Source of the DNA: Octopus bimaculoides
Lineage: Eukaryota
Assembly: GCF_001194135.2 (NCBI RefSeq)
Contig: NC_068981.1
Span: 115,839,045 to 115,903,044, forward strand
Direction of reading: 5' to 3'
Length of the DNA stretch: 64,000 nucleotides
Each line of letters begins with the position of its first letter. The stretch's first letter is position 1. Both the position numbers and the translations under genes were made by a program. The notes under the pieces were generated by a model, which saw nothing but the letters and a program-made list of their open reading frames with translations, searched no databases and had not been told where the DNA came from. This document shows, one piece after another, positions 1 to 64,000 of this stretch.

Positions 1-93
1 AATATTTTCACAGCCCACGTCTATGCCCCGCGCCCCACCTGAATTTTCTCAGGCCCCACCAGTGGGGCGTACGCCCCACCTTGGGAATCACTG
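1..93 (-). mobile_element. Terminal fragment of a hAT/Charlie-like DNA transposon or MITE
   Basis: Reverse complement starts CAGTGATTCCCAAGGTGGGG, resembling Charlie-type hAT termini. It includes an 18-bp perfect palindrome GTGGGGCGTACGCCCCAC (62-79). The other end lies outside the window. Confidence 0.45.
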
Positions 94-99
94 ATTTGG

Positions 100-790
100 G
101 ATATTAGCGTAGACACTTGAAAAAAATCTGCAACTTGGACACCAAGGCTAAGACGATACTGACACATCACCTATCATACTGACAAGATCTTTGTTAAACG
201 GAGGGATGGAACTAAAGGCATAAAATCAGTCCAAACGACTTTTCATTGCTTCATTGTGTCACTTAGGTAACACATATTGAACAGGAAGTGTTGACTAAAG
301 AAATAAGTACATCGCGTGTATAGTCATAGTGAATGTAACATCATCATTAAATTAAGCAAAGGACTCCGGGTTTACAGCTGCTCCATGTGAACCAAGGCTG
401 GTTGGACTGATTGATATATTTAGAGACTTGGAAGATAAATACTTATCATACCAGCAAAAAAGTACAAGAAAAAGAAAATTATACATGGGTATTATCGCGC
501 AAGCTAGCGAATGCCAACAACATTGACAGGAATAGCAGCTTCTCTTGGACTTGTGATAAGTACATTACATCTTATTAGAAGGTTGTGCCTTTACTGTCTA
601 AGAACAGAAAATAGACTTTAAATACCTACTTGATCAACATAAGAGATATGGATGCATCTAAACCTCCATGTTGTGACAGAAGGGTCGATTGTTCCAAAAT
701 TATGAGTAAGGCATCACTCACGGAACGTCTATTAGAGATTTTTTATACCTATATACCATATCCCACGACTGTGATGGCTATATCCTCGAT
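100..790 (+). mobile_element. Decayed R4-clade non-LTR retrotransposon fragment (post-RT region)
   Basis: Fragmentary translation gives DKIFVKRRDG (cf. DRLYLKSKQGGR at 40507-41256), NNIDRNSSFSWT (cf. SNIDHQSSVSWT) and a degenerate Cys-region. Many stops and frameshifts. Confidence 0.6.
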
Positions 791-1975
791 ACATTTAGGA
801 AAATTCTCATATTTATCTTTAGCAAGTTAGGTCTCAAAATCACAGTACACAAAATGATATTGTGATATTGTGAGATTGATTTTTCAAACACTTCCTTAGA
901 CGTAAACTTATACTCTTACAAGCTCTACTTATACTTAATGAAAAGCTTACGTATATACACAAACTTTTGCCAACCTCTGTCGTCTTTAAAAAATTCTCAG
1001 CCAATATTAATAAAAGGATATCTAAATCTCTTCTCATCTAAGAAAGTATTCGATAAGGCAGCCGCCCGCTGGCCAAAAGTGACTTCGAAAAGAAGATAGC
1101 TTTCACTTCGACCGTAACATGAATGAATCCTAAAAATAGACTTAGGAATATTATGTTTTGCCCCCCTTTTCCTTGAATGTTAAGAAAAAAAGAAAAGCAC
1201 TTCCCGGATAGCCAAAAGTATAAAAAAATCTTTAAAAAAGCCGTTCTCTGAAAGTTTCTCCTACTCGCTGTCTCAACATGAACAACATTATCACACGTAA
1301 ATTAGATCAGGCATCCACGCCAAAATGTACTCAACGTCATGCATAGTTAGTTCAGTTGTATACGAAGCTGAGGCGACCTTAGTTCTGCCGAACAACATAA
1401 CCAAAGAGAGAAAATATACTTGACTATAGGAAACTGACTAAAAAAATAAATATGCTGATCACTAGTCATATTTCTAGACCGTAGACAAGAAGAGAACCAC
1501 TTAGCTAGTTAGCCACATCTGGACCTGAAGGTCAGAAATACTCCACTCACCATCAAGTGGAGCATCATAGACCGATTTTCACCATACATTAAGTTCAACC
1601 AGACGCAGGCTTTCTCCATTTGCAAGATCTCAAACCGACCTATTGAACTCGAGATCGGAAAATTTGACAAGATACAAGCATCTCGACAACTTTCTGCTGT
1701 CGAAATGGAGAACACCACACTCTCTGTATTATGTATACATGCAAACTTCAACTCTTCTCCATCAGATCAACTCCATAGACCATTGTTAATTCATATATAA
1801 ATTTTACCATTATCTCCTTCTTACGGACCTAAGGGACATAACTCTTATCTTCCCCTTCTTCCAATTATTCCTTTTCTCGTATATTTAACTCTGTTGTTAT
1901 TTATTATTCTTTCTCGTTTTTTCTCAGCCTGATTGATTGGGATAAACTTAAAATTTATCTAAATGAAACTTAAAT
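790..1975 (+). mobile_element. Penelope-like element relic (RT C-terminus, linker, GIY-YIG endonuclease, 3' UTR)
   Basis: Broken reading gives LGLKITV..FLDVN, NINKRISK..KVFDKA, KHFPDSQKYKKIF, SVVYEAE, TIKWSIIDRFSPY and LNSRSENLTRYKHLDNFLL, the typical PLE RT/GIY-YIG motif order. A hammerhead-like word lies at 1928-1969. Confidence 0.75.
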
Positions 1976-2719
1976 TCAATTTCGTTAGATATGGACGTAA
2001 ACAACTATAACGATAAAATCAGCAAAAGGGAACTTAACAGAAAGGTCGATAAAAACTGTTTTATAAAATGTTTAGTACAATAACTATGCCACTCTTAATC
2101 AGTATACGTTTGTATAAATAATGTATATAGTTTTTCATTGAAAATACAAACCCCTAAACAAATATCATACTGAAATATTTTGACAATAACTGCTATATAT
2201 AGATTATTCATAAAGGAAAATACTATTTGAGATGCAGTCGATGTTGGAAACTAAACACCGGATGTCTCGGAATAGTGCCGGAAACGACCGAGCACAGTTG
2301 GTGACGACCGAGCACAGCCGGAGTCGATTGTAATAGCCAGAAGGTACTAAGCGCAAACGCAGGCGACCGAAAATAGCTGCAAGTGATGGAATGAAGTCGG
2401 AGTCGATAAACATAGCCCAAAGCGATCAAGTACAGCAGGAAAGACAACTTGCTGTAGCTGAAGGTGGGTGGCAGGAAACATATTTTCTTGTTAACTAACA
2501 TACACAGCTTTGAAAGAAAAATGAAGAAACAAAAATAAAAATGAAACGGTAGTTATACCATCAGACTTTTAATAAATTTAAGTCACTTTCTGAACGCACA
2601 TTACAAGTACTTAGTAGATTTGAGACGTTTGAACCCATATTTTGGAGGAATAAAAACGAGATCAATATTTATAAATTGATATCCCCACCACATGATCCTT
2701 CCCTTTATCCTTCTCGTCG

Positions 2720-2762
2720 CGTCGTCGTCGTCGTCATCATCATCATCATCGTCATCACCGTT

Positions 2763-2815
<53 letters not shown>
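2720..2815. repeat. (CGT)n/(CAT)n trinucleotide microsatellite
   Basis: Directly visible. Confidence 0.95.
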
Positions 2816-2829
2816 TACAGTTACAATAA

Positions 2830-3240
2830 TTATAAGTTTTGCTTAAAATTTATTATTATTGTTAACTGTTTACATAGACGTATTCGTACACGAAACGACG
2901 TAACTTGTAGTGCTGCTCTGAATTCTATAAGAAATCTATAGGGATAAACTTCAAAGTGAGAATATCGCTCTGCTAATACAATGTAAAGTACAATATTGAA
3001 TTGTAAACCTTTATTATATTTAGTCATATATTATGGCTATGAGACGAAATATTGTGTCTTTGCTAGCAATTAATACACACACACCCAGGTGAGCACATAA
3101 GTGCAAAAGAAGGTGGAAAAAATAGTACTCGAATACCAAAGGTAGATCAATATACTTTTTATTAAAGCTGCAAAATATCAGAAAGCTGTTACTCAGAGTT
3201 TCACATTTCCGATCGTCACACAGTTGCAATGAAAACTGTT
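2830..3240 (-). mobile_element. Possible highly decayed Penelope-like GIY-YIG relic
   Basis: Minus-strand LQFNIVLYIVLAERYS weakly resembles the PLE endonuclease C-half. GTGAAACTCTGAGTA hammerhead-like word at about 3190-3205. Confidence 0.3.
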
Positions 3241-3325
3241 ATGATGAATGTATATATATAGATACATATCGTCAGTAGATCATAGATTCGAAAGAGAAGA
3301 TGACTGTACCTTATAGAACAGTAGA

Positions 3326-3482
3326 GTAATTAGATAAAGATAGTTAATGGGATTACCAGGGTTTCACATGCAGAAAGCATTTATGGTCTCAGTCTGATGA
3401 GATGCAGTAACACTAAGCGCTTTATGGACGTGAAACCATGGGTAATCCCATACACTGGCCATAACTATCTTTATCTAATTAC
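3326..3482. repeat. Imperfect inverted repeat (fold-back) of about 157 bp
   Basis: GTAATTAGATAAAGATAGTTA (3326-3346) pairs with TAACTATCTTTATCTAATTAC (3462-3482). ATGGGATTACCAGGGTTTCAC pairs with GTGAAACCATGGGTAATCCCAT. Confidence 0.85.
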
Positions 3483-3483
3483 A

Positions 3484-3561
<78 letters not shown>

Positions 3562-3665
3562 TACAGGAAGTCACCAATGGTGCAAATAATATGAAATACG
3601 TAAACAAACGAGGGAAAACGAGTGAAATACATAAACAACGAGAAAAACTGGAAAAGATAGAAGGT

Positions 3666-3738
<73 letters not shown>
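3481..3738. repeat. (AC)n(AT)n and (AG)n microsatellites
   Basis: Directly visible at 3481-3559 and about 3667-3738. Confidence 0.95.
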
Positions 3739-3743
<5 letters not shown>

Positions 3744-3890
3744 CATCCGTTTATTTAAACGTCCGTGTAGGAAAAGAAAGATGGTCACGTGTAGAAAAGA
3801 AAGATGGACGATGGTCACGTCTGAACAACAAGATTCTTTAGCGAAAGGCGTCATAACTTGTCGGATCTTAATTTGATATAGACACTCTGA

Positions 3891-4114
3891 AGATGGCGAG
3901 CTAGCAGAATCATCAACACCCTTGGCAAAATGCATGGCATTTTGCATATCTTTACGTTCTGAGTTCAAATTCCGCCGAGACCAACTATGCAATTCATCCT
4001 TTCGGAGTAAAAAAAAATAAATAGAAGTTCTAGTTGAACGCTGGGGGTCGATGCAATCGACTCAAGCCCCAACTCTCAAATTACTGGCCTTGTACTTGAA
4101 TTTAAAACCAATTT
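3891..4114 (+). mobile_element. tRNA-derived SINE, family A
   Basis: Head GGCGAGCTAGCAGAATC (A-box-like), GTTCAAATTCC (B box) and shared body ...GGGGTCGAT...GGCCTTGT...; matches the other family-A copies in the window. Confidence 0.85.
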
Positions 4115-4457
4115 ACAGTCTAAATAATTCAAAGACATAGGGAAGTGTTGGCCTAACTTTCAGTCTTCAGGTTAAGGTTCGTGGCCTCCGTCTGAAGAAA
4201 AACATATCTCAACGTCCAACAAATCAATAAATAGAAAGAATAAAATAAGTAAGTTGTATAAGGAAAATGAGCAGAAAGAAAATTGAAAAACATGCGAATA
4301 ACCTTCAGTATTTCATTTGGGGAATTCCTGGGTCATGGTAGATTGACATTGCCACGGATATTTGTTGAGATTGGTAAGATAGAAAAGTGTTCACTGACAC
4401 CCCTAAACCAACACTAATACTTGTTTCATACACTAGAATGATGAGTTCAGAGTTTCG

Positions 4458-4777
4458 AAAGATACACACATATATATACATTATACATTCACGCAGAATC
4501 TCTGTGACATTGTGTGTAACAAGACTACCTTTTAATTACAAGTACAATCCATCCAAATGACTTCTATTTCCATCCACTCATAATAAAATGCACCGGAGTG
4601 GTTACCTATTGTACCTGAGACCTCGTGGTTGTGATGCGAACTATTCAACTATTTAACCATACTACCTCTATACAGAAACATACACACACGCCCGCGCATA
4701 TGATTATGTATATGCGTGTGTGTGTGGGTGCACCAGCATGACCGCAGCCACTTGGCTAAAACACATAAATAAATAAA

Positions 4778-4844
<67 letters not shown>

Positions 4845-4853
4845 ATGTGTGTA

Positions 4854-4885
<32 letters not shown>

Positions 4886-5194
4886 CTTATACACACATAC
4901 ACACACACTCAAACATACACGCACCCACACACACACGCATATACATAATCATATGCGCGGGCGTGTGTGTATGTTTCTGTATAGAGGTAGTATGGTTAAA
5001 TAGTTGAATAGTTCGCATCACAACCACGAGGTCTCAGGTACAATAGGTAACCACTCCGGTGCATTTTATTATGAGTGGATGGAAATAGAAGTCATTTGGA
5101 TGGATTGTACTTGTAATTAAAAGGTAGTCTTGTTACACACAATGTCACAGAGATTCTGCGTGAATGTATAATGTATATATATGTGTGTATCTTT
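4458..5194. repeat. Apparently perfect 274-bp inverted duplication around a (GT)n spacer
   Basis: 4458-4731 is the reverse complement of 4921-5194. ORFs 4649..4936(-) and 4785..5003(+) end in the identical peptide HIHNHMRGRVCMFLYRGSMVK. Confidence 0.9.
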
Positions 5195-5375
5195 TATCTT
5201 TTACTTGTTTTAGTCATTAGACAGCGGCCATACTGGTGCACCACTTTGACGAATTTTTTAGTCGAATGAACTTTTAGCCCTGATACGTATTCTATCGGTC
5301 TCTTTTGCTGAATAGCTAAGATACGTGGCCGTAAACACACCATCACCGGTTATCAAGTGGTAGTGGTGGTGGCAG
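5195..5375 (-). mobile_element. SINE family B, 3' half
   Basis: Reverse complement ...GGTGCACCAGTATGGCCGCTGTCTAATGACTAAAACAAGTAAAAGATAAAA matches the tails at 52550-52610 and 63200-63248. Confidence 0.8.
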
Positions 5376-5437
5376 GACAAATGCAGACACAATACACCAC
5401 ACACACACAAACACAAACACACACACTCACACACACG

Positions 5438-5469
<32 letters not shown>

Positions 5470-5475
5470 CATACA

Positions 5476-6010
5476 CAGTGTAACAGCAAAACTGTGATGC
5501 TCACAAATTCTTAAAACATTTTAAAACCAATGGACTTATCGATTTGCAATTTCACGTTTTTCAGTAAGACGTTCGACCATACTAACACCAGTTTTTGTAT
5601 GAATCAGGGAAATGCCCATTGAGAAATTTAGCTAGAAAGAGAACAGGCTGAAGTGTTTTGGGCCAGCCTTACCATGTCTTCCCAACTAACCAATGTTCAG
5701 AGTGTTAAGATCATCCAAGCCTTCAGTAATGGTACCAACATTCATTCTCTAGCTTCCATCTTCAAAGTCCATTCAAGAACCATCAAGATTATTGTGAATA
5801 AGTTTGAGAAAGAGGGAATAGTGTAAAGGAAAACAGGATCACGAGATCATCACCACAAGAAGGATCATCATTTCAGTCTGGAGCTGAAGAGAGCAATTAG
5901 AAGAGATCCAGCTCAATCCATAAGACGCTTGGCATGTGAGACTTTCAGGAGTTTCAGCCATGACACTTCAAAGATCGGTGACAGAAACTTGAAAATGAAA
6001 TCGTATTGAG
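5476..6010 (+). mobile_element. Tc1/mariner transposon 5' relic (terminus plus paired-HTH region of transposase)
   Basis: Starts CAGTG. ATG at about 5674 gives MSSQLTNVQSVKIIQAFSNGTNIHSLASIFKVHSRTIKIIVNKFEKEGIV*RKTGSR, then ELKRAIRRDPAQSIRRLA...MKSY, the bipartite HTH pattern. No DDE domain. Confidence 0.7.
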
Positions 6011-7398
6011 ATTTGTTATGTTCAGGTTTTGAATGATGCAAATACCTGGATTCTTTCTAAATATCCTGAAGCAAGAGATGAGAGAAAGGCCAAAAGATCG
6101 CTAAGGACTTACTTAAGAGGATTAGATTTAGGGCATAAGAGTAATAAGGTTACCATAAAGAAAAACATGTTCGGTTTCTGTTTTGAGATGTTATAAATAT
6201 CCCACCCCAACCAAGAAACAGCCTTCGTGCCCTTTGAGTGAATCGAATCTCGACACAAGAAAGCTGTCTTATAACAAATGTCACGGTGATTTAGTAAAAT
6301 TTTGTAACTCCAATTACATTCCGTTTATTCAGATAGAGCGAAAATATGTGCGAGACCCATAGCCTACTATAGACACCTTGCCACGAATATAGCAACAATC
6401 TATTAAAAATACTGTGCTCTTAATTTAGGAACTAAGGAAATAATTATCATTCTAAATATATCTGGTAGAGTAGAATATTTGCATTGCGTAACCATGGATT
6501 ACTTAAAAACATATTGAAGATAATTTCTTTCTCCTGCTTCAAATGCAGATGAATAAAGCGTGAATGTGTAATTTTTCTCAACATATACGAATATACGAAT
6601 TTTGAAAGTGTTTAGTTACAAAAAATTATTGTTTAAATGTGCCGTCGAAAGGGAAAAGATCCGAATTTTGTTTCACTATAATTATATTTCAATAAGTGAT
6701 TTAGTTTTACTATTAATCTGCACTATAGAAACTGTTTGAAATTTTCAATAATTCATTTTAGGTCAAACATTGTGAAATAAGAGATTGCTCGTTACTTGAT
6801 ACATTGTAGACTTACTTTGGAAAAAGATTCCACTCCCTCAGATTCGGTCGTTACCATCATGAGAGACGACTCGTTTACGAATGGATGCATATAGGAAGGT
6901 GTCCATCAGCATATTCAAAGATAGATTTATATATCTTAATGTAGACGAAACTAAATTCTTATATCTATTAGACTGAGAAACGGTAACGAAACTCCGTTGG
7001 TTTCTGAAGAGTAGTTGATCCGTGTAGTATTTGGGTTCAGAGTCGTGGACGAAATTCATTTTATCATTTCTGTCCTCAATCTTTCGTAAGGAAAAACAGT
7101 ATAAAGTCCTATACAATTAATAAATATTTAAGCTGTCAACACATATGACTATTTGCCTCCCAAGCACCAAATGGAATCTGATATACCATGCATTGAGGTT
7201 TAAAGAGAAAGAGAAAAAGATAGGGAGAAAGCGAAATGTAAAGGTGTCCCTCAAAAGAATGAATTATGGCTTGCATGTTACAATACACTGCAATACTTCA
7301 AAATCATCCGACCGTTTTCTTTACTGATAACGATCAGATATACGATACGGACGAGATACTCTGCTACGTTTTTGTACGAATGTAGACACGCGCACTCG

Positions 7399-7448
<50 letters not shown>

Positions 7449-7488
7449 TATGTGTGTATGCATATATAGACACATTCATGCTTGTATG

Positions 7489-7520
<32 letters not shown>

Positions 7521-7728
7521 TAAACATATACACATATATACATATTTGTACACACAGAGATATATATGTATATGTGTATACTTTAATATATATATGTTTG
7601 TATGTGTATATATACGAATTTGAATAGAAAATTTCCTTTTCTTTGAAGCATTATTTTGAAGACGTGATTTTCATGATACATGAAACATCTTTGAGTTTAA
7701 AAACTTTTCATAAATTTCTTTGTAATAA

Positions 7729-7787
7729 GGCGGTGAGCTGCCAGAAACGTTAGAACGACGGGCGAAATGCTTAGCAGTATTTCGTCT
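7729..7787 (+). mobile_element. SINE family A, 5' part (split by the Tx1 LINE)
   Basis: GGCGGTGAGCTGCCAGAAACGTTAG...GCTTAGCAGTATTTCGTCT stops abruptly; the remainder resumes at 12255. Confidence 0.9.
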
Positions 7788-7966
7788 CTGTGAGTTGGGA
7801 GTGTTGGTATTGTTACCGAAGTACGTTGATATAGTAAGTGTAGTTTCTGTTGACTGTTCCCGTGTTGTTGCCTGTTGTATTTGCTGTACCTGTTTATATT
7901 TGTATAATAATTCGAAAACTATTGTGTGTTTTCCCATGTGTGGGGGAAACATTAATTGCTGGCAAG

Positions 7967-8960
7967 ATGCCAAAATGCTTGTCTTCGTCTAACGAGGATT
8001 CGACAGATTTAGAGGCCAAAAAAGCGGAAAAAATATAATTGAAAGCTGTTTCAGATTCGTCTGAAAATGAATTCCCAATTTTTCCGAGGACTCCCGTTGC
8101 AAGGAGGAACATCGAGGTGAAAAGCCTTCAAACGGAGGAAGGCAAACAGAAAAGAAGTTTTGCGTCTGCAGTTGGAGATAGAACTCGCCAACTGTCGACG
8201 AATAAAAGTGATTTGTTGATGTACAAGGACATGATTATAATTCAAGATGGCGTTGTCAAGGTTCAACCACCAGAAGGGTTTTAACTGACAGAAAGGAAAA
8301 AAAAACTATCATATTCAAGACGTACTGCGAAAAAGAAAGAAAAATCGAGCGAGCAAGCGAGGAGAAGGTAGAAAAATGTTTAAAGCCCATCTGGCCAGAG
8401 GGAAAAAATTCTGTACCATCAAGGTACACCTAAAGAATATTGAAACGGCACAATTGCACTCGGTGAAATCATTGGAAACAGAAGACGTAATTTTAATACC
8501 AATATACATGGGTATGAGGATAACCAAAATACGAATACTAAAGGTCTCACCTCAATTCGACCCTATGTGGTTGATGGCGGAAGTCTTGTCAGAAAGAATA
8601 CATGAGATAAACTTACTTCAGGCTACCTTCTCTGAAAAAGCAAATTGGACCGGCCACACGGTCCACCTGATTAATCAAACAGAACAAGCTGTATTGGAAC
8701 AGCTTCCAGAAAAAATAGAAGTTGTGGAGGAGTTCTTCAACGTTTTTGTCGAGGGGCGTAAATCCTGATGTTTTCAGTGTGGCCAGCTAGGCCATATAAA
8801 AAAAAATACTGTAAGGAAGGCGAGGAGGAATCTGAAGATGAGGAGGGAGAGAAAGAAAAAGAAACAGAAAAGAAAGTCACTAGCAAAAGAAAAATAGAAA
8901 ATGTAAACTAACCAAAACAAATAGAACCACGACCAAAGAAGACAGCAAAAAGAGTCCAAT
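7967..8960 (+). pseudogene. Tx1 ORF1 (gag-like, CCHC zinc knuckle), disrupted
   Basis: ATG 7967 MPKCLSSS... is in frame with 8039..8284. After a frameshift it continues in 8376..8768 ...VFVEGRKS*CFQCGQLGHIKK..C (Cx2Cx4Hx4C, with an A-run slip). K/E-rich tail. Confidence 0.75.
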
Positions 8961-11362
8961 CAGGCTAGTCGCTATTTATGTACCCAACATTATGGGCCCG
9001 CAAAGTGAATATTTTCGTGACCTTGGCAAGTTCCTGGCCACGTCGCATTCACTAGTATTGTTAGGAGACTTTAACAGAATATATGACGCACACACAGATT
9101 GTGTTGGCTCAAACATGAACAGAAAATGTAACCCAGGCTTACGGGATCTGCTAAGTCACTTTCAGCTAGCAGATCCATATAGCTTGGAACACCCGAACAC
9201 TCCACAGTGTACGTGGTCAAATAGTGACGGGTCTTCCAGAACATATCTATATAAGATTTTAATTAGAGAAACAGATAAGTCCATAGCTAAGTGTCCACAA
9301 TTTTTTCTAGTCAGCTACAGTGACCACAAGATGGTTACCTGTAAACTAACGGTAGATAAGTGGCATAGTCAGGGATCTGGCTACTGGAAACTCAATATGT
9401 TCCTTTTGGCGATTGGGAAGTACAGAACGCGGATCGAGATGTTTGTACAGAGGGCATTAACAGGTACCATCATTAGTGGTACGCCCTAAAAAGAGCCATC
9501 AAATATGAGACTATTAAGTTTAGCATAAGTTTAGCTAAGAAGGGACGTAGAATAGGAAATTGTCTAGTTAAGGAACTAGAAGAAACTTGGAGGACTGGTA
9601 ATGCGGACCAAGCGAGGTTGAAAAGACTGGAGTTAAACCAGCATCTTGACGCCCAACACATGGGAAGTATTGCCAGAGCTAAGTTACGTGCGATGAGAAG
9701 TGAAGGAATCAATGCCGTTGGAAGGGCCCGAGTGGTGGAAGCTCGACAAGGAAATAGTTCCACTATTCGGTCTTTGACGAATCAAAATGGTGTCTTGGCA
9801 AGCGAACCCACCCGAGAAAATGTGTGAGGCCTTTTGGGAGTACTTCGCCCAGCTGTTCGGAGGTGACGGCGGTCCTGGTGATGGGAGAGCTCTCGAGGAC
9901 TTTCTTGCCGGGCTGTCGTGTCTCTCGGGGTCGGATGCGGAGTCTTGCGAAGAGTCAATTACGCTAGTGGAGGTGATGGAGGCTTTGGCCGACTGTAAAG
10001 CGAGTAAGTCGCTGGGACTTGATGATCTTCCGTACGAGCTGTATAAATGTATGCCAGACTTGTTCGGGAATCTACTGGCTGACGTTTACGCGAACTGGCA
10101 ACAGAATGGGTTTATCCCCATATCTGTGCGCCGGGAAGTAGTGATGTTGGTCAGAAAGGACCCGGACAAGGGTGACGTTATAGAGAATTTCAGGCCCATC
10201 ACTCTGTTAAACGCAGAAGTGAAGATTTTGGCCAAGGTCTTAGCGAAAAGGTTGGCGCGTGTCGCGAATGGTATAGTCGGGGAGGCACAGACATGTGCCA
10301 TCGCAAGCAGAACCATTCAGGATACCCTCCATCTTATTCGCTATACCATAGAGAGAGTTGATAATAAATCTGCTAAAGGTGGGGCATTGGTACATTTGGA
10401 CCAGTCTAAAGCTTTTGATAGGGTTGACCATCGATACCGGGCGGCTGTGCTTGCGCGGTTCGGCCTGGACCTTGGCTTCCTCAGGTGGTTTATCGCTTTG
10501 TACCACAACATTGACTCGATAGTTNNNNNNNNNNNNNNNNNNNNNNNNNNNNNNNNNNNNNNNNNNNNNNNNNNNNNNNNNNNNNNNNNNNNNNNNNNNN
10601 NNNNNNNNNNNNNNNNNNNNNNNNNNNNNNNNNNNNNNNNNCACTTTTGTATGTAGTGGCTCTCGAGCCCCTACTGCGAAGGCTGAGTGGCATCCCGAGA
10701 GAACCACGTCTGGAGGAGTTTGTTTGGGCTGACGCGGATGATATCACTATCAGCGTAACCTCAGTAGCACGACTACGTGAAGTGGGAAAGACTATTGAGG
10801 CTTACGAGGAGGTGGCAGGAGCAAAGATTAGCCGGGAAAAGTCGGTCGGCTTGCAGCTCGGCACCTGGGTTGGCAAGTCGATGCCTTCAGACAGCGTTGT
10901 TGGGCGCTAGACGGAGAGACCGGTTAAGTTGCTGGGACTTGGTTTTGGACCAGGCCTCCAGGTAGAGAACTGGACAGAGGTATTGAGCAGAGTGGCTGCA
11001 GTAGTCAAGACAAAGTCTTGGCGGTGGCTATCCCTGAAAGGGAGGGCGGAGGTGGCCAATGTGTTTATTGCATCGGTCATTACCTACCGCCTGACCGTCG
11101 TGCCCTGTCCGGATTCATGGTTGATCAGGTTGGAGAGACAGCTCTTTCACTTTTTGTGGAAGTGCAGGTCGCCACTTGTTATACGCTCTGTCTGCTGTCA
11201 AAAGCCTTTAGAGGGAGGTTTAGGGATGCCTTGGTTAATGATGCGCAGGCATGCGTTGAGATTGAGGTACCTCTGGATTCTCCTGGATAGTGAACGGGTG
11301 TGGTCTCCGCTGGCCAGACAAATGTTCCCCGAGTTCAAAAGTTTTTGCAAACAGGAAGCCTG
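8961..11362 (+). pseudogene. Tx1 ORF2 (AP endonuclease plus reverse transcriptase), frameshifted
   Basis: APE motifs AIYVPN, LLGDFN, SDHKMV, GSGYWKLN. RT motifs NFRPITLLNAEVKILAKVLAKRL, LDQSKAFDRVDH, DADD (mutated YADD), GAKISREKS, SLKGRAEVANVFIAS. The APE N-terminus is deleted at about 8960. Confidence 0.92.
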
Positions 11363-12254
11363 NNNNNNNNNNNNNNNNNNNNNNNNNNNNNNNNNNNNNN
11401 NNNNNNNNNNNNNNNNNNNNNNNNNNNNNNNNNNNNNNNNNNNNNNNNNNNNNNNNNNNNNNNNNNNNNNNNNNNNNNNNNNNNNNNNNNNNNNNNNNNN
11501 NNNNNNNNNNNNNNNNNNNNNNNNNNNNNNNNNNNNNNNNNNNNNNNNNNNNNNNNNNNNNNNNNNNNNNNNNNNNNNNNNNNNNNNNNNNNNNNNNNNN
11601 NNNNNNNNNNNNNNNNNNNNNNNNNNNNNNNNNNNNNNNNNNNNNNNNNNNNNNNNNNNNNNNNNNNNNNNNNNNNNNNNNNNNNNNNNNNNNNNNNNNN
11701 NNNNNNNNNNNNNNNNNNNNNNNNNNNNNNNNNNNNNNNNNNNNNNNNNNNNNNNNNNNNNNNNNNNNNNNNNNNNNNNNNNNNNNNNNNNNNNNNNNNN
11801 NNNNNNNNNNNNNNNNNNNNNNNNNNNNNNNNNNNNNNNNNNNNNNNNNNNNNNNNNNNNNNNNNNNNNNNNNNNNNNNNNNNNNNNNNNNNNNNNNNNN
11901 NNNNNNNNNNNNNNNNNNNNNNNNNNNNNNNNNNNNNNNNNNNNNNNNNNNNNNNNNNNNNNNNNNNNNNNNNNNNNNNNNNNNNNNNNNNNNNNNNNNN
12001 NNNNNNNNNNNNNNNNNNNNNNNNNAAAAAAGAAAAGAAAAATGTGCCAGCGATAGATCGGGGCTTGTGGGGTCGGAGCGTGGCCTGATCATCGCTTCAT
12101 TTGTGTTGTCTAACGTACTGTTAATATCATTCGATTTTTTATATTTTATATAATTTTTAAAGTCATATTTTATGTAAACCATTCGCATTACTGATCCCAA
12201 TCAGTTGTTTTGTACCATTCTATTTTTAGCCCCCCGTGGGCAATAAAGAAATTG

Positions 12255-12418
12255 GTATTTTGTCTGTCTTTACATTCTGAGTTCAAATTCCGCCGAGGTC
12301 GACTTTGCCTTTGATTCTTTCGAGGTCGATAAATTAAGCACCAGTTACGTACTGGGGTCGATCTAATCGACTGGTCCCCTCCAAAATTTCGGGCCTTGCG
12401 TCTAGAGTAGAATAGATT
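12255..12418 (+). mobile_element. SINE family A, 3' part of the split copy
   Basis: Resumes GTATTTTGTCTGTCTTTACATTCTGAGTTCAAATTCCGCCGAGG... It is followed by ATAAATTTCCTTGTAAT (12419-12435), matching ATAAATTTCTTTGTAAT (7710-7726) before the 5' part. Confidence 0.92.
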
Positions 12419-12514
12419 ATAAATTTCCTTGTAATGTTTAGCTTAGAATTATAACATTGTTTAGTCCATTAAAGTTTCAATACCTACTCAGCCTCATTAG
12501 CTGAACGAAATTAT

Positions 12515-12718
12515 AATAAATCTTTCTATTAAGGGTACAAGGTTTGAAATTTTCGCAAGAGGGAATAGTTAATTACATCGACCCCAGTAGCTGACAGGTA
12601 ATTATTTTATTGACCGTGAAAGGATGAAAGGCACGTCTGACCTCGGCGGAATTTGACCTCAGAACGGTCGCTAAGTATTGTGCTAGACGTGCTAACGATT
12701 CTGCTAGCTTGCTGTCTT
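12515..12718 (-). mobile_element. SINE family A
   Basis: Reverse-complement copy (GACCTCGGCGGAATTTGACCTCAGAAC...CTAACGATTCTGCTAGCT). Confidence 0.85.
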
Positions 12719-13035
12719 ATAGTTATACTATTTTTTTTTTCACTTCGTTTTGTGGTATGTAATTAAAGATAGTCACACCAATGTAATTAATAAAATCATC
12801 ATCGATAAATTTATACTGAACTTTAACAATGAAATATATGTATATGTTATTTGAGACATTCTGTTGCATTTATGCAAATGTACATATAGTATTATAGGTG
12901 TATGGTTTGTGTGTACATATGCATGTCTATAAACCTATATTTATAAACGTGCGCATACACATACATGTATGTGTGTATGCACTTCTTCAAACGTATATTT
13001 AAAAATATACGCATATACATAGGCATACATTTATA

Positions 13036-13091
<56 letters not shown>

Positions 13092-13984
13092 GCGCGTTTT
13101 GTTTCAGTACTATAATTTGTTTAATATCCTTCACTGCAGATCTGACTTCTATAGGCCATGAATCAAATTATTCTACCATTTATGGAGATTAATTTCTTAT
13201 TTCGCCTTTAGTTTCTCAGCGAAAGACTTCTGAATCGGATTAAATATCACTCATAGATAATAAAGCCAATTCCTACGAACACAGTGTAGGAAGTGAAGTG
13301 GAGCATGGTTATATACAATAAGAACACCTACATACAATAAGACACTGATAAAAAAAAAACTAAGAATACTACACGCATACAAACACACACATGCACACAC
13401 ATGCACACACACACACACACATACATACCATACAGACACAGCATGTGAGGAAAAAAGTGAATTTAAGAAAAATGTGAAACAAAGTGCTGAGACATATATA
13501 GTAATGAATGGAAGAATAAGTAGAGAAGAACATATGTACATTAAATATCGTTTAGTGAACGATGAGTAACGACAATACCGATAGCTATAGTAATGATAAC
13601 TATATATATATATGTCAAATAATAATTTATGATTGTGTTGACGGCTACGAATACGTTGATGATGGAGATGGATAACGATAACAATGATTCTAAATTTACC
13701 ACAAAGCACAAATTTTAAGTCAAAGACTTAAATCGATTCATGGGACCCAGCGGTTACTATACTAATTTTATTGAACACAGAGAGGTTTGAACTGAGTTTT
13801 TAAACAAATGCAGTTAGATATGGGATGAAGAAGACATAACCGATTCCAGCATTCCTCACTAATACAACGAATGATTTCCAACATAAGCATTATGCTTATG
13901 AACGCAAAGAGACTGAACACATGGCGCAAGACAATTTAATTTACGATCTAATCTTACAAGTGCGTTGTATTGAAACAATAATAA

Positions 13985-14199
13985 TCCTTTCTACTAAAGG
14001 ACAAGGCCTGAAATTTTGTGGGGAGAGGACTAGTCGATTATATCGACACTAGTGGTTCACTGGTGCTTAATTTATCGACTCCGAAAGGATAAAAAGCAAA
14101 GTCAAACTCAGCCGAATTTGAACTCAGAACGTAAAGACGGACGAAATGCCGCTAAGTATTTTGCCTGGCGTGGTAACAATTCTGTCAGCTTGCCGCCTT
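13985..14199 (-). mobile_element. SINE family A, full length
   Basis: Reverse-complement head, B box and tail all present. Confidence 0.88.
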
Positions 14200-14299
14200 A
14201 ATAACTATAATAATGATAATGATGATAATAATAATAATGATGATGATGATGATGATGATGATGGGTCTCGTTAAGCATAAAGGGTTTTAAAACATTGTG

Positions 14300-14560
14300 G
14301 ATGGTGCAGGATAGTACAAAAAAAAATGTAAACAATAAAATAACAAAAATAAAGCAACGAAAAATTCAATAGTTTTCCAAAAAGAAGGAGACTTCAAAGA
14401 GTCACTCACAAAATCATGATCAATCAGATCGCTAGGGCAAGCTGTCATCAGGTTTTATTCTTAGACAACAAGCTCATGTTAAACGCAGGCCAGTTCACTC
14501 GAGCCATCCTCACCACTTTCATTCACCGTTCAACAAGTTTGTCGGAGGCAGCAATTCCAC
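14300..14560 (-). mobile_element. Old Tx1-family 3' fragment (ORF2 C-terminus plus 3' UTR)
   Basis: Minus strand LVER*MKVVRMARVNWPAFNMSL matches the ORF2 end at about 51705-51780 (KFIERWMK..MARVNRPVLSMRL*). Confidence 0.55.
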
Positions 14561-14639
14561 TTCCATCTTAATTTACCGTTTCGAGTGGAAATTGCAAACA
14601 TTGAAGGGAACATGGTCAAAGCGATTCAGCGATTTTAGT

Positions 14640-14992
14640 CTAGTTAACCAGACAACAGTTGGTAACAAGTCGACATCACTCGGCCACAGCGAGTTCGTAG
14701 AGAACATCTTGTTGCTCTGCATACATGTCGAGCAGGCCTGAACGACGGCACTTACATGCCTCTAGTTTACACCAAACTATATATGCCTATCGGAAGCACT
14801 ATCGGGTCAGAGATTTCTCGAAATTATTCTCGAAGTTGAAATTGCCTGACCAGATGCATAGTGTTCCACTCGTCAGATGTCTAAATTATCACAGAGCAGA
14901 GTGGAAGGAAGTGCTTTGCTCAAGACGATGCACTGTCAGGTCTGGAAATCGATACTTTGATCTTGCGATCGTAAGTGCAACACCCTGACCTC
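14640..14992 (-). mobile_element. tRNA-derived SINE, family D
   Basis: Reverse complement begins GGTCAGGGTGTTGCACTTACGATCGCAAGATC...TCGATTTCC. Body is similar to 39652-39920. Confidence 0.55.
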
Positions 14993-15021
14993 TCACACAC
15001 ACGTACACACAAATACATATA

Positions 15022-15065
<44 letters not shown>

Positions 15066-15937
15066 AAGAAAGAAGGAGAGTGTCAGAGTCAATAGATTGA
15101 AAGAGGGGGATAAGGAGATACATGTTTGTGCATTAAAGAAAAAGTGAAAGTAGACAATGCAAATAAATTCAGTATTTATTGTCATTTCTGTGGAATTAGA
15201 AATTTGAGGAGGCGTAGAAATCTTATTGAAGTGCAGTTAAGACCAGGTAATTTTAGAGATGTCAATGCAACAAAAGTGCACCCACTGCTCATATACCTGT
15301 GGCTTTGCATTGATGGTAAATTCAATATCTTCAATAAAAATAGTTCCATAAATAAACGATCAACATTAAAGTTTAAATACTGCCACGAAAATATCCTCAT
15401 TCTTTAAATCTCAATACGACAAGCGAATCAGACAGAATTAGCAAAAAGTAAATAGTTGAAGAAATGGATGTCTATAAATCACCATGCCGTCATGTCGTAC
15501 ACAAGACTAACCGGATTAACAGGTGTGAGTATAAATACACAAAAATATACAGACTTGTATGTATGTATGTATGTATATGTACGCACACGGGCGCGCGCAT
15601 ACAGACACTCCCCCCCACACATATGTCTACTAAATGGTTATGAGCTACTAATAGCTTCATATACTGAATATATTATCTAGGGCGGGTTTAAAACAACTAG
15701 AAATCAGGACAACAGAATAAGAGAAATTACGAGAAAAAAAAAAAAAGGAAATGAAAGTGGGTTCAAACAGTGGAATTACAAGAAAAGGGAAAAATAAAGG
15801 AAAAAGAAAAATTAGAATTAGAGTTATGTCCCCTGTGACCGTAGAGTTATAAGGCTAGATGGTGTAGAATCGACGGAAAGGGCTTAAAGTCTGCGATGCA
15901 GCTGTTCAGTAGGCACACGCACATATGTATTTTAGTT

Positions 15938-15995
<58 letters not shown>

Positions 15996-16059
15996 CCTAC
16001 CTATCTATCTATCTATCTATCTACGGTGGTGCAGATGCACACTTATTACATATCCGTAC

Positions 16060-16290
16060 ACAACAGCACGCTAAGTTCGGGTGACGTGTTGTGTCCTTGA
16101 GGAAGGCAGTTCCTTTCACGTTGTTCCAGCACACTCAAACAAAAATGAGTACAGACGACAGCTAATGGGGTCAAGCCATAGTGGGGGTGGGGGGATTGGC
16201 ATCCTGTTCGGAGCAGAGCCTTTCACCCCTCGTTACATAAACGGAAACTGAGGTAACCTCCAGCGTAATGGATATGTAAGGTCAAGATAG
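16060..16290 (+). mobile_element. Decayed SINE with a CORE-like central domain
   Basis: TGTGTCCTTGAGGAAGGCA...TTCCAGCACACTC..AAATGAGTAC resembles CORE-type SINE bodies. Confidence 0.45.
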
Positions 16291-16418
16291 ACTTTAACTT
16301 TGTACGGAGAGAAAGGTATACATAAATACATATATGTATTTATATATGTCTATATGTACGTACATACGTCCGTACATACATACATACACACATACATGCA
16401 TGCATGCATACATACATA

Positions 16419-18696
16419 GATATGAGAAGTAAAAAGAGGACACTCCCTTGCAAACTGATTATCCTCAAGCAGGAGCTAAAAGATATCAGTGAGAAACTCC
16501 GACATCAGAAAAGAATAACCGAGAGAAAAACAATAAACAAAAATTCAACTAGAACCAAGCAGAGACATCAGAGGTAACATCAGAGGAGACATACAGAGAC
16601 ATTAGAGGAGAAGCAATGAACATCACAGAACCATCTTCTCGAAAAGACACACTTCTGGAGGAAAAGCTGGATCAAAGAGAAGTAGTTTAATCAAGATGCT
16701 CTGCGGTTGCAAAAAATTCGAAGAAGTTATTGTCCATGCATTACCCCAAGACACATAGCATTGATGGTGATACCTTTATAACTGCGATCCAGAAACTTCA
16801 GGATAGAAAAACACCTGGAAGAGACTTGATTGTTAGATATTAGTTCAAGAAGCTAACTTCCTACCGACCATATCTTATGAACCTGTACCAGGAAGCTCTC
16901 AATGGAAATAGTAGCATATCACACTGTTTCCCAAATGCAGAACTACCATCATGGCAAAAAAACTACCGGCTAATTGCATGCCAAAACCCTAGTGTATAAG
17001 ATATATACAACATGTTTAAACCTCCTCCTCCAAGACCATTGTGAAAGCGATAGCATTATTACAACAGAACACGCAGCCGGGAAGAATGGAGTCTGGGTAT
17101 GTGCCGAGAAATTGTTAATAAACAAAATGTAATGTCAAAGATGCGGTGGAATAGAAAGAACCTAGTTTCAATGTGGCTAGACTACAAGAAAGCCTTTGAC
17201 TCTCTTCTAAACTCATGGATGCTAGAAGCCCTTCAGTTTACTAAAGTTCCAGTGAACATAGTTAAAGCCATAGCTAACTTGACTTCATCGTGGGCCACCA
17301 CCTTGAAATTAAACACAAAGAGTGACTGTATTATCACTGATAGTATACAGTGTCACAGAGGCATATTCCAAGAGGACAGCCCCTCTGTGATGTTGTTTGT
17401 ACTTTCTGTAAACTCCTTGTCATTCATGTAAGGAAGTCTGAAAGATATCTCACTGGTTCACATGGGAACAGAAATACCATGGCCGCAGTTAAATGACTGA
17501 AAAATTAAAAGAGTAAAAGAGTAATGGCACTTGTAACAAAATAAGCGCCACTAAAGAATATTACAGTCGAATAAAGAAAATTTGGAGCTTTCTGCATTAG
17601 AAAAAACAAAAAAACTACATCTCACAATTTGTTTGCAGTACCAGTACTTATACCAACATTTGGGTTGCTTGAATTGATGCTTGATGAGATCCGAAGCTGA
17701 GACTTGGAAAGCAACTCCTTGAGAAGCATTCCTTGTCTGATAACTTTAAATACATGTCCAAATATGTCGTACGATTCTATTCAATGTATCATTAGTATGT
17801 GCGTATGTGCAATGTATCAATATGTGCGTATATTAGCAGACGACCATACATAGATACGTAAGTAGAAAACTCCGAGATGATAGTAACATTGATCATCAAA
17901 GCAGTCTATCATAGACTAACAACTAGATTACAACCTCCCACTTTGATGGGGCATGCATTTGCAATTTAGGAACAGGAAATATCAACCAAATACGTGATGC
18001 ACAAAAAGGATATAGACTTTGTGGAGTTAACACCAGAGATATCACACACATCATAAGCAGTTGTCCAAAAATGTCATCACGGTATTATCTACCAGTGAGC
18101 AATGATGTTGTAACTAAGACACTGTGTAACGAGATCCGCCGAAAAGATAACTTCGAGGACAAAAAAATAAGAACCCACAATATGGTAGAAGCCATAGCCA
18201 CTCATATCAAAAAGGAGTAGTGGTGGAATGTCCCAGTGAAAACCTCATATAAAATGTTAGCACAATAGTCCTGATATAATGATTTAGGATAGAGAATAGA
18301 AACTGTGTACAGTTGCGGAAATCAGCTGTCTAGCGGATGTTAACATAAAGGTGAAAATCAGTGAAAAAGAGACTACTTACGCTGAACTATTGAGAAATCT
18401 GCAGTTATCCTATCCAGATTACGAGTTCACGTTTATACCTGTAATTATTGGAGCACTGAGATATGTAGCACACTGCCTAAATAGTAATTTTGAGAAATTA
18501 AGCTTCTCAAAACCAGAAGGGAGAAAGTTGATTTGAAGTCGACAGAACCAATTCATCATTGGAACTGAAGAAATTTGTAAAACTTTCGAGTTTATCATTT
18601 AGTTATATATACCAGCATGTCAAGATATGCAAGTATATGTATCAGAAGACAGATAAAGCATACAAATCTGCACGTATACATACATACATACATACA

Positions 18697-18725
<29 letters not shown>
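16419..18725 (+). mobile_element. R4-clade (restriction-like endonuclease) LINE, (CATA)n-associated family, copy A
   Basis: RT motifs WLDYKKAFDS and GIFQEDSPS (17099..17431), IISSCPKMS, and the RLE tail YAELLRNLQLSYPDYEFTFIPVIIGAL (18351..18536). Starts right after (CATA)n and ends in a (TACA)n tract. Confidence 0.85.
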
Positions 18726-18727
<2 letters not shown>

Positions 18728-19424
18728 TTGTACTCACATACACGCACACATGAAAGTATGCACGCACAAAACACAAACATATGTATGTATCAATATATAA
18801 GACTTATTCGAAACTGCAATTTCTGGACTTGCAATCTAAAATTTTTCCGTGTACATGCATTATAAATACACATGCACTCACACATACACACACTTACACA
18901 CATTTACACACGTACACACTTATACGTGTGTGTGTATGTTTGTGTGTATGGATATGTATGTATATGTGTCTACGTGTGTATATATATATATGTATATATA
19001 TACGTGTATATATATATATGTATANNNNNNNNNNNNNNNNNNNNNNNNNNNNNNNNNNNNNNNNNNNNNNNNNNNNNNNNNNNNNNNNNNNNNNNNNNNN
19101 NNNNNNNNNNNNNNNNNNNNNNNNNNNNNNNNNNNNNNNNNNNNNNNNNNNNNNNNNNNNNNNNNNNNNNNNNNNNNNNNNNNNNNNNNNNNNNNNNNNN
19201 NNNNNNNNNNNNNNNNNNNNNNNNNNNNNNNNNNNNNNNNNNNNNNNNNNNNNNNNNNNNNNGATATACACATGTGTGTATATTTATGTGTGTGTGTGCT
19301 TAAATATATGTGTACGTTTGTGCGAGTATCATAATCGTTTTTCTTTTAACGTACCTACTGGTAACTGTCAATTTTTTCTTCACAATAATTTATTCTTTCC
19401 TTTTTTTTCATTATTATTATTATT

Positions 19425-19428
19425 ATCC

Positions 19429-19493
<65 letters not shown>

Positions 19494-20015
19494 GTTGTTG
19501 TTAATCATTCCCCTTTCCTTTCTTCTTTTGCACGCCTTTAATACAAAACACTCTCCGTTCTCACTTTTTCTCTTCAAAAATATTTCAGCATATGCCTTCT
19601 CTCGGAAATATTTAATAGCATTTTTGAGAAATAAACTGTCATCTGTATATTTCGCATTTAAAAAGTGATCATGCTTATGATTAATACCAGGATCATAATC
19701 CATCATCACTATTTCTTCTTCTTCTTCTTCTTCTTCTTCTTCTTCTTCTTCTTCTTCTTCTTCTTCTTCTTCTTCTTCTTCTTCTTCTTCTTCTTCTTCT
19801 TCTTCTTCTTCTTCTTCTTCTTCTTCTTCTTCTACTTCTTCTTCTTCTTCTTCTTCTTGTTTCATTATTATTATTATTAATTTTAGTTATTATTATAATT
19901 ATTAGTATTATTACGTTATTATTATTGTTGTTGTTGTTGTTGCTGTTATTATTATTATTATTATTATTATTATAATTATTATTATTATTATTATTGATGT
20001 TGGTATTATTATTAT
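19425..20015. repeat. (ATT)n, long (TTC)n and (GTT/ATT)n trinucleotide arrays
   Basis: Directly visible; source of the poly-E/F/Y pseudo-ORFs. Confidence 0.95.
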
Positions 20016-22543
20016 CGAAAATATAAAAGAAAATTGCTTGTGAAAGACCGTCTTAATAACGTCAGTAAAATATACCTTTACAGTCAACATCACCCCACAC
20101 CACATCACATCACTCCGACACCACCACCCTACCACCAACGCCATCACCAATACATCTTCTGATCCAAGTAGTTTCATTACTAAAGGGCTTTAACCAGCAA
20201 TTGTTTAGGTAGTGTTAACACCGACAGCCTTACTAAAGCATTTTAAATCGAATTACGTCTTCGCAATTGAAGACAAAGGGTGAGAGACTATCAGCCGAAT
20301 TATCTTTTGTCTTCACGTCTCTGATTCTCGATTCCAAGTGGTTTCTTTTCATACATACAATTCACAGAAAATGTTGCAAACCTTGCCTTTCAGAGTACTC
20401 ATATTTTTCTTTGTTTTTATATATATTTTTCAAATTTTCGAAAAATAGCCTTAAGTAATTAATTCGTATCATTTTAATTATATTCTAAACAACAGATGAG
20501 AAATTCTTCAAAATTCAGGAATGAGAAATAAAAAAGAAATGTATACAAAAATGAATTGGACATTTAAATGGACTATAAAATGATTTAGGAGAGAAAAGTT
20601 AATAAAACAGTTTTAAAATACTTTTATCTCAGATATTTGTGCAGTTTCTTTCCATTCCACTCAACCCACTGTTGGTTTTGATTCTGAATAAGTAAATTTT
20701 GATCGTGTTTGTTCGATAAACAAAATGAGTAAATTAGTGAAATTTAGAATAAAACACACTCACACTAGCATACAAATGCACATATACACATGTATACACG
20801 CATACACAATCAAACACACACTCATACGTATGGATGCGTAATCAAACATAAGATTCTTAATAAATATGAAATTATTTTTTCCTTGTCTACAAGTAATTAT
20901 TTAATTGATTATTGACAAGATCATCAATGTTTATTAAATATTCCTATTAGACACTTTATCGCGTACCTTACTGATTCTTGTCAATGAATTAAAAATATTT
21001 GTAATATTTAGTAATTCAATAATATTTACATTCAAAGTGATGGTTAATTACATCGAAAGCAAATTCCCTTTTTTTCCCCCAACTATTGAGTGTATAGAGT
21101 TAACACTTTCTGCTTGAATGCAAATCAGGTTTAAGTGTCTGCTCTTCCTAAATTTTGTAAGATTTTAACTACTCATCCAAAATATTTCCATTCCTTAATT
21201 TTCTAAGGAAATACACCAAACGTGTAAGAGGCTAAACTAACGGATGAAAATATCATTTCTGAAATAAGGATCTGTGTCTAGAACCTTACCATGGCCATCT
21301 CAATTCGATGAAACCCTTATAATTAATTTTTCCTCCTGAACAGCTTTAAGCTGAGGATGGTTTAGGGACCTATGTCCATGGAGCCAGTATTTTTTTATCA
21401 AGTACATTATAGAAGTTGTTAGAATATTAATTTAAATAGAAAATATCTTGGTACGATTTCATATCATTCGTACCCCTTATGTCAGAGAAGGAGTTTCCCC
21501 TTTTCGTTACACTACGGCATCAAAAATTCGAGGCTATGTCGTATTCAAGAATCGACAAAATACAGTTGACTCAATACTAGAATGCTGTTTCGAATCATGC
21601 TGGAGATACTTTACTAGGCTGATGAGTCAAGTCGAGTTGTGATATCAGGCCACTACTGTTTACGCCCACGAACCGTTGTAACTCGAAATGTATTATGCCA
21701 CCGAAGTATTTTATCGCTGATAATAACTGAGTAAATGTAATATGAGTGTTGTAATGATAATTTGTCTGTATAACTATTCTATTTAGCTGTTAATGAAAAG
21801 GAAATGTTTTACTCAACTGGTCACTCGATTGTTACATACCAGTGTCTTTTGGAAGGAAAGCGTATCAGGAAAGTCTGAGTAAGGTGTAGGGAAAACGAAA
21901 GCATTGTGAGAAAAGCAGTAGGGGGAAAATGTGGGTAAAAAACAGAACAAAGAGCAAAGAAAAGAAACCAAAACAGAATATTATACTTTCGTTTATGGCA
22001 TCTATCAGAACAGTGGGTTATAGAAATATATCCATCGATACACTGGGAAATGTTCAGCGAGAGTTATATCAAAATTTCCCGACTAAAGGGAAAATGAGGT
22101 GACAATACAAAAGTTTTTGACAGAAATGATTAGAATTGCGCTTATTTATAAGCAACATCAGTTACGAAAGACTATGTATCTGCTGATTTTAAACTTAAGT
22201 GTAAAATATATTTCAGTAGGAGATCATTATCGTTTGCCCACAAATGCAGTGCTTCGCTACATGACTATTTTGGGTTTTACTAACCCCAGTGCTTCCAATA
22301 TAATTTCCATTTTCTACATCCGGTCTGGCTTGTTTTTTTTTTGTTTTTTTTTTACACTGTGTACAATTTAATCCGGGTTACTTGATTAGAACATCCAGAC
22401 TTATTAACTATGATATCAGATGTATCCTTCAGGAATTTGTTAGTGACTTTACTTAAATTTTTTATATTAAAGAGCTTGTAAAACTTGGAACTATCAGAGA
22501 TCTACCTTTGTAATAATGCTAAGCCTCTAGTTACGAAATTCCG

Positions 22544-23388
22544 GGATCTAGTTCAAAACAGGGGCGCCAGTATTTTCTTAACGAAACACTTTGAAACTTG
22601 GGACACTGGTAGAATGTGTCATATAAAACATCTTTTTCTCTTAGTCTTCTTAAGAAAAATTATTATATTGCAACTTATTTCATGTTAAAGTTGTCGTATT
22701 TCTGTAATTTCAACCAATGACTGACGTCCATTCAGCCGAATACAGTAAGTGCTGACTACGTAAACAAACGATTCTCAAACGATTCTGGCGGTGATAAAAT
22801 TATTATTTCCTTGTCAAAAAATGGCTGAAGCATATTGGCAGTAGGGTTAGGGTTAGGGTTAGGGTTAGGGTTAGGGTTAGGCAGTAGCTAATANNNNNNN
22901 NNNNNNNNNNNNNNNNNNNNNNNNNNNNNNNNNNNNNNNNNNNNNNNNNNNNNNNNNNNNNNNNNNNNNNNNNNNNNNNNNNNNNNNNNNNNNNNNNNNN
23001 NNNNNNNNNNNNNNNNNNNNNNNNNNNNNNNNNNNNNNNNNNNNNNNNNNNNNNNNNNNNNNNNNNNNNATATTAAAAATAAAACGAAGGAAAACGAACA
23101 CACGTGTGTTGCCTCTCTGCAAAATGTCAGAAGTAATGGAGATTAAATACGCTTTACACCGCTTAAACTGCCAAAGGAATAACTGTAAACAGCTGAATAC
23201 TTGTCAGTGATTGGTTGAAATTATCGAAATAAGACAATTTTTTTACATGAAATAACTTCGAATACAAAAATTTTTTTCTGTTCTATAACACAAAATAGAT
23301 AAGTATACGAAGTTTGAAAGTCTTTCGGTACCAAAAACACTACATAAAACATAAATGAAAACTGGTGCCCCTGTTTTGAACTAGATCC
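22544..23388. mobile_element. Non-autonomous DNA transposon (MITE) with long TIRs, 8-bp TSD and internal (TTAGGG)n
   Basis: TIR GGATCTAGTTCAAAACAGGGGC(G/A)CCAGT at both ends (28 bp, 1 mismatch). Inner inverted similarity at about 22690-22728 and 23203-23238. TSD AAATTCCG at 22536-22543 and 23389-23396. Confidence 0.88.
22842..22881 (+). repeat. Interstitial telomere-type repeat TAGGG(TTAGGG)5TTAGG
   Basis: Directly visible inside the MITE. Confidence 0.95.
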
Positions 23389-23399
23389 AAATTCCGGTT

Positions 23400-23675
23400 A
23401 CCATTCTTACTAAAAAACAAATCTATTTTGTACTCTCTGTTCTTCCTGAGTTTCTTGAGAACGTACTCGGTCAAGAAGTTGATCTTTATACTTAATACAT
23501 TATTGTAAACATTGACAGTTTTGTTGAAAGTGATTTTATCTGAAAATGTGTTGCTCGTTAATAATACATTAGCTCTGCGTTAAGGTCTTAATATATACCA
23601 GTGCCTAGATCTAATAAAACATGCAGGAAATTAACTGTTCTAAGGCTGACTGTAACTGTAATCAGACTGATCCCC
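23400..23675 (-). mobile_element. Penelope-like RT relic
   Basis: Minus strand [28 protein letters not shown] resembles the PLE motif GLxITxxxNLKxVNFLDVTLDL. Confidence 0.6.
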
Positions 23676-23723
23676 TTCAAAGAGGTGTGTTTGTGTGTGT
23701 TTGTTTGTGTGTGTGTGTTTGTT

Positions 23724-23840
<117 letters not shown>

Positions 23841-24643
23841 GCGCGAGCTTTCACTGCTTATGTTTCTATAAACGTATGCAAAAACTGAAACTTCTTTGTA
23901 ATGTTGCTGCTTGTGAAGTTAATGTAGTCTTGTTATTGTTATTCTGATAACTATTGTTATTATTGTTTTCAGATGAGTGTGGGTCTTGGCGGGTAATGTT
24001 GTGCTGTGCCCTTTATCATTTATATATTATTTATTTATTTACTTACATATGTATTTATGCATTCATTTATTTATAGGTTTGTATATTTCTATGAAACTGA
24101 CATAATACTCAAACATTATGATTGAAATGTTTGAACCGAATAGAGAACCCTATTGTTCGTAAAACATCTAGGATAGCCAGTACTATCTCTTAGGAATTTT
24201 TTTTTTAACATTTTCTCTACGAGGCTATTACATTCTTTCTTTTAAACAAAAATTCTCTTCTTTTCTTTCTTTCTCCATCTCTTTATCTTTTTTTGCTTAT
24301 CCATGAATGTAATTCAGTCACTGGAAAATACCGAATCTTCTACAGAAATATTGTTGAAGCAATAAATGAATAAATAAATAAACAAATAACTTTAAAAATA
24401 GAGATGTAAAGAAAAAATATGAATATATGAGGTGATAAGAGCGCGAGTAAGTTTCCGTTATGAAAAGAATCTTTCTAGCCAGCCTGTTCTATCTTCTACA
24501 TTCAATAGATAATCGTTTTCTAAGATTATTTTTTGTTTATTTTTAATATTTTTGCAATTTTTCATTGCATTGTTATTAAATATATTTTTATTTTTCTATT
24601 ACGCTACCACTATTTCTCAACAACTTCGTACATATCCATCCAT

Positions 24644-24679
<36 letters not shown>

Positions 24680-24689
24680 ATATATATAT

Positions 24690-25935
24690 ATATATATGTA
24701 AAAATATGTGACACTTATTCGGTAGCCATTATAAAACTCCGAGTTTCGGATCGGATGCCGGGGTGGGAACCCACATCAGCATCTCTTCAGTTAATTGTTT
24801 ATTATGTTCCTTTAGAGACAAAATTAATTTTCTAAGCCCAGTATTGTTGCATTTATTGTTATGTCTAAATGTAGAGTAATGATTAGATATTCTTTTCGAC
24901 AAGTGAGATAATGAATTACCTATGTAAAAAAAAAAAGACATCAGAACCGGAAGTAATCTGATATTGATAAACAGAGTTTCTAGTTTTAGAATTACTGTCA
25001 CAGAAACGGATACGATTCGAATTTATATCAGAAATATTAATATTGTTGTTATTATTGTTCAAAGACTGGTTAGCGTTAATAATATCAATGTTATTATTTT
25101 CATTAAGGGAATTTATATTTTAGAACTTATTGTTATGCGAAGAGATGATTTGTGAAAGGCTTTTGGTGTTTGAAAACCCTATCCTAATTCGGTGTCAATT
25201 GATAATAGAATGGTATCTTGAATTTTTTTGGAAATTCTTATCTATAGCTTCACGAAACTGGTCAGGGAGGTTGGATTTGATTTTCTTTATGAAATTATCA
25301 ACCAATCAGTTTTACTAGGACACACCTTGTTATTAGGGTAATTATCTTTAAAAGTCTTAGACTTATTTTTATTAAGTATAAAGGGATGTGAAGAACGGTT
25401 ATCTCCCTCACGCAGCAAAATTACATTTTTCGATTATTTTGTTGTTATTTGAACCAAGATTCATATTGTTATTACTGTTATGACATGTTTTCATAACCTG
25501 GTTAATAGAGGTAGAATTAATGTCAATAGGGTTAATATAGGTAATTTTTCTTTATTATAGCCTGCTTTAAGTAAGGCACAGTTATAAAATTCAGATTTAT
25601 CGTTGAAGATATCAACATTAGCAGATAATCTAGAAAGTCTAAGTGAAATATTTCTAAATAAATTCTTTGCATTAGCCTTCGAATAATTACTGAAAGAGCT
25701 AATATACTTTAAATTAGTTGCGGGTTTATGGTTTGGGAAAATGAATCATTATATAAGTTCAGGGTAATATACAAAAAGTTGACTTTAGTTACATCATCAT
25801 CGGAAATAATGTTTGAGCCCATGTTTCAAAAAAATTTAACTAACCTATTTTTAACTCTTTGTAATTTTTGGTTATTTGGTCAGAAACCTTTTGAAGGTAG
25901 AGTAGACAATCGTCACAATATAAACCTCCATTGAT
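24690..25935 (-). mobile_element. Penelope-like element relic (RT C-half, linker, GIY-YIG N-half, hammerhead-bearing end)
   Basis: Minus strand GGLYCDDCL, KVNFLYITLNL, LRLSRLSANVDIF..ALLKAGY, and FYIGNSLSHLSKRISNHYSTFR...NTGLRKLILSLKEHN. Confidence 0.78.
24730..24797 (-). ncRNA. Degenerate minimal hammerhead ribozyme motif (PLE-associated)
   Basis: Minus strand CTGAAGA-GATGCTG..CGGCATC-(5-nt duplication)-GAAA-CTCGGAGT-T shows the core words, a 7-bp stem II and a self-complementary stem III. Confidence 0.55.
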
Positions 25936-26350
25936 GTTTGGGAATTGCTCATACATATACATATGCATGTATATATGTGTGTATGTATGTATGTATGGAT
26001 GTATGTATGTATGTATGTATGTATGTATTCGTGTATGTGAGTGTGTATGTATGTGTGTCTATATGGATGAATAAGTCAATTGAATGAACATAGTTATTCC
26101 TAATGAAACAAGACTAAAAATTTTAAGACAATATAGGAATATAAGCAAATATATTGAACATCATATTCTTACTGAAATGTATGATTACAGAGAGTATTCT
26201 TTCAGTTGTTATAAACAAGCTAGTTTCTCATCGAGCACGTAATTAATTAAAGTGGAGTCTCCTTTTCAGAAATGTGAGCTGAATCAACTGGCCATAGTAT
26301 ATTTGCATACACATACATACATACATACATACATACATACATACATACAT

Positions 26351-26712
26351 ACCAGAATAACACACTATCTAAGTACCAGTCTTCAGAAATTAGGCTTCTC
26401 AAAACCAGAAATGAGAAAGCTGATTCAAGACTACAAACCCAAGCCGTACTGTAAAAATCTATGAAGCTTACCAAAAGTTCATCATTTTAACATACAAGCA
26501 AATATATAGACATGCAACTGTATGCCTGAGAATACAGACATAAAACAAAACGAACAAATCTCTACAGGCACGAACTGCAAATAATATACATGTACACACA
26601 TACATGCAAAAAAACCTTGATGTTGAAATTTTAATGAAGGAATCTTGGATCTAGGTTAGAAAACGACTCTTTCTCAATCAGTAAGATGTCTTGAAATAAA
26701 ACTGAATAATGA
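26351..26712 (+). mobile_element. 5'-truncated copy C of the (CATA)n-associated R4-clade LINE
   Basis: QKLGFSKPEMRKLI tail plus 3' UTR ending CTGAATAATGA|CATAC; (CATA)n on both sides. Confidence 0.85.
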
Positions 26713-26811
26713 CATACACACGTAGAATATACATAAATGCATACATACAGACGTAAATACATACATACATACATACATACATACATACATACACACATAC
26801 ATGCATACATA

Positions 26812-27167
26812 ATACGTTATTGGGACCCTGGGATATGTAACACACTGCCTAGATACCAATCTTGAGAAATTAAGCTTCTCAAAACCAGAAAGAAGAAAGC
26901 TAATTCGAAGACTACAGATCCAATCCACCACTGGAACTGTAGAAATCTGTAAAACTTTCCAGAGGTTTATCATTTAAATGTATATGATCATGTCTAGATA
27001 TGTAACTATATGCATGAGAATACATAAACCACACAAATCTGCACACATACATACATAATACATACATACATACATACATGCATATAACAATGAAGGAACC
27101 TTAGGTCTAGGTTAGAAACCGGTTCTTCCTCTATTGGCAAGAAATCTTGAGATGAACTGAATAACGA
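26812..27167 (+). mobile_element. 5'-truncated copy D of the (CATA)n-associated R4-clade LINE
   Basis: VIGTLGYVTHCL..EKLSFSKPERRKLIRRLQIQSTTGTVEICKTF plus 3' UTR ending CTGAATAACGA|CATAC. Confidence 0.88.
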
Positions 27168-27879
27168 CATACATACGTACATATATGCATACATACATAT
27201 ATACATACATACATACATACATACATACATTNNNNNNNNNNNNNNNNNNNNNNNNNNNNNNNNNNNNNNNNNNNNNNNNNNNNNNNNNNNNNNNNNNNNN
27301 NNNNNNNNNNNNNNNNNNNNNNNNNNNNNNNNNNNNNNNNNNNNNNNNNNNNNNNNNNNNNNNNNNNNNNNNNNNNNNNNNNNNNNNNNNNNGTACATAT
27401 ATGCATACATACATATATACATACATACATACATACATACATACATTGCAATAACTATTGATCTCACAAAAACAAGTGAAGAATGCAAAGTACTGAAATC
27501 ACAGCTTGCACCCAAAGTTCAAACAGAACTTCACTACTTAAAAAATGACATGATAGTTAAAATGAATAGGAGGGAATTTGAACGATCGGGTTGTTGATGG
27601 AGAGGAATGGTCAGTGGTACAAAGACGAAACTAGGACATTTGTGATAAAAGTGAGTAACTCTTACTATGAATATGAATAAAAATGTCACAAGTTATTAAA
27701 AGTCGCAGATAATTAACATTTCTTAAAAACGCTCCAAGGGGAAATTTATATCAGAAGAAATAATGCAGCTAACGAAGTATGGGACCTCCATTGCAGAAGG
27801 GTATGTGAATTAAATGAACAGAGTTAAACATAAAAATGTAAAAATGGGAAGGAATTAAAGTTAATGCAAATATCAATTG

Positions 27880-28170
27880 CAAAGCATAAAAAAAAAGAAG
27901 AAGAAAAGACAAATCATTTACTGCATTACATGTCACATGTTGTGAGAATTATATCGGCCAAAATGGATCAAAATTAAGAGACTGCGATAGGGTCCATATA
28001 CAAAAAGTCAAAGAATATATTCTTAGAATGGTTCCATGAACATTGAGACGTTTGTGGAAATAGAAATTTCAAAAGACTCCCTTTCTAAAGTAAAGGAAGA
28101 GTATAATCAACAACGAAAGCCAAAAGAATACTTCATAATAATTCTAAATCTGAAACTAAAGAGGAATTAG
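27880..28170 (+). mobile_element. Penelope-like GIY-YIG endonuclease relic (second subfamily)
   Basis: IYCITC..CENYIGQNGSKLRDCDRVHIQK...CGNRNFKRLPF..KEYFI resembles the IYCITCxxCxxxYIGQT PLE signature. Confidence 0.6.
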
Positions 28171-28943
28171 TCAGCATCCCCTATAGAAATAACACCTGTA
28201 TACGGCGTACCTCATAACACATATGGTTGAAAAGTAGTAAACAGCGAAAAACGCTTAACAGAACATGAAAATGGCCTTCATAAGGTTTGTGGATATATCT
28301 CAAGAACTTTATATAAAAACGTTTTATTATATATATATATATNNNNNNNNNNNNNNNNNNNNNNNNNNNNNNNNNNNNNNNNNNNNNNNNNNNNNNNNNN
28401 NNNNNNNNNNNNNNNNNNNNNNNNNNNNNNNNNNNNNNNNNNNNNNNNNNNNNNNNNNNNNNNNNNNNNNNNNNNNNNNNNNNNNNNNNNNNNNNNNNNN
28501 NNNNNNNNNNNNNNNNNNNNNNNNNNNNNNNNNNNNNNNNNNNNNNNNNNNNNNNNNNNNNNNNNNNNNNNNNNNNNNNNNNNNNNNNNNNNNNNNNNNN
28601 NNNNNNNNNNNNNNNNNNNNNNNNNNNNNNNNNNNNNNNNNNNNNNNNNNNNNNNNNNNNNNNNNNNNNNNNNNNNNNNNNNNNNNNNNNNNNNNNNNNN
28701 NNNNNNNNNNNNNNNNNNNNNNNNNNNNNNNNNNNNNNNNNNNNNNNNNNNNNNNNNNNNNNNNNNNNNNNNNNNNNNNNNNNNNNNNNNNNNNNNNNNN
28801 NNNNNNNNNNNNNNNNNNNNNNNNNNNNNNNNNNNNNNNNNNNNNNNNNNNNNNNNNNNNNNNNNNNNNNNNNNNNNNNNNNNNNNNNNNNNNNNNNNNN
28901 NNNNNNNNNNNNNNNNNNNNNNNNNNNNNNNNNNNNNNNNNNN

Positions 28944-28959
28944 GACGCTCTTCCGATCT
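28944..28959 (+). other. Illumina adapter remnant (assembly artefact)
   Basis: GACGCTCTTCCGATCT directly at a gap edge is the 3' end of the Illumina read-1 primer/adapter. Confidence 0.93.
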
Positions 28960-29179
28960 ATGTATAGATATATAGATAGATAAATTGAGAGATAGATAGA
29001 TAGATAAATAGACAGATAGATAGATAGCGGAATAGCCGGCAAGATTCAGAGAGTTTCGGTGTATAATTTGCCGCACTGGATGTTATATGGATGGAAGTAT
29101 AAAATGCACGTATGCGAATGTCTGCACCCATGCATTCATGTATGCCAATGCATTATATACTTACATGTGCATGTCAGTG

Positions 29180-30671
29180 GACGAGGTAGAAGATGAGCGA
29201 AAACCTGTATGTTGAAGGCATTTAGGGATAATGGAATAAAAAGAGGTAGAGGAAGGAGTAATATCAAAAGAAATTGAGGTGAAAAGATGAAGAAAGAAGA
29301 GGAAAAAGAAGAAAAAGGAGGAGAAGAAGAAGAACAACAACAACAAAACAAGAACAGCAACAAGAACAACAGAAACAACAAGAATTCTGTTGCTGTTGAC
29401 GAAGTTGATGATTGTGTAATATCCAAAGGAAGAAAGAGAGAGCGATATGTAGAAATTAGGAAGTAAGACTGAGGAAGGAAGGAGTAGAAGTAAGAGGAAG
29501 GAAATTAAGAACAAGGGAAGTGATACGAGGTTAAAAAAGAAACATTCATTTCATTGTATAGTGTTGATGGTGGTGGTGGTGGTGGTTTGCTGATGGCGGT
29601 GGTGACGACCAGAGTTTATGGCGATAGTATGGTGTTCGTGGTTGTGATGTTTTTGCTGTTGCTGATGGAGACCGTGGTAGTGATGGCGATAATGATCGTG
29701 TACATATGTATGTGTATGCGAGCGTACAAGAGTGAATGTGTCGGTGTGTATGTGTGTGTGTATGCATGTTTGTGTGTATGTAAAAATACAAATAAATAAA
29801 TAAGAGCCTTCGACTAAAGAAGACCGATTTTAATCTGAAGAGATAGACTGAAGTATTTCCAAAGCAAAGCATCAAAGCAGTGTGCTTCCGGCATTTTCTA
29901 GCGCGATCCACTAACAATTGCTAGCACGTAGACTCTCACATTTTCTAGCAAAAGGTTCCTTTCCTGTCCCCCAATGTTTTCATTGAATGCAGTAATATAT
30001 ATTTTTTAAAAATTATATATGTCTGATTATTTTATTTTATTTATTTCGATTATATGTGCATATTATATGTATGTATATATTGCTTTTTGAATATATATAT
30101 ATATATATATATGCATAATCACACACACAAATACGTACATACATGTATATGCGTATATACAGATTAAATACATACATACACATGTCTGTATATCTGTACT
30201 CGCCACAAAGAAACTTTATGTATTCGACTAAGAAAATAAAATATGGAAAATCTTCAGAATACTGTATATATATATATATATATATATNNNNNNNNNNNNN
30301 NNNNNNNNNNNNNNNNNNNNNNNNNNNNNNNNNNNNNNNNNNNNNNNNNNNNNNNNNNNNNNNNNNNNNNNNNNNNNNNNNNNNNNNNNNNNNNNNNNNN
30401 NNNNNNNNNNNNNNNNNNNNNNNNNNNNNNNNNNNNNNNNNNNNNNNNNNNNNNNNNNNNNNNNNNNNNNNNNNNNNNNNNNNNNNNNNNNNNNNNNNNN
30501 NNNNNNNNNNNNNNNNNNNNNNNNNNNNNNNNNNNNNNNNNNNNNNNNNNNNNNNNNNNNNNNNNNNNNNNNNNNNNNNNNNNNNNNNNNNNNNNNNNNN
30601 NNNNNNNNNNNNNNNNNNNNNNNNNNNNNNNNNNNNNNNNNNNNNNNNNNNNNNNNNNNNNNNNNNNNNNN

Positions 30672-30702
<31 letters not shown>

Positions 30703-30719
30703 CATATATATACATACAA

Positions 30720-30799
<80 letters not shown>

Positions 30800-31690
30800 G
30801 CGAAAGGCTTTTAAAAATAACAATAATAACAGTAGCAGCAAAATAACGGTATACATGAGTTTTGGAACAGCAGAAGACAGTAGTAACAGCAAGAAAAATA
30901 ACAGTGACAACAGTAAAGAACTGGGATTGTTGGGATAGGATCAACGTATCCTGCACGCAATACCATTTCTCCTCAACATCAACATCGCCATCGTCATCAT
31001 CATACCTTTATTTTAATCATGACCTTCATAACCGTCACCATAATTGTCATTCCGTCATCGCAACCATTATCCTACCTTATATCGCCACCTTATGATGATG
31101 ATGACGACGATGATGATGATCATGCATCATCCTCATCATCCTCATCGTTACTGTCATCGTCATCATTGTTTTTGATCTCCTGCATCATGGACATCATCAT
31201 CATTACCGTAATCTTAACCTTAATCATGGTCATGTGATTGATGTCTATAGAAATACCCTAATATTACTCATCCTGCTGCTTCTCGTCCTCCTCCCCTTTC
31301 ATTTTCCCCTTCTCCTCTATATCCTCTTCATCATCATTGTCATCATCATCATCATTATGAACAGCTGTAACAGCACAACAGGAGTATCAAAAATGACGCT
31401 TCTAAAGTGGTGGCTATCAGCATCATCAATATTATTACTGTCATTATCGCTGTCATCGTCATTGACGTTGTCGTCATCGTCGTCTTCGTCACCGTCGTCA
31501 TCATCATCTTCCATTTTCATTAATCTCCTTCCCCCTCCTCCTCTCATCATTTTCACATAAGCTTTTTCAATAGCTGCATCGTTATCATTAACATTGATAT
31601 CATCATCATATCGTTCTCTCTACTTCCATAACTGTCAATACAACACAGCCTCATCCTCATCGTTGCCCTCACAGCATTTACAAACTAAAT
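29180..31690. repeat. Mosaic low-complexity region (GAA/CAA/GGT/CAT trinucleotides, AT/AC dinucleotides, gap)
   Basis: Directly visible. Confidence 0.85.
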
Positions 31691-32905
31691 TATTATCTCT
31701 GACGCGAAGTTCATTTTGAAAGTGAATCCTGTTTCATTTCTCCGTTGCAATACAAGAGTTTCACTTCACTTCATATTCTTTATGTTAGTAAAGCTGGTGG
31801 AAATATCAGAATACACGCTTCTGTTTTCCTCTCTTTATAAATATCAATAATATTTCAGTTTTCAAGAAGACATTTACAAAATGCTTGGCAAAATTTATGC
31901 GAAAATACTTTAGAACCTTTGTACCGTTTTGTTGAAGACTAGTTTGGATGATTTAAGGAAGATTCAACTTTCTGGTGACTGTCTAAGTCGGTTCTCAGAC
32001 ATGTATAACACTGGGTGGTGAGTTACTAATCAGAGACAAACATAGATGCAATCGCTGGGCTGTTGTTATCCAGTGATCAGAGGAAGATATTAATTCCAGT
32101 TACGTGATTTCAATGCTGCCTGTCTTAATTGCGATTTGACCTGGTTGCACGCTGTCATTACGTTGCGATTGTTTTCCGAAGTTTATTATCGGTCAAGCAA
32201 TTTAATTCAATTTAAAACAAATAGTTAACACATAGCTAATCTATATAGCACCGTAGCTTTATATTTTCTCTAACTGGCTAAAGGAAAAGCTTCACCATTG
32301 TCACTCGATCCGCTTTGAAAACTCTTTAAATCGACTTCAGATCTCAATAACATCTTCAATAAGGGTAACGTCATATTGAAATTATAAAACATAAGACGGG
32401 ATGGTTATGGTTGGAATACCTTTGACCATACGTCTATTTTATAATTACAACCTAAAGCTAAACGTCAATAATAACAATAACAACAACAGCTGCAGCAGTA
32501 TCAAACAATAAGAGGGCGTACGAAATGTTATCTTGTATTCATAGAAATGTAAACTGAGTTAGCGAGGGTTAAAGGGTCTAGACATGAATAATACAAAGTT
32601 CCGGCAATAGACTATACAGTCTATTAACCTTGTGATCTGTAATTTAACACCCAGCTGATTTGGCCAGCTGAGACTCTCGAATCCAAAATAACCTTTGTGA
32701 AGGATGTTGTAGAAGTTATAACTGGAATCTGTTATATTAAAAGAAAGTAAAAGCGAAAATTGAAGAAAACGAGTTTAAGTTAAACATAAATACAAAGAAA
32801 TATGTTTCTTAGATTGGTATGAAAAACAGTGTCTCTTTATTTGCAAGCAAACGCACAAGCACACACAAACATATGCATTATGCATGTATATATATTTTCT
32901 CAAGC

Positions 32906-32963
<58 letters not shown>

Positions 32964-32970
32964 TAATAAT

Positions 32971-33310
32971 AGAGTGGAAAACCAAATTGTACTCAAGTAA
33001 TGTATTCCTTGGAGAAGTTAATATTAAAAGGGGAATCTTCTTAGGTGGCTCGTTTTCTGTGTTACTATTTGTAATTGCATTAAGCCCATAACAGTGACAC
33101 TTAAGAAAGTTAAGATGGGTTACCGATGTGGGAAGAAAGGCCCATTGTTGAACCATTTTTTGTTCATAGATGGCCTGAAATTGTTTGGGAAATCTGAAAA
33201 ACATAGATTCCTTAACCAAAACAGTCCAGAAGTGTGGTAGGGACATCGGTATGGAATTTGGGATTACCAAATGCTCCATACTTAATATGAAACGAGGGAA
33301 GAAAGCAGCC
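32971..33310 (+). mobile_element. Dong-like (R4 clade) RT fragment abutting (AAT)n
   Basis: EVNIKRGIFLGGSFSVLLFVIALSP, LNHFLFIDGLKLFGKSE and DIGMEFGITKCSILNMKRGK (RT domains 4-7). Begins immediately after about 20 AAT units. Confidence 0.8.
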
Positions 33311-33325
33311 TGATGATGGTAATTA

Positions 33326-33381
<56 letters not shown>

Positions 33382-33729
33382 ATGGTAATAAGACTAATTC
33401 AGCAGCAGCAACTACAACCGTTGAATGTGCAACAATGATAACGATGAAAAGGACAGCCATCGTGGCTACAGAAGATAGTCAGAATAATGAAAATAACAAC
33501 ACAGCAACAGCACCATAAGTAACAACGCAGATTACAGCAACAATACTAGTGATAATGATAGTGGTGGCAGAGGTAGTGGTAACAACAACAACAACAACAA
33601 CAATAATAACACACCAAACATGAAGTTGGTTACTATCCTTCCACTAATGAGGATTATGTGTAATGACGAATAACCACTCCTTGCCAGTAAGGTTAAAATG
33701 GAAAGGGCCCAAATGAAAACGCAAACCAC

Positions 33730-35550
33730 GTGTAAGTAACAGAGCATCGGTCTTCCCGTGAGTCATCAAGGACCGTATTCCTCAGTGGGCAAACGAGCTG
33801 AGGTCAAAAAATTGGTGTCTAGGTAACACTCCTTTGAAGATTGATCCGAGGAATCGTGATCGCTGACATTGCAAATCGAACACCAACATTAGTTGGTGTA
33901 TTCAAAGAATTAGAAATATATGGATACGCGAAGTATATAAACAGGTTGTATCAACACTGAATAAACCAGAAAGAAAGATCACTGAGTGATGCTGAAACAA
34001 TGTCGGAAGTAACGCTTGGGAATATGTAATCCGAAACAAATTAGCAAATGTACATAGTGACATCAAGCGTATCCGTAGACTTACTCATGCTGAAATAGAA
34101 ATTATCAAAATTACTGTTAGCACTAGTATAAATGATGACAATGAAGAGTAGAAATTAACAACGTGAATTTAGAGGGAATACTATAGTTAATAAAGCACAA
34201 CATCAAGTTGGATCATGCGCCGGAATATGAAGCCCATCAAAAGCAAAATAATGCACCAAAACCTGAAGGCCTTCATGAATTAGAAACCAATTTACTAGCT
34301 TTGTTTACAGAAGACGACATTGACAAAATTCAAGACGCAAAAGTGACAACAAACATGAATACAATATCTCACAACATCCAGAAATGAACAGCTACCTAAA
34401 TTCCAAGCGAACAAGTCTAGCCTACTTGTTATAAAAGTTTATGACTACACCTTAAAAGAAATTCTTGCAGAGTTTAAATGCGGCTTGACTTCATTAAATT
34501 ATCTCATATATGCAGCATCATACGCAACTTCTAAGGAAACAGGTATCACAATAAAGAAAAGGGGTCCCCCAAAAGATCAAACAAAACAACCAACATCCAT
34601 AGGTTTGATAAGAGAAGTAACTTCTACAGACAAAACAAAACATTCAGAACGGAAGCAAAAAAAAAAAAAAATTACAGAGAACTTTGAAAGCAAACATCAG
34701 AAATTCAGGACCCGCTTGAAATGCATGAAGTAGAAACGTTCAGGAACAGTATATGAAATAATAACAGGGAATTTAATGAAATGTCTGAACGGATCACAAG
34801 AGATGAACAAAAAGTGGTGAAATGTACAAGATCAAATTGGGGAAGATATTTCTGTCAAGGAACTGAAAGAAGCTTTGTGAAAAGCTCGTAAATGGAAATC
34901 TCCCGGGCATGATATGATACAAAAGTTTTTGTTGAATACCCTGACAACATCAGATGCAAAGATCAACTTCTGATTGACCGAATGATAGTTGAAAACTGGT
35001 CCTCTATAATCTTAGTACAGCTTCGATATCACAAGGCATTCAATAGGGTCCCTCCCTCGTGGATCGCAAAAGCTCTGGACTTGTATAAAATATCACCATA
35101 AAGATTTTCTTTGTCAAAGTATGGGTGCGTGGTACATAAAATTGTACTTTGACCATAATAAAGGCATAAGTACATCTGGCAACCAACGTATATTCCAAGG
35201 AGATTCGTTGTCGCCATTAGTCTTATGCTTAAAACTTATATCTCTGTCACATGAACCGAACATGCACAATATGAATACAAAATCTTCGATAGAATCATCT
35301 CACACTTCTTTCATGTGGATTGCCTCGAGCTATATGCAAAGAATGATAATAATCTGGAGGGATTACTAACAACTGTGAACAGTTTTAGTAGCAATATTAA
35401 CATAAACTTTGGCTTGGATAAGTGCACCGAGAAAACTCATTTCTGTATAGTCCATTACACTAAATGACAACACTGTTATCTATTAGAGCAGAAATAGAGC
35501 ATACAAATATCTGGAAATAAATGAAAGTGTGTGTTCGAGCACATGGTAAG
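33730..35550 (+). mobile_element. Decayed R4-clade LINE (N-terminal region plus RT), 3'-truncated
   Basis: KLANVHSDIKRIRRLTHAEIEIIK, KWKSPGHDMIQ, KAFNRVPPSWI, IFQGDSLSPL, LYAKNDNNLEGLL and FGLDKC in shifting frames. Confidence 0.78.
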
Positions 35551-36120
35551 ATCTTCGTATTACTGGGTAGCATTACTTCGATGAAATGTGTTACGTAAAC
35601 ATGTATATAAGTAGCTGCGTATATATGTTTACTTTGTCTTAATACTCGATCACTATCTCTGTTTGAGTCGTCATCTAGTATTCAGTGATAGAATATTTCC
35701 AAGGATATCTACGACTTGGTCACTAAATTTCAAATCAATTGCATTTGTTATTGTTAATACTATTACATCTCTTACTATTGTACACTCTCACATCCTGGAT
35801 AGGCTGTCATATATTATATATATATACGTATATATATATATATATATATATNNNNNNNNNNNNNNNNNNNNNNNNNNNNNNNNNNNNNNNNNNNNNNNNN
35901 NNNNNNNNNNNNNNNNNNNNNNNNNNNNNNNNNNNNNNNNNNNNNNNNNNNNNNNNNNNNNNNNNNNNNNNNNNNNNNNNNNNNNNNNNNNNNNNNNNNN
36001 NNNNNNNNNNNNNNNNNNNNNNNNNNNNNNNNNNNNNNNNNTATATATATATATATATACACATATACATATATACACGTATATATATGTATATATATAA
36101 GAGTGAGAGAGAGAGAGAGA

Positions 36121-36157
<37 letters not shown>

Positions 36158-38260
36158 GTATATATATAATATATGATATATATGTGCATGCATATATGAA
36201 TGTGTATGTTTATATGTATGTATGTTTGTATGTATGTATGTATGTATCTATGTATGAATTGAAATATTATGTATTCGATATATTATATATTCGATATAGA
36301 AATGCATTGCTTAAAGTTTCACAAGAGTGAGAAAAAAATTCACGAACATTTGGTTTCTTGGATCCGAACCAAGCACACGATCAACGAGAGTTTTTTTTTA
36401 TTATTGTTTCACCCATTTAAGATTTGTATGAAATGAATTAGCTTCAAGCGATTGACGAAACTGAATTGGTGACTAGCCAGGAAAAAAAAAATGAACATTG
36501 CCACCATATCTGTACTTCTGAAATATTTTATTATCTTCAGTCGGCTTTCCCTGATGACGATGATGACAAGAGCAACAATGGCAACAACAACGACGTGACA
36601 CAACATGGACAACCACAACAACATCATCAACAAAAAGAAAAACCAGGACAGCTATCTTATTGAATACCACCTTTAATCTCGATCAAGATAAAGTGGTTGT
36701 AAAAACGACAAGATAATGTTGACATACAAGTGTGTTGAATTCTCGTTGGGGATTTTTAATGAAGTAGATGCTATCTGCAAATTTATTGCTGTTAGCTAAT
36801 TGAACATATCAACACCTTTAGTGATTCTGTATACATACACATGTGTAGCACATCCTCCAACAACTGACTAACACTAAATCTCCATACTCAGGGAAAAAGA
36901 AACTGACAAAACAATAAATATGTGTGTGTGTATACACACATACATTTGTGTATATATGTGTATATGTGTACATGGAAATTTTTCTTCTAGTTACCACATA
37001 CACATGCATACACGCACTCACACGTGTGTATGTGTTTATGTGTGAATCTGTTAATGTCTTTTCATAACTTAATACAGACTGATGAACGTTTTCTATTTCA
37101 AGGGAAACTTAATGCACCACGGTTCGGTTTCGATTCTTATCTATTACTGTTGCAGTTAATTTACTTTACAAAGTTAATGTAGTTGAGAAATATATATTAT
37201 TTCACATCATCTCATAAAGCTCAGGCCATTAGATGAGTATTTTGGCTGCTTGCATGTATTTCAAATGAACACAGTAAAAACTTCTTCAAATCACTTAGCT
37301 CACCCATAGGAAATCCCGAATATTCCTCTTCCTATTCTGTTTCTTCCTCTTGAAATATTGATATATACTAAAATTGTGATGACAGACCTGAACTTCTGAC
37401 GAAGCTGATTCTGTGACTAACACAATTCCTACTTTTGGCTATCTCTATGTCATCACTAAAGCACATAAGAATGGCACGGACGTCATGCAACTACAATTCG
37501 TGAACCTACAATGAAGTCACAATACATTTACTTTTTCTGTTAGAAATAGAAATGAAATCCCTTTCAAATTATTCACTACCGGGTTAAAATTAGAAGGTCA
37601 TATTTTGGAATGTAGCCTTAAATACACAATCGAAAATCTAGACAGGATTACACTATTAGAATACTGTTAATCATAGCTCTCCTCAATGTCAGTGCTGGGT
37701 AGAGGCCAAAACAACAACAATCAGCTAAATCCAAGATAGATTATGCTATTGATGAATTGGCAATAAATGTTAAACAATCTCATTCATTAACTTCTCAGAG
37801 TCTCTTAGCCTTGTGTTTATGTCAGAAGCAATCGTGTAAACATTTCGTAAGGATATGATAACGTTATAACATTGATGTTCTTGTGAGAGAAGAAATAAAT
37901 TTTCCAATCACGAATATTGATTCTTAAGATTTCAAGATTTTATAAACAAACAACTCTCTTATTCACTAATGATATCTTTCAGGTAGAAAGATCGTATTTC
38001 AGTCTGCACATTTTCATTATGACCTTCCATGACTCAGTTCGGCTATAAGTGAGAAATTCTTTTCAATACATTTCAGGATATCAGATATGCCAATGAATAA
38101 GATATGAAAGTTACATTGAAAATGCATAATGGTCCAAGGGATTATTTTACGCATGTTAGCAGTTGCATGAAGTATTTAAAATTTCTCTCGAGCTAGTAGA
38201 TGGATAGATACAGAAAGTAAGACGGGAAGTTCGGAGATAAGCAAGACATGAGTAAAACAA

Positions 38261-38318
<58 letters not shown>

Positions 38319-38937
38319 TACGTCCTTTGTATTTCAGAAATTATCACGCTATATTATTTAATGTGATGTGCCTTGTTTCAATTTAGAATTTTGTGATTTT
38401 CGAAAATTGCACGATGTAAAAAAAAGGTAAGGTTAGCAGGTCAAGATATATTTCCTTTGTGAACGTCAACAGAAACGACAAGTAAATCTTGTTATTGAAA
38501 CACCGATGCTATTTACTGGAAGATAGCGAAATATACTTAATTAGAGAGACATATGTACTCACCCAGAAAATGGCAATGCATAACTTTCAAAAAATATCAC
38601 AAGAAGTAAGAGGGAATGTTAAACGAAAATGTCATTTTAAACCTTTGTAATAACCTATCGCCCGAAGCACATAAATATTCACTTAGTTTATCTTTTATTA
38701 CATTTCTGTTATATTTTTATTGACGAAAGCAGCTTTTATCGAGAAGACAATGATAAAATTTATTCATGTGTATGTGAAGTGTGTGTATATACATATGTAT
38801 ATATGTATATGTACACACACATACATACACACACAATCATACACGGTCACGCACACATATAGGTGACAAACATATATAGCATGACTATATATATTAATAT
38901 ATATGCACGTGTATTTATATACATACATATATATGAT

Positions 38938-39015
<78 letters not shown>

Positions 39016-39161
39016 NNNNNNNNNNNNNNNNNNNNNNNNNNNNNNNNNNNNNNNNNNNNNNNNNNNNNNNNNNNNNNNNNNNNNNNNNNNNNNNNNNNNN
39101 NNNNNNNNNNNNNNNNNNNNNNNNNNNNNNNNNNNNNNNNNNNNNNNNNNNNNNNNNNNNN

Positions 39162-39221
<60 letters not shown>

Positions 39222-39651
39222 TTAACATGGGTGTAAATATTTTATAGGGATATTTCAGTTGAAGATAGAAGGTTAAGTTTTTATATCACCTTTTCACCGT
39301 GCCTCAGCACCTCAAACTAAGGAGACACATAATTCGACCTTAGATTGTAACAGCTAGATTCTTTGACCATACATTAACAGGAAGAATTATAACCATACGT
39401 GCATACACGGGCGTCTGTTTGCATGTTTTTAAGTCTCTATGCGTGTTCACATACATACGTACATACATATGTATGTATGTACGTATGTATGTACGTATGT
39501 ATGTATGTATGCATGTATGTATGTATGCATGTATGTATGTATGTATGTATGTATGTGTGTATGTATGTATGTATGTATGTATGTATGTATTACAACATGC
39601 AAAATGGATTTTGGAGCAGATATTGTGAAAAAAGTGCTACAATTCTGTTGA

Positions 39652-39920
39652 TATAGTGGTTAGAGTGTTGTACTCATAATCGCGTTATCGTGATTTCAAT
39701 ACCTAGACCACCCGGTCAAGGAAATATTTCATCTCACATTGGTCTGCGATCACTTCGACACCTCATGCGTGGTACACCTTGCACTTGTTCAGACAACATC
39801 AATTTGATGGCGGAGTGAGCTAATATACGGTACGTACATTTGATAACTAAACACAAATCATCTGAGCAGGTCGCTCAGCAAACGCTGAACGCCTACAAGT
39901 CATCTTCAACGAGAGAGTCC
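39652..39920 (+). mobile_element. tRNA-derived SINE, family D
   Basis: AGTGGTTAGAGTGTTGTACTC head and GTGATTTCAATACC B-box-like word; body shared with 14640-14992. Confidence 0.55.
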
Positions 39921-39944
39921 ATCATATATATGTATGTACGTATG

Positions 39945-42315
39945 TCATTATTCAGTTTATTTCAAGATTTCTTGCCAATAGAGAAAGAACCGGTTTCTAA
40001 CCTCGATCCAAGGTTCCTTCGTTGGAATTTCAACCCCAACAGCAGGGTATCTTTGTTTGTATGTATGTATGTATGTATGTATGTATGTATTTGCAGATTT
40101 GTGTGTTTTATGTATGTATTCTCATGTATATAGTTAATACCTAGACATCTAGTCACATATCTAGATATTTAAATGATAAACATCTGGAAAGTTTTACAGA
40201 TTTTACAGTTCCGGTGGATTAGATCTGTAGTCTTCGAAGTAGCTTTCTCCTTTCTGGTTTTGAGAAGCTTAATTTCTCAAGATTCGTATTTAGGCAGTGT
40301 GTTACATATCCCACTGCCTCAATAATTACAACCTGAGCTCGTAATCTGGATAGAGTAACTGCTGACCTCTCAATAGTTCAGTATAGGTGTTCTCCTTTTC
40401 ACTGATCTTCAGATTTATGTTAACATCCGCTGGGCAGCTAATTTCCCTTCTCTGCTAACATTTTCTTGGGGTCTTCACTGGTACAATCCACCAGTATTCC
40501 TTTTCATTATGAGTGGCTATGGCTTCTACCATATTGTGGGTTCTTCTTTCTTTCTTTGTCCTCGAGATTATCCTTCCGACGGATTTCATTATAGAATTTC
40601 CTAGCTACAAAGTCATGTCTCCTCGGTAGATAATACCGTGGTGACATTTTCGGACAACTGCTTATGATGTGGGTGATATCTTCAATGTGAACTCCACAAA
40701 GTCTGCATCGGTTGTCACATTTTACGGCTTTTACAGCATCTGTATCCCTTTTGTACATCAGGAACTTGGTTGATATTTCCTGTTCCTGGATTGCAAAAGC
40801 ATACCCTTCAAAGTGGGAGGTAATAATCCGGCTATTGGTCCATGATACACTGCTTTGATGATCTATATTACTATCATTACGGAGCTTTCTACTAACAGTG
40901 CCATGTATAGCCTTCTGCTCATATAGACTCATCCTTTCATCTGGTGATATGTTGCGGTAGAGTCCTGCGACCTCTTTGGGCAAGTATTCTAGGTTATCAG
41001 ACAAAGAGTGTTGCTCAAGGAGCTGCCTTCCAAGTCTTATGATGTTATCATCTTCATGTATGCAAACTTGGTCAAGGGATGGACTTCGACATTTGGTGGT
41101 TAAAAGATGTTGCCGAAGGGATATGATAAGACATTCAAAGGCATTTTGGATCGATGTCAAACTTCTGCCGCCTTGTTTAGATTTTAGGTAGAGACGGTCT
41201 GCGTCACTGTTTATCTGGAAACTATGTGTGCTTGTTAGTATTTTTCGGGTTTTCACATCAATGGCTCAGATCTCGTCACGCGTTCAATCAAGCAGCCCAA
41301 ATGTTGGTATGAGTACTGGCACTGCAAACACACAGTGGGTTACTGTTTTATTGAATGCAGAGAGTTCTGAGGTTCAAATTTTCTTTATTCGGCTGTAATA
41401 TTCTTTAGTGACACGTTACAGGTGCCATTGTAAGATATATTTTTATCTACCCCTAGATACCTGTAACATCCCACGTCTGATAGAGGAGAAACAGTCAAAT
41501 CATTGACGGAGATGCTACTAGTCTGTTTTATAGTCTTCCTCCTTTTCACAACCATATAGCCACATTTGTCCTGACCAAACTCTAACCTTACATCCTTTGA
41601 GAATGTTGTAACTAGGTCAAGGATCTTCTTCATCTCATGCATATTCTTTGCATAAATTTTATGCCATCCCAAAGAAACAATGGTATTTCTGTTTCCTTGT
41701 GAACCAGTGATATATCCTTCAGACTTCCTTAACATGAACGAAAAGGGGTTTACAAAAAGTATAAAGAGCATCACAGAGAGGCTGTCCCCTTGGAATATGC
41801 ATTTGCGATATTGTATTCTATCGGTTATAATACAGTCACTCTTTGTGTTTAATTTCAAGATGGTGGCCCATGATGAAGTCAGGTCAGCTAAGGCTTTGGC
41901 TATTCTCACTGGAACTTAAGCAAGTTGAAGGGCTTCTAGCATCCATGAGTGGGGAACAGAGTCAAAGGCTTTCTTGTAGTCTAGCCACATTGGAACTAGG
42001 TTCCTCCTATGCTCTCTCACCTCTGACATCACAGTTTTGTTGATTAATAATTGCTTCACACATCTCCAGACTCAATTCTTTCCAGCTGCTTGTTCTGCTT
42101 TGATAATGGTATTGGATTCACAATAATCTTGGAAGGAGAGGTTTAAACATGCTGTATATATTTTATGCATTAAGTTCTGGCATGCAACTGGTAGTTGGTT
42201 TTTTCCATGTGGGTGGTTCTGCATTTGGGAATCAATTTTGTGTCTGCCAGAACTAGCCAGTGTGTTATGCTAATGTTCCCAATGAAAGCTTGTTGGTACA
42301 GATTCATAAGATATG
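39945..42315 (-). mobile_element. R4-clade LINE, (CATA)n-associated family, copy B (best preserved)
   Basis: RT (41385..41909 IFQGDSLSVMLF, FGQDKC, YRYLGV; WLDYKKAFDSVPHSW near 41950) and CCHC finger RCRLCGVHIEDITHIISSCPKMSPRYYLPRRHD (40507..41256). 3' end CTGAATAATGA|CATACGTACATAC; 5' end joins (CATA)n. Confidence 0.9.
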
Positions 42316-42326
42316 TATGTATTATG

Positions 42327-42360
<34 letters not shown>

Positions 42361-42376
42361 TGTATGTATGTATGTA

Positions 42377-42423
<47 letters not shown>

Positions 42424-42793
42424 TAGCTTTCAAAGAATATATTTCTAAGTATCGTAAACATGTGTGAATGATCACTATGATATGAGCAGAGTGACAACGC
42501 TTTTTCCACAATATCTTCTTCAAAATTTCTTTTGAGTTACATAATAATACACACCCATCCCATACACGTACGAACTGGATTAAATTTTGTGTACCGGATT
42601 ATGCAGTAAAAGACTGATGCCAGGAGAGATAAGCAAGTGCATAAGATTATGGAAATTCACCCTTTCATTCGTTCGATAAGAGAGTAATAATAGGAAATAT
42701 TCATCATAGAAATTTAGACAGTAGTCGATAAACTATTTAAGTTCTTGTTTGTATTTGATATCGTTCCACTGCTATATATTATTGATGTTGTTG

Positions 42794-42831
<38 letters not shown>

Positions 42832-43037
42832 GTTGTTGTTGTTGTTGCTGTTGTTGTTGTTATCATCATCATCATCATTATTATTATCATCATCATCGTC
42901 GTCATCATTATTATTATTACTATTATTATTAAAGTACAGTTCAGCACTGGGGTCAATGTAATCGATTTATCCCCTCCCCAGTTGCTGAACTTGTGCCAAA
43001 ATTTGAAATCATTATTATTATTATTATTATTATTATT

Positions 43038-43808
43038 AAATCTCTCGGGTAGTTCTTAATAACCGGTTATTCTTTACTTGAAAGCAGGCAGTAACAAATC
43101 ACCAAGGGTTTCAAGTGGTACCTTCTCCTGTGATTCAAACAGACAAAACTCGCCTTAGAATGCGAACTGTATCTCCTCGAGCCTGACAGCAGCTGCAATA
43201 TTCTCGTCCCGCAGTGGCTGGTATTTCTCAGTCTTTTCTTTTTCGTTAGATTTTACCCTCGAATCGCCTGGTATTGCAACATCTATTATCTTTATTTCTT
43301 TTTCGTCTTTATGGATGAGCACGAAATCTGATCATCTCACCTCTATGATTTCGTCGCACTGCATGTTAAAATCCCAGAATATTTTTCAATGTTCGTTTTC
43401 CATTACTCCCTCTGGCTTGTGTTCATACCATTTTTCGGCTTATTCAACGTTTGCTTTACTGCACAACAGCCAGTGGCGATATTTGGCCACATCGTCGTGT
43501 CTTCTATATTCCTGTTGTCCGAGCTTACAGCACTCACTAACAATATGGCTTATACTTTCTCCCTCCTCACAGTGGCAAGTCAGTGCTTTTATCAATGTGA
43601 TGTTTGGAGTAGTTCGTTCTTAGAGCTTGTTCTTGAGCGCTGCACACTAATGCCTCATTGGGCCCTTTTAAGACTCCTTTCTGCAGCCATTGCCAGGTTC
43701 TATTCCAAGCAATCTCATCTTCATTCTTCAAGAACTGACTGTGCATTTTCTTGTCCTGCCAAATTTTCTTCATCTGCTCTCTCGGGTCTTTCATAATTTG
43801 TGTTGGAT
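43038..43808 (-). mobile_element. Dong-like LINE 3' fragment (CCHC plus RLE) ending in (TAA)n
   Basis: WQWLQKGVLKGPNEALVCSAQEQALRTN, WYEHKPEGVMENE, IIDVAIPGD and EKTEKYQ. 3' end ...CCCGAGAGATTT|AATAATAAT. Confidence 0.88.
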
Positions 43809-43820
43809 CGTTCCCTAGTA

Positions 43821-43877
<57 letters not shown>

Positions 43878-43886
43878 GTCTATCTG

Positions 43887-43929
<43 letters not shown>

Positions 43930-44740
43930 CACACTCTCTTTCTCTCTCTCTTTCTCTTTCTCTCTCTCTTTCTCTTTCTCTTTTTCTCTCTCTCTCTCTT
44001 TCTCTTTCTCTTTCTTTCTCTCTCTCTCTCCCTCCCTCTCTCTCTCTCTCTATATATATATATATGCATATATTCACATATATGTATAAATATACATATA
44101 TATGTGTGTGCGCGTGCGTAGGAAAGAGAGAGAAAGACAGAGAAAGACAGAGTGAGAGAGTGTGTGTGTGTGTGTGTATGTGTGTGTGTGTGTATGTATG
44201 TGTGTGTGTATGTGAATGCACATACACACTTGCACGTTCATACACGTATATCTGGGCAGTGAAAATAGCAAGGAAGTGAGCCAGCTGTAAACAAGAGCAA
44301 CATGAACAACAACAGCAGCAGCAGTAACAACAGCCAGAAGAGTAACATTTCCAATGCGTCAACATATTTACAGCTCTTTCACTTAACGGCTGAAAGGGTC
44401 GGCAGGTCAGATAAGAATCTCACAAAGTTAACAAACAGACACGTAGATAATGTATTGAAATATTCCTACCCACCCATTCTTCTACCCGCAATTTTTTCTT
44501 ACACTTATGTTCTTTACCAATCCTTACACTATTTCTCGTATATTCTCGCGCAGTCTCTTTATCTCCCCATCCTTTTAATAGACGTCACACACATCTGTAT
44601 GTACTGCTTATGTGAGTTGCGATCCCAGACTTCACGATTTATATCCACTGTGAGTGTCTCAAAACGAGTACTCGCACAAATTTTCTACATATTTACTGAA
44701 ATGATTTATCTCCTCCTACTTAGTACGTTTCATATATTCT

Positions 44741-44947
44741 TTTCTGCTCTAGACACAAGGCTCGAAATTTTTGGTGGAGGGGGCCAATCGATTACATCAA
44801 CTCCAGTACGCAACTGGTACCTTAATTTATCGAAAGGATGAAAGGCAAAGTCGACCTCGGCGGAATTTGAACTCAGGTCGTAAAGACAAACGAAATGCCG
44901 CCAAGCATTTCGCCCGACGTGCTAACGTTTCTTCCAGCTAGCCGCCT
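44741..44947 (-). mobile_element. SINE family A, full length
   Basis: Close reverse-complement match to the split copy. Confidence 0.9.
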
Positions 44948-45005
44948 TTAGTATATTATACATTGATAAAATTCTTTATATTGTTTTGTAGAGTTCCCTT
45001 TTTGT

Positions 45006-45380
45006 AGGCGCAATGGCCCAGTGGTTAGGGCAGCAGAGTCACGGTCGTGGGATCGCGATTTTGATTCCCAGAGCAGGCGTTGCGAGTATTTATTGAGCGA
45101 AAACACTTAAAGCTCCACGAGTCTCAGGCAAGGGCCGGTGGAGAACCCTGCTGTACTCTTTCATCACAACTTTCTCTCACTCTTTCTTCCTGTTTCTGTT
45201 CTACCTGTATTTCAAAGGGCCAGCCTTGTCACACTCTGTGTCACGCTGAATCTCCCCGAGAACTACATAAAGGGTAAACGTGTCTGTGGAGTGTTCAGCC
45301 ACTCGCACGTTAATTTCACGAGCAAGCTGTTCCGTTGATCAGATCAACTGGAACCCTCGTCGTCGTAACCGACGGAGTGC
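45006..45380 (+). mobile_element. tRNA-derived SINE, family C, full length
   Basis: GGCGCAATGGCCCAGTGGTTAGG (A box) and TTTGATTCCC (B-box-like), followed by a 300-bp body. Confidence 0.75.
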
Positions 45381-45812
45381 TAGAGTTCCTTTTACTTACA
45401 AGTTATATTCGGTCAAATATCTCTCCCCCACTCTTCTCGCTCCCTCTCTGTCAACATGTAAGTTGCAGGGAACTAAGGCACACCAATACCAACACCAACG
45501 CAAAAGACTGGCAAATACGAACAAACGAGATGCCTTTGAGCAACAATGCTCAAGCACCCCCATCAAACACAACTTCAATAACAATTTCAACATCATCCCC
45601 ATCACTACCATAATCTCCATCACTACCACAACCACAACCACAACCACAGACACCACCACTACAGGCACAACCTAATTCACACGCACAATAGTTTGTACAT
45701 TTAAAAATTGAAATCAAAATTTTGATATCATAAAAAGTAAAGTAAGAGAGAGAGAGAAAGAAAGAAAGAGAGGGAGAGGAAGAGAGAGAGGAAGAGAGGG
45801 AGAGAGAGGGAG

Positions 45813-45935
<123 letters not shown>

Positions 45936-46829
45936 TATGAATTAATGAAAAGTTTTCGTGTGCGAATTTCGACGGTAACATTAAGAGACAGTATTAAAAC
46001 AACACTTGAACAAATACGCAGTAAAAAACTTAGAATATTTTGGGATTTGAGATTTGGTTTGTAAGATTCTTTTTCGTGTGTTGAAGCATATTTTGTTATG
46101 TCTGAGGAGAGCCATCCTCTTTTTGCGCCTTATTATTTAACACACTCACCGGTTCAGTTTCCACTCATTTACTTCTTTATTTTTTCTAATATTTTCGTTG
46201 CGTCTTGCAACCTTTTCAATAGTCAGAGATAATCATTGAAAAACTAAGCATGAAATATATATTCTACTCTGCATGTATTCCTTTACTGATTGGTCGATTC
46301 GTCCTCGTTAATGGTTCAGTAGAAATGTGTGCGACGCAAACAATATATAAGTGAATGTAGATTTATTTTAACAAGTGTAATATAGTTTTACTAGTTGAGG
46401 AAACCTGAAAATTAATAGTATTACTTCAGGTGAATATTATGAACAATTTTCAGATTTGAGAAAACTTGTCACCTAACCTCAGGATTAACGTTTCTTCTAA
46501 TTAAATGCTTAAATCGCAGTAATGGGTTAAGCTTGAATCCCAGCAATGGGCTATCCTTGAGCTAAACAAAATGTATTAATAGAAAGTACCAACAGCTAAA
46601 TCTCTCTTAAAGCACAGACCTTTTCGTTTGAAAATATTTTCAATTTGTTTTTCTTTTTTACCGAAAAGACTTCTCTCAACGTTTTAAGGTGCGTAGTGCC
46701 AAAATATTTTGCCAAAATCGGTCTGGAGGTGGGTGTAAAGTTTTCAAAAATTCTTTTTTATAACAATCTTCCCCGCATCATTTCGAAGGCCGTTGTAAAA
46801 AAAAAAATGGAAAAATCCCGTCAAACAGA

Positions 46830-47000
46830 GAAAATACAACTTATATGGGCGTCCTGATCCAAAACTCCGCCAACGTGAACTACGGCACTTGATAGAAGCT
46901 CTCAAGTAACTATTGTTACCACAAATAAGACAGCGTGGTTTTCTAGTTTTTACCACCGGTTTTGTTCATCATGTTTCTGTGCCTACACTTTGTACAGCTC
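46830..47000 (-). mobile_element. Possible Tc1-like transposase N-terminal relic
   Basis: Minus-strand ...SFGSGRPYKL resembles the GRPR-like linker; little else is conserved. Confidence 0.25.
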
Positions 47001-49299
47001 CAGAATAACCCTGGTGGCTTCTGCAATAGAGATTCAATTGTTTCATCAAATAAATTCCAAAGTATGGAATGGTTACGTATTACAATGGCTACTGTGCCAT
47101 TTATATAATTCTAAAGTGGAATCAGCGTGACACAAGATATTACAAGCACAATTCATGAGCCGGGCATCCACACAGTTTCTGTTACTTCAATTTCAGTCAC
47201 AAGACAGGGGTTGACACGAGTCCATAGTCAAGACACTTGCTCAAGATTCCACAATCTCATGATTTTGAAGCTAACTACATAATCAGTCAGCCATATATAC
47301 TTGTATGCCAATGAGTTGCGCTGCTTTCAACATATTTTATCCAGCATGACTGACAGAAGTCGTTATACTTGTCCTGCTTTTATCAACTGACTCCTATTTT
47401 GTTACTAGTTATCTAAATATTAAGCTTATATATACACATATATATACATATATATATACATATATATANNNNNNNNNNNNNNNNNNNNNNNNNNNNNNNN
47501 NNNNNNNTATATATATATATATACATATGCATGTATATACATGTATATACATATATATATATACATATATATATACATATATATAACGGACTATATATAC
47601 ATATACATAAATGCTTACATACACACACATGCATGCAAATAGAAATACACACACATCACACACACACACACACACACACGTGTGTGTACATTTATAAGTT
47701 TTTAGTAAGAATAATATATATATGTGTGTGTATGTGTGTGTGTATGTGTGCGTGCGCACGCGCGTGTGTGTGTATATACAAAAGCACACATACACCTACG
47801 TGTGCATGATATATGTACATACATATACATTAATACATACATGCCTTATATATGAATACACATAGAAACTCATATGTATATATATACATACACATACACA
47901 TATATATCTACATATTTCTATGTTATAACACACATACACACACACACACACATAAATATACTTATCTATATGAGTACGTATATGTGTATATATAGACGCA
48001 TATATACATATAAAAATGTAATGCTTGCATACGCATATGTTTGTGTGAGTGCGTGTGCATGTGTGTGTGTATTTAAGCCTGTTGGATTTTCTGTTTTCGT
48101 GCGTATGCTCATGTGTCTATACTCGTCTATATGTGTATGTGTTTACAATGCACTTCTCATAAATATGTATGTGTAGTGTTCTCATTCCGATCACCACCTT
48201 GAACTATATTGGAGATATATCTGTCGCTTGTGTTAAGAGAGGAGAAAGAGGAAGAGACATGTACATAGTTAGAGAGAAGAGAGATTTTTAAACTGAGAGG
48301 AGAGAAAGAGAAGTAAATGTAGAGGGAACAGGAGAGAGAGAGAGTGAGTGAGAGAGAGAGAGAACGAGAGTGAGAGAGTGAAAGAGAAAAAGAGAGAGAG
48401 AGAATAAGAGCGGTAGAGAGGAAGTGAGAATAAGTGAGAGAGAGAAAGAGCATGAGTGAGAGAGAGAGAGAGAGTACGAAAGGGAGAAAGAAAAGAAAAA
48501 CTGTTATGACAGCTGTTAGAATAGTTTCGTCATGAATAACACTCATCACCAGAGAAAGTTTCTGCTGAAAACCTGGCATCAGGCCGTTCTTGAAGAAACG
48601 ATGAGAACACTATGGGTGTCTAACAGCTCCCCCTTGCGGGCAGTCACTGCATGACTGTTTTTCTTATCGACTTCTTTTTTTCCTTTTAGTTTTGTTTTAT
48701 ATTTGTTTCTTGTTTTCCTTTCATTTTTTCTTTTATCATATTTCTTAAATGTTTTGTTTTTCTCTTTCGCTATTTTTCTTTTAAATATATTTCTTAAGAT
48801 TATTCTTCACTGGCTTCCACCCACAACTCCTTTGGGTAATTGTTTTCTTTCTTTTTTCTTTTGCTTTTTATTTTGAGAATGTAGAATGTCAGTAAACATA
48901 CACACACAAACATATACCTGCCTATGCATATACATACACAGCTACACACACACGTGCAAATATATATNNNNNNNNNNNNNNNNNNNNNNNNNNNNNNNNN
49001 NNNNNNNNNNNNNNNNNNNNNNNNNNNNNNNNNNNNNNNNNNNNNNNNNNNNNNNNNNNNNNNNNNNNNNNTATATATATATCCAGTATAATACATATAC
49101 ATGCAGACCACTCCACAAACATAAGTCACCCTCATTTCTTTTTTCCTCTCGTCCTCCCTCTCACTCTCTCTATGTGTGTATGCGCGTATGTGTGTATATG
49201 TATGTACATATATATATGTGTTATGCGTGTGAGTGCATGTATATGATGCATGTGTTTGTATTAGTGTGTATGTGTATGTTTGTGTGTGTGGGTTTCTGT

Positions 49300-49780
49300 C
49301 TAGTGTATCCTGATGGATTTCTGTGATGCTTCGGTTTTGTTTTTGCTTGACTTTATCATTTTTTTAAAAAATTAGATTTTAGATTTTTGAGTGTTCGCAA
49401 TGTTGGTATAATATATTGTTGGTGTTATTGATGATTAACCCCGTGACCTAGGATATAGCGTCCACAACTATCTATCCTACCATTTATGTATAGGTTGCGT
49501 AGGGCTAAGTCCACTCAGAAGCTTCTTGTCTCATTTGTTAGTCAGTGTTTCTCATTTGTTTTTCTCATTTGTTTGTCTCATTTGTTTGTCACACTGTATC
49601 TGTTTTACGTGGATGATTTTGTTGGACTCTAATGTTTTTAATGTTCCAACGCTCTGTTATGACTCCGATATCTCATTCCTGGACTACTTTCCTACTAAGA
49701 GGCAAACGTTCTGCTTTAGTTGAACACACATTTTTTTCACAAGTTCATATTGTTGGTGATTTTTATATACTATTGTGGTG
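49300..49780 (-). mobile_element. Possible decayed L1 AP-endonuclease N-terminal relic
   Basis: Minus-strand DSCGRYILGHG...YIIP resembles DxxGRYIxVxG..NIYxPN. Confidence 0.3.
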
Positions 49781-50214
49781 CGGGTATATTGTTTGCAGTT
49801 GCTACTGTGGTTCCTTAAGACCGTTATTTGAAGATAATGCTTTGAGCAAAAGCAATACAGAGGTATAATAAATGCAGTACAGAGGTATAATAAATGCACT
49901 AATATAATAAATGCACTAAAACAAACCTTCACATATAACTAAGATAACCAAGACGAATATGGCTTACTAAGCTTTCTTTAACAGCTAGATACTACAATCA
50001 ATTCTTCTTTAGTTCTTCTACAACCACCTGCACATCACAGCGTGCTCAAAAATCAATAAACAAAACTAAAGCAATGTTCATTAACCCTTTTTCACCAAGT
50101 GACAGAATAACAGTTAACATAATCCATCAACCACCAACATACATTCTGTAAAACGAATATTGACAAAAATACTGTCGATGGATCAAAGAAACACATCTCA
50201 CAGTGCATATGAAA

Positions 50215-50432
50215 ATATTGATTTCAAATTTTGGCACAAAGTCAGAAGTTTCGGAGAAGCAGGTAAATCGATTACATCGATTTCAGTGCACAAGTGGGAT
50301 TTATTTTATCGACTTCAAAAGGATGAAAGGCGAAGTCAACTTCGGTGGAATTTGAACTCAGAGCATAAAGACGGACGAAATGCCGTTAAGCATTTTGCCC
50401 GGCGTACTAATGATTCGGCTAGCTCGCTGCCT
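50215..50432 (-). mobile_element. SINE family A
   Basis: Reverse-complement head, B box and tail. Confidence 0.85.
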
Positions 50433-51169
50433 TTTCCAAGTCATAACATTACATCAGAATAAATACAACTTACAAACACGGCCAAAAAATAGACAATGGC
50501 TTCAACCTGCACATAAGCACACACATGCATCAACTTATCTCTTCTCGAATTCAGCAAAATCCTTTAATTTCGCATTCCTCGGTACCTGCTCATACGTTAA
50601 ATATTAAATTCTGTTTCAAACGACTATTACAAAAATGTGTTTTGGTTCATTATACTTAAATGTCAATTGTAGACGCTTCACATTTACCTTGAGGTACAAA
50701 AACAGCATCACTTTTAGATTATTTATACATTATATTTGATAAACTTTCGCTTATTTGTATAATGCTATAGCTATATCGGTAAGGGGTACATTACCCTTCA
50801 TTTTAGACATGAATGACTTATTTGTCAACATATCCAGTAGCAGTTAATCTCAAGCGTATAACATTACCAGACATTCCTAGACAATTGTTTCTGACAAAAG
50901 AACCCAGATTTCTATAAAGAGAACATCATAAAGGTCGAATTTATACTCTTCAGTAGGTGAGATTTAAAAGAAAATAAAAAGATGTCTAAAATATACATAG
51001 AATTTTTTCTTCGTTTTCATTATTATCTAGGTATTTGTATATTCATTCTTCCACTCATGATTTATTGAAGCAAGACTAAAAACTAAAGGACTTGGCTGCT
51101 TAAATATCTAATATTTAATTAATTAAATACCAGTCACACAATATGATCGATGGAAGCTTTACTTTAGCA

Positions 51170-51790
51170 TTCTTTAGGGTTAATAGCTGGCACGAACGAT
51201 GTTGCTTTCAAGGAGACACTGGGCGTCGATGAGAATCAACTGGCTAGTCTGATCCAGAGAACTTTCAGGCTGGGGCTTGTGGATAATTTCCAGAAATCTC
51301 TAACTTGACATTGCTACCGAGAGGTGGGATGAGACATTACCAGGTCATAATAAACTCTCCACATATGGATGTGCCGTCAGCCGAACATCCTTATGTGCGC
51401 AAAACGATGAAGCTGTTTTACACTCATTCATACAGTACCCGACTTATTGAGCTTTGTTGAATACCTGCAGCTGTGTGTGGGACAGATCCGTCGATCAGAT
51501 GAGTTCATCGTGAAAATCCTCCCATCACCTTCCTTTAGCTAGGAAGAGAGATAGTTTTTATCTGTCTGGTGGCATTAATGATTAAAGTTGTGTGGTGGAC
51601 CAGCTTGAAAGGGCTGAGGACAGACATCATTACTTGGTAAGCTCTCATCAACGTTTTGAAGTTACCTTCAAAAGGAAAATGAGGGTGGAGAGGGGAGCTG
51701 CCTTCCAGTAAATTCATTGAAAGGTGGATGAAGTAGTACTAATGGCCCGAGTGAACAGGCCTGTTCTAAGCATGCGCCTGTAGATAAAGA
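51170..51790 (+). mobile_element. Old Tx1-family ORF2 C-terminal fragment
   Basis: LGVDENQLASL..DNFQKSL..CYR, a degenerate C-x2-C..ETVLH..C finger, VVWWTSLKGL and KFIERWM..MARVNRPVLSMRL*. Confidence 0.65.
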
Positions 51791-51904
51791 GGGAAATTCT
51801 TCTATGGTCTAGTTAGCCGTGTATATATATGTTTGATGGCCTTTCTCATTGATGAGATTTGTTCATATTTTTATCTCAATATTTTAGCTGATATATATAT
51901 ATAT

Positions 51905-52040
51905 AAATAAAGATTTACTTTTCCTAATGGGATAAAAAACCAAGGCTGTGTATAATATAGAACTATTTATAAATGTTCTATATTATACACAGCCTTGTTT
52001 TTTTTTTATTATCTTATTACGAAAAGTAAATCCTTATATT
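51905..52040. repeat. Near-perfect palindrome (collapsed MITE-like fold-back)
   Basis: CAAGGCTGTGTATAATATAGAAC (51941-51963) / GTTCTATATTATACACAGCCTTG (51975-51997), with a self-complementary centre and imperfect outer arms. Confidence 0.85.
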
Positions 52041-52180
52041 CACACGCTGATATATAACCTACGTTGGACCCCTTATTTCATAACCACCGAACCTGGAGCT
52101 TAACTGTGATCTATCTATAGCACTTACTCAGCATTATCTGAAACCCCTGGGTCTAATTGACACCACTATCCCTCATAAGC

Positions 52181-52232
<52 letters not shown>

Positions 52233-52280
52233 TATAGGGTGCATCAGCATGCCCGCCTCTCTAAGATGAAACTATAAACA

Positions 52281-52323
<43 letters not shown>

Positions 52324-52327
<4 letters not shown>

Positions 52328-52361
52328 GGAAACTGAAGGAAGTCCGTCGTATATATGTATT

Positions 52362-52396
<35 letters not shown>

Positions 52397-52612
52397 TTGT
52401 GTGTCTGTGTTTGTCCACTCCACCATCACTTGACAACCGATGGTGGTATGTTTACGTCCCCGTAACTTAGCAGTTCAGCAAAAGCGACCGATGGAATAAG
52501 TACTAGACTTACAAAGAATAAATCCTGGGGTCGATTTGCTCAACTAAAGGTGGTGCTCCAGCATGGCCGCAGTCAAATGACTGAAAAAAGTAGAAGAGTA
52601 AAAGAGAGAGTA
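52324..52612 (+). mobile_element. SINE family B, 5'-truncated, with internal (AT)/(GT) microsatellite
   Basis: GACGGAAACTGAAGGAAGTCCGTC-microsatellite-CTTGACAACCGA...CCAGCATGGCCGCAGTCAAATGACTGAAA. Confidence 0.85.
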
Positions 52613-53691
52613 TATCAGCTAAATGATTGATATAAAAAACATGAACAAAAGTTCAATTTTCATCAATGATAATCAAATCATCTATGATCTATGACTCTTT
52701 CAAATGCTTCGTTTTAGTTTATTTTTGCTTATGTACTAAACTGAGTTCTACCCTTGATAAATTAAATAAAGGCAAATTATGCCAACATATTAGAGTCTCA
52801 ACTCCTCAGTTATAGAGTTCAAACTATTTTCACTTACAGACAGAGACAGAAATTTTCTGCCGGTGGCTACTGATTAAATTGTAGGAAAAAAAGGTTGAAA
52901 GAAAAGTAAAATTTGTCCAAAAATCGAACTTACCGCGGCACGTGTATAAATAATCATACATGTTATTACCACTTTTGATTAAAACAACTGAGTCCCTATA
53001 TTTTTTTAATTTAAAGTCCAGCACTATTTTGGTGTAAATCAATCATTTTCTTATTTTATAGCATTTTGTCACTTTCTATTTATTTCTCTTCCTCTCTCTG
53101 TTCCTACCCTTCTTTCTCTCTTTCTCTCTGTCTCTTCCTCTGTATCTCTCCTTCTCAATCATTGCATGGAAGTTGGGAATGATGCAAAGAAATATGTATA
53201 CAGGAATAACATAATAATTGTAATAAATAAAATAACTAAATAATATTCATTCAAAGATCTAAGAGATTTCAACATTTCAATCTCAACGTAGCACTTAGTG
53301 ATCCGGGAGTGGTAGTATAACCCCTCCCAGAAGTCAACGCATAAAAGGGAGCCATTTGAGAGGAATCTCATAAAACGTGAAAGCCATAACTTTTTCACTG
53401 AATGTCTCAGAGTAAATTTTGGTAGAAAGAAATGGCTATATACTCTCTTGTTATTCTTTTTATTGATGCTGTGACAGAAGAGAGCATCGTACAAACTACA
53501 TTGTGATACTTAGTTACGGCTCTTTTCAATCTAAGTACAGATACCACTATTTTCACCTTTGCCTTTCATTCTTCTGCGGTCAATAAAATAAAGTACTAGT
53601 CAAGTACTGGGATTGATTTCATCAGCCAGGCGCACGCACACCCATTAAATCTTTGGCTTTGTGCTGATGTTAGAAATTGTTAATATTATTA

Positions 53692-54570
53692 TCACTCTTT
53701 CAGGAGGTCGAATTTATATTAATATTTTATTTTCTATTTCAACAGCCTTTCCCAGGATATAAGCTTCTGAAAAATTTCGCAATCCTTGCTTTAGCTTTGG
53801 TTGTTACAGTCAAGGCACCCACTACTACTATGACTTCACCATTTTCATATTTTGTAAATTTTTCTCTTCAAGTTTTCATGCTCCTCAAACTTTTCCTTTT
53901 CTGTTTCAAGTATTTCATTTTACGATCCTCTGGTGATGCTTCATCGACTATCGCAAATTTTTTCTCCTTTTCAACCATAAAAATATCATTTCTTCACTCA
54001 TGAATCCTGTGATCACATTGGATGTGTTGAAACCCCACAGTAGTTTCACTTCATTTGATTCTACAGGGAGTTTCACCAGCTTCCTGTTCTGCATTCTCAC
54101 ATAACTTTTTGTTTCTCACATAACTTCCTGACAATGTTATCATGTCTCTTCTTGTGTTCTATTTATGCTCATGTACAACATGGCATACTATTATTCCTTT
54201 CATTCCACATAGATTACTTAATGGAGACTATAATCTTGACGAAATTATAACTCATATAATTAATTCTGAGAGATTGTTTTTGTGCTGCGCATATTAAAAT
54301 TTTGGTCTAAATCTTAAGGACTGGTCTTCATATCCATTACAATAATGCTTCCTTGTCTACTCTTCTTTCCATGCATCAATATTTCCTCCATTTTTCTGTC
54401 TCTTCTATCATTTTCCAGCTTATTAGCATATGACACCAATTTTCCTCTCCTTAAAATCAGTACAACATGCTTCTTGATCACGAAGTCCATTCGGATATCT
54501 TTATTGAATATGAGAACTACATTTACCAGTACATTTATTTGGTATGTGCTGCTCAGTCATTGATGTGTTT
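53692..54570 (-). mobile_element. Older Dong-like LINE relic (RT end plus RLE) ending at TAATAAT
   Basis: FNKDIRMDF..VLILRRGKLV, ESNEVKLLWGFN..QCDH..AIVDEASPED and VVVGAL. 3' end AAAGAGTGAT|AATAATA. Confidence 0.6.
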
Positions 54571-55161
54571 ACCGATCTAAAATTACTAATTCATAGTCCA
54601 TTGCAGTTGCACAAGATGTTAATGATATATTATTTCAAGTTTACAAAATAATATTCAGAGTTGATGATAAGAAAATCATTTAGCTTCATTTGAATTCCAA
54701 GGTGATCTGTTATTTTCTAGTTGCTAGTGGCAGTACATTCCATATTTGGGATCATTGTGTGTTCCATCCAGCTTTTCCCACGATTATTACTAAATGGAAT
54801 TAGATAAAGTTTCAAGCAGTTTATAAGAGTAAATTGAAAGCATTTCAACTTCTGTAAAATATTTTTGAGAGTATATACGTAAACTGAAAAACAGTGGAAA
54901 CACAATATATTACATTGAGCAATCTGAAAGAGAATGGAAACACAATAGTTTAGATTTTTTGTTTCTTGCCAACACTTCAGGGTATAGCGAGAATAATATA
55001 TAAAAAGCGAGAAATAAAAAAAAAATTATATGTGTGTATGCATCTATGAATTTATACAAAGAAATTTGATTACAATTTCTTATAAATGCTCTTATTCAAA
55101 TAAGAATAGAGATTCTGTAATCATTAGTGTTAATATGAATATACTTTGGTGAATACAAATG

Positions 55162-55197
<36 letters not shown>

Positions 55198-56399
55198 CGT
55201 GTGCTAGTATGATATGGATTGCGAAACGACACATAAACGTAGAGATTCAAAAATAAATCCAGGGATTTTGCCTATAATATTCAACTCAATTTATACATGC
55301 AATTATGTGTGCAGTTGTAATTGTTGTTGACGTTGGAGTTATTTATTGTTGTTGTCGTCGTTGTTGTTGTTGGTGCTGCGATTGTTATACATATTAGGTT
55401 ATGATCAGCTCTGTCTTTAAGAGGATATCCGTGACCAGTGAACATATACTGATGGATAGGATGGTAGAGGTGTGGTTGCAGAGAATAGACAAATGAGGTA
55501 TTCCGACGTACAGGACAAGACACAGTTCATCACTTTGCAGGTGCGACAATGTAAGGCTCTAGTAGTAAAGATTCCACAGTAACATGCTGGATAAGAGTCG
55601 TAGAGTTACTTATCTCACCTTAGTTATTGTTATAACCGACCCAGAAATATGGGAAGGTCCGAAATTTGCTGCAGGTGCAAAACTCCTTACCTCTTTAAGT
55701 TTATTAAGTGATAGCTATTATAATTTCCATCACCTGTTTAGTGTGGATTCCACAGGCACGCTTCTCACACTGAGAGGGTTGGGTGCTCCTTACCACTAAC
55801 CCCTTGAAACTATAGTTAACCTTACTACCGGCTAGATTGTGAACATATTCAGCTAGTGATAGAGAGAACCTAATTCTCGTGTTGGAAAAATAATGTTAAT
55901 GCACTGCGGATATTTCATAGTGGCGCCTATGCAGAACTTACTATTACTGTGGGTTTCCATTGCATACTTATACATTACCTCTGGTTGAACCTAGTGTCTT
56001 TCCAAGAGGGATTTCGTAGGCATTTTGAAGTTACACCCTGGAGTTGACCTGGTCTAAGTGTCCACTCATTGTTCGGCTCTTAGTAAAGTTGATTGAGGAG
56101 CCGCTTGGTTAGCACAACTAAGGTCCAGTTCCATTCAATGCGTTGGTATTTCCCGTACACCTCCACCATTGCGGTTATTCTTGTTGCCGTGGTTTTTTTG
56201 GAGCGGGTTCCATGGTGTGCTTTCTTACATGGGACATAAAGTTGACAAGAAAGGGAGAGACGAGTGTGCTACGTGACCTGTGTGGAAGTAGCACGGAACA
56301 AGCCAATTCAAAGAATCTAATGTCACAAATAGATAGAGAAATGACAGGGAGGGGTAACTGAAAGCCTCTAGGGCAGCTACTGTAGTGTGTGGGTGACTG

Positions 56400-56720
56400 A
56401 ATCGTGTTAATCAGTCTGGTTACCTAGCTTTTGTCTGGATCTGAGGTATCTCTGTGAGTATGTGTTGCAGCAGCACCACCCCAGTCACCGAAGTATTACT
56501 CCATTGTGTGTTTTGCCTGTGATCTTTAAAAGGTTAGCAGTTCTTAGGAGACGAAGTATTTTCTGATACAGAAGAGGAAACACATTCTTCATGATGCAGC
56601 CTTCGCTATACTGAAGATATGATTCACAAAGAGAGAGACCTTCAGTGATGCAGAGACCGAGCATTTGAGACAATGTTGAGTCTTCTACTTACGTGTTGTT
56701 CATATTTTCTTCATACATGT
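56400..56720 (-). mobile_element. Possible RTE-clade RT C-terminal relic
   Basis: Minus-strand ILRLL...LLKITGKTHNGVILR resembles CLRxILxIxWxDxxxNxxVL. Confidence 0.3.
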
Positions 56721-56730
56721 TGTGATATGT

Positions 56731-56933
56731 GGGGCGGCGAACAGGAAGAATCGTTAGAACGCCGGGCAAAATGTTTAGCGCATATCATCCATTTTTACGT
56801 TCTGAGTTCAAATTCGACCTAGGTCAACTTTACCTTTCATCCTTTGGGGTTGATAAAATAAGTACCAGTCGAGGTAACTGATTAGCCCCCCCGCCCGAAT
56901 TTACTAGCTTGTCTGCCAAAATTTGAAACCGAT
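56731..56933 (+). mobile_element. SINE family A, full length, uninterrupted
   Basis: GGCGGCGAAC..GAAGAATCGTTAG...GTTCTGAGTTCAAATTC...GCCAAAATTTGAAACC. Confidence 0.85.
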
Positions 56934-57920
56934 ATATATAGTAATTATTCCTCTGTGCTTAACTTAGAAGATATTTTCAGGCTTCATGGTCGTAGTCATT
57001 ATAAATTTAGTAAGACTGTATGGAGGTGACACTTGGGTGCAGAAGGTTAAGAAGGTATGAGGAGTGTTTTGTGCTTTGATTATTCAAGTTGACGGCAAGC
57101 AAATTATTAATGTTGTGGCATGCAAAACTGAGCATTCTGAGATACAAGAGTTAATAAATGCCAAAATATGTGTTATCGATGTTTTGATATCAAAATAGCG
57201 AAATGGGAATTGCAATGTTCAGGTCTTTTGCTAGGAAAGAAATGTGAATGCAATCACCACACCTGGGAATCATTGCGGGTTCGTCGAGTACGAACACCAA
57301 TTACATTCCCCACCTCCTCATACACATACGCACACACAAATTCATGCTAACAAACACTCTAATATATGCATACTCATAGTCATACTCAAGCATACATGAA
57401 GTAATGTCATTTCAATAATAGAGTAAAATTTACCACGCATTGGCACTTATGTATTGAAATATTTCCGTGATACAAACGAAGTAATAAAATAAGAACATAT
57501 TCATAAACAAAGAGATATTTTATATTGTACAGCCGCATAACTCTTAAGGAATTTAGTTTATCGGATCATTTACGGTGTGTGTGACACCCAGTGTGTATGT
57601 TCTTGTTTTGACTTGATTTTTAACGTCATTGTCAGATAAGCTGTTGTTAACACTGGTGTCTTTTGTTGCACTTAAATCCCGAGTAATGCATTATACTGCT
57701 CTTATTGTTGTTTTTACTCTTCCTGTTGCTGTTGTGGTTTTTTTTTTATTATCTGCTTCTATTACTTGACAATGTATGGGTAGGCTGCAATATGGAAGTG
57801 CCAGATATCTCTCTTCAGACTGCTAAACTTACTTCTAACGTCTTCTTCCGTACCCATTCCTCTCTCTGTCTCTCACCAGTTCTTTTTTGTCTATACGTTG
57901 ATACACACATACATGCAACT

Positions 57921-57951
<31 letters not shown>

Positions 57952-59189
57952 CACACGCATATACATATGTAGGGGAAGCAAACAAACAACAAATAAAACA
58001 ATCAGAGAAAAGAATAGTGCTTGCGTTTGCATTGTTAAGCTCTTTGCATGCAAATTGGGCTACACTGGTTCAATGCCCGGTACCTGCGGTTTATATTAGT
58101 AATCAGTTATCTGAAGATTAATTGATTGCGCCAATCAGAATTGATTATGTTACATCAGATATATAATGATGACTATATTGTTTGAATCAGTGTAATTTCG
58201 TAATCTCTAAGCAGATCTACAGCGAGAAAGGGTTCAACCGAATGATTAGGTGTAGAAGGGTGGATGTCATCATATGCTATATATTCTCCTCTCTCTAGGT
58301 TGTTCCTGTAAGGTTCTAAGTCTGGTAGATCCCACATTGTTATTTTAGTTAATAGATGATCAAATTACAAAGGATCATCTATACTAGTATTAATCTTGTT
58401 TGAACTGGTTTACTTTGTGCTATTATAGTGGTCAGATGCACAGCGGATGGGAATATTCTTTGAAAATCAACGGAAAAAATTTATGGTCAACTGTTTGCAA
58501 ATCTGTGGATTCCTCACCCAGATTTATAAATTTACTCTTTTACTCATAATCATTGGTACAGCTGGTTGTATTATTAAATGTTTAAGTTGAAATCTGAAAA
58601 ATAATAAAACAAAATGGGTGTTTCAGATAAGGAAATAGACCAGCTACTTTCATTGATGTTCTGTAAATTCCAAAAATGGGGCTTTGTTTCTTTGTTAAAG
58701 ACCAACTGGTTCTTTGTAGAAAGAATTTTAAAAAGTTCAAAAGACAGGCGCACAAATATACACGTATGGATATAATATGAGAATGTATTAAATGATGATT
58801 GTCTATTTATATGCAGTTGGTATAACTCTGAAACGACAACCAAAGAGATACCTAGAGTCTTGGTATATAAGGAAAGTAGCTATTCAGAGTAAAAAAAAAG
58901 CAGCAATATAAGCGGAATGAGAGTTTTATCTAGCAAAAGTAAATATTGCTGCAAAAAATTAAAAATGCGTTATTGGCAGAGAAACAACAGTTTTTGTCTT
59001 TATTTTTGCTTTTATTTGTTCAAGCGTCATATGCAAAGCTGTCTCATTAAATTTTTCCAATACCAAATGTGATTCAAGGTAATGACTGAAGAAACAAACA
59101 GGATAGGAGGAAGTTCAGAATGGATGAAACAATTTTTAATCTGAAGTAAAAGTAATAGACGTCAGAAAACTTATGACAGTATGGCCTGT

Positions 59190-60200
59190 ACATAGAAAGG
59201 TGTTTCATTGTTCCTTACTAATATTTGCCGGGATCTCTACATTTGCCAAAACTACCCTCGCGACCATCTCCATTCTTAGTGAAAGTACACTGATTGCTTC
59301 TGATGCTATACATATTTCTAGAGGAATGTTCAATGGACACGGCCGACCTGAACTTCTATTAATTTTGTAAAAAACATAAATGTAACCCATAATAATCTGC
59401 ACTGAAAATATTTACTCTAGAAATATCTACACTGAGTTTAGTACAATGCAGAGAAACTGCTAGATTTAATAAAACGATTTTCAGCTGATACTAGGATGAT
59501 AAAAAAGAAAAAAATTCATATTTTTTAATTAAACGTGAGAAAACTGCTTTCCAGAAAAAATCACATCAGTGGTTTATCTGTCTCTTGTTCCACACAAGAA
59601 ACAACGATAGCATGTTCAAGCAGTATTAGATTTAAAGAAATGTGACAAGCAGGGCTTCCCACAATGCTCTGATTCTACTAGTACGAATATTTCAAATACT
59701 TGACAGGAATAAAACGATCTTCGCGTTTAGTGTAGAAACACACAAGATCCTTGCAACAACATGAAGCATCAAGACAGAAAGATATTGACAGCCTCTAACT
59801 CAGAAGAAACAACAGAGTAAGAGGCTTAAAATCACGCAATAATCGTGTCGTATCGTCTTATTGAGACAGAACTTGATAAAAAATATCAGAAAAATAACAA
59901 CGACAATTAAGCCACTATTCAAACGTATGAAGAATTCTTACTTCATGAAAATGTAATATGCAACTCTATAACTGCCGTCGTACCTACCTCAACAATAATC
60001 AAGAGACGGGAAAATCTGAAAATTATCAAAAACTTTTGTATGGTTATATTTTTCGATATAGGATCCTGAGAGAACTATTGACAGAGAGTCTAGTCTCTCT
60101 TGTAACCGTCAACTTTCCATCAAGTCAAATGTTAGCAGCTATGAGCTATTGTTTAAGAGTGGGTGATAGCTATGAATTTCTTGTTGAATAAAAGAAGCAG
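59190..60200 (+). mobile_element. Very decayed R4-like LINE relic
   Basis: Scattered motifs LLDLIKRFSADTRM and EYFKYL; weak. Confidence 0.35.
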
Positions 60201-60299
60201 TGAAATCATTCAAATTTTAAGATGAAGAAAATGTTGAATCTTTCATTTGTAAAGTAGCGTTGTCCATCTTGCTAAATCATAAAAAAGTTCAAAATGTTT

Positions 60300-60466
60300 T
60301 TAATACTGGTTTCAAATTTTGGCAGAAGGCCAGTAATTTCGGTGTGGGTTAAGTCGATTACATCAACTCCCGTGCTTAACTGGTACTTGTTTCATCGAAC
60401 CCGAAAAAATAAAAGTCAAAGTCAACCTCGGTGGAATTTGAACTCAGAACGTAAAGACGAACGCCG
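60300..60466 (-). mobile_element. SINE family A, 5'-truncated
   Basis: Reverse-complement B box and tail. Confidence 0.8.
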
Positions 60467-62719
60467 TTACTATTAAAATGTATAATAAGTAACACTCCTT
60501 GACAATGTCAAATTGCACCTAAAATTTACCTCTCAAGGCCAGGCCAAAAAACTATTAGCATTTTAGCCCAATATTATTTTCTTACTTAATTTGTTTTATT
60601 TAGTGTATCTTTTATTTTAAATTTCTGCATCATGTTTTCGTCACTAAAAGATTATCAATGAATTTAAATTACACCTATGAGGTATCAGCTCTGAACCGGT
60701 ATATGTGAGAGATAGGGTCTGTTAACTTATAAAAGCATATCTATTCCAACAGATGGCTTTTATGTAGTTTCTTTTTTATTACAGAGATAAAAAAAATGTC
60801 TCCCACACTTGACTTGAAAGCATTATAATTTGAAACAATAAACAAGGTCATAAGTGGAGAAAACAAAACAAGACAAAACCGGCTACAAATAAAATAAGAA
60901 AAAAATCTAGTCTGTGTGTACAAGATAGAGATCTCCTAGAAACTAAGCTGATTTACAGTAAAACAATACATTTTAAGCAACATCTGAAATAAAGACCAGT
61001 TAACTGTCATGGCCTTCTTGAAATTTATAGACAAAAAACACGGTTTCTTTTTCTCTCTTTCTGTACCTTTGTTACTTTTGTTTTACACACACACTCATGC
61101 ATACACACGTGTTTGTGTGTGTGTTTGTTTGTGGTAAAACATTGGATCCGAGGAAATTAGTCCAAAAAAGAATACAGTAAAGTTAATAAATTTGCATATG
61201 GCTTGTCCTTTTCGGGGAGAAGAGGAATTTGACGCTTTGGGATAACCCTTCATTATTTTATTGGATTGCTGCAGAGCAAGGTTTAAGGTTAAGGTATTCA
61301 TCTTCGAAACTCGTTGGCTGCAGAAAGTAGTTTTTCCTTTTCTCTCGGACAAACGCAGAGTAAAGCTACGTTAGATTTCCGGCACTGTTAATTTCAAAAC
61401 CTTACGGATTAACCATGTTGCCGAATTAGAAGGTATTCACCATCGGTGCAAACACTTTAAGCTTGAATTAAATAAATATTAAATGTACTTAGATAATTGA
61501 ATGAAATTCACTTCCCAGTGGGTCAGTATTAATGGCATAAGTTTATTAGTACTGGACTGAACAAGATTATGTACTGTTGCACTATGCAGTTAGCTGTATC
61601 ATTGAAACAGGATTAATTAAACAAGAAGTTAAAGGAAGCAGCAGAAGAAGTGTGTGTAGGTGTTGCAAAGTTAAAGAGTGAGTAGCGGTCAAGCAGAAAT
61701 AGTGGGTGAAAGTGAGAGTAGTAAAGGAGTGATTCAAATGTGCCAATCGAAACGAGGGGTATCGAAATATAGAACGATGTATAAGTGAATGAGTAAGTGA
61801 GTGAGTGAGTGTGTGGGAAGAACCGTTGTGTGGGGGTATGTCTGTGTGTGTGTGAACATGTGTTGATAACTGAAGGGTGTGACTGGATAAAAAGTAGAAG
61901 GCCCGTCGATGCTGGTTTCTTTACATCCCCGTAACTTAGTAGTTCGGTAAAAGTGAACAATACAATAAGTGCCAAGATTTAAACACACACACACACACAC
62001 ACATGGCCGTAGTCAAATGACTGAAACAAGTAAAATAACATATGTATATATATATATATATACACACGCGCACACACACACTCACACACAAACACACACA
62101 CACAAGAGTGGCAGTGGGCATGCATGCATGTGAGCAATGTGTGTCTACCTATGTAAATACGAGGTATAGATGGTTAGGCATGTATCTGGATTTCAGTATA
62201 TGTGTATGTGTGTTTATATGTGGAGCAGGTGTTGTGTGAGTGTGTGAGTGTCTGCATTCTGATATGATTGTACTTGTTTCGGAAACAAAATGGTATGAGA
62301 ATAGAGCGGTGTTTATGCGTGTGTATATGCAGGTATAAGCCGAATGTGAGGGGAAGTGGAGAAGGGTAGCAGAAGGAGAAGGTGCGCAATTCATGGCAGG
62401 TGAAGTTAGGAAGTGCAAGTTGGAAAAAGTGAGAGAGTGAATTTACACCCAAAAGCGTGTAAGTTTTGAGAAAGATGAGGTTGTAATATTTATGCAAACG
62501 AGTTGCAGGTAAAGCCAAAGACCGAGATGTCGGATGGAGTAGTCAGTGGAGGGAAATATCGAAAACGACGCAACACGTTGATAAAGTAATTTCAGAAGCT
62601 ACCTACCGATGTACTTCGACGTCACTGTCGACATTTTCCATCTACAAATAAATGTACTACTCCAGATGTATTGAGTGAACCTTCGATGAATGTTTGGCAG
62701 ATTTTGTAAATAGTTATAT

Positions 62720-63248
62720 TAGTCGTGGTAGGAAGCTTGTTTCCCAACTGCATGGTTTCAGGTTCAATCTCACTGCGTGGCATCTTGGGTAAGTGTCTCC
62801 ACTATAACCCCAGGCCGATCAATGCCTTGTGAGTAGATTTGGTGGACGGAAACTGAAAGAAGCCTGTCATATGTACATATATATATATATATANNNNNNN
62901 NNNNNNNNNNNNNNNNNNNNNNNNNNNNNNNNNNNNNNNNNNNNNNNNNNNNNNNNNNNNNNNNNNNNNNNNNNNNNNNNNNNNNNNNNNNNNNNNNNNN
63001 NNNNNNNNNNNNNNNNNNNNNNNNNNNNNNNNNNNNNNNNNNNNNNNNNNNNNNNNNNNNNNNNNNNNNNNNNNNTACTGGTGTGCTTACGTTCACGTAA
63101 CGAAGCGGTTCGGCAAAAGATCCCGTAGAATAAGTACCAGGCTTCAAAACAATAGGTACTGAGCTCGATTAATTTGACTAAAAATTCTTCAAGGATGCGT
63201 CCCAGCATGGCTGCAGTCTAATGACTGAAACAGATAAAAGATAAAAAT
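62720..63248 (+). mobile_element. SINE family B, near full length, spanning a gap in its internal microsatellite
   Basis: tRNA-like head GGTTTCAGGTTCAATCTC, CTTGGGTAAGTGTC, GACGGAAACTGAAAGAAGCC and tail CCAGCATGGCTGCAGTCTAATGACTGAAACAGATAAAAG. Confidence 0.85.
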
Positions 63249-63331
63249 ATACATCAATGCGTGCAGTCTGTCTGTCTGTCAGTACGTCGTCTGAGAGAAA
63301 AAGAGAGGGAGGGAGAGGGAGAGAGACAGGG

Positions 63332-63426
<95 letters not shown>

Positions 63427-64000
63427 CATGCATATATTTGAACAAGTAAGTAAGTATATTTCACCGAGTTAGTAGGAAAATAAGGACCCATTGTTAGCCA
63501 AGCATTATGTACAAGCTTTACAAAAGCCGTTTCACCAATTCATCCAGAATCATTGTCTTCAACAACAGTGACAGATGGAAAAAGTATGTGTTAGGGTGTG
63601 TCAAATAATTTTGATGAACAAAGCTATGCTTTCCGAAGGAAGAAGGCATCGCAGAAACCTTGTGATATCATAGCATTCAACTATATTCCCGGCTACTGAA
63701 GTCTCTATACATGGCAATAGGTACCTGTTAGCTTAATTGCTATAACTGAGAAGCTCACAAAGACCTGTGTCAAAATTCTCACGCTTACATTCGAGATATT
63801 TTTATCGTTTCGGATATTATAAATATTTCAATGCAAATACTCCAACGAGATAATCTTTAAGATTAAAATAGTCACTTCTTCTACAAACGTCCAATGGCTA
63901 CATGCTTGAGTCCACAATGGCTAGAGATACCAACATAAGTCATAACACCTATGCGAGCGGCCAGAGTTTTTATGCATATATATAGATGCATATATATATA

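What the first reader, a model, noticed from the sequence alone, without database searches (positions are those of the whole stretch)
7710..12435. Tx1-clade LINE inserted inside the tRNA-derived head of a SINE: candidate SINE-targeting retrotransposon
Seen: one family-A SINE is split into 7729-7787 and 12255-12418 by a ~4.5-kb L1/Tx1 element (zinc-knuckle ORF1, APE-RT ORF2, AATAAA end). Two nested TSDs are readable. The LINE TSD is GTATTT(C/T)GTCT (7777-7787 / 12255-12265) and the SINE's own TSD is ATAAATTTC(T/C)TTGTAAT (7710-7726 / 12419-12435), which also shows the scaffold is joined correctly across the internal gaps. The site lies between the SINE A and B boxes, so it breaks the Pol III promoter. 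Established: Tx1-clade APE elements are repeatedly sequence-specific (Tx1 into Tx DNA transposons; Keno into U2 snRNA genes; Dewa into tRNA tandem arrays; Mutsu into 5S rDNA; Koshi/Kibi into microsatellites). Inference: this family may use the very abundant SINE (6 other copies in 64 kb) as a renewable safe-harbour target, a hyperparasite relationship I do not recall being described for cephalopods. One insertion cannot prove specificity.
Basis: partly seen in the sequence, partly recalled or inferred. Interest (0 to 1): 0.9.

Follow-up and report, generated by a model that had tools for sequence, protein, structure and literature searches.

The report
Dead LINE nested in a SINE
A broken L1-type jumping gene really does sit inside a short SINE repeat in this octopus-like genome, but this looks like an ordinary chance nested insertion, and related LINEs appear to be what copies such SINEs around rather than elements that hunt them.

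Summary
**Observation: confirmed.** One SINE copy is split into 7727-7787 and 12254/5-12418 by a ~4.5 kb L1-superfamily LINE (7788-12253). Both duplications are present:
- Inner target-site duplication (TSD): 11-12 bp.
- Outer TSD: 17 bp with 1 mismatch.

Both assembly gaps are bridged collinearly when compared with an Argonauta hians relative.

**Interpretation (SINE-targeting LINE): not supported.**
- It rests on one insertion. This SINE family alone covers 2.8% of the window.
- Six other copies that span the site are unoccupied.
- A second fragment of the same LINE clade in the window is not in a SINE.
- Thirteen tails of this clade in 22 kb of Argonauta, and one metagenome copy, lie in varied contexts. 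Those flanks share only a TAT(T) start, and none is inside a SINE head.
- The T that makes TATTTC at the hit site is private to this SINE copy. Four other copies read CATTTC.
- The LINE copy is dead. It lacks ~100 N-terminal endonuclease residues, has frameshifts and stops, and its RT box reads ADADD.

**What I found instead.**
- The clade's 3' tail (hairpin + AATAAAGAAATC) is shared with Argonauta CORE-type SINEs.
- That tail is significantly similar to the tail of the window SINE family.
- So the LINE clade is probably the SINE's mobiliser.

**Not resolved.**
- No other copy of this LINE family could be reached with these tools, so the decisive flank census was not run.
- Tx1 versus L1 assignment is unresolved.

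The parts
7710..7726 (+). Left copy of the SINE's own target-site duplication, ATAAATTTCTTTGTAAT.
   Evidence: Read directly. Matches 12419-12435 at 16 of 17 positions.
7727..7787 (+). 5' piece of the split SINE (consensus positions 1-61, with the A-box-like motif). Its last 11 bases, 7777-7787, are the left copy of the LINE's TSD.
   Evidence: Alignment to the other copies. A-box-like motif found.
7788..8387 (+). LINE 5' end: 5' UTR and decayed start of ORF1. No ORF in this frame runs on into the ORF1 remnant.
   Evidence: Three-frame translation. No match to the first 101 residues of the Argonauta ORF1.
8388..8828 (+). ORF1 remnant. It is 29% identical to residues 102-247 of the Argonauta ORF1. 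There is an in-frame TGA at 8766-8768. A degenerate CCHC knuckle starts at 8769, and its last Cys is lost to a frameshift in an A-run.
   Evidence: tblastn E=1e-15. Pfam zf-CCHC at 18.4 bits, below the curated cut-off. Translation.
8941..9477 (+). C-terminal two thirds of the AP-endonuclease domain (residues 100-275 of the relative's ORF2). The first ~99 residues and the C-terminal half of ORF1 (~1 kb in the relative) are absent. The reading frame closes with TAA at 9487-9489.
   Evidence: tblastn at 43% identity. Weak Pfam Exo_endo_phos_2 hit. The relative has a full APE domain.
9477..9791 (+). Linker between endonuclease and RT, in a different frame from the APE part (frameshift).
   Evidence: tblastn at 37% identity with a frame change. 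Translation.
9814..10524 (+). N-terminal half of the reverse transcriptase, in a different frame from the preceding segment. It runs into gap 1.
   Evidence: Pfam RVT_1 E=2.7e-10. tblastn at 57% identity to residues 390-626.
10525..10641 (.). Assembly gap 1. It hides about 24 residues of the RT (the ...NG..S..F...RG.RQGCPLSP segment in relatives).
   Evidence: The flanks are collinear on the relative's ORF2.
10644..11360 (+). C-terminal half of the RT and the following region. The catalytic box reads ADADD (10728-10742) where relatives have AYADD. There is an in-frame TAG at 10908-10910 where relatives have W.
   Evidence: tblastn at 55% identity to residues 651-893. Translation. Relatives' sequences.
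11363..12025 (.). Assembly gap 2. It hides the last ~245 residues of ORF2 (including the zf-RVT zinc finger seen in relatives) and the start of the 3' UTR.
   Evidence: Mapping. zf-RVT is present in relatives.
12026..12253 (+). LINE 3' UTR. It ends in the clade's tail: hairpin GCCC-CCCGT-GGGC, then AATAAAGAAATT (tail 12229-12252/3). There is no poly(A).
   Evidence: A tail profile built from relatives only gives its best window hit here, E=0.013. Tails compared.
12254..12418 (+). 3' piece of the split SINE (consensus ~50-214). It holds the B-box-like motif, the CORE-like middle and the LINE-like tail. Bases 12255-12265 are the right copy of the LINE's TSD.
12419..12435 (+). Right copy of the SINE's own TSD, ATAAATTTCCTTGTAAT.
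   Evidence: Read directly.

Best explanation
**Claim.** This is an ordinary nested retrotransposon insertion.

**Sequence of events.**
1. A CORE-type, A/B-box-bearing SINE inserted first, giving the 17-bp TSD.
2. An L1-superfamily LINE (ORF1 with a CCHC knuckle; ORF2 with AP-endonuclease, RT and a C-terminal zinc finger) then integrated by target-primed reverse transcription at a staggered break 11-12 bp wide inside that copy.

**Why this site.**
- In an Argonauta relative, the clade's machinery shows only a short, degenerate preference for sites beginning TAT(T).
- The hit site, (G)GTATTTCGTCT, carries TATTTC only because this SINE copy had a private C-to-T change.
- The site was therefore available by chance in a very abundant repeat.

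**State of the copy.** It is dead, through an internal ~1 kb deletion, frameshifts, stops and a mutated RT box.

**Real link between LINE and SINE.** It is the usual one. The clade's conserved 3' hairpin-plus-AATAAAGAAATC tail is also the tail of octopod CORE-type SINEs, so LINEs of this clade most likely mobilise those SINEs in trans.

**Shown versus inferred.**
- Shown: the anatomy, the TSDs, homology to the relatives, tail sharing, and the flanks of the relatives.
- Inferred: the TPRT mechanism, the TATT preference applying to this particular family, and trans-mobilisation.
For: - TSDs and exact SINE reconstitution.
- Domains and collinearity with a near-intact Argonauta element. The closest solved structure is human L1 ORF2p, E=2e-63, against 1e-26 for R2.
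- SINE family coverage of 2.8% and six unoccupied copies spanning the site.
- No second LINE copy or tail in a SINE in the window. The second clade fragment at 51128-51920 lies outside the SINE.
- Argonauta L004 has 13 tails. Nine are followed directly by TAT, and four TSDs begin TATT(T/A): TATTTATTTTCATTAC, TATTATCTTTGTGCC, (C/T)ATTTGTCAAAC and TATTTCAAGGAA.
- The L002 tail is followed by (ATT)n.
- The T is private to this copy: four other copies have C there.
- Tail homology: SINE-A tail against the clade tail gives 0 of 5000 shuffles, and against the Argonauta LINE tail 2 of 5000. Alignment A3 shows shared B-box, core and tail between the window SINE and the Argonauta SINEs.
Against: - No other copy of this exact LINE family could be retrieved. 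The best relative is only ~56% identical in protein and ~71% in DNA. Family-level specificity is therefore untested, and target specificity can change between related Tx1 families (Kojima 2015, PMC4494074).
- In the window, the TSD starts 1-2 nt before TATTT rather than exactly at it.
- This copy's own tail is not significantly similar to the SINE-A tail, so this family may not be that SINE's direct partner.
- The TATT preference rests on about 13 junctions in one 22-kb stretch of another genus. Two of those junctions (15060, 15310) may be one tandem duplication.
Confidence: 0.85

Rival explanations
1. One reading: this LINE family's endonuclease recognises the SINE head sequence around GCGG(C/T)ATTTCGTC|GTCTTTACG and uses the abundant SINE as a dedicated safe-harbour target.
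For: - One clean insertion at a defined position in the SINE head, with a TSD.
- L1/Tx1-type elements include many target-specific families, some of which target other transposons: Tx1 into Tx1D, and Tx1-Mar into Mariner-N4_AMi, LTR elements and Harbinger (PMC4494074).
- A distant relative (L006) occurs as a head-to-tail tandem, an arrangement sometimes seen in site-specific LINEs.
Against: - It rests on a single insertion, and the SINE base rate is ~3% for this family alone.
- Six other copies spanning the site are empty.
- The second clade fragment in the window, 13 Argonauta tails and one metagenome copy are not in SINE heads.
- The hit sequence differs from the SINE consensus at the base that creates TATTT.
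- The LINE 5' region contains T-runs that would stop Pol III read-through from the SINE promoter, so the site offers no obvious transcriptional benefit.
Confidence: 0.05
2. Weak bias rather than specificity. SINE copies are mildly over-hit because they often carry, or mutate to, TATT-like sites. Alternatively, because they share the LINE's tail and chromatin or Pol III context, LINE ribonucleoprotein complexes (RNPs) are brought near them.
For: - A TATT-type preference is seen in relatives.
- The hit site contains TATTTC.
- Argonauta SINEs of this tail type cluster tightly, several within tens of bp of each other.
Against: - Clustering is also expected from simple AT-rich site preference and very high SINE density.
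- No within-head insertion is seen among ~11 Argonauta SINEs or the six other window copies spanning the site.
Confidence: 0.08
3. Assembly artefact: the two SINE halves and the LINE pieces were joined wrongly across the gaps.
For: There are two gaps of estimated length inside the element. The reading frame changes across gap 1.
Against: - The halves of one SINE carry the same private variants.
- An 11-bp inner and a 17-bp outer duplication sit exactly at the junctions.
- LINE pieces are collinear with a relative across both gaps, with missing lengths close to the estimates.
- The post-gap piece ends in the clade's tail.
Confidence: 0.02

Closest known systems
Target-specific Tx1-clade LINEs: Tx1L into Tx1D, Tx1-Mar into Mariner-N4_AMi, Keno into U2, Dewa, Mutsu, Kibi/Koshi (Kojima & Fujiwara 2004; Kojima 2015, PMC4494074).
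   Same: - Two-ORF APE/RT element of the L1 superfamily.
- No poly(A), and a defined 3' end.
- Found inside another repeat, with a TSD.
- Some Tx1 families also mobilise SINEs (SINEU).
   Different: - Those families are called specific because a large share of copies (more than 20%) have the same flank. Here there is one copy, and relatives' flanks share only TAT(T).
- Membership of the Tx1 clade was not tested by phylogeny.
Ordinary nested LINE-in-SINE insertions, such as L1 within Alu/MIR in mammals.
   Same: - A LINE interrupts an older, very abundant SINE.
- The TSDs are nested.
- The site is chosen by a short, degenerate endonuclease preference.
   Different: The element here has a stringent-type structured 3' tail rather than poly(A). 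The preferred motif looks like TATT rather than TT/AAAA.
Stringent LINE-SINE partnerships with a shared 3' tail, such as UnaL2/UnaSINE1 (Kajikawa & Okada 2002; Ohshima & Okada 2005) and bivalve HCD SINEs with several LINE partners (PMC11481361).
   Same: - The last ~25-45 nt of the LINE 3' UTR (hairpin + AATAAAGAAATC) recur at the 3' end of tRNA-like, CORE-type SINEs in Argonauta.
- In diverged form they also recur in the window's SINE family.
- TSD starts are similar.
   Different: - The partner here is an L1-superfamily element, whereas the bivalve study reports other clades (for example CR1-Zenon and Nimb/I).
- This particular LINE copy's tail has diverged (GCCCCCCGTGGGC) from the SINE's tail.
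Octopus tRNA-derived SINEs OK, OR1 and OR2 (Ohshima & Okada 1994). OR1/OR2 is counted among the CORE-SINEs (PMC4824008, PMC4758252). RepeatMasker reports 'tRNA-Core' SINEs in octopus (PMC8967140).
   Same: - A/B-box-like head.
- A middle segment resembling the CORE domain.
- Very high copy number in an octopod-like genome.
   Different: I had no reference sequences of OR1, OR2 or OK, so identity with any of them was not tested.

Membership tests
L1 superfamily of non-LTR retrotransposons (L1/Tx1 group) | ORF2 with an N-terminal AP-type endonuclease | tested here: met
   Window 8941-9477 aligns to residues 100-275 of the relative's APE domain at 43% identity. The window's Pfam hit is weak. The relative has full Exo_endo_phos, E=1.6e-11. 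The window copy lacks the first ~99 residues.
L1 superfamily of non-LTR retrotransposons (L1/Tx1 group) | Reverse transcriptase closest to L1-type RTs | tested here: met
   RVT_1 E=2.7e-10 in the window. The relative's ORF2 against PDB gives human L1 ORF2p at 2e-63 over residues 8-853, against 1e-26 for R2.
L1 superfamily of non-LTR retrotransposons (L1/Tx1 group) | C-terminal zinc-binding domain (zf-RVT / CCHC) in ORF2 | tested here: inconclusive
   In the window this region falls in gap 2. It is present in relatives (PF13966; CPRC...H....C motif).
L1 superfamily of non-LTR retrotransposons (L1/Tx1 group) | Target-site duplication from TPRT | tested here: met
   An 11-12 bp duplication of SINE positions ~50-61 at both junctions.
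Tx1 clade (as distinct from L1 proper) | RT-domain phylogeny placing the element with Repbase Tx1 references (RTclass1) | not testable with these tools
   No Tx1 reference sequences were available, and database hits carry no clade names. Two things are consistent with Tx1 but do not show it. ORF1 has a CCHC knuckle and no Transposase_22 hit. 'L1-Tx1' is reported by RepeatMasker in coleoids (PMC8967140).
Target-specific LINE (SINE-targeting) | A large share of independent copies (more than 20%, Kojima 2015) flanked by the same target sequence at the same position | not testable with these tools
   No other copy of this family was found in the window or in any reachable collection.
Target-specific LINE (SINE-targeting) | Close relatives, or elements they mobilise, show the same target | tested here: not met
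   None of these lies inside a SINE head: 13 tails in Argonauta L004, L002, and the second fragment in the window. The only shared feature is TAT(T) at the TSD start.
Target-specific LINE (SINE-targeting) | The recognised sequence is the consensus of the target repeat | tested here: not met
   The hit copy reads GGTATTTCG. The four other copies aligned at this position read GGCATTTCG (three copies) or G-CATATCA (one copy).
Stringent LINE-SINE partnership (shared 3' tail) | SINE 3' end homologous to the LINE 3' UTR end | tested here: met
   In Argonauta, SINE and LINE tails are near-identical over ~30-45 nt. The window SINE tail against the clade consensus gives 0 of 5000 shuffles, and against the Argonauta LINE 2 of 5000. 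Against this LINE copy's own tail it is not significant.
tRNA-derived CORE-type SINE | [quoted passage not shown] | tested here: met
   TGGCAGAATCG at consensus positions 13-23 and GAGTTCAAATTCC at 75-87.
tRNA-derived CORE-type SINE | Head recognisable as a tRNA | tested here: inconclusive
   ARAGORN finds no tRNA in the window. On the consensus it finds one only at an 80% threshold, with an odd anticodon. Rfam gives no tRNA hit.
tRNA-derived CORE-type SINE | Central CORE domain | not tested
   The resemblance of ...GCCTTTCATCCTTTCGGGGTCGATAAAATAAGTACCAG... to the MIR/CORE segment is from memory only. No reference sequence was compared.

The most novel reading that the evidence does not exclude
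This LINE family may, despite the evidence from its relatives, insert preferentially at position ~61/62 of the SINE head. Because its clade also supplies the tail that mobilises such SINEs, that would make a reciprocal relationship: the SINE borrows the LINE's machinery, and the LINE uses the SINE as its landing pad.
Probability: 0.04. Interest if true: 0.65.

Novelty: new member of a known kind. Interest (0 to 1): 0.15.

Why it matters
As it stands this is routine repeat anatomy. It is useful mainly for masking and annotation, and as a check that the scaffold is joined correctly.

The side result has modest value for transposon specialists. An L1-superfamily LINE clade in octopods carries a conserved hairpin-plus-AATAAAGAAATC tail. 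That tail is also borne by the CORE-type SINEs that dominate octopus genomes. This nominates a mobiliser for the octopus SINE expansion, and it can be tested genome-wide.

If the SINE-targeting idea were true, it would add SINEs to the list of repeats used as targets by L1/Tx1-type elements. That would be a new target for a known strategy, not a new strategy.

Tried and rejected
- **Other copies in the window.** I looked for another copy of the LINE, or of its tail, by blastn, a 15-mer with up to 3 mismatches, and a tail profile. Only the element itself turned up.
- **Protein search for same-family copies.**
  - The RT query gave a best hit of only 56% identity, in Argonauta hians.
  - The APE query gave only 2 hits, both unnamed.
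- **Public DNA collections.** Every scan came back empty:
  - metagenome contigs by protein alignment;
  - metagenome contigs by an exact 21-mer of the tail;
  - viral contigs by protein alignment;
  - prokaryote genome contigs with the tail-plus-SINE junction pattern.

  The family-level flank census therefore could not be run.
- **Insertions at the same site in other SINE copies.** The copy at ~60310-60463 and the one at 53557-53623 start near the site. Both are just 5'-truncated or diverged copies with unrelated upstream sequence.
- **SINE-A tails against the tail profile.** nhmmer did not pick them up. Their similarity shows only in gapped pairwise alignment against shuffles.
- **tRNA detection in SINE heads.** It failed or was marginal.
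- **Tx1 versus L1.** Database names, PDB and papers did not resolve it.
- **Assembly artefact.** Considered and rejected (see rival explanations).
- **Pol III co-transcription from the SINE.** Considered and rejected, because there are T-runs early in the LINE.

Full report

Yes.
- The window (64 kb, 36% G+C, 12 assembly gaps) holds a SINE family. It has 11 recognisable copies or fragments at 71-90% identity to their consensus, covering 1,608 bp or 2.8% of non-N sequence.
- In the multiple alignment one copy is split.
  - Its 5' part ends ...GCTTAGCAGTATTTCGTCT at 7787.
  - Its 3' part resumes GGTATTTTGTCTGTCTTTACA... at 12254/12255.
- Eleven bases of the SINE are present on both sides. They are GTATTTCGTCT at 7777-7787 and GTATTTTGTCT at 12255-12265, with one C/T difference in a CpG. 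Counting 7776/12254 makes it 12 bases.
- The whole SINE is bracketed by ATAAATTTC(T/C)TTGTAAT at 7710-7726 and 12419-12435, matching at 16 of 17 positions.
- The break is at consensus position 61/62. This lies between an A-box-like motif (13-23) and a B-box-like motif (75-87).
- ARAGORN and Rfam do not recognise a tRNA in these decayed heads. 'tRNA-derived' therefore rests on the box motifs alone.

**2. The gaps**

I used a nearly intact relative from Argonauta hians as a ruler. It is locus L001/L004, with an ORF1 of 476 aa and an ORF2 of 1138 aa containing one stop.

| Window coordinates | Maps to |
|---|---|
| 8388-8828 | ORF1 residues 102-247 |
| 8941-9477 | ORF2 residues 100-275 |
| 9477-9791 | ORF2 residues 278-383 |
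| 9814-10524 | ORF2 residues 390-626 |
| gap 1 | unread |
| 10644-11360 | ORF2 residues 651-893 |
| gap 2 | unread |

All segments are on one strand and in order.
- Gap 1 hides about 24 residues, against 117 N. The frame differs on its two sides, which an estimated gap length allows.
- Gap 2 must hide about 245 residues (~735 nt) plus the start of the 3' UTR, against 663 N.
- The 228 bases after gap 2 are non-coding.
- A profile of the 3' tail, built only from relatives, has its best hit in the whole window at 12229-12252, E=0.013.
- Together with the nested duplications, this shows the scaffold is joined correctly.

**3. What the insert is**

- Pfam finds RVT_1 (E=2.7e-10), a weak endonuclease match and a sub-threshold zinc knuckle in the window copy.
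- The Argonauta relative has Exo_endo_phos, RVT_1 and zf-RVT in ORF2, and a CCHC knuckle in ORF1.
- The closest solved structure is human LINE-1 ORF2p, at 2e-63 over residues 8-853. R2 proteins score 1e-26.
- So it is an L1-superfamily LINE.
- Whether it belongs to the Tx1 clade could not be tested. No Tx1 references were available, and database names were uninformative. RepeatMasker-based work does report 'L1-Tx1' in coleoids (PMC8967140).

The copy is dead:
- About 1 kb is missing, covering the C-terminal half of ORF1 and the first ~99 residues of the endonuclease.
- There are at least two frameshifts, at ~9477 and ~9791-9814.
- In-frame stops lie at 8766-8768, 9487-9489 and 10908-10910.
- The RT catalytic box reads ADADD (10728-10742) where relatives have AYADD.
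- There is no poly(A). The element ends ...TTTTAGCCCCCCGTGGGCAATAAAGAAATT.

**4. Is the SINE a dedicated target?**

I could not obtain a second copy of this exact family.
- There is none in the window.
- The nearest proteins in the large database are only ~56% identical: Argonauta hians, plus a few short metagenome contigs. DNA identity is ~71%.
- Scans of metagenome, viral and prokaryote collections found nothing.

The decisive census therefore remains to be done. What can be tested argues against targeting.

(a) Base rate.
- This SINE family alone is 2.8% of the window.
- SINEs are reported as the largest repeat class in Octopus bimaculoides and O. vulgaris (PMC8967140).
- Any LINE family with some tens of copies is therefore expected to have members inside SINEs.

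(b) Six other SINE copies in the window that span the site are unoccupied.

(c) A second, 5'-truncated fragment of the same clade is not in this SINE.
- It lies at 51128-51783, with 3' UTR running to about 51920.
- It is 33-45% identical to the relatives' ORF2 C-terminus and ends ...NRPVLSMRL*.

(d) In 22 kb around the Argonauta element there are 13 elements (2 LINE 3' ends and ~11 SINEs of two types).
- All end in the same tail, ...GGCCCTTGTGGCTAATAGAGAAATC.
- Their 3' flanks are varied. Nine of the 13 start directly with TAT, and two more are near-misses.
- Four copies have verifiable TSDs that begin TATT: TATTTATTT(T/C)CATTAC, TATTATCTTT(G/C)TGCC, (C/T)ATTTGTCAAAC and TATTTCAAGGAA.
- None is inside a SINE head.
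- A metagenome relative (L002) is followed by (ATT)n.

(e) The window TSD, (G)GTATTTCGTCT, contains TATTTC.
- The T is private to this copy and is present in both TSD copies, so it predates the insertion.
- Three other copies read GGCATTTCG and one reads G-CATATCA.
- The consensus SINE therefore lacks the motif that best matches the clade's apparent preference.

(f) Co-transcription from the SINE's Pol III promoter would give no benefit. T-runs occur early in the LINE (for example GTTTTCCC near 7925).

**5. The relationship that the data do show**

- The clade's 3' tail is conserved from the window copy to Argonauta and the metagenome copies. It is a 4-bp hairpin with a 5-nt loop, followed by AATAAAGAAAT(C/T).
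- One stem pair changes on both sides, G-C to C-G. This is an inference from few sequences.
- In Argonauta the same tail ends two SINE types.
- One type shares its B-box region, its ...TCGATAAAA(C/T)AAGTACCAG...GGGGTCGATG(G/T)(T/A)ATCGAC... middle and its tail with the window's SINE family (alignment A3).
- The window SINE tail (TTCGGGCCTTGTGTCTAGAGTAGAAA) compares with other tails as follows:

| Compared with | Shuffles reaching the score |
|---|---|
| Clade tail consensus | 0 of 5000 |
| Argonauta LINE tail | 2 of 5000 |
| L002 tail | 21 of 5000 |
| This LINE copy's own diverged tail | not significant |

- Three of six window SINE copies also have flanks starting TAT.
- The most economical reading is the standard one. 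LINEs of this clade mobilise these SINEs through a shared, structured 3' end. In other words the SINE depends on the LINE, not the reverse.

**6. Comparison with known systems**

- Target-specific Tx1 families, including ones that target other transposons, are well documented: Tx1 into Tx1D, and Tx1-Mar into Mariner-N4_AMi and other elements (PMC4494074).
- They are defined by a large share of copies having the same flank. Kojima uses more than 20%.
- That criterion could not be applied to this family here. It is not met by its relatives.
- What is present matches ordinary nested insertion plus a stringent LINE-SINE partnership (Ohshima & Okada 2005; in molluscs, PMC11481361).
- I found no paper describing a LINE partner for octopus SINEs, or a SINE-targeting LINE in cephalopods. 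These searches cover only open-access full text.

**7. Verdict**

- The SINE-targeting inference is unsupported and indirectly disfavoured.
- Novelty: a new member of a known kind.
- Interest is low (0.15).
- I give about 4% to the reading that the family really prefers the SINE head. That would merit about 0.65.

Noticed in passing
window 51128-51920 (+): A second, 5'-truncated fragment of the same LINE clade. It covers the ORF2 C-terminus (33-45% identical to relatives, ending ...NRPVLSMRL*) and a 3' UTR ending ...TTTTAGCTGATATATATATATAAATAAAGATTT. A (TA)n run may have replaced the tail hairpin. It is not inside the SINE family.
   Followed up: partly
L004 (Argonauta hians BAAFZT010000001.1, 9777835-9799847), whole locus: About 11 SINEs of two types plus two LINE 3' ends in 22 kb all carry the tail GGCCCTTGTGGCTAATAGAGAAATC. 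Nine of 13 flanks start TAT. This is a clear LINE-SINE partnership for an L1-superfamily element in an octopod.
   Followed up: partly
L004 12285-12650: Directly after the full-length Argonauta LINE comes a piece resembling a type-2 SINE head (...GGTTCAATCTGAATCTCAG...). It is fused to a ~240-nt copy of the LINE 3' UTR. This is either a 5'-truncated LINE inserted in a SINE or a long SINE variant built on the whole 3' UTR.
   Followed up: no
window 12229-12241; L004 tails; L002 ~1994-2006: The tail hairpin shows one pair changed on both sides. It reads GGCC-CTTGT-GGC(C/T) in the Argonauta and metagenome copies and GCCC-CCCGT-GGGC in the window LINE. This suggests a conserved stem-loop recognised by the RT. 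Too few sequences were available for a formal covariation test.
   Followed up: partly
L002 2018-2105: The metagenome relative's tail is followed by an (ATT)n run of at least 29 units to the contig end. It could be a microsatellite target or a tail-derived repeat.
   Followed up: no
L006 (ENA ERZ26052130 ctg11195c) 337-10169: A more distant relative (45% identity) occurs as at least two head-to-tail LINE copies. The same 401-aa and 395-aa ORFs recur at 337/1490 and 7884/9037. Its tail reads ...TTCGGCCTTGTGCC...AATAAATAATATC. The source organism is unknown.
   Followed up: no
window 12572-12718 (-): The neighbouring inverted SINE copy has a ~16-bp deletion (ATTTCGTCCGTCTTTA of the consensus) that spans the very site hit by the LINE in the split copy. 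It is probably a coincidence.
   Followed up: no
window 7788-9791 versus 9814-11360: G+C differs within the LINE. It is 0.39-0.43 in the 5' UTR, ORF1 and endonuclease part and 0.51-0.53 in the RT. The Argonauta relative is 0.50-0.53 throughout its coding sequence. Uneven decay or a recombinant origin was not examined.
   Followed up: no
window 52400-52500 (+) and 52180-52380: There appears to be a different SINE-like repeat (...CGTAACTTAGCAGTTCAGCAAAAGCGACCGATGGAATAAG...). It sits next to long (TA)n and (TG)n runs. It was not characterised.
   Followed up: no

What the first reader, a model, noticed from the sequence alone, without database searches (positions are those of the whole stretch)
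39931..42377. R4-clade LINE family apparently specific for (CATA)n/(TACA)n microsatellites
Seen: all three intact 3' ends of this RLE-encoding family finish at the same base and repeat phase: CTGAATAATGA|CATAC (26712), CTGAATAACGA|CATAC (27167) and, on the minus strand, CTGAATAATGA|CATACGTAC (39945). The differently truncated 5' ends (16419, 26351, 26812, 42315) all abut (CATA)n. There is no poly(A). Established: R4-clade elements with restriction-like endonucleases are often site-specific (R4 in 28S rDNA, Dong in (TAA)n). Inference: a tetranucleotide (TACA)n target, which I do not recall being reported; it would help explain the TACA richness of this genome.
Basis: partly seen in the sequence, partly recalled or inferred. 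Interest (0 to 1): 0.8.

Follow-up and report, generated by a model that had tools for sequence, protein, structure and literature searches.

The report
LINE retrotransposon that targets (CATA)n microsatellites
An old, dead family of Dong/R4-like jumping genes in this octopus sequence sits inside (CATA)n microsatellites at both ends of every copy, and related elements in other public assemblies do the same, so this lineage inserts specifically into that repeat, a target not reported for its clade in the papers I could search.

Summary
The window, almost certainly Octopus, holds four degenerate 5'-truncated copies of one non-LTR retrotransposon family that encodes a restriction-like endonuclease (RLE). 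They are A 16419-18726(+), C 26353-26712(+), D 26812-27167(+) and B 39945-42315(-).

- **3' ends:** B, C and D end at the same base, ...CTGAATAA(T/C)GA|CATA.
- **5' ends:** all four truncation points differ, and all abut same-strand (CATA)n. Only 0.4% of strand-specific 20-mers in the window match (CATA)n at 18/20 or better.
- **Related elements:** full-length and truncated relatives (38-49% amino-acid identity) from five other public samples are also flanked by (CATA)n. Where the base before the repeat allows a call, the 3' junction is always |CATA.
- **Other groups:** a nested sister family is flanked on both sides by (CTTA)n. The more distant group at about 30% identity is classical Dong, flanked by (TAA)n.

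The repeat is therefore a target, not merely an element-encoded tail.

Clade assignment is only partly tested. The family is sister to (TAA)n Dong-type elements and far from R2, but I had no R4, Rex6, HERO or NeSL references. I found no published (ACAT)n target in R4/Dong. Waldo, an R1-clade element with a different endonuclease, targets (ACAY)n.

The suggestion that the family explains the genome's TACA richness is untested.

The parts
39945..42315 (-). Copy B: 5'-truncated, degenerate element. It holds the reverse transcriptase from about residue 426 of a 1158-aa relative, the thumb region, the CCHC motif, a partly deleted RLE and the 3' UTR.
   Evidence: Self-BLAST, translations, tblastn with P0024. 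Several frameshifts and in-frame stops. The PD part of the RLE is deleted relative to copy A and L001.
39945..40046 (-). 3'-terminal module of about 100 bp, ending ...CTGAATAATGA. It is shared by B, C and D and absent from A.
   Evidence: Alignment A2 and nhmmer. The predicted hairpins are not better than shuffled sequence (z -1.09), with one compensatory pair.
40047..40090 (-). Internal (CATA)n microsatellite inside the 3' UTR.
39923..39944 (-). 3' flank of B: short (CATA)-like tract, CATACGTACATACATATATA.
   Evidence: 18/20 match.
42316..42424 (-). 5' flank of B: degenerate CATA-like sequence, then perfect (CATA)n at 42331-42377, then (TA)n.
16419..18675 (+). Copy A: the longest copy, from about residue 283 of a 1158-aa relative. 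Heavily degenerate. Retains the PD..E..K RLE motif.
16357..16418 (+). 5' flank of A: (CATA)-like microsatellite.
   Evidence: 18/20 match.
18676..18726 (+). (CATA)n in which copy A ends. It corresponds to the internal repeat of B and D, and the terminal module is missing.
26353..26712 (+). Copy C: 360-bp 3' fragment with an intact 3' end.
26305..26352 (+). 5' flank of C: perfect (CATA)n. No older copy lies upstream.
   Evidence: 20/20 match.
26713..26811 (+). (CATA)-like spacer between the tandem copies C and D. It is the 3' flank of C and the 5' flank of D.
26812..27167 (+). Copy D: 356-bp 3' fragment with an internal (CATA)n and an intact 3' end.
27168..27231 (+). 3' flank of D: (CATA)n that runs into the assembly gap at 27232-27392 and resumes at 27393-27446.

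Best explanation
These are dead copies of a Dong/R4-like non-LTR retrotransposon whose lineage integrates specifically into (CATA)n/(ACAT)n microsatellites in one fixed orientation.

**Shown here.**
- Relatives encode a single ORF of about 1150 aa. It has an N-terminal three-helix domain, a reverse transcriptase, a CCHC motif and a C-terminal PD-(D/E)xK restriction-like endonuclease.
- Every copy examined has the cognate repeat at its 3' end, starting |CATA.
- Every 5' end that could be defined, full-length or truncated, has it too.

**Inferred by analogy with R2, R4 and Dong.**
- The protein, probably through its N-terminal DNA-binding domain together with the RLE, recognises (CATA)n duplex DNA and nicks the (TATG)n strand.
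- The freed 3'-OH primes reverse transcription of the element RNA.
- That RNA probably ends in a few CAUA units read through from the donor site. These pair with the nicked repeat, which fixes the junction register.
- Incomplete reverse transcription gives 5' truncation.
- The cDNA end is joined to the upstream repeat by microhomology, for example CATAT in copy B.
- Because each insertion keeps the repeat on both sides, later insertions land next to earlier ones and make head-to-tail arrays (C and D here, and the copies in L006 and L008).
For: **Window.**
- Identical 3' ends and phase in B, C and D. Four different 5' truncation points all abut same-strand (CATA)n.
- Background 0.4% at 18/20 or better.

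**Independent assemblies.**
- Full-length elements flanked by (CATA)n on both sides: L002 (88 bp and 92 bp), L003, L004, the second copy in L006 and the second copy in L008.
- The truncated first copy in L008 has 92 bp on its 5' side and 924 bp on its 3' side.
- L011 shows the 5' flank only.
- In L002 the (TACA)n arms lie between (GATA)n tracts on both outer sides, as expected for insertion into a pre-existing compound microsatellite.
- Most upstream repeats are not tails of older copies.

**Junction register.** The junction is unambiguous where the preceding base cannot belong to the repeat...GAC|CATA in L003 and ...TCC|CATA in L006 and L008.

**Repeat tracks phylogeny.**
- A nested family (P0034/P0073; L005 with three copies, L013-L015) has (CTTA)n at both ends with the junction |CTTA.
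- The group at about 30% identity has (TAA)n (L007, L010, 17 metagenome loci, and a fragment in this window).
- The two groups split with 100% bootstrap.

**Protein.** RVT_1 at E = 4e-13. R2 structures are the best solved relatives and include the CCHC region. The invariant residues are D1048 and K1079, with E1063 nearly invariant.
Against: - No empty (pre-insertion) site was seen, and target-site duplications cannot be read inside a repeat.
- No biochemical data exist on cleavage.
- All copies in the window are old (72-83% identical to each other) and dead.
- The flanks of B are short or degenerate: 22 bp on the 3' side, and 16 bp of imperfect repeat before the perfect tract on the 5' side.
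- The 5' end of the first copy in L006 is unresolved. One candidate flank is (TATG)n, the opposite orientation.
- Microsatellites of many kinds are dense here, with 5.8% of the window in perfect simple repeats. The neighbouring Dong-type fragment abuts a non-cognate (GATA)n at its truncated 5' end, so adjacency to some repeat is not in itself remarkable.
- The host organisms of the related loci are unknown.
Confidence: 0.8

Rival explanations
1. (CATA)n is an element-encoded 3' tail, as in CR1, L2 and Rex1-type LINEs. The upstream repeats would then exist only because new copies home into the tails of older copies. The element would follow its own tail rather than recognise genomic (CATA)n in general.
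For: - Head-to-tail arrays occur: C and D in the window, and the copies in L005, L006 and L008.
- The octopus family carries its own internal (CATA)n.
- The constant junction register is equally expected from a templated tail.
Against: - For A, B, C, L002, L003 and L004, the sequence upstream of the 5' repeat shows no 3' end of an older copy.
- In L002 the repeat arms sit symmetrically inside a compound (GATA)n/(TACA)n microsatellite.
- Repeats on the 5' side run to 88-924 bp.
Confidence: 0.1
2. Passive association. The copies insert without sequence preference but survive, or accumulate, in microsatellite-rich regions of low recombination. This was proposed for Waldo-A and Waldo-B near CA repeats in Drosophila (PMC3812793).
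For: The window is very rich in simple repeats (5.8% perfect). A Dong-type fragment abuts a non-cognate (GATA)n.
Against: - The junctions are base-precise and strand-specific.
- The probability by chance is about 1e-5 to 1e-7 in the window alone (my estimate from the frequencies).
- The same repeat flanks relatives in five other samples.
- A different repeat, (CTTA)n or (TAA)n, tracks each phylogenetic group.
Confidence: 0.04
3. The repeats arose after insertion, by slippage starting from CATA-like sequence at the element's ends.
For: The element contains CATA-rich stretches and an internal repeat that clearly expands and decays.
Against: Four different internal truncation points, with unrelated adjoining element sequence, could not each seed the same repeat in the same strand and abut it without a transition zone. 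Full-length relatives with unrelated 5' ends show the same flank.
Confidence: 0.03

Closest known systems
Dong (Bombyx mori and relatives; R4 clade)
   Same: - A single ORF with a reverse transcriptase, a CCHC motif and a C-terminal RLE.
- An alignable N-terminal domain.
- Insertion into a microsatellite in a fixed orientation, with the repeat on both sides, no poly(A) and frequent 5' truncation.
- The (TAA)n-flanked group is the nearest group in my trees.
   Different: - The target is (TAA)n in Dong and is reported as such in most insects, molluscs and cnidarians (PMC7998251). Here it is the tetranucleotide (CATA)n.
- Only about 28-32% amino-acid identity.
- Dong has an HDV-like ribozyme at its 5' junction (PMC3774820), and I found one in the Sitophilus element L010. 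I found none in the (CATA)n group, but the search was insensitive.
R4 (Ascaris and other nematodes)
   Same: An RLE-bearing LINE of the same clade as Dong, and strictly site-specific.
   Different: Its target is a site in 28S rDNA, not a microsatellite. No R4 sequence was available for comparison.
Waldo (WaldoAg1/2, WaldoFs1; R1 clade)
   Same: It targets (ACAY)n microsatellites, which include (ACAT)n, the same repeat class (PMC3812793).
   Different: Waldo encodes an apurinic/apyrimidinic-type endonuclease at the N-terminus and belongs to the R1 clade, so the similarity is a convergent choice of target. It occurs in insects.
Microsatellite-specific RLE LINEs outside R4: Togen, specific for (TG)n, and some HERO families (PMC4640811)
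   Same: RLE-bearing LINEs that target microsatellites.
   Different: Different clades (near NeSL, and HERO) and different repeats. I could not place my sequences against HERO or NeSL references.
'Dong-R4' LINEs annotated in octopus genomes (PMC13282606, PMC8967140)
   Same: Probably the same superfamily label. It is reported as abundant in octopuses, and five families are reported as recently active in O. vulgaris.
   Different: Those papers, searched for Dong-R4 and microsatellite terms, describe no insertion target or microsatellite association.

Membership tests
R4/Dong clade of RLE-encoding non-LTR retrotransposons | Single ORF with a reverse transcriptase followed by a CCHC motif and a C-terminal PD-(D/E)xK restriction-like endonuclease, and no apurinic/apyrimidinic-type endonuclease | tested here: met
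   - RVT_1 at E = 4e-13.
- R2 structures are the best solved matches and include the CCHC region.
- CCHC, RHD and PD...E...K motifs are seen in copy A, L001 and relatives.
- Full-length relatives carry only the RVT_1 Pfam hit.
R4/Dong clade of RLE-encoding non-LTR retrotransposons | Reverse transcriptase groups with R4, Dong and Rex6 to the exclusion of R2, NeSL, CRE and HERO | tested here: inconclusive
   - The family is sister to a group of (TAA)n-flanked Dong-type elements, with 100% bootstrap for the split.
- It sits on a long branch from the R2 outgroup.
- E is about 1e-90 with 95% coverage to the Sitophilus element, against 1e-20 to R2.
- No R4, Rex6, HERO or NeSL references were available.
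R4/Dong clade of RLE-encoding non-LTR retrotransposons | Site-specific insertion into a repeated target | tested here: met
   (CATA)n flanks both ends of the copies in the window and in L002-L004, L006 and L008. L011 shows the 5' flank only.
R4/Dong clade of RLE-encoding non-LTR retrotransposons | N-terminal Myb/SANT-like domain without zinc fingers (PMC7998251) | tested here: inconclusive
   - The N-termini of the (CATA)n and (TAA)n groups align, with conserved W...W...P...L.
- The AlphaFold model has three helices at pLDDT 75.
- There was no significant sequence or fold match. The best Foldseek E-value was 0.88, with SANT, Myb and homeobox domains only among weak hits.
- The window copies lack this region.
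R4/Dong clade of RLE-encoding non-LTR retrotransposons | HDV-like self-cleaving ribozyme at the 5' junction (PMC3774820) | tested here: inconclusive
   - My own descriptor finds a canonical fold exactly at UAAUAA|GGGGUGC in the Sitophilus element L010.
- It finds none in four other (TAA)n loci or in any (CATA)n or (CTTA)n element.
- Rfam gave no hit.
- The negative result is uninformative.
Dong in the strict sense | Target is the (TAA)n microsatellite | tested here: not met
   The flanks are (CATA)n. (TAA)n flanks only the distant group.
Waldo (R1 clade) | N-terminal apurinic/apyrimidinic-type endonuclease and an R1-clade reverse transcriptase | tested here: not met
   The endonuclease is a C-terminal RLE, and the nearest solved relatives are R2 proteins.
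LINEs with element-encoded microsatellite tails (CR1, L2, Rex1 type) | The repeat occurs only at the 3' end, and the 5' junctions lie in unrelated sequence with target-site duplications | tested here: not met
   All 11 5' junctions that could be defined in the (CATA)n group abut the cognate repeat.
HERO clade (some families are microsatellite-specific) | Reverse transcriptase groups with HERO references in Repbase | not testable with these tools
   No HERO sequence is held here. It is mentioned only in PMC4640811.

The most novel reading that the evidence does not exclude
The window family may be one tip of a widespread clade of Dong-like elements that has repeatedly changed its microsatellite target. 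(TAA)n marks the classical Dong group. (CATA)n would be ancestral for the sister group. (CTTA)n arose in a nested family, and (CA)n may have arisen in another. The proteins stay alignable throughout, including the N-terminal three-helix domain. That would give a natural series for finding which residues set the target of an RLE retrotransposon, a question now relevant to engineering R2-type insertion tools.
Probability: 0.5. Interest if true: 0.65.

Novelty: new variant of a known kind. Interest (0 to 1): 0.5.

Why it matters
Site-specific RLE retrotransposons such as R2, R4 and Dong are the model for target-primed reverse transcription, and they are now being adapted for programmable gene insertion.

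This lineage is alignable with Dong, and its members use (CATA)n or (CTTA)n instead of (TAA)n. Target choice in the clade has therefore changed while the protein architecture was kept. Several relatives have intact 1150-1200-aa ORFs in high copy and could be expressed and assayed.

For octopus genomics the finding has two consequences:
- Part of the 'Dong-R4' load is confined to one microsatellite class.
- About half of the ACAT tract length in this window is physically tied to such copies. This bears on microsatellite marker design and on assembly gaps.

Tried and rejected
- **L001.** The only named close hit (O. bimaculoides LOC106878562) is an internal fragment with no informative junctions.
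- **Rfam.** Nothing was found in seven related loci at gathering thresholds, or in two 5' UTRs at a permissive E-value.
- **HDV-like ribozyme descriptor.** It works on the Sitophilus Dong element and on nothing else, so it cannot separate the groups.
- **N-terminal domain.** Profile searches against PDB and Pfam, and Foldseek with an AlphaFold model, gave no significant match.
- **3' module structure.** It folds no better than shuffled sequence.
- **Host organisms.** The cluster look-up returned no names.
- **Literature.** Searches for an (ACAT)n target in R4, Dong or Rex6 found nothing.
- **Third protein-database search.** I ran no further search on naming. Its top 120 hits would most likely have been unnamed again.
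- **SINE-like piece within (TAA)n at 42926-43015.** Other copies of it in the window are not flanked by TAA, so I see no link to Dong.
Full report
**What the window is.** The sequence is AT-rich eukaryotic DNA with 12 assembly gaps. The 249-aa ORF at 40507-41256(-) is 72% identical to O. bimaculoides LOC106878562. Every other hit is below 66% identity and unnamed. The window is therefore almost certainly Octopus.

**Copies in the window.** Self-comparison finds four copies of one family:

| Copy | Strand | Coordinates |
|---|---|---|
| A | + | 16419-18726 |
| C | + | 26353-26712 |
| D | + | 26812-27167 |
| B | - | 39945-42315 |

- They are 72-83% identical to one another.
- All are 5'-truncated. 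Against the 1158-aa relative P0024, A begins near residue 283 and B near residue 426; C and D hold only the last 360 bp or so.
- All reading frames are broken by stops and frameshifts. B has also lost the PD part of the endonuclease.

**3' junctions.**
- B, C and D end at the same base...CTGAATAA(T/C)GA, followed by CATAC....
- There is no poly(A).

**5' junctions.**
- A follows ...GCATGCATACATACATA.
- C follows a perfect (CATA)10.
- D follows ...CATGCATACATA.
- B follows a CATA-like stretch that becomes a perfect 47-bp tract 16 bp further on. Its junction shows a CATAT microhomology with the element sequence known from copy A.
- The repeat is always on the element's sense strand.

**Chance.** Only 0.40% of strand-specific 20-mers in the window match (CATA)n at 18/20 or better. 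The four upstream 20-mers score 18, 20, 18 and 12. By my own binomial estimate from these figures, chance probability is between 1e-5 and 1e-7.

The element carries its own (CATA)n about 100 bp before the 3' end. Copy A stops inside that repeat and lacks the terminal module. A either lost the module by recombination between the two repeats or represents a subfamily without it.

**What the element encodes.** A protein of about 780 aa stitched from A and B has these features:
- It matches Pfam RVT_1 at E = 4e-13.
- Its best solved relatives are R2 retrotransposon proteins (E about 5e-20), and the match includes the CCHC region.
- Downstream lie CX2C...H...C, then RHD, then KPD...VEISCP...K. This is the arrangement of a restriction-like endonuclease.
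- In an alignment of 14 relatives the D and K are invariant and the E is nearly so.
- Full-length relatives are single ORFs of 1130-1200 aa carrying only an RVT_1 Pfam hit.

**Target or tail? Evidence from other assemblies.**

| Locus (source) | Copy | 5' flank | 3' flank |
|---|---|---|---|
| L002 (ERZ25878469) | full-length, 3.9 kb | (TACA)22 | (ACAT)23 |
| L003 (ERZ23489101) | full-length, intact ORF | (ACAT)13 | (CATA)13 |
| L004 (ERZ25878469) | full-length, degenerate | (ACAT)n | (ATAC)22 |
| L006 (ERZ25878582) | second copy, full-length | (TACA)15 | (CATA)9 |
| L008 (ERZ25878582) | first copy, truncated | (ACAT)23 | 924-bp (ATAC)n |
| L008 (ERZ25878582) | second copy, full-length | the same 924-bp array | (CATA)8 |
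| L011 (SRR6869048) | 5' end only in contig | (ATAC)6 | not in contig |

- In L002 both (TACA)n arms lie inside (GATA)n tracts, which looks like one compound microsatellite split by the insertion.
- Where the base before the repeat cannot belong to it, the 3' junction is |CATA...GAC|CATA and ...TCC|CATA.
- Counting the window, all 11 5' junctions that could be defined and all 11 3' junctions carry the cognate repeat.
- For A, B, C, L002, L003 and L004 no older copy lies upstream, so the 5' repeat is not simply another element's tail.
- One case is unresolved. The first copy in L006 has two candidate 5' ends, and one of them is preceded by the repeat in the opposite orientation.

**The flanking repeat follows phylogeny.**
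- A family nested among the (CATA)n families (P0034/P0073) is flanked on both sides by (CTTA)n. This holds for three copies in L005 and for L013-L015 from two further samples, always with the 3' junction |CTTA.
- The more distant group, about 30% identical, is classical Dong.
  - L010 from Sitophilus oryzae has (AAT)n on both sides. Seventeen metagenome loci and L007 have (AAT)n as the first simple repeat after the ORF.
  - The window itself holds such a fragment at 43039-43820(-), followed by (TAA)9.
- A neighbour-joining tree on 899 columns splits the (TAA)n group from the rest with 100% bootstrap. It places the window family in a 100%-supported clade with the (CATA)n and (CTTA)n families.
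- A partial R2 outgroup roots the tree between the two groups on a long branch.
- One further family (P0044, L012) has (AC)n-rich flanks, but I have only one locus for it.

**Mechanism.**
- Shown: the anatomy, the junctions, the orientation, the truncation pattern and the tandem arrays.
- Inferred from R2, R4 and Dong biology: the protein recognises (CATA)n and nicks the (TATG)n strand, and reverse transcription starts from that nick. Repeat units at the RNA 3' end probably pair with the target and fix the register. The 5' end is joined through microhomology.
- Dong and R4 release their 5' ends from co-transcripts with an HDV-like ribozyme (PMC3774820). My descriptor found a textbook example exactly at the (TAA)n junction of the Sitophilus element. 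It found nothing elsewhere, not even in other Dong-type loci, so I cannot say whether the (CATA)n group has one. Rfam found nothing.
- The N-terminal domain aligns across both groups and is predicted as three helices. Its Myb/SANT nature, proposed for R4/Dong in PMC7998251, could not be confirmed.

**Comparison with what is known.**
- Microsatellite-targeting LINEs are an established kind: Dong (TAA)n, Waldo (ACAY)n, Mino (AC)n, Kibi (TC)n and Koshi (TTC)n (PMC3812793), plus Togen (TG)n and some HERO families (PMC4640811).
- The Dong target is described as (TAA)n in most insects, molluscs and cnidarians (PMC7998251).
- Octopus 'Dong-R4' elements are reported as abundant, and five families are reported as recently active in O. 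vulgaris. The passages I searched in those papers say nothing about an insertion target (PMC13282606, PMC8967140).
- I found no report of an (ACAT)n or (CTTA)n target in this clade. Repbase and Dfam could not be consulted.
- I therefore rate this a new variant of a known kind. It works like Dong, is not Dong in the strict sense because the target differs, and converges on Waldo's target with a different endonuclease.

**The TACA-richness idea.**
- ACAT is the commonest tetranucleotide repeat in the window: 0.88% of bases in 23 tracts.
- Ten tracts, 288 of 536 bp, touch the four copies.
- That pattern is what target specificity predicts. It does not show that the element creates the repeats.
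- Each insertion does split a tract, and in this family it adds the internal repeat.

**Limits.**
- No empty sites were seen.
- There is no biochemistry.
- The hosts of the related loci are unknown.
- The clade placement lacks R4, Rex6, HERO and NeSL references.
- The sample is about a dozen junctions of each kind.

Noticed in passing
window 43039-43820 (-), (TAA)9 at 43012-43038, (GATA)n at 43822-43930: A second RLE LINE fragment of the classical Dong type. It matches residues 963-1160 of P0090 and is followed by (TAA)9. Its truncated 5' end abuts a non-cognate (GATA)n of about 110 bp, which warns that adjacency to some microsatellite is common in this genome.
   Followed up: partly
window 40047-40090, about 27033-27086, 18676-18726: The (CATA)n-targeting family carries an internal (CATA)n in its 3' UTR. 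Copy A ends in it and lacks the last 100 bp or so. Either recombination between the internal and flanking repeats removed the module, or A belongs to an older subfamily in which this repeat was the 3' junction.
   Followed up: partly
L005 8492-19255; L013 1-60; L014 1-105 and 4836-4871; L015 2768-2853: A sister family nested among the (CATA)n families is flanked on both sides by (CTTA)n, with the 3' junction always |CTTA. It was seen in three samples. This looks like a one-base change of target unit, CATA to CTTA.
   Followed up: partly
L012 1-47 and 4203-4214: The family of P0044 (about 40% identity) has (AC)n-rich sequence at its 5' end and (AC)5 near its 3' end. It may be a (CA)n-targeting lineage, but only one locus was seen.
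   Followed up: no
L006 9630-9665, L008 13829-13865, L011 27-70, L013 60-95, L014 103-135; L004 7095-7125, L005 14905-14930, L006 2600-2620: Full-length relatives share one of two short 5'-terminal motifs. One is a small hairpin followed by GACGTG(T)n. The other is GA(G)GAAGGAGCTC. Neither matches an Rfam family or my HDV-like descriptor. They may be promoter or RNA-processing signals.
   Followed up: partly
L010 7189-7260 (Sitophilus oryzae PPTJ02000818.1): A canonical HDV-like ribozyme fold (P1 GGGGUGC, L3 UCCUCGU, P1.1 GG) starts exactly at the (TAA)n/element junction of a Dong-type element. This agrees with the published self-cleavage of Dong RNA.
   Followed up: yes
L008 12903-13826: A 924-bp uninterrupted (ATAC)n/(ACAT)n array lies between two head-to-tail copies, far longer than the other flanks.
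   Followed up: no
window 42926-43015 (-); also 60303-60388, 50215-50289, 44776-44826: A fragment of an abundant SINE-like octopus repeat (gatttcaaattttggcacaag...) sits between two (TAA)n-rich tracts next to the Dong-type fragment. Other copies in the window are not flanked by TAA.
   Followed up: partly
window 206-679 (+), 58416-58587 (+), 63481-63698 (+), 32975-33301 (+), 34583-35437 (+), 10183-10437 (+), 54422-54544 (-): Further weak reverse-transcriptase or RLE-like fragments. Some are distantly related to the same family (nhmmer and tblastn hits). Others are probably from other LINE clades. Their ends were not examined.
   Followed up: no
window 27232-27392 and 11 other N runs: The window has 12 assembly gaps. 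The gap at 27232-27392 lies inside the (CATA)n that follows copy D, which suggests these repeats break the assembly.
   Followed up: no
clusters of P0022, P0034, P0038, P0060, P0073 and others: Relatives in the unnamed ENA assemblies form clusters at 90% identity with 100-390 members. These include many intact 1153-1197-aa ORFs, so the lineage is young and probably active in those unidentified hosts.
   Followed up: partly
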